From: Opitutales bacterium
GTDB lineage: Bacteria > Verrucomicrobiota > Verrucomicrobiia > Opitutales > JABSRG01
Direction: 5' to 3'
Length of the DNA stretch: 16,283 nucleotides
Assembly: GCA_049599475.1 (NCBI GenBank)
Contig: JBMYOQ010000083.1
Location: forward strand, 1 to 16,283
Below, in pieces: positions 1 through 16,283 of this stretch. Below the pieces are notes generated by a model, which worked only from the letters and a program-made list of their open reading frames with translations, was not told the origin of the DNA and did no database searches. The translations under genes were made by a program, and so were the position numbers. Each line of letters opens with the position of its first letter. Positions within the stretch are counted from its first letter, which is position 1.

Positions 1-84
1 GTAGACAAAACCATATAACCATAAAGCTCAATAATTATTCGAACTGGTATAAGAACGTTAAACCCGGGTTAAAACAGGGCCATG

Positions 85-112
85 AAAAAGCCCGTTCGGT
101 GAAGAACGGGCT
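85..112 (-). terminator. Rho-independent terminator of hpf
   Basis: Perfect 9-bp stem AGCCCGTTC / GAACGGGCT (89-97, 104-112) with a 6-nt loop. The A-run at 85-89 is a U-tail on the minus strand, about 30 nt after the hpf stop. Confidence 0.85.
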
Positions 113-141
113 CATTGAGGAAAATAGGTTTAGGTCAGGAT

Positions 142-510
142 TTAGGCTGCATTCACCTTGGGCAGTTGCGAAGGCAGATCGATATCGTGGGGTTGTTTGC
201 GCTTCACGCGATCATGGCGTGCGCTTCGGCGGAGCTGGCGATCCACCTTCATGACCATTTGGTCGATAGATTTATAGAGATCTGGAGTAGACTCAGAGAC
301 TACGATTGACGGTCCGCGACGTTCCAGAAGGCCACGTGCAACGAATTCGTCTTTTGATTTGGAGTTGTGTTTTTGTTCGAGCTCGACGCGAAGTCGAATT
401 ATCCGGCTTTCATGTTGAAACAGTTTTTCAACTTTTTGATGGACGATGTTCTTGATGGATTCAGTTAAATCGAAGTGATTTGCTGAGATGATGACATCGT
501 GTTGCTTCAT
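142..510 (-). CDS. raiA: Ribosome hibernation promoting factor / RaiA (ribosome-associated translation inhibitor), 122 aa
   Basis: Reads MKQHDVIISANHFDLTESIKNIVHQKVEKL...DLYKSIDQMVMKVDRQLRR, matching the S30AE/HPF pattern. Start moved from 600 to the ATG at 510, which is preceded by AAGGA. Confidence 0.9.
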   Translation of the reverse strand: MKQHDVIISANHFDLTESIKNIVHQKVEKLFQHESRIIRLRVELEQKHNSKSKDEFVARGLLERRGPSIVVSESTPDLYKSIDQMVMKVDRQLRRSARHDRVKRKQPHDIDLPSQLPKVNAA

Positions 511-570
511 GCTTTTATCCTTGGTTGGTTGTTTGATACACACACATCCACCGGTGACGCGTGCAAAATT

Positions 571-1407
571 ATGAAATCTGCCTCTGAAATAACATCCCAC
601 TTTTCCGCTGCTATCATAACAGGAGGATCTTCAGGCATTGGTCTTGCCTTCTTGGAGAACTTGAGACTGGCAGATAAAAATTTCCGCATTTGGAATCTCT
701 CACGGAGTATACCGGAACACTACAAAGAGGTTCCGTATTTCCAACATATTTCGGCTGATTTGGAGGACGAAGTTAAGGTTAAACAGGCTTTTAACGAAAT
801 TCTAAAGAGTCCCGAATACCAAGCATTAGAGGGGCCAATACTGCTCGTGAACAACGCAGGTTTTGGAGTCTACGGGCGATTTTTAGAGGCCCCACTCGAC
901 AAAACCTTGAGTATGATGGACTTAAATATGCGCGGCCTAGTTCATGGTACAGGCATTTTGCTAGAAAGTTTACGAGAGCACGGAGGCACGGTGGTGAATG
1001 TGGCGTCGACGGCATCTTTCCAACCCACGCCCTACCTCGGAGCCTACGGCGCGACCAAGTCTTTCGTGCTACATTGGAGCCTTGCCCTGAATGCTGAGCT
1101 ACAGGCCGAGGGTTTCGGTAAGAAGCTCTGGGTAAGCTGCGTCTGCCCCGGACCCACCGAAACGTCATTTTTCAAGCGCGCAGGTTTGAGCGCTAAGCCT
1201 CCGGAGGCGACAGACTTTCTAAGCATGCAGGCAGACGAAGTGGTGGATATCTCTTTCAAAGGCATATTGAAGCGGAAGCCGATCATTGTCTGCGGTTGGA
1301 AAAACAAACTGATCTCTTTTACCGCACGATGCGGCCCTAAGGTCTGGGTGACCTGGATAGCCGAAAAGGCCCTCTTTATGTGGCGCAATCGACAAATCGA
1401 CAAGTGA
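571..1407 (+). CDS. Short-chain dehydrogenase/reductase (SDR, DltE-like)
   Basis: TGGSSGIG cofactor motif, LVNNAG, VASTAS, catalytic YGATK, CPGPTET. ATG at 571 chosen because it avoids overlap with hpf. Confidence 0.9.
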   Translation: MKSASEITSHFSAAIITGGSSGIGLAFLENLRLADKNFRIWNLSRSIPEHYKEVPYFQHISADLEDEVKVKQAFNEILKSPEYQALEGPILLVNNAGFGVYGRFLEAPLDKTLSMMDLNMRGLVHGTGILLESLREHGGTVVNVASTASFQPTPYLGAYGATKSFVLHWSLALNAELQAEGFGKKLWVSCVCPGPTETSFFKRAGLSAKPPEATDFLSMQADEVVDISFKGILKRKPIIVCGWKNKLISFTARCGPKVWVTWIAEKALFMWRNRQIDK

Positions 1408-1500
1408 CACCATGTTCTCGCAGATACTGATAGTCTCTACATTAGCGTATTAGCCTAGGACTGCCTCTCAGTGGAATCTACCTGAGTTCGGAAAGGCCTA

Positions 1501-1525
1501 CTCCGCTCAGAGACCGGAGGCTACC
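1501..1525 (-). repeat. REP-like element: GTAG followed by an imperfect palindrome
   Basis: Minus strand reads GGTAG-C-CTCCGGTC-TCT-GAGCGGAG, an 8-bp stem with one mismatch and GTAG at the 5' foot. It lies between convergent genes. Only one clear copy in the window. Confidence 0.4.
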
Positions 1526-1567
1526 TTGATCGCAGCAAGCTTTATTCGCGGCGGCCTTTTCTGACTG

Positions 1568-2131
1568 CTACGCTTTGGGATTGGCAGCCAAGCTACGATA
1601 TTTGAGCAAGAGGGTGTCGGTGTCTTCTAGCTTCTCCACGCTCAGGAGCTTCAGTTCAGCATCATGGAGACCCGGGCATAAGGGGCGCCCACTGCCAAAA
1701 ATCCGAGGCTCCATCGATAGCCACCATTCATCGATGCACGCTTCTGCTAGAAACGAGGCATAGGCATCGCTTCCTCCTAGATGTGCGCAACGGCTGAAGC
1801 CACGGTCCCTGAGGCCCTTGATAATCTCGGGTGGCTTCTTATCGGAAAACTCCAACTGTCCCGCCACGGCCATGTGTGCGTATTCTTCGGGATTACGCGT
1901 TATCACGACGCGCAGGCGCTCAGGGCTCAGTTTGCTGAGAATAAAGTCCTTCGATGCCTCAAAAGTCGTACGGCCCAGTACGCTGCAATCAAATCCTTTC
2001 AGGCAATCGACAAAATGCCGCTTGTCCGCAGGTGAGGTAAACGCATTCCCCGGCGTATCGTGGAAGGTAATCATTCCATCCACTGACATCGCCGCAATGG
2101 CTACGACTTCGATTGTCTCTGAGCTTTCCAA
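1568..2131 (-). CDS. Dihydrofolate reductase / RibD C-terminal family protein
   Basis: AIAAMSVDGMIT, DKRHF, VLGRTTFE, HLGG, EPRIFGSGRPL and C-terminal LLLKY motifs. TTG start is uncertain. Confidence 0.8.
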   Translation of the reverse strand: MESSETIEVVAIAAMSVDGMITFHDTPGNAFTSPADKRHFVDCLKGFDCSVLGRTTFEASKDFILSKLSPERLRVVITRNPEEYAHMAVAGQLEFSDKKPPEIIKGLRDRGFSRCAHLGGSDAYASFLAEACIDEWWLSMEPRIFGSGRPLCPGLHDAELKLLSVEKLEDTDTLLLKYRSLAANPKA

Positions 2132-2189
2132 GCAATCAGGGTGCTATCCCGTTTGCATGAATTCAAACGCAAAGCGCTAAAACCTAGCT

Positions 2190-3137
2190 CTAAGATGCAG
2201 CAGTCTCGGCAACTGCAGCCTCTTCGACCGCCTCTTCGCCTTCTTCTTTCACAGGATAAGCCCCACCTGTTAGCAGATGGATGAACTTCTTCATAGCTGG
2301 TGTGAGCACCCGACCTTTCCGATGAATGATCGCCAATGGGCGCATCTGTGAAATGCCGCGAATACGAATCTGCTTCAAGAGACCCTGTGCGACTTCCTGC
2401 TCTACCGTTGCTGATGGCACAACGGCGACGCCCGCATCGATTTCAACGGCCCGTTTGACCGTTTCGATATTATCGAACTCCATGCTCGGATCGATATCCA
2501 GCTGAGCATCTCTAAAGATACTGTCAGTCGCCTTACGCGTCGGAATATCCTGCTCGAATCCGATGATCTTCTGTCCATCGATCTGTCGAACATCGACAAC
2601 CGTATGCTCAGAAAGCGGATTATTCGGGGAAGCAATCACAACGAGCTCGTCCTCTGCAAACGGGATGATCTCCAACTGGCGCATTTTTATCGGATAAGCA
2701 ACCAGCCCCAAATCCACACTATTGTGCAGGACATCTTCGTAAACCAAGTTGGCTCGACGGTACTCCACGCGGACATTTACCGACGGGAACTTCTGCATAA
2801 ACTCTTTAATATACGGCGGCAGCTCATGCAGACCAATACTGTAAATAGTAGAGAGTTGGATCGTGCCACTGATGACCTTCTTCATCTCCTGCAGCTCAGA
2901 ATTCAGCTTCTCATAGAGGTGCAGAATCTCCTTTGCGGAGTCGTAGAGCTTATCGCCTTCACGCGTCAAACGGAACTGTTTCTGGCTTCGATCAACAATC
3001 AACACATTGAAGTGTTTTTCCATGGCTCGAAGCTGCTGGCTCACAGCCGACTGAGTGATACCATTTAGCTTAGCTGCTCGCGAAAAGCTCTCACTATCCA
3101 CGAGGTCGGAAAAGATCCTCAGGTTCTCGATATGCAT
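2190..3137 (-). CDS. LysR-family transcriptional regulator
   Basis: N-terminal HTH (SFSRAAKLNGITQSAVSQQLRAME...LTREG), substrate-binding domain (VDLGL, EFDNIETVKRAVE), acidic low-complexity tail. Confidence 0.95.
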   Translation of the reverse strand: MHIENLRIFSDLVDSESFSRAAKLNGITQSAVSQQLRAMEKHFNVLIVDRSQKQFRLTREGDKLYDSAKEILHLYEKLNSELQEMKKVISGTIQLSTIYSIGLHELPPYIKEFMQKFPSVNVRVEYRRANLVYEDVLHNSVDLGLVAYPIKMRQLEIIPFAEDELVVIASPNNPLSEHTVVDVRQIDGQKIIGFEQDIPTRKATDSIFRDAQLDIDPSMEFDNIETVKRAVEIDAGVAVVPSATVEQEVAQGLLKQIRIRGISQMRPLAIIHRKGRVLTPAMKKFIHLLTGGAYPVKEEGEEAVEEAAVAETAAS

Positions 3138-3145
3138 GACACTTC

Positions 3146-3173
3146 TTGATAATTTATTCTAATAATAAATCAA
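3146..3173. promoter_or_regulatory. AT-rich dyad upstream of lysR, candidate autoregulatory site
   Basis: TTGAT...TTATT-CT-AATAA...ATCAA imperfect inverted repeat, 9 nt upstream of the lysR start, in the divergent lysR/response-regulator spacer. Confidence 0.4.
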
Positions 3174-3300
3174 TGAATTTATAAAATATTTTAAGCGCTA
3201 ATAGTTAAAACCTCCGATCAGCCATAAATCTTTCTAGGTTTAGCTCTCCTTAAATCCGGAAAAAGGTGCAAATTAATCGCTAATCAGAGACTTCGCTCGC

Positions 3301-3328
3301 TCAAGAGAGATAACGACTTGGTCGATGT
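3301..3328 (+). promoter_or_regulatory. Possible sigma28/FliA-type promoter of the response regulator
   Basis: TCAAG-N15-GTCGATGT ends 15 nt before the ATG at 3344 and resembles T(A/C)AAG-N14-GCCGATAA. Confidence 0.3.
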
Positions 3329-3343
3329 TTACCTAATAGAATC

Positions 3344-4669
3344 ATGGGATATAAGATCCTCATAGTCGACGACGACGCCACTTTCAACCAACTCCTGACA
3401 GACATCTTCCGACAGGCGGGTCACGACGTGGAATCCGTGCAGGATCCACTTTCCGCGCTCGAGCGTACGGAGTCAGAGGAATTGGATCTCCTAGTAACCG
3501 ACCATCGGATGCCGGAACTTACTGGCCATGAGCTATTTAAGCGAGTCCGTAAGGCTAAGCCGAACGTTCCCATTGTCATCGTCTCAGGATATTTGAGCAA
3601 TGCGAATATCCGCTCACTGATTGAGGAAGGTATCAATGGCGTTTACATCAAGCCCCTCAATGTGTTTGCCCTGCTGAAACAGGCCGAGGACTTGATTTCT
3701 CAATCCAAGATCGGCGAACTCGGCGCGCATCAGCGAACTCTGAGCGACAAGGAGACGAAGGACCATACCGACCGACTCCCCTTCCCTTTCAAAGCATTTC
3801 CCTGCGTCCACCAAAAGTCTGAAGCTTTCGCTCGGCGCCTTTTCGAGCTGCGTAATTTCAAATCGACCCTGGTCTTAATCGGAGCCGGCGGGACCCCGTT
3901 CAAGCAAATTTGCAACGATCTGGCCAACTTCGACACGGGCCAAACCGAGTATTTTGATTACCTGAATGCCAATCTGCTGAATTCAGACACCCTTTTCTCA
4001 CGTCTCAAGAGCGCCAAGGAGAAGGACGTCAGCCGATTGACGTTCGTAATCCGCGACCTCGAGAAAATCACAAATACGGGTCGAGATCTCATCGTCTCGC
4101 TGATCAAGGGAGAGCCCCCTTACGACGTCCTACCTTCCGGTTCGCGCGCAGTTTTCTGTACCAGCAAAGACGTAGATAATTTGTATGATGAAGGCCTCAT
4201 CGATGATCGCATGTATGTGCTCATGGGTGCGGGCGAGCTCAGAGTGCCCAGCCTTCGCTCAATCCCGGACGACATTCCTGCGCTAGCAAGACAACTCCTC
4301 GAGGAGATCGCCTCGAATCTCGGCCATTCTCAAATTCCAGTTCTAGGTGCCGGAAGCAGCAAGCTACTCAAGAGCTGGTCATGGTCGGGTAACTTAGAGG
4401 AGCTCAAAGAGACTTTAGAACGCGTCATTCGGGAAAACCCCAATGAAACCCTCACACCCGATATGTTTCAGGGCAAGAACAAGACATCAGAGGTGGCTGT
4501 CACCGAAGCCGATTTTATCGAGATGTTGAATGCTCAGAAGAAACAAATTCTGCAGGGCATTAAAACGATCGCTAATCATCGCCAAGACACCATAGAGGCC
4601 ATTCTGAACGGGGGAATTAGCCATACGGACTCATCAGGCAGTCCAATGAGTGAGCGCCAATCTGCTTAG
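3344..4669 (+). CDS. Response regulator: receiver domain fused to a degenerate NtrC-like AAA+ domain
   Basis: Receiver motifs KILIVDDD, LLVTDHRMPELTG, IVSGY, IKP. Downstream LRVPSLRSIPDDIPALA and WSWSGNLEELKETLER match the sigma54-activator lid. Walker A is degenerate (IGAGGTPF) and GAFTGA is absent. Confidence 0.85.
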   Translation: MGYKILIVDDDATFNQLLTDIFRQAGHDVESVQDPLSALERTESEELDLLVTDHRMPELTGHELFKRVRKAKPNVPIVIVSGYLSNANIRSLIEEGINGVYIKPLNVFALLKQAEDLISQSKIGELGAHQRTLSDKETKDHTDRLPFPFKAFPCVHQKSEAFARRLFELRNFKSTLVLIGAGGTPFKQICNDLANFDTGQTEYFDYLNANLLNSDTLFSRLKSAKEKDVSRLTFVIRDLEKITNTGRDLIVSLIKGEPPYDVLPSGSRAVFCTSKDVDNLYDEGLIDDRMYVLMGAGELRVPSLRSIPDDIPALARQLLEEIASNLGHSQIPVLGAGSSKLLKSWSWSGNLEELKETLERVIRENPNETLTPDMFQGKNKTSEVAVTEADFIEMLNAQKKQILQGIKTIANHRQDTIEAILNGGISHTDSSGSPMSERQSA

Positions 4670-4964
4670 AGCAGGTATTGCCCATCATCTCTAGCTTTCA
4701 CCTGATTGGCAGGAGTCAGCTGACAATCCTATCGAAGTATCTCTGTCATGGTAGGAACAATACTTCTCATATAAATATCCACGCTTACGAAGGGCAGGAT
4801 TCGTTGGCCGAGCCGTCCCGGCAAGCCGAAGCAGCGATTAAGAAAAATGTTATGGATTATCGCTAGCTTTTCTCGAAAGACGGGCATTAAACGCAGAGGC
4901 TGCCTCGGAGATGTAAGCCCTCCCCTGTGTTTGTGTAGATGGTTTTGAGAAAGGGTCTATAAAC

Positions 4965-4991
4965 AAAAAAGGCCCATATTATCTATGAGCC
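4965..4991 (-). terminator. Rho-independent terminator of the porin/small-protein operon
   Basis: Minus strand GGCTCATA-GATAA-TATGGGCC-TTTTTT: 8-bp stem with one U-G pair. A T-run on the other side may make it bidirectional. Confidence 0.75.
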
Positions 4992-5028
4992 ATTTTTAGA
5001 GAGTTATCTAAAACTCGAATTCAAGTTG

Positions 5029-5382
5029 TTATTTCACGATCAATACCTTGGCGCCGCCCTCTTCGCCGACTGGGACGTAGCCAAAACTGTTCTCATTTTC
5101 CATGACAAAACTGACCATAGATTCGACGTCTCCTTGTTCACGCGGCGCAATACCTTTACCCGTGAATATAAGCTTTTTCCAAGCGCGCTTGAATTGGCTT
5201 CCAGAGCGCCCAGTAATGGCCTTGATGACTGATTCATTAAAATCACCGCCCTTGTAGACAGCCAAGCGCACCGCACTGCCAGTCTCCCAGCGATTTAAAG
5301 CGCCCACCAAGATCGATTTAGCATCGGCGGCGCTAATCGAATTGGTCGCATTAGATGGATGCGTAATGATCGAATACTCAGC
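5029..5382. repeat. Near-identical direct repeat, copy 1 (pairs with 6896-7249)
   Basis: Manual alignment over 354 bp gives about 15 substitutions, all synonymous or in the stop codon (TAA vs TGA). Confidence 0.95.
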
Positions 5383-5442
5383 AGCATTTACGATAGAAGC
5401 AATCGTCAAAAAACCCGCAATAATGATTTTTCTAATGTTCAT
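5029..5442 (-). CDS. Small secreted periplasmic-binding-protein-like protein, copy A (family usually auto-annotated as phosphate ABC transporter substrate-binding protein)
   Basis: 20-aa signal peptide ending VNA, then IITHPSN...RWETG...WKKLIFTGKGIAP...FGYV. At 137 aa it is about half the size of a true PstS. Confidence 0.8.
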   Translation of the reverse strand: MNIRKIIIAGFLTIASIVNAAEYSIITHPSNATNSISAADAKSILVGALNRWETGSAVRLAVYKGGDFNESVIKAITGRSGSQFKRAWKKLIFTGKGIAPREQGDVESMVSFVMENENSFGYVPVGEEGGAKVLIVK

Positions 5443-5455
5443 CAGGATACCCGGG

Positions 5456-6742
5456 TTAGAATGTCATTGTAGTCTTGAAGACGTAATATTCCCAGGAATC
5501 ATTTGCGCTCAAGTCAACGCCGCGTGTGGTCTCTCCAATGATATTGGTACCATCCATAAAATGGGCTTCAGCTTTAAGGAGCAAAAAGTCCGTAAGCCAA
5601 TAACTTGCTGCCGCGGCGAAACCAGTGGTTTCATCATCCGGAACCTGGTAGTTTGCATCGTTTTCGGAGTATTGTATCCCGGCCGCAAGCTTCTCCGTAA
5701 ATTGATATGTGCCTTTCAAATACCATGCTCGTGATCGGATCAAGGGAGCCTCTTCGGTGCTCGTTACTCCCAAACCTGGAATAAAAAACACTGCATCCCC
5801 TTCTTGGTTTTTCACCTCAGCAGTGAAGGTAAAATCATTCAATGAATACTCCAAAAACGCGAACTCGGTGTGAATTTCGGCGTCTGTAATATTATTTGCC
5901 GTCCCTGCTAGCGCAATATCCCATGCTTGCTCTGGAGACAAACCAGGGATCCCTTGCAGCGCAAGTGCTTGAGCAACACCCGCACCAGTTGCCTGAGCGA
6001 ATGCTAGGCTTGTACCCGTAAGGTTATTCGTAAATTCGATGGTACTTTCGGCACTGCTCTCAGGAATATAGACCACAGAAGCACCCATACGTAAGCCGTC
6101 AATCGGAGTATTCCAGATACCCCATGCTCCATAGTTTACGCTTTCGATATCCCAACCCTCGAAAGTAGACCAGTCATTCACCGAGTTTTCGGTAAAATAG
6201 CTATCCCTATCAATATCATCGATCCACCCAGCAGTGAGTCTGTATTCGAACGAACCAGCAGAACCCAGTTCAATTAGCCCCCCTGCAGCAATACCATTAA
6301 TACTGGCTCCTAGAGGTCGCGCAGTTCTTGAATATAGCCCCAAGGGTAGCGTCGCAAAGGTTCTCACAACATCTAGATCTTGAGTATGGTTGTGAAGTCC
6401 ATTGTATAGTTTATTTTTACCTACCCAGACGCCGAATTCGGGCGTCCATTGATAGCTGACACCACCCCAATCTAGAATAATATCAGAATAACCATCCAAC
6501 GTGTAAGCATATAGCTGAGCGCCCACTTGAACACCATTGTCGAATTGATACATACCATTATAAATAAATTCGACACTGTTTAAATCCAGACTGTCAGCTT
6601 CCTCTACATAAAACGGATACTCAGTAGAATACGAAGCGGTCACACTCAGAGAGCCGCTGAAGTATATGTCGTCAAGCTCAATAGCTTGAAGCGACGCAGC
6701 CACCATTAGAGTAGCCATAGCTTTTGAAACACCTTTAATCAT
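5456..6742 (-). CDS. Outer-membrane porin-like beta-barrel protein, copy A
   Basis: Signal peptide ending LQA, amphipathic beta-strands rich in Y/F/W, C-terminal beta-signal (YYVFKTTMTF). Paralog of 7331-8608. Confidence 0.8.
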   Translation of the reverse strand: MIKGVSKAMATLMVAASLQAIELDDIYFSGSLSVTASYSTEYPFYVEEADSLDLNSVEFIYNGMYQFDNGVQVGAQLYAYTLDGYSDIILDWGGVSYQWTPEFGVWVGKNKLYNGLHNHTQDLDVVRTFATLPLGLYSRTARPLGASINGIAAGGLIELGSAGSFEYRLTAGWIDDIDRDSYFTENSVNDWSTFEGWDIESVNYGAWGIWNTPIDGLRMGASVVYIPESSAESTIEFTNNLTGTSLAFAQATGAGVAQALALQGIPGLSPEQAWDIALAGTANNITDAEIHTEFAFLEYSLNDFTFTAEVKNQEGDAVFFIPGLGVTSTEEAPLIRSRAWYLKGTYQFTEKLAAGIQYSENDANYQVPDDETTGFAAAASYWLTDFLLLKAEAHFMDGTNIIGETTRGVDLSANDSWEYYVFKTTMTF

Positions 6743-6813
6743 ATAGCAATATAGGTCTTTAGTTTGTATTTTTCGGCCCCTACAAAGTTTATACAGGAGA
6801 CCAGAAATAACGA

Positions 6814-6847
6814 GAGGTCAGCGGATGCATCAGGCATCCGTGACCTC
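6814..6847. other. Strong intercistronic hairpin between the two modules (partial terminator or stabilising stem)
   Basis: GAGGTCA-g-CGGATGC-atcag-GCATCCG-TGACCTC: 14 bp stem with one bulge. Only a weak U-rich tail (TCGTTATTT) follows on the minus strand. Confidence 0.7.
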
Positions 6848-6895
6848 ATTCAAATTCAATTTAAATCTCAGGCTATCAAGCACAGGTCGATTAGA

Positions 6896-7249
6896 TCATT
6901 TCACGATCAATACCTTAGCGCCGCCCTCTTCGCCGACTGGGACGTAGCCAAAACTGTTCTCGTTTTCCATGACAAAACTGACCATAGACTCTACGTCTCC
7001 TTGTTCACGCGGCGCGATACCTTTACCTGTGAAGATAAGCTTTTTCCAAGCACGCTTGAATTGGCTTCCAGAGCGCCCAGTAATGGCCTTGATGACTGAT
7101 TCATTAAAATCTCCGCCCTTGTAGACAGCCAAGCGCACCGCACTTCCAGTCTCCCAGCGATTTAAAGCGCCCACCAAGATCGATTTAGCATCGGCGGCAC
7201 TAATCGAATTGGTCGCATTAGATGGATGCGTAATGATTGAATATTCCGC
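6896..7249. repeat. Near-identical direct repeat, copy 2 (pairs with 5029-5382)
   Basis: Same alignment as copy 1, offset 1867 bp. Confidence 0.95.
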
Positions 7250-7309
7250 CGAGAAGGCATTCGCCCCCAAGAACAGCGTAATAATAGAGATGATGTATTT
7301 AAGTTTCAT
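6896..7309 (-). CDS. Small secreted periplasmic-binding-protein-like protein, copy B
   Basis: Different 20-aa signal peptide (MKLKYIISIITLFLGANAFS). The remaining 117 aa are identical to copy A. AAGGAAG ribosome-binding site upstream. Confidence 0.8.
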   Translation of the reverse strand: MKLKYIISIITLFLGANAFSAEYSIITHPSNATNSISAADAKSILVGALNRWETGSAVRLAVYKGGDFNESVIKAITGRSGSQFKRAWKKLIFTGKGIAPREQGDVESMVSFVMENENSFGYVPVGEEGGAKVLIVK

Positions 7310-7330
7310 GACTCGTTGCTTCCTTTTCGA

Positions 7331-8608
7331 TTAGAATGAGAGGGTGCTCTTGAAAACGAAGTACTCCCATGAGTCGTTGGCACTCAAATCTACACCTCGA
7401 ACCGACTGGCCAATGAGCGTGGTGCCATCCATAGCGTGTGCTTCGCCTTTAAGAAGTAGGAAATCGGTCAACCAGTAGCTTACCGCTACGGTGAAACCTT
7501 CGGTTTCGTTATTATCCGTTTGGTAATTCCCGTCGTATTCGGAATATTGAATCCCTGCACTGAGTTTATCCGAAAATTGATAGGTGGCCTCCAGGTAGTG
7601 TGCGTGCAGTCTTGCGAGCGGGGCCAGATCACTGCTCGTTGCACCTAAAGCTGGAATGAAGGCGCGTGTATATCCCTCATTTCGCGTAAATTCAGCGCTG
7701 AGAGTCAGATCGTTCCACACATACTCAATAAAACCATAATACATAAGGTAATCATTGTCATAGAGGGACGACTCAGTACCAGCTAATGCAAGATCCCAGG
7801 CTTCTGCTCCGGTCAACCCTGGAACCGGCAAAATCGGCGCAATTGAAGCTCCGATATCGGACGCTCTTGCGAGGTCGGTCCCCGTAAGGTTATTCGTATA
7901 CTCGAGCGATCCGGTTACTTCGAAGTCCGGATAGTAAACGAAGGAAGCTCCAATTTTGAGTCCGTCAATCGGAGTGCTCCATGCGCCCCATGCGGCATAA
8001 TTTAAATTCGAATTTTTGAGACCATTGTAGGTCGTGAAATCGTTGAAAGAATTCAAGATCATATAGCTATCCGCAGGGATACTATCTACGAATCCTGCAT
8101 TTAGTCGGTATTCGAATGCTCCCAAGGCACCCAGTTCTATATTCCCGCCTATTGCGATGCCATCCAGGCTCGCGGTGATCGGCCGAAGAGATCGACCATA
8201 CGCGACCAACGAAGGCGATGCGAAGGTTCTCACGACATCCAAGTCCTGCGTATGGTTATGCAGTCCGTTATAGAGCTTATTACGGCCTAGGGACACTCCA
8301 AATTCAGGTCGATATTGATAGCTCACTCCGCCCCAATCTAGGGCAATATCGGAGACGCCATCCAAGGTATATGCATACAGCTGCGCGCCCACCTGAACGC
8401 CGTTATCAAACTGATACATCCCGTTGTAGATAAACTCGACGATGCTCAGATCCAGACTGTCTGCCTCTTCAGAGTAAAAAGCGTAATCTGTCGAATAGGA
8501 TACAGTAGTACTCAAGGTCCCACTGAAGTAGATGTCATCTAGCTCAATTGCATTGACAAACGTAGACACAGACAAGGCTGCGGCCGTGGTAATAGCAGAT
8601 TTTTTCAT
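7331..8608 (-). CDS. Outer-membrane porin-like beta-barrel protein, copy B (425 aa)
   Basis: Start reassigned to the ATG at 8608 (MKKSAITTAAALSVSTFVNA signal peptide, then IELDDIYFSG as in copy A). C-terminal YFVFKSTLSF beta-signal. Confidence 0.8.
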   Translation of the reverse strand: MKKSAITTAAALSVSTFVNAIELDDIYFSGTLSTTVSYSTDYAFYSEEADSLDLSIVEFIYNGMYQFDNGVQVGAQLYAYTLDGVSDIALDWGGVSYQYRPEFGVSLGRNKLYNGLHNHTQDLDVVRTFASPSLVAYGRSLRPITASLDGIAIGGNIELGALGAFEYRLNAGFVDSIPADSYMILNSFNDFTTYNGLKNSNLNYAAWGAWSTPIDGLKIGASFVYYPDFEVTGSLEYTNNLTGTDLARASDIGASIAPILPVPGLTGAEAWDLALAGTESSLYDNDYLMYYGFIEYVWNDLTLSAEFTRNEGYTRAFIPALGATSSDLAPLARLHAHYLEATYQFSDKLSAGIQYSEYDGNYQTDNNETEGFTVAVSYWLTDFLLLKGEAHAMDGTTLIGQSVRGVDLSANDSWEYFVFKSTLSF

Positions 8609-8705
8609 GTGTAGTTTTCGGGTTTCAATTACCGATTCCCCAAAAGGCACACGCGAAACATAAAAGTACAACGCAAAACAACTCAGGAGAAACGAATCGA
8701 TATCT

Positions 8706-8732
8706 AATTCGCAATTAGGCACTCCAACTTTA
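8706..8732 (-). promoter_or_regulatory. Candidate sigma28-like promoter of the porin operon
   Basis: Minus strand TAAAG-N14-TGCGAATT. The -35 TAAAGTT matches the FliA consensus well, the -10 only partly. Confidence 0.25.
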
Positions 8733-8939
8733 GAAATATCGTCGGTTTTTAGTAAAATTTTCTCATTTTCAAAAATAAGAGCTCATGACCAATGCCGGGG
8801 CGCCTCTCTTTGCACGCACTGAGCAGCCCAGCACCACTGACCTCAAACCGATTTAAGCGCTCGAACCCCAAAATCACCCATGCTCCATCGTTCGAGGCCC
8901 TCCAATAATAATATAACGGTCTCAAACTTAAGTTTTCCT

Positions 8940-8966
8940 TCAAGTCGTATCAGCTTTGAGCGAACT
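8940..8966 (+). promoter_or_regulatory. Candidate sigma28-like promoter of the chemoreceptor gene
   Basis: TCAAG-N14-AGCGAACT, 48 nt before the ATG at 9015. Same geometry as the motif at 8706-8732. Confidence 0.25.
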
Positions 8967-9014
8967 ATGACGGGTGAACGTAGAAACGAATTTTAGCTGC
9001 CCTCAATAACAAGA

Positions 9015-10481
9015 ATGAAACGCAAATACAGTATTTCTGCCAAGATTGGCTTCGTTACCTTCATCCTTGTCGGTGCGTTTGCATCTACCGTAGCGATCAA
9101 CGTGCAAAATAGCAGAAGCCAAAGCACAGAGCTTGATGTCGTTGCCAATGCTATGGTTCCGGCGGCACTTGAGGCACAATCAGCCGCATACAATTACGAA
9201 AAAACCCTCAAACTCTTCGAAGAAGCAGTTCTGAACGGAGAAGAAAGCAATTTAGATCTCGTAGACGAACAATGCTCAATTGTAGCGGAGAAACTCATTC
9301 ACCTCTCGAACCGCCTACAAGACGTGAACGAGGGGGTAAGCCACATTGTAGCTGCTGCAGATGATGCTAAACTATACGCCGGCGAGGCGCGGACACTGTT
9401 TAACTTGCTTTCCGAAAAAGGCTTCGGCGACCCAGAGGTGACCGAAGCCTTTACCGCATTGAATACCCTGGGAGAATCCACAACGCAAAGCCTCTCAGAG
9501 ATTCGAGAGCTCACAGTAAAAAACACTCAGGGACAACTTGAGAGTATCAATCAAACTGCAGAGAGCCTCTGGAAGCTCGGACTGGGCATATTCTTCGGAT
9601 CTTTACTTGTCTCGATGGTCTTCACGATTTTCCTCGTCCGCTCTTCGATCGTAAAGCCCCTGCTCAAGAACAGCATCGGTCTAGACGAACGCACCGTAGA
9701 CATTCGCAATGCGGCAGACCATTTCAAGCACGCCAGCGAAGCCATCTCTGCCGGAGCTCACAAATCAGCCATGCTCCTTGAGGAAAGCTCCAGCGCCCTG
9801 AGCCAGATGACGAGCCTCACCGAGTCGAACGCCGAACGCGCGATGAATACCAAAAAGATGGCCCAAGACGCACGCTAAGCCGCAGACTCCGGCACGGAAT
9901 CAATGACAGAGTTATCCTCTGCAATGCAGGCCATCCTTCAATCCAGCGAGAACATTTCAAAAATCATCAACTCAATTGATGAAATTGCCTTTCAAACCAA
10001 TATCCTTGCCTTAAATGCTGCCGTAGAAGCGGCCCACGCCGGCGAGTCTGGCGCTGGATTCGCCGTAGTCGCTGAGGAGGTAAGAAATCTTGCTCAACGT
10101 TCGACCCAAGCCGCGGCAGATACAAAATCGCTCGTCGAGCAAGCAGTAGCGCGCAGCACCGAAGGCTCGAAGATTTCCGAGCGCGTAGAGAACGACCTCG
10201 AAGCCATCGTGAGCGCAGTGCGTGAGGTAGATCAAGAGATCGCCCAGATTTCAGTGGCATGCAACGAGCAGTCTCAGGGAATCGCTCAAGTATCTGGGGG
10301 CCTCGACCAACTGGAGAGCATGACCAAAGACAATTCGGACCTAGCCAATAGAACCACCGAGGGGGCAACCGAACTGACCTCTCATACAGATTCGCTTTCG
10401 GAAATTTCAGTGTCTCTCAATACTTTGACCCGAGGCAGCAGAGCCGAGCGCTCAAAACCAGTCGAAGAGCCTGAAGCCTAG
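9015..10481 (+). pseudogene. Methyl-accepting chemotaxis protein interrupted by one in-frame TAA at 9876-9878
   Basis: TM1 (IGFVTFILVGAFASTVAI), periplasmic helical domain, TM2 (LGLGIFFGSLLVSMVFTIFLV), and signalling hairpin [43 protein letters not shown]. The two ORFs are in frame ([14 protein letters not shown]) and would give 488 aa if read through. Confidence 0.9.
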
Positions 10482-10520
10482 TTTCAAGATCTAGCTCCTA
10501 AGCACTCCTAGCCTTCCGGG

Positions 10521-11201
10521 CTAAGCCGCTTCATTCGGATTCTCTTTCCCGGCATCAGCTTGGATGATCCGCGAAACAGGATATGCGGCAAACATCCCAA
10601 CAACTGGCGCGAGGATATAGATCCATAAATCCCCTAAGTTTCCTGATACAAGGGCGGGACCCATAGAACGTGCGGGATTCATCGAAGCCCCTGTCATCGG
10701 TCCACCAAACATGGCGTCTAAGCCGACCGTACCACCGACTGCAACTCCGGCCATAATCCCCTTCTCCATGTGTGCGGTGGATACATTGAAAATCACAAAC
10801 ATCAGGATGAAAGACAGGAGCACTTCCATCAAAAATGTCTGCCAGAGTCCGGCATTCGGTAGAGTCGCCCCCAATGTTGGGTCTTCTGGAAACATTAGCT
10901 TTAAAAAGCCAGCACCGGCGATAGCGCCCAGAACTTGAGAAATCAAATACCCTGGGACCAGGCGTCCCTCAAAATCTTTCGACAGCCAAAAGGTCAAGGT
11001 GACCGCGGAGTTCATATGCGCTCCCGAGACATTCCCTATTGAATATATCAGGACCATCACCACCAGTCCCCAAGCGAGTGCCACGCCGGAATGCCCAAGC
11101 GCACCGTCAAAGGCGTTATTCGCGACAATGGCTCCGCAGCCTGCAAAGATGAGGATGAAAGTCCCGAAGAATTCGGCGATGTATTTACTTTTGTCAGTCA
11201 T
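10521..11201 (-). CDS. MIP-family channel, NIP-like aquaglyceroporin; probable arsenite channel
   Basis: AEFFGTFILIFAGCG, SGAHMNSAVT (NSA in loop B), GASMNPARS. Last gene of the ars operon. Confidence 0.92.
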   Translation of the reverse strand: MTDKSKYIAEFFGTFILIFAGCGAIVANNAFDGALGHSGVALAWGLVVMVLIYSIGNVSGAHMNSAVTLTFWLSKDFEGRLVPGYLISQVLGAIAGAGFLKLMFPEDPTLGATLPNAGLWQTFLMEVLLSFILMFVIFNVSTAHMEKGIMAGVAVGGTVGLDAMFGGPMTGASMNPARSMGPALVSGNLGDLWIYILAPVVGMFAAYPVSRIIQADAGKENPNEAA

Positions 11202-11220
11202 AGCAAAATCGTTCCTGGCA

Positions 11221-12177
11221 TCAAGAGAGCAAAGGTGCCAGCGCGTTCAAGAGATAGCCCGTACCTATTATTGCGAGCGTCGTAATCGCAAAATACAATG
11301 CGATCAAAGGTAACAACATCACCCGGCGCAGCATAATCGCTTCCGGCAGACTCAAGGCAGACATTGCCATCATAAAGGCCAAGGCAGTCCCGAGAGGTAT
11401 TCCTTTTTCAAACAGGACCGCAGCGATCGGCACAATTGTCGCACAACTCCCATACATAGGCACCCCGAGAACAGTAGCTAGGGGCACGGAGAAGACTCCC
11501 GTAGCCTGCATCATTCCATGTATAAATTCTTCCGGTACAAAATTATGAATCAAAGCACCTGCGCCCACGCCCACGATCACCCAGATCCAGACCTGTTTCA
11601 CAACAGATACAGACTCATCGAATCCGGCCTTCAAACGCCCAAACAAAGTATATCGATGGTCCTCGGGCACTGGCTCGGCACCTGAAGTAATGTCCTTCTC
11701 CAGCATACGCTCGAGGCCCATTTTACCCAGAATCGCTCCGGCCAAAGTTCCGATGGTCAATCCACTCGCGACATAGGCTACCGTAATAGGGACACCAAAT
11801 TCACCCGCCATCAAAATCACCAGATATTCATTAATGATCGGCGAAGTGACTAGAAACGAAAAGGTCACCCCCAAAGGAACACCCGCCTTGAGCAGACTGA
11901 TAAAGAGCGGGATCGAGGAACAAGAGCAAAACGGGGTCACCGCCCCAAATACAGCAGCAAAGAGATTCCCCCATAGTCCACCGCGGCCCATCCATTTTTT
12001 CAAGCGATGCTCAGGCAACCAGGTACGGACAAAGCCGATCACAAACACCATGGTGAACAGCAGAAAAAAGATCTTCAGAACGTCATACACAAAAAAGTGT
12101 AATGCAGCACCGCTACGACTTTCGGGATCCAGCCCCAAGAGTTGGTAGATCAGAATGTTGGCGAGTTTTTCAAACAC
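11221..12177 (-). CDS. arsP: ArsP-like (DUF318) permease
   Basis: Signature [22 protein letters not shown] and LSLPEAIML motifs, multiple TM segments, GTG start, ars context. Confidence 0.85.
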
Positions 12178-12194
12178 TGCTTACTTGTTAAAAG

Positions 12195-12326
12195 AAAGGA
12201 TGAAGGATGGTGATTTTCTTTGAAGGGGTTATGCGTCAATCAGTTAATCCGATTTTGTGATATTTTTTAGGATACAAAACTGCAGCAATTACGCTTTCAT
12301 CCCTCATCCTTCATCCCTCATCCTTT
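12195..12326. repeat. Inverted pair of heptamer tandem arrays, (T/C)TCATCC, in an intercistronic spacer
   Basis: AAAGGATGAAGGATG at 12195-12209 and TTCATCC-CTCATCC-TTCATCC-CTCATCC-TTT at 12296-12326. The outer 15 nt are complementary at 14/15 positions. Confidence 0.8.
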
Positions 12327-12336
12327 AAAAAACACC

Positions 12337-12522
12337 TCAGCAGCAACCGCCACCCTTTCCATCAGAGTCGCTACCGCAGCAGCTGTTCTCCGATTGCTCC
12401 TCGGCTTTGGCCTTCATTTTTTCATCGATTTTATTGAGCATTCGCCCAAAGAAACCTTCTTTCTTAGGCTCCTCGGCTTCGGCTCCACAGCATTCATTAT
12501 TTTCTTCTTTTGCAGTAGACAT
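12337..12522 (-). CDS. Small Cys-rich protein (61 aa, three CC pairs) in the ars operon
   Basis: ATG 18 nt after the arsC stop on the same strand. Sequence ECCG...GFFGRMLNKIDEKMKAKAEE...SCCG...GGCC. Confidence 0.75.
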   Translation of the reverse strand: MSTAKEENNECCGAEAEEPKKEGFFGRMLNKIDEKMKAKAEEQSENSCCGSDSDGKGGGCC

Positions 12523-12540
12523 GGTATTGGTTATTAAGGG

Positions 12541-12978
12541 CTATTTGGAAAGATTTTCGCGGTATCCGCTTACATATGCACCGAAGACCTTGGCAATCTC
12601 GTCCCGGATACGTTGAAAGGCCTGAAGCTCCGTTTCGTCGGCTCGAATAGCCTTGGGTGGATCTTCAAAGCCCCAGTGGTAACGGTTCACCATCCCCGGG
12701 AACATCGGACACGCGTCGTCGGCGTTTCCGCACACGGTAATGACGGTGTGAATACCCGCTTCCAAAAATTGATCGAGATGCTTGGACGTATGACCCGAGA
12801 CATCGATCCCAATTTCCTTCATGGCCTCTATGGCCATAGGGTGCACGTATCCCGCAGGCTTGGACCCCGCGCTGTGCACCTCAAAGAGGTCGCCCGCGAT
12901 ATCGCGCAAAATACCCTCAGCCATATGACTGCGGCACGAGTTTCCTGTGCAAAGAATTAAGACTTTTAATTTGCTCAT
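12541..12978 (-). CDS. arsC: Arsenate reductase, LMW-PTP fold (thioredoxin-coupled type)
   Basis: CTGNSCRS P-loop, ITVC...ACP resolving cysteines, HWGFEDP. Start at ATG 12978 (MSKLKVL). Confidence 0.93.
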
Positions 12979-12988
12979 AATAAAAAAG

Positions 12989-13396
12989 CTAACACCCATC
13001 CGAGCAGCATGCGGCGCGGCTCTGGCTGGCTATAAATTCAAGGGGGTCATCTTGCGAATCTGAGATACGCATCAAAATCGCATCTCGGCGGACTCGATCG
13101 TTCTTCAAGGTCTCAGAGACATCTGAATCAGCCTGAAGCGCAATAAGGATAGATTTCACCAATACACTCTCAGGCTCTGCCAATGAATACACCATCCACT
13201 GCGCCTTCCGTTCACTCTTCAGAACACCCTGCTCCTTAAGATACCGAAGCTGCTTGGAGACTTTCACCTGCTCCGCCTCGATGATCTCCTCAAAGTGACA
13301 CACGCACAGAGGCCCCGCATCCAAGGCACTGACAATCCGCAGCCGATGCAGATCGCTCAAAGCTTTGAATAGAGAAACACTTTCCATATCCTGCAT
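12989..13396 (-). CDS. arsR: ArsR/SmtB-family repressor (start may be 13387)
   Basis: [17 protein letters not shown] metal site, [13 protein letters not shown]-terminal CCSDGC. Confidence 0.92.
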
Positions 13397-13422
13397 ATTC
13401 CTTTTTAAGCATATGCAGTCAA
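13391..13422 (-). promoter_or_regulatory. ars promoter/operator
   Basis: Perfect 8-bp inverted repeat CTGCATAT-N12-ATATGCAG (13391-13418) overlapping a minus-strand -35 TTGACT (13417-13422) and a candidate -10 GAATAT (13395-13400). Confidence 0.7.
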
Positions 13423-13574
13423 GTGATTATTCCTAAATCCTAATATCTTGGGAAAATTTCGCAAAATTCGCCTAATTCAAAAACAATAACGTAACTAAAG
13501 TTGAATTCTTCCGAGGTGCACATATGGGTGAAACCCGAAACTTGAGTCCCAGACTCATCAACCCGATCAACTAC

Positions 13575-13952
13575 ATGAAAAAAGTAATCCTACTCCTCAG
13601 CGCCCTCGCCTTCTTGGCTCTTGGCTCTTTGAACGCCGATCACCACAAGGGTGATCTTGCTCCTAGCACACTGATCCACGTCGTAACGGTTACCTGGAAG
13701 CCAGAAGCGACAGAAGCCCAGATCCAAGCAGCTCTCGACGGAGTGAAGACTCTCGGTAAAGAGTTCGACGGCATCACACGTGTTTGGACGAAGACCGTAA
13801 AAGCACAAGGCGATCGCACTCACGCTTTCGTCATGGAGTTCAAAAGCGAAGCGGCCCTCAAAGAATACGCGGGCAGCGACGCTCAAAAGAAGTGGTATGA
13901 AGTCTACATCCCATACCGCAAGCGCAGCACCACTTTCGACATCACGAACTAA
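13575..13952 (+). CDS. Secreted Dabb-like (stress-responsive alpha/beta barrel) protein
   Basis: Signal peptide MKKVILLLSALAFLALGSLNA, then LIHVVTVTWKPEATEAQI...THAFVMEFKSEAALKEY. Start reassigned to 13575. Confidence 0.8.
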   Translation: MKKVILLLSALAFLALGSLNADHHKGDLAPSTLIHVVTVTWKPEATEAQIQAALDGVKTLGKEFDGITRVWTKTVKAQGDRTHAFVMEFKSEAALKEYAGSDAQKKWYEVYIPYRKRSTTFDITN

Positions 13953-13984
13953 TCCTATCCCGATAGGCTAAAAGTTCTCTTTAC

Positions 13985-14017
13985 AGCCCTGTATCCATGA
14001 CGGATACGGGGCTTTTT
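13985..14017 (+). terminator. Rho-independent terminator
   Basis: AGCCCTGTATCC-ATGAC-GGATACGGGGCT-TTTT: 12-bp stem with one U-G pair. Confidence 0.88.
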
Positions 14018-14166
14018 ATTGCAATGCGCTCAGAATACGTGCCTGACTCCCCCTCAATCCAAAAATTATGTCCTAAGCACTCACACAGGTGCTATTTCTT
14101 ATGACATCAAAATCCAGCGCCTAAACGTTACATCAACTTATGGCGCCCCTCCCAACACACTCAACG

Positions 14167-15957
14167 ATGTCGAAGACTCAAAATTCTACTCCCCGCCTCC
14201 TAATCTTAATGCTCACGGCGCTTCTTGGCGCCAAATCAGTGGCTCAAAGCCCCGATCACATGATCGATGACCCCACCCGAGAGGCTCGGATGCAATGGTG
14301 GCGCGAGGCACGGTTTGGCCTCTTCATTCACTGGGGCCTCTACAGTATCCCCGCAGGCGAATGGAAGGGCGAAATCTCAAAGAAGAATTACGCCGAATGG
14401 GCGATGCACAATTTTCAGATTCCTTACGAAGAATACAAGGAACTGGCGAAGGAATTTAACCCTACGGAGTTTGACCCCGAATACTGGGCTAAGCTCGCAG
14501 ACGAAGCGGGCATGGGCTACTTCGTTTTGACGACCAAGCACCACGACGGCTTCGCGCTGTTTGACTCCAAAGCTACCGACTACGACATGGTCGATGCGAC
14601 CCCCTATGGTCGCGATATTTTTGGACAATTAGTCGACGCGTTCCGTGATCGCGGCATGCGCGCCGGAGCCTACTACTCTCAAGACATCGACTGGAGTGCC
14701 CCGCAAGGATGGATCAAAAACTACAATACCTGGGACTATAGCATCTCTGAAGGCGACTACACGGCCTTCGACAAATACATGTATGAGAAATCTCTCCCTC
14801 AGGTAGAAGAGCTCGCCACAAACTATGGTGACGTCGATGTCTTTTGGTTCGATGTGCCACGCATGGTGAACAAGGAACGCGGTAAGGTCTTCCACGATCT
14901 CGTCCGCAAATACCAGCCGAATGCCGTAATAAGTGGGCGCATTGCCGTGCCTCAGGGAGCCTACGCAGATTATCTCGTCCCAGGAGACAATGGCTTCTAC
15001 ACCTCACCTCAGGGATTCGATTGGGAGTGCTGCGCTACGATGAACGAATCCTGGGGCTACACCAAGCATGAGAAAAAGGCCAAAAGCTCCGACGAAATCG
15101 TCATGGTTCTTCTCAAGACGGTGTCTTCTGGAGGTAACCTTCTCCTCAATATCGGACCCAAGCCCGACGGCACACTGCCCGCCGACCAAGTCAAAATCTT
15201 GGAGGACATCGCCGTCTGGATGAAGGACAACAAAGAGGCAATCCACGGCACGCAAGCGAACCCATTTAACGAATTCTTCGGATGGGGCTACTGCACCGTA
15301 AAAGGCAGTGACATCTACCTTCACGTCTCAGAATGGGAAGATGGAAAAGTCATCACAGTCCCACGTCTAAACAACAAAGTATCCAAACTTTCAGTACTCG
15401 GTGACAAGAAACGCAAGCTGTCTTACAAACACACAGATGGCGGCGTAGAAATCACTCTAAAGGGAGCCCCCGTGCACAACAGCGCGACAGTGATCAAGCT
15501 AAGCTGTGAAGGTGACTCTTTGGACATTTCTCCAGTAGACCTGAAGATGCAGCAAGGCTCGATTGCTCTGGAAACTCGATACGCCAAGAGCAAAGGGCAG
15601 CGCATGTCGACACTCCGCCACTCAATCGTCGGAGGCAAAGCGACCGCAGATATGTCTGGGGGCCACCCGAGCGAAGAGCTCGTATGGGAGTTCATTGCAG
15701 ACAAACCCGGCACCTACGCAATCACTGCTCTATGCATGGAGCCCGAAGATAAGAAGCTCCGAGAACGCACGATCAGCATCCAAACATCCGGCTCGAAGGT
15801 ATCTAAACAAGTCTCTACACAGAGCATAGAAAATGGGCAGATCCAAATCGGTGAGATCGAGATTGCGAAAGCGGGCCCAGTGAACCTGTCGATGAAAGTT
15901 TCAGGGGGTCGCGGCACTCCGATTTACCTAAAGTCGCTAAACCTCTCTCAATTATAA
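14167..15957 (+). CDS. Secreted alpha-L-fucosidase (GH29) with C-terminal beta-sandwich domains
   Basis: WWREARFGLFIHWGLYS, YAEW, LTTKHHDGF, VFWFD nucleophile, WECCATMNESWGY, GGNLLLNIGP. N-terminal signal peptide. Start is 14167 or 14140. Confidence 0.93.
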   Translation: MSKTQNSTPRLLILMLTALLGAKSVAQSPDHMIDDPTREARMQWWREARFGLFIHWGLYSIPAGEWKGEISKKNYAEWAMHNFQIPYEEYKELAKEFNPTEFDPEYWAKLADEAGMGYFVLTTKHHDGFALFDSKATDYDMVDATPYGRDIFGQLVDAFRDRGMRAGAYYSQDIDWSAPQGWIKNYNTWDYSISEGDYTAFDKYMYEKSLPQVEELATNYGDVDVFWFDVPRMVNKERGKVFHDLVRKYQPNAVISGRIAVPQGAYADYLVPGDNGFYTSPQGFDWECCATMNESWGYTKHEKKAKSSDEIVMVLLKTVSSGGNLLLNIGPKPDGTLPADQVKILEDIAVWMKDNKEAIHGTQANPFNEFFGWGYCTVKGSDIYLHVSEWEDGKVITVPRLNNKVSKLSVLGDKKRKLSYKHTDGGVEITLKGAPVHNSATVIKLSCEGDSLDISPVDLKMQQGSIALETRYAKSKGQRMSTLRHSIVGGKATADMSGGHPSEELVWEFIADKPGTYAITALCMEPEDKKLRERTISIQTSGSKVSKQVSTQSIENGQIQIGEIEIAKAGPVNLSMKVSGGRGTPIYLKSLNLSQL

Positions 15958-15976
15958 TCGATACAATCTCTAAATG

Positions 15977-16006
15977 AGGCCCGGACTCCACCGGGCCTTC
16001 CTTTTT
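15977..16006 (+). terminator. Rho-independent terminator or intercistronic hairpin
   Basis: AGGCCCGG-ACTCCA-CCGGGCCT-TCCTTTTT immediately after the fucosidase stop. Confidence 0.7.
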
Positions 16007-16013
16007 CTACTCT

Positions 16014-16231
16014 ATGCCTTACCTAGCCCCTACATTCACCCTAAGAGGCCTGCTCACGCTTCTATACGCACTTGTCTTCTCCATACATCTCATTGGGCAA
16101 AGCGCCGATAAACCCAACCTCATATACATACTCACTGACGATCAGGGCTATGGCGACGTATCTGCGCTCAACCCAGAGGGCAAAATTCCCACGCCTCATA
16201 CCGATCGCTTAGCGCACGAGGGCATGATTTT
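16014..16231 (+). pseudogene. 5' fragment of an S1-family (aryl)sulfatase, interrupted; not in the ORF track
   Basis: ATG 16014 gives a signal peptide then KPNLIYILTDDQGYGDVSALNPEGKIPTPHTDRLAHEGMIF. Similarity stops abruptly before the expected catalytic CxPxR motif. Confidence 0.85.
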
Positions 16232-16283
16232 TGTCGGTTTGCGGTTAAAATGCACCAGTAATTTGCGGGTGAAAGTGCACCAT
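16232..16283. mobile_element. Terminus of a probable IS21-family insertion sequence (truncated by the window edge)
   Basis: Starts TGT exactly where sulfatase similarity ends. Carries two tandem sub-terminal repeats 24 nt apart: TTTGCGGTTAAAATGCACCA (16238-16257) and TTTGCGGGTGAAAGTGCACCA (16262-16282). Confidence 0.75.

Follow-up and report, generated by a model that had tools for sequence, protein, structure and literature searches.

What could be the common function of two porin-like barrels that are each encoded next to a small secreted PstS-like protein and share an intergenic spacer with a divergent chemoreceptor (MCP) gene? The question is raised by contig JBMYOQ010000083.1 of an Opitutales bacterium (assembly GCA_049599475.1), of which the whole analysed stretch of 16,283 nucleotides is referred to below as the window. 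The original prediction for this region, made from the sequence alone, proposed a trans-envelope sensing system, in which the barrel detects an external cue and the small protein relays it to the inner-membrane receptor. According to our analysis, the window encodes two tandem outer halves (barrel plus single-lobe binding protein, or half-PBP) of a conserved envelope module together with its inner-membrane sensor, and we give a rough probability of 0.6 to the reading that this module senses rather than transports. The features that the argument needs are as follows:

4971..4991, minus strand: terminator-like hairpin followed by a T-run, directly 3' of small B (a consensus match only)
5029..5442, minus strand: small B, secreted single-lobe (half) PstS-like protein, 137 aa
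5456..6742, minus strand: barrel B, porin-like outer-membrane beta-barrel, 428 aa
6896..7309, minus strand: small A, secreted single-lobe (half) PstS-like protein, 137 aa
7331..8608, minus strand: barrel A, porin-like outer-membrane beta-barrel, 425 aa, start ATG at 8608
8609..9014: divergent intergenic spacer between barrel A and the MCP, 406 bp
9015..10481, plus strand: MCP with two TM segments, interrupted by a stop, with a module-specific periplasmic domain at approximately aa 33–185
9876..9878, plus strand: in-frame TAA stop within the MCP

The minus-strand genes are read in the order barrel A, small A, barrel B, small B, and the MCP diverges from them on the plus strand. The coordinates of all five genes agree with the original prediction, as does its spacer of about 400 bp (406 bp between the barrel A ATG at 8608 and the MCP start at 9015). 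The open frame of barrel A extends up to a GTG at 8722; judging from the sequences, the most likely start is the ATG at 8608 and not this GTG, because the alignment with barrel B begins there. The intergenic gaps are short within the pairs (21 nt between barrel A and small A, 13 nt between barrel B and small B) and longer between them (153 nt from small A to barrel B), and a scan for hairpins followed by a T-run identified no terminator-like site between the two pairs. The hairpin after small B is itself weak evidence for a terminator, because shuffled sequences give comparable site counts (9 sites in the scan vs 5.7 +/- 2.1 in shuffled sequence), and promoter-like matches in the 406-bp spacer are likewise not in excess of shuffles. 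The scan of the 16 ORFs in the window revealed no ABC, ATPase or TonB genes, in keeping with what had been claimed earlier. An ars operon (10521–13396) adjoins the module genes in the window; a link between the two was considered and rejected, as no other locus has such an operon beside the pair.

The two small proteins had been described as identical, which is true of their mature parts (117 aa, identical from residue 21 onward) but not of their 20-aa signal peptides, in which 16/20 positions differ. The mature parts of the two genes are separated by 15 synonymous and 0 non-synonymous changes, and a lipobox Cys is absent from the protein. Comparison of the AF2 model of small B (pLDDT 92.5) with PstS structures gave, for the ten best matches, TM-scores of 0.62–0.66 on the query length and of 0.31–0.37 on the target length. 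As modelled, the small protein corresponds to one lobe of a PstS-type binding protein, which bears out the earlier remark that 117 residues are too few for a two-lobed PstS; the two-lobed, hinged Venus-flytrap fold of PstS and PBP_like_2 was not found in it. The profile analysis points in the same direction: relatives of the small protein align only with positions ~90–190 of the 267 in the PBP_like_2 profile, with scores of 17–41 bits (Pfam gathering cut-off 27), and the proteins from the window exhibit no match to this profile even at E <= 10. In the HMMER alignment, the R-E-D-G-S-G-T stretch of PstS (4q8r) lies opposite Y-K-G-G-D-F-N in the window protein and opposite L-K-x-G-x-x-H in the family consensus. 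We take the R-x-D-G-S-G-T stretch of PstS, i.e. the Arg and the Ser-Gly-Thr helix cap in the C-lobe, to provide the phosphate ligands, and according to this alignment the corresponding residues are replaced in the small protein.

The small-protein family comprises 3916 representatives from several phyla (E <= 1e-3, 50% clustering). Among the 150 representatives listed, nearly all are 135–155 aa long, and one is a BlaR1-M56 protein with two half-PBP domains. A word-index search for fused or longer forms gave only full-length PstS-like proteins of 277 aa, which by the search's own note is weak evidence against fusions. That a single PBP lobe is able to fold alone is known from engineered halves, made in the laboratory for the study of fold evolution, as far as can be told from the accessible parts of the reports (PMC10601554, PMC9815098); the half-PBP of the module, in contrast, is natural, widespread and free-standing, and has partners of its own. 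If our interpretation is true, it would be a natural example of a lone working PBP lobe, with a bearing on the origin of the two-lobed fold.

Barrels A and B are 62% identical (265/428 residues) and both terminate in Phe. Barrel A is matched by a barrel HMM, no Pfam or NCBIfam family matches either of the window barrels, and their relatives show at most weak matches to BBP2 or Porin_4 (Pfam). The AF2 model of barrel B (pLDDT 86.8) contains 17 strands according to DSSP, and the model topology suggests that their number is probably 18. The Foldseek comparison of this model with classical porins yielded E-values of 6e-23 and below, with TM-scores of 0.42–0.53 on the query length and 0.42–0.70 on the target length. 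The model exhibits the hallmarks of general porins (a beta-barrel of 16–18 strands, an inward loop and a C-terminal aromatic residue), and on this basis we assign the barrels to the general-porin fold. They resemble the trimeric porins VhChiP, OmpT/OmpU, Omp32 and OprP/OprO in the fold of the barrel and in the inward-folding segment after strand 5, but differ from the classical porins in that they belong to no Pfam porin family, carry an extra helical insertion (residues 235–280) and have a dedicated periplasmic partner. The differences between barrels A and B, judged by eye from the alignment, show no clear concentration in the outward loops.

The complex model of barrel B with small B revealed a predicted interface in all 3 runs (ipSAE 0.85, 75–80 contacts, partner pLDDT 91), while the best of 3 controls scored 0.00, so the pairing of barrel and small protein put forward in the original prediction came out of the modelling with clean controls. 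In the calibration, which is rough for custom alignments, this score was reached by 116/157 solved complexes and by 2/215 mismatched pairs. In the predicted pose the most conserved loop of the small protein enters the periplasmic mouth of the barrel, and the named barrel contacts are all located at periplasmic strand ends or in periplasmic turns, according to the strand list of the model. The barrel residues at the interface are more conserved than those elsewhere (mean 0.57 vs 0.42, Mann-Whitney p = 1.7e-4), and for the small protein the difference is not significant (0.54 vs 0.47, p = 0.18); the complex score is a model confidence, and the model drew on the same alignments as these conservation counts. 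Barrels A and B are identical at 31/36 interface positions and at 227/371 positions elsewhere (Fisher p = 0.0017).

Two simpler roles of the small protein have to be weighed at this point. It might be a chaperone or tether of the barrel, engaged in neither sensing nor gating, as the strict adjacency of the barrel and small genes and the tight predicted interface would suggest; we find this very unlikely, however, since there is nothing to connect a PstS-type lobe with barrel assembly and the association with sensors described below would be left unexplained. Or perhaps it is a plug or gate of the porin, i.e. a periplasmic valve, and the sensor, without contacting the small protein, either merely answers to the same solute or is a regulator of the pair. 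The predicted docking, which places a conserved loop inside the channel mouth, is what one would expect of such a valve, and the evidence from gene neighborhoods bears on it from both sides.

The neighborhoods were surveyed in 79 loci selected by one conserved motif, WKK[LQ][IV]FTG, which covers only a part of the family; they come from Verrucomicrobiota, Planctomycetota, Desulfobacterota, Cloacimonadota and other phyla. In 75/79 loci a barrel gene lies no more than 400 nt from the small gene; of the other 4, 2 are truncated at a contig end. An MCP gene is found within 600 nt in 44/79 loci and a histidine kinase gene is adjacent in 5 further ones (L070, L109, L113, L114 and L117); in a phylum sample taken together with the window's own genome, 11/14 loci have an adjacent MCP or kinase. 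Thus, the pair occurs beside chemoreceptors and kinases far more often than by chance. The remaining 30/79 loci, which have no adjacent MCP or kinase and which a valve would readily accommodate, include two recurrent contexts: a TPR giant with an enoyl-CoA hydratase, and a 395-aa protein with FGE-sulfatase/PEGA. None of the 232 neighbor ORFs scanned against Pfam is an ABC component. In locus L045, an ORF beside the pair has no Pfam match and may be a wrong-strand call.

Another contig of the genome that contains the window carries a second, distant copy of the module, this one connected to a CheX/CheY/HAMP-kinase set, and in a third pair, on contig C6, the barrel is broken into three pieces. 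The genome also contains an ordinary pstS-pstC-pstA-phoU locus, on contig C99. The tendency of the pair to lie beside signalling genes, which the original prediction had stated, was thus recovered in the survey, and its preference for signalling over transport is upheld in the sense that the pair is not an accessory of Pst or another ABC system: sensors adjoin it, ABC components do not, and pst genes lie elsewhere. The same data speak to the possibility that a phosphate-selective porin and a small PstS scavenge phosphate and feed the Pst transporter. Such a role would agree with the PstS fold and the weak PstS profile similarity of the small protein and with the presence of a Porin_O_P gene near one related locus, but it is hard to reconcile with a single lobe, with Y-K-G-G-D-F-N in place of the ligand stretch, with the lack of pst or ABC genes next to any pair and with the separate pst locus, and we consider it extremely unlikely. 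The Porin_O_P porin of locus L037 shows only a weak likeness to the barrel family (probability 15%), and the 179-aa protein encoded there between the Porin_O_P gene and an MCP gene was rejected as a half-PBP (hhalign probability 0.6%).

A connection with the sensors is provided by their periplasmic domain. The phmmer search with the periplasmic segment of the window MCP detected 25/52 MCPs adjacent to the pair, 2/14 adjacent kinases and 1/14 non-adjacent MCPs, and after one profile round these numbers rose to 41/52, 4/14 and 2/14, respectively; both matching non-adjacent MCPs are separated from a pair by one spurious ORF alone. The window MCP itself scores 134.6 bits on the domain profile, a value that is partly circular because the profile was seeded with this protein. 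Exactly two sensors in the window's genome carry the domain, both encoded beside barrel/small pairs; it is absent from the other 15 MCP-signal ORFs. There is no consistent Pfam family for this domain, and its assignment to 4HB_MCP_1 was rejected (hhalign probability 7%). A periplasmic valve leaves unexplained why MCPs and kinases encoded beside the pairs, and only these, should share a dedicated periplasmic domain, and why barrel, small protein and sensor should be encoded in a regular order; it is therefore in our opinion unlikely, despite its agreement with the docking model and with the sensor-less loci. In 40 triads, the partial correlations of distances beyond those tracked by the MCP signalling domain were 0.61 for the small protein and barrel, 0.61 for the barrel and sensor domain, and 0.47 for the small protein and sensor domain (permutation p = 0.001), which is weak evidence of co-variation because the relatives are not independent.

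The sensor of the window has been described as a divergent two-TM MCP; its position and its MCPsignal domain agree with this description, but the gene is not intact. The TAA at 9876–9878 splits it into pieces of 287 aa and 192 aa, of which only the second contains MCPsignal (PF00015, 140 bits, E 8.7e-41), and no single uninterrupted MCP reading frame was found. Read through the stop, the window MCP is collinear with the intact 489-aa MCP of a related locus. TAA is a normal stop in this genome, because small B ends with it. In the contigs of a run that may be the source of the DNA, the TAA is seen at a depth of 23 with no other letter; a second DNA run offers no independent check, because the pieces listed for it break off at 9875 and start again at 9920, and no RNA data covering the MCP stretch are listed. 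The nonsense codon probably means that the chemotaxis output has been lost, or recently lost, in this genome. One may then ask if the module as a whole is a decaying remnant with no function left, of which the stop codon at this depth and the fragmented third barrel could be taken as signs. The 15 synonymous and 0 non-synonymous changes, together with two intact barrels whose interface is conserved, indicate recent selection instead and make this explanation rather improbable. Since the barrel and small genes have stayed intact and under constraint next to an interrupted MCP, the pair may work without this sensor, which is also compatible with a valve.

Returning to the sensing module, a mechanism may be proposed in three steps. 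The small protein would dock at the periplasmic mouth of the barrel, with its FTGKG loop (residues 92–99) predicted to enter the channel in the direction of the L3-like constriction segment. A change in the porin's state, e.g. a solute in or crossing the channel, could then alter the docking of the small protein or its cargo. Finally, the small protein would act on the dedicated periplasmic domain of the sensor, a domain limited to sensors encoded beside the pairs (here an MCP, elsewhere an MCP or a histidine kinase). If docking is followed by action on the sensor domain, the module would sense rather than feed an ABC importer. Gene adjacency and the shared domain would be consistent with a small protein that touches the sensor, but also with a ligand that crosses the porin and binds the sensor directly. 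Barrels that have diverged to 62% identity with an invariant small partner would fit two input channels that converge on one adaptor and one sensor. In its most specific form, a trans-envelope relay in which the lobe is a reversible porin plug, released or loaded by the solute, that then switches on the sensor domain, with the diverged porins sharing the adaptor, the proposal is tentative and perhaps does not hold in every part. If it does, the sensor domain could be wired to either chemotaxis receptors or kinases.

Few systems for sensing at the outer membrane are known in two-membrane bacteria, e.g. TonB-dependent signalling, Rcs and NlpE, and the module, if real, would add a widespread one. 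It is not a case of TonB-dependent cell-surface signalling, as the window contains no Plug, TonB_dep_Rec or TonB domain. [quoted passage not shown] Another parallel is the binding-protein-dependent chemoreceptor pair PstS-CtpL of Pseudomonas aeruginosa, in which, according to the accessible part of the source, a chemoreceptor has likewise been proposed to be acted on, through its periplasmic domain, by a periplasmic protein of the PstS fold class (PMC8050422). That PstS is two-lobed, clamps phosphate and is part of an ABC transporter, and according to the review it is encoded with transporter genes. The module, in contrast, combines a lone lobe that lacks the phosphate residues with a porin and a sensor encoded beside it, and the domain of this sensor is not of the HBM type. 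In the enterobacterial system of RcsF, outer-membrane proteins and IgaA, a small protein in a barrel signals to an inner-membrane protein; RcsF, to judge from the accessible parts of the reports, is a lipoprotein threaded through the barrel lumen to the cell surface (PMC4942254, PMC9907809), whereas the small protein lacks a lipobox and its predicted docking is from the side of the periplasm, and there is no homology between the Rcs parts and those of the module. The Geobacter esnABCD chemosensory system was considered as well and found to be unrelated; in the portion of the source at hand, EsnA has no periplasmic domain (PMC5585712).

The full-text literature search found no published description of a porin/half-PBP/sensor module, in agreement with the earlier statement that no functional characterization was known, and the module is apparently both widespread and undescribed. 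Three of its parts, namely the barrel, the natural half-PBP and the sensor domain, have no curated family. The module is open to direct testing in cultivable carriers, one of which, Desulfosarcina alkanivorans, is represented by a record among the 79 loci.

The original prediction placed four genes for two porin-like barrels and two small secreted proteins on the minus strand, opposite a plus-strand chemoreceptor (methyl-accepting chemotaxis protein, MCP), and all of them are indeed present in the window, which is an entire contig (16,283 bp) of a 4.68-Mb genome of 96.6% completeness:

3344-4669, plus strand, response regulator with a degenerate sigma-54 module (Pfam)
5029-5442, minus strand, small B
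5456-6742, minus strand, barrel B
6896-7309, minus strand, small A
7331-8608 (from its ATG), minus strand, barrel A
9015-10481, plus strand, MCP, divergent across a 406-bp spacer
9876-9878, plus strand, in-frame TAA within the MCP
10521-13396, minus strand, ars operon beyond the MCP (MIP channel, ArsP permease, low-molecular-weight phosphatase, ArsR)

The minus-strand genes are separated by 21 nt (barrel A-small A), 153 nt (small A-barrel B) and 13 nt (barrel B-small B). A scan of the window, with a signal weakly above that of its shuffles, revealed a terminator-like hairpin followed by a T-run directly after small B and none between the two barrel/small pairs. As predicted, no ABC, ATPase or TonB gene was identified by Pfam among the 16 ORFs of the window. 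In the response regulator, which converges on small B, Pfam recognizes the sigma-54 interaction module weakly, along with an AAA lid, and finds no DNA-binding domain. The arsenic-resistance operon directly follows the MCP, a neighborhood seen at no other compared locus.

The small proteins of the window match no Pfam or NCBIfam family, even at E ≤ 10, while their relatives match only positions ~90-190 of the 267 in PBP_like_2 (17-41 bits). The AF2 model of the small protein (pLDDT 92.5) can be superimposed on a single lobe of solved PstS structures, with TM-scores in the ten best structural matches of 0.62-0.66 by query length and 0.31-0.37 by target length. The suggestion that 117 mature residues are too few for a two-lobed PstS agrees with this model, which is predicted to cover a single lobe. 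Opposite the stretch R-E-D-G-S-G-T of one solved PstS, which we take to be phosphate-binding, the window protein exhibits Y-K-G-G-D-F-N and the family consensus reads L-K-x-G-x-x-H. A signal peptide is present and a lipobox cysteine is absent. The family profile retrieves 3916 representatives at E ≤ 1e-3, of which 855 reach E ≤ 1e-10, and nearly all of the 150 representatives listed are 135-155 aa long. One longer protein (P0033, 744 aa) combines a BlaR1-type M56 membrane sensor-protease with two C-terminal half-PBP domains and is, judging by its domain composition, a lobe fused to an inner-membrane signal transducer. Small A and small B had been described as identical, which holds for their mature parts but not for their signal peptides, which differ at 16 of 20 positions. 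Since the 117 mature codons show 15 synonymous and 0 non-synonymous differences, against diverged signal peptides and barrels (barrel A and barrel B are 62% identical), selection, possibly aided by gene conversion, has kept the mature small protein unchanged as its surroundings diverged.

The barrels match no curated family in Pfam or NCBIfam; Foldseek places barrel B among classical porins (E 6e-23 and below). Its AF2 model (pLDDT 86.8) exhibits 17 DSSP strands, an L3-like segment that folds inward following strand 5, and a helical insertion covering residues 235-280; counting of strands from both termini argues for a predicted 18-stranded barrel with the insertion on the outside. The complex model proposed earlier as a check was built for the mature forms of barrel B and the small protein and predicts an interface, with ipSAE of 0.85 in each of 3 runs, compared to 0.00 for the best of 3 controls, 75-80 contacts and a partner pLDDT of 91. 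In calibration, 116 of 157 solved complexes and 2 of 215 mismatched pairs reach the score mark, counts that are approximate for the custom alignments used. The model thus supports binding of the small protein to the barrel. The predicted interface comprises, on the small protein, the most conserved stretch of the family (K89, K90 and F93-G97, with G95 invariant across 73 sequences) and, on the barrel, those ends of strands 1-6 that face the periplasm, the L3-like segment 118-125 and residues 299, 346 and 349. The predicted contacts pair residues 92-99 of the small protein with 59-75, 91-110 and 118-125 of the barrel. As the barrel contacts are periplasmic strand ends and the L3-like segment, the model has the loop of the small protein reaching into the channel from the periplasmic side. 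Mean column conservation in the barrel family is 0.57 at the interface vs 0.42 elsewhere (Mann-Whitney p = 1.7e-4), and barrels A and B are identical at 31 of 36 interface positions vs 227 of 371 others (Fisher p = 0.0017); for the small-protein family the difference is non-significant (0.54 vs 0.47, p = 0.18). This conservation is not fully independent of the complex model, which used the same alignments.

Clear members of the small-protein family were found in 10 of 201 genomes of the phylum, the window's genome included. Another 21 weaker matches, in frames of ~190-430 aa (mostly near 280-300), are taken to be full-length PstS, as was confirmed in the window's genome, where contig C99 carries an ordinary pstS-pstC-pstA-phoU locus. 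Fourteen loci were compared: 11 from the phylum genomes, 2 more from the window's genome, and the window. In 11 of them the barrel/small pair has an MCP or kinase for an immediate neighbor, namely a co-directional MCP (L037, L038, L039, L040, L042, L043 with two, L046), a divergent MCP (L044 and the window), a hybrid kinase (L047) or, in the second module of the window's genome (contig C108), CheX, CheY and a HAMP kinase. The remaining three are a decayed third copy (contig C6), a locus truncated where its contig stops (L041) and an ambiguous case (L045). A wider sample, collected with the motif WKK[LQ][IV]FTG at one genome per species, comprises 79 loci from Verrucomicrobiota, Planctomycetota, Desulfobacterota, Cloacimonadota, Geobacter and others (its L065 lies on the same contig as L038). 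A barrel is found ≤400 nt from the small gene in 75 of these loci; of the 4 loci without one, 2 are truncated at the end of a contig. An MCP lies ≤600 nt from the pair in 44, a histidine kinase without an MCP is adjacent in 5, and neither is adjacent in 30. The Pfam scan covered 98 of the 124 neighbor ORFs listed for this sample; over both sets, ABC components number 0 among 232 neighbor ORFs scanned. The survey of signaling genes versus pstCAB thus came out on the signaling side, with MCPs or kinases at 49/79 and 11/14 loci.

Among the 30 sensor-less loci, two contexts recur, both in Desulfobacterales. At nine loci (L078, L082, L091, L093, L100, L101, L102, L110, L116) the pair is accompanied by a divergent TPR protein of ~930-1250 aa (7/9) and a downstream enoyl-CoA hydratase (6/9). 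At four others (L084, L098, and L106 and L115, both cut by contig ends) it precedes genes for a 395-aa protein and an FGE-sulfatase/PEGA protein.

Searches with the periplasmic segment of the window MCP alone (aa 33-185) retrieved by phmmer (E ≤ 1e-3) 25 of 52 adjacent MCPs, 2 of 14 adjacent kinases and 1 of 14 non-adjacent MCPs; after one profile round these numbers rose to 41, 4 and 2, and in both non-adjacent matches a single spurious ORF is all that separates the MCP from the pair. In the window's genome the profile finds exactly two ORFs, the window MCP and the C108 kinase, and 0 of the 15 remaining ORFs with an MCP signaling domain. The alignment of the domain (40 members) shows no consistent Pfam match and no relationship to 4HB_MCP_1 detectable by hhalign (probability 7%); 4HB_MCP_1 domains are present in a minority of partner sensors. 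Across 40 triads, distances co-vary beyond the signal of the MCP signaling domain (partial r 0.61 for small-barrel, 0.61 for barrel-sensor, 0.47 for small-sensor), which is weak support since the relatives are not independent.

Gene context together with sequence comparison shows the barrel, the single-lobe protein and the sensor with its dedicated periplasmic domain as a three-part unit, conserved across phyla and unlinked to ABC import. In the proposed mechanism, the small protein would dock in the periplasmic mouth of the barrel and pass the state of the channel to the sensor domain; we give this sensing role a probability of about 0.6. Sensor adjacency, the shared sensor domain and the predicted docking speak for the signaling interpretation of the original prediction and the interrupted MCP of the window does not; the interpretation is partly supported. 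The main rival, in which the pair is a porin valve and the neighboring sensor makes no contact with the small protein, would also accommodate the predicted docking; we consider it rather unlikely. With sensing through the small protein as the preferred reading, the module seems to represent a novel type of sensing system of the envelope. In their logic, the nearest known systems are chemoreceptors that depend on binding proteins, such as PstS-CtpL (PMC8050422), and the RcsF/OMP/IgaA relay (PMC4942254, PMC9907809), neither of which has the module's defining parts. Engineered PBP halves have been published (PMC10601554, PMC9815098), but no natural free-standing PBP lobe paired with a porin was found. 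Nor did full-text searches return a description of the module, which does not prove absence, because most subscription journals lay outside their scope.

The divergent MCP is present as predicted, but not as an uninterrupted gene: the in-frame TAA at 9876-9878 splits it into 287 and 192 residues, with the MCPsignal domain (Pfam) in the second piece only. The two pieces align, in order, with an intact MCP of 489 aa at L044, also divergent from a small/barrel pair, which indicates that a nonsense mutation has interrupted a formerly continuous gene. Small B also ends with TAA, so this codon is a normal stop in the genome. In contigs of the sequencing run that may have yielded this DNA the site has a depth of 23 and no alternative letter; a second, independent metagenome run provides no independent check, since around window positions 9656-9920, among the records listed, one contig piece stops precisely at 9875, the last base ahead of the TAA, and the next starts at 9920. 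The window MCP is the only MCP in the genome with the module-specific periplasmic domain. Chemotaxis output has probably been lost here or is being lost. The two barrel/small pairs are nevertheless clearly under selection, which leaves room for a sensor-independent role.

Two further copies exist in the window's genome. The third pair (G000:C6:33908-35516; L005 ~6900-8517) has a barrel split in three, containing TAA and TAG stops and lacking ~50 residues, and an intact small gene (71% identical), with no sensor adjoining. The distant fourth copy on C108 (L006 5183-10132, minus strand; small protein 28% identical) looks like an operon in which barrel, small, CheX-like and CheY-like genes are joined by one for a 761-aa HAMP kinase with the same periplasmic domain as the window MCP. 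Elsewhere, at L043 (G189:C1:738000-757900), three small genes and four barrels are arrayed in tandem, together with two MCPs. At L037 (12137-15294), a Porin_O_P gene, a family-less 179-aa protein and an MCP stand in a row adjoining the barrel/small/MCP module; the 179-aa protein has no detectable relationship to the half-PBPs, and the row may represent a comparable triad made of different components.
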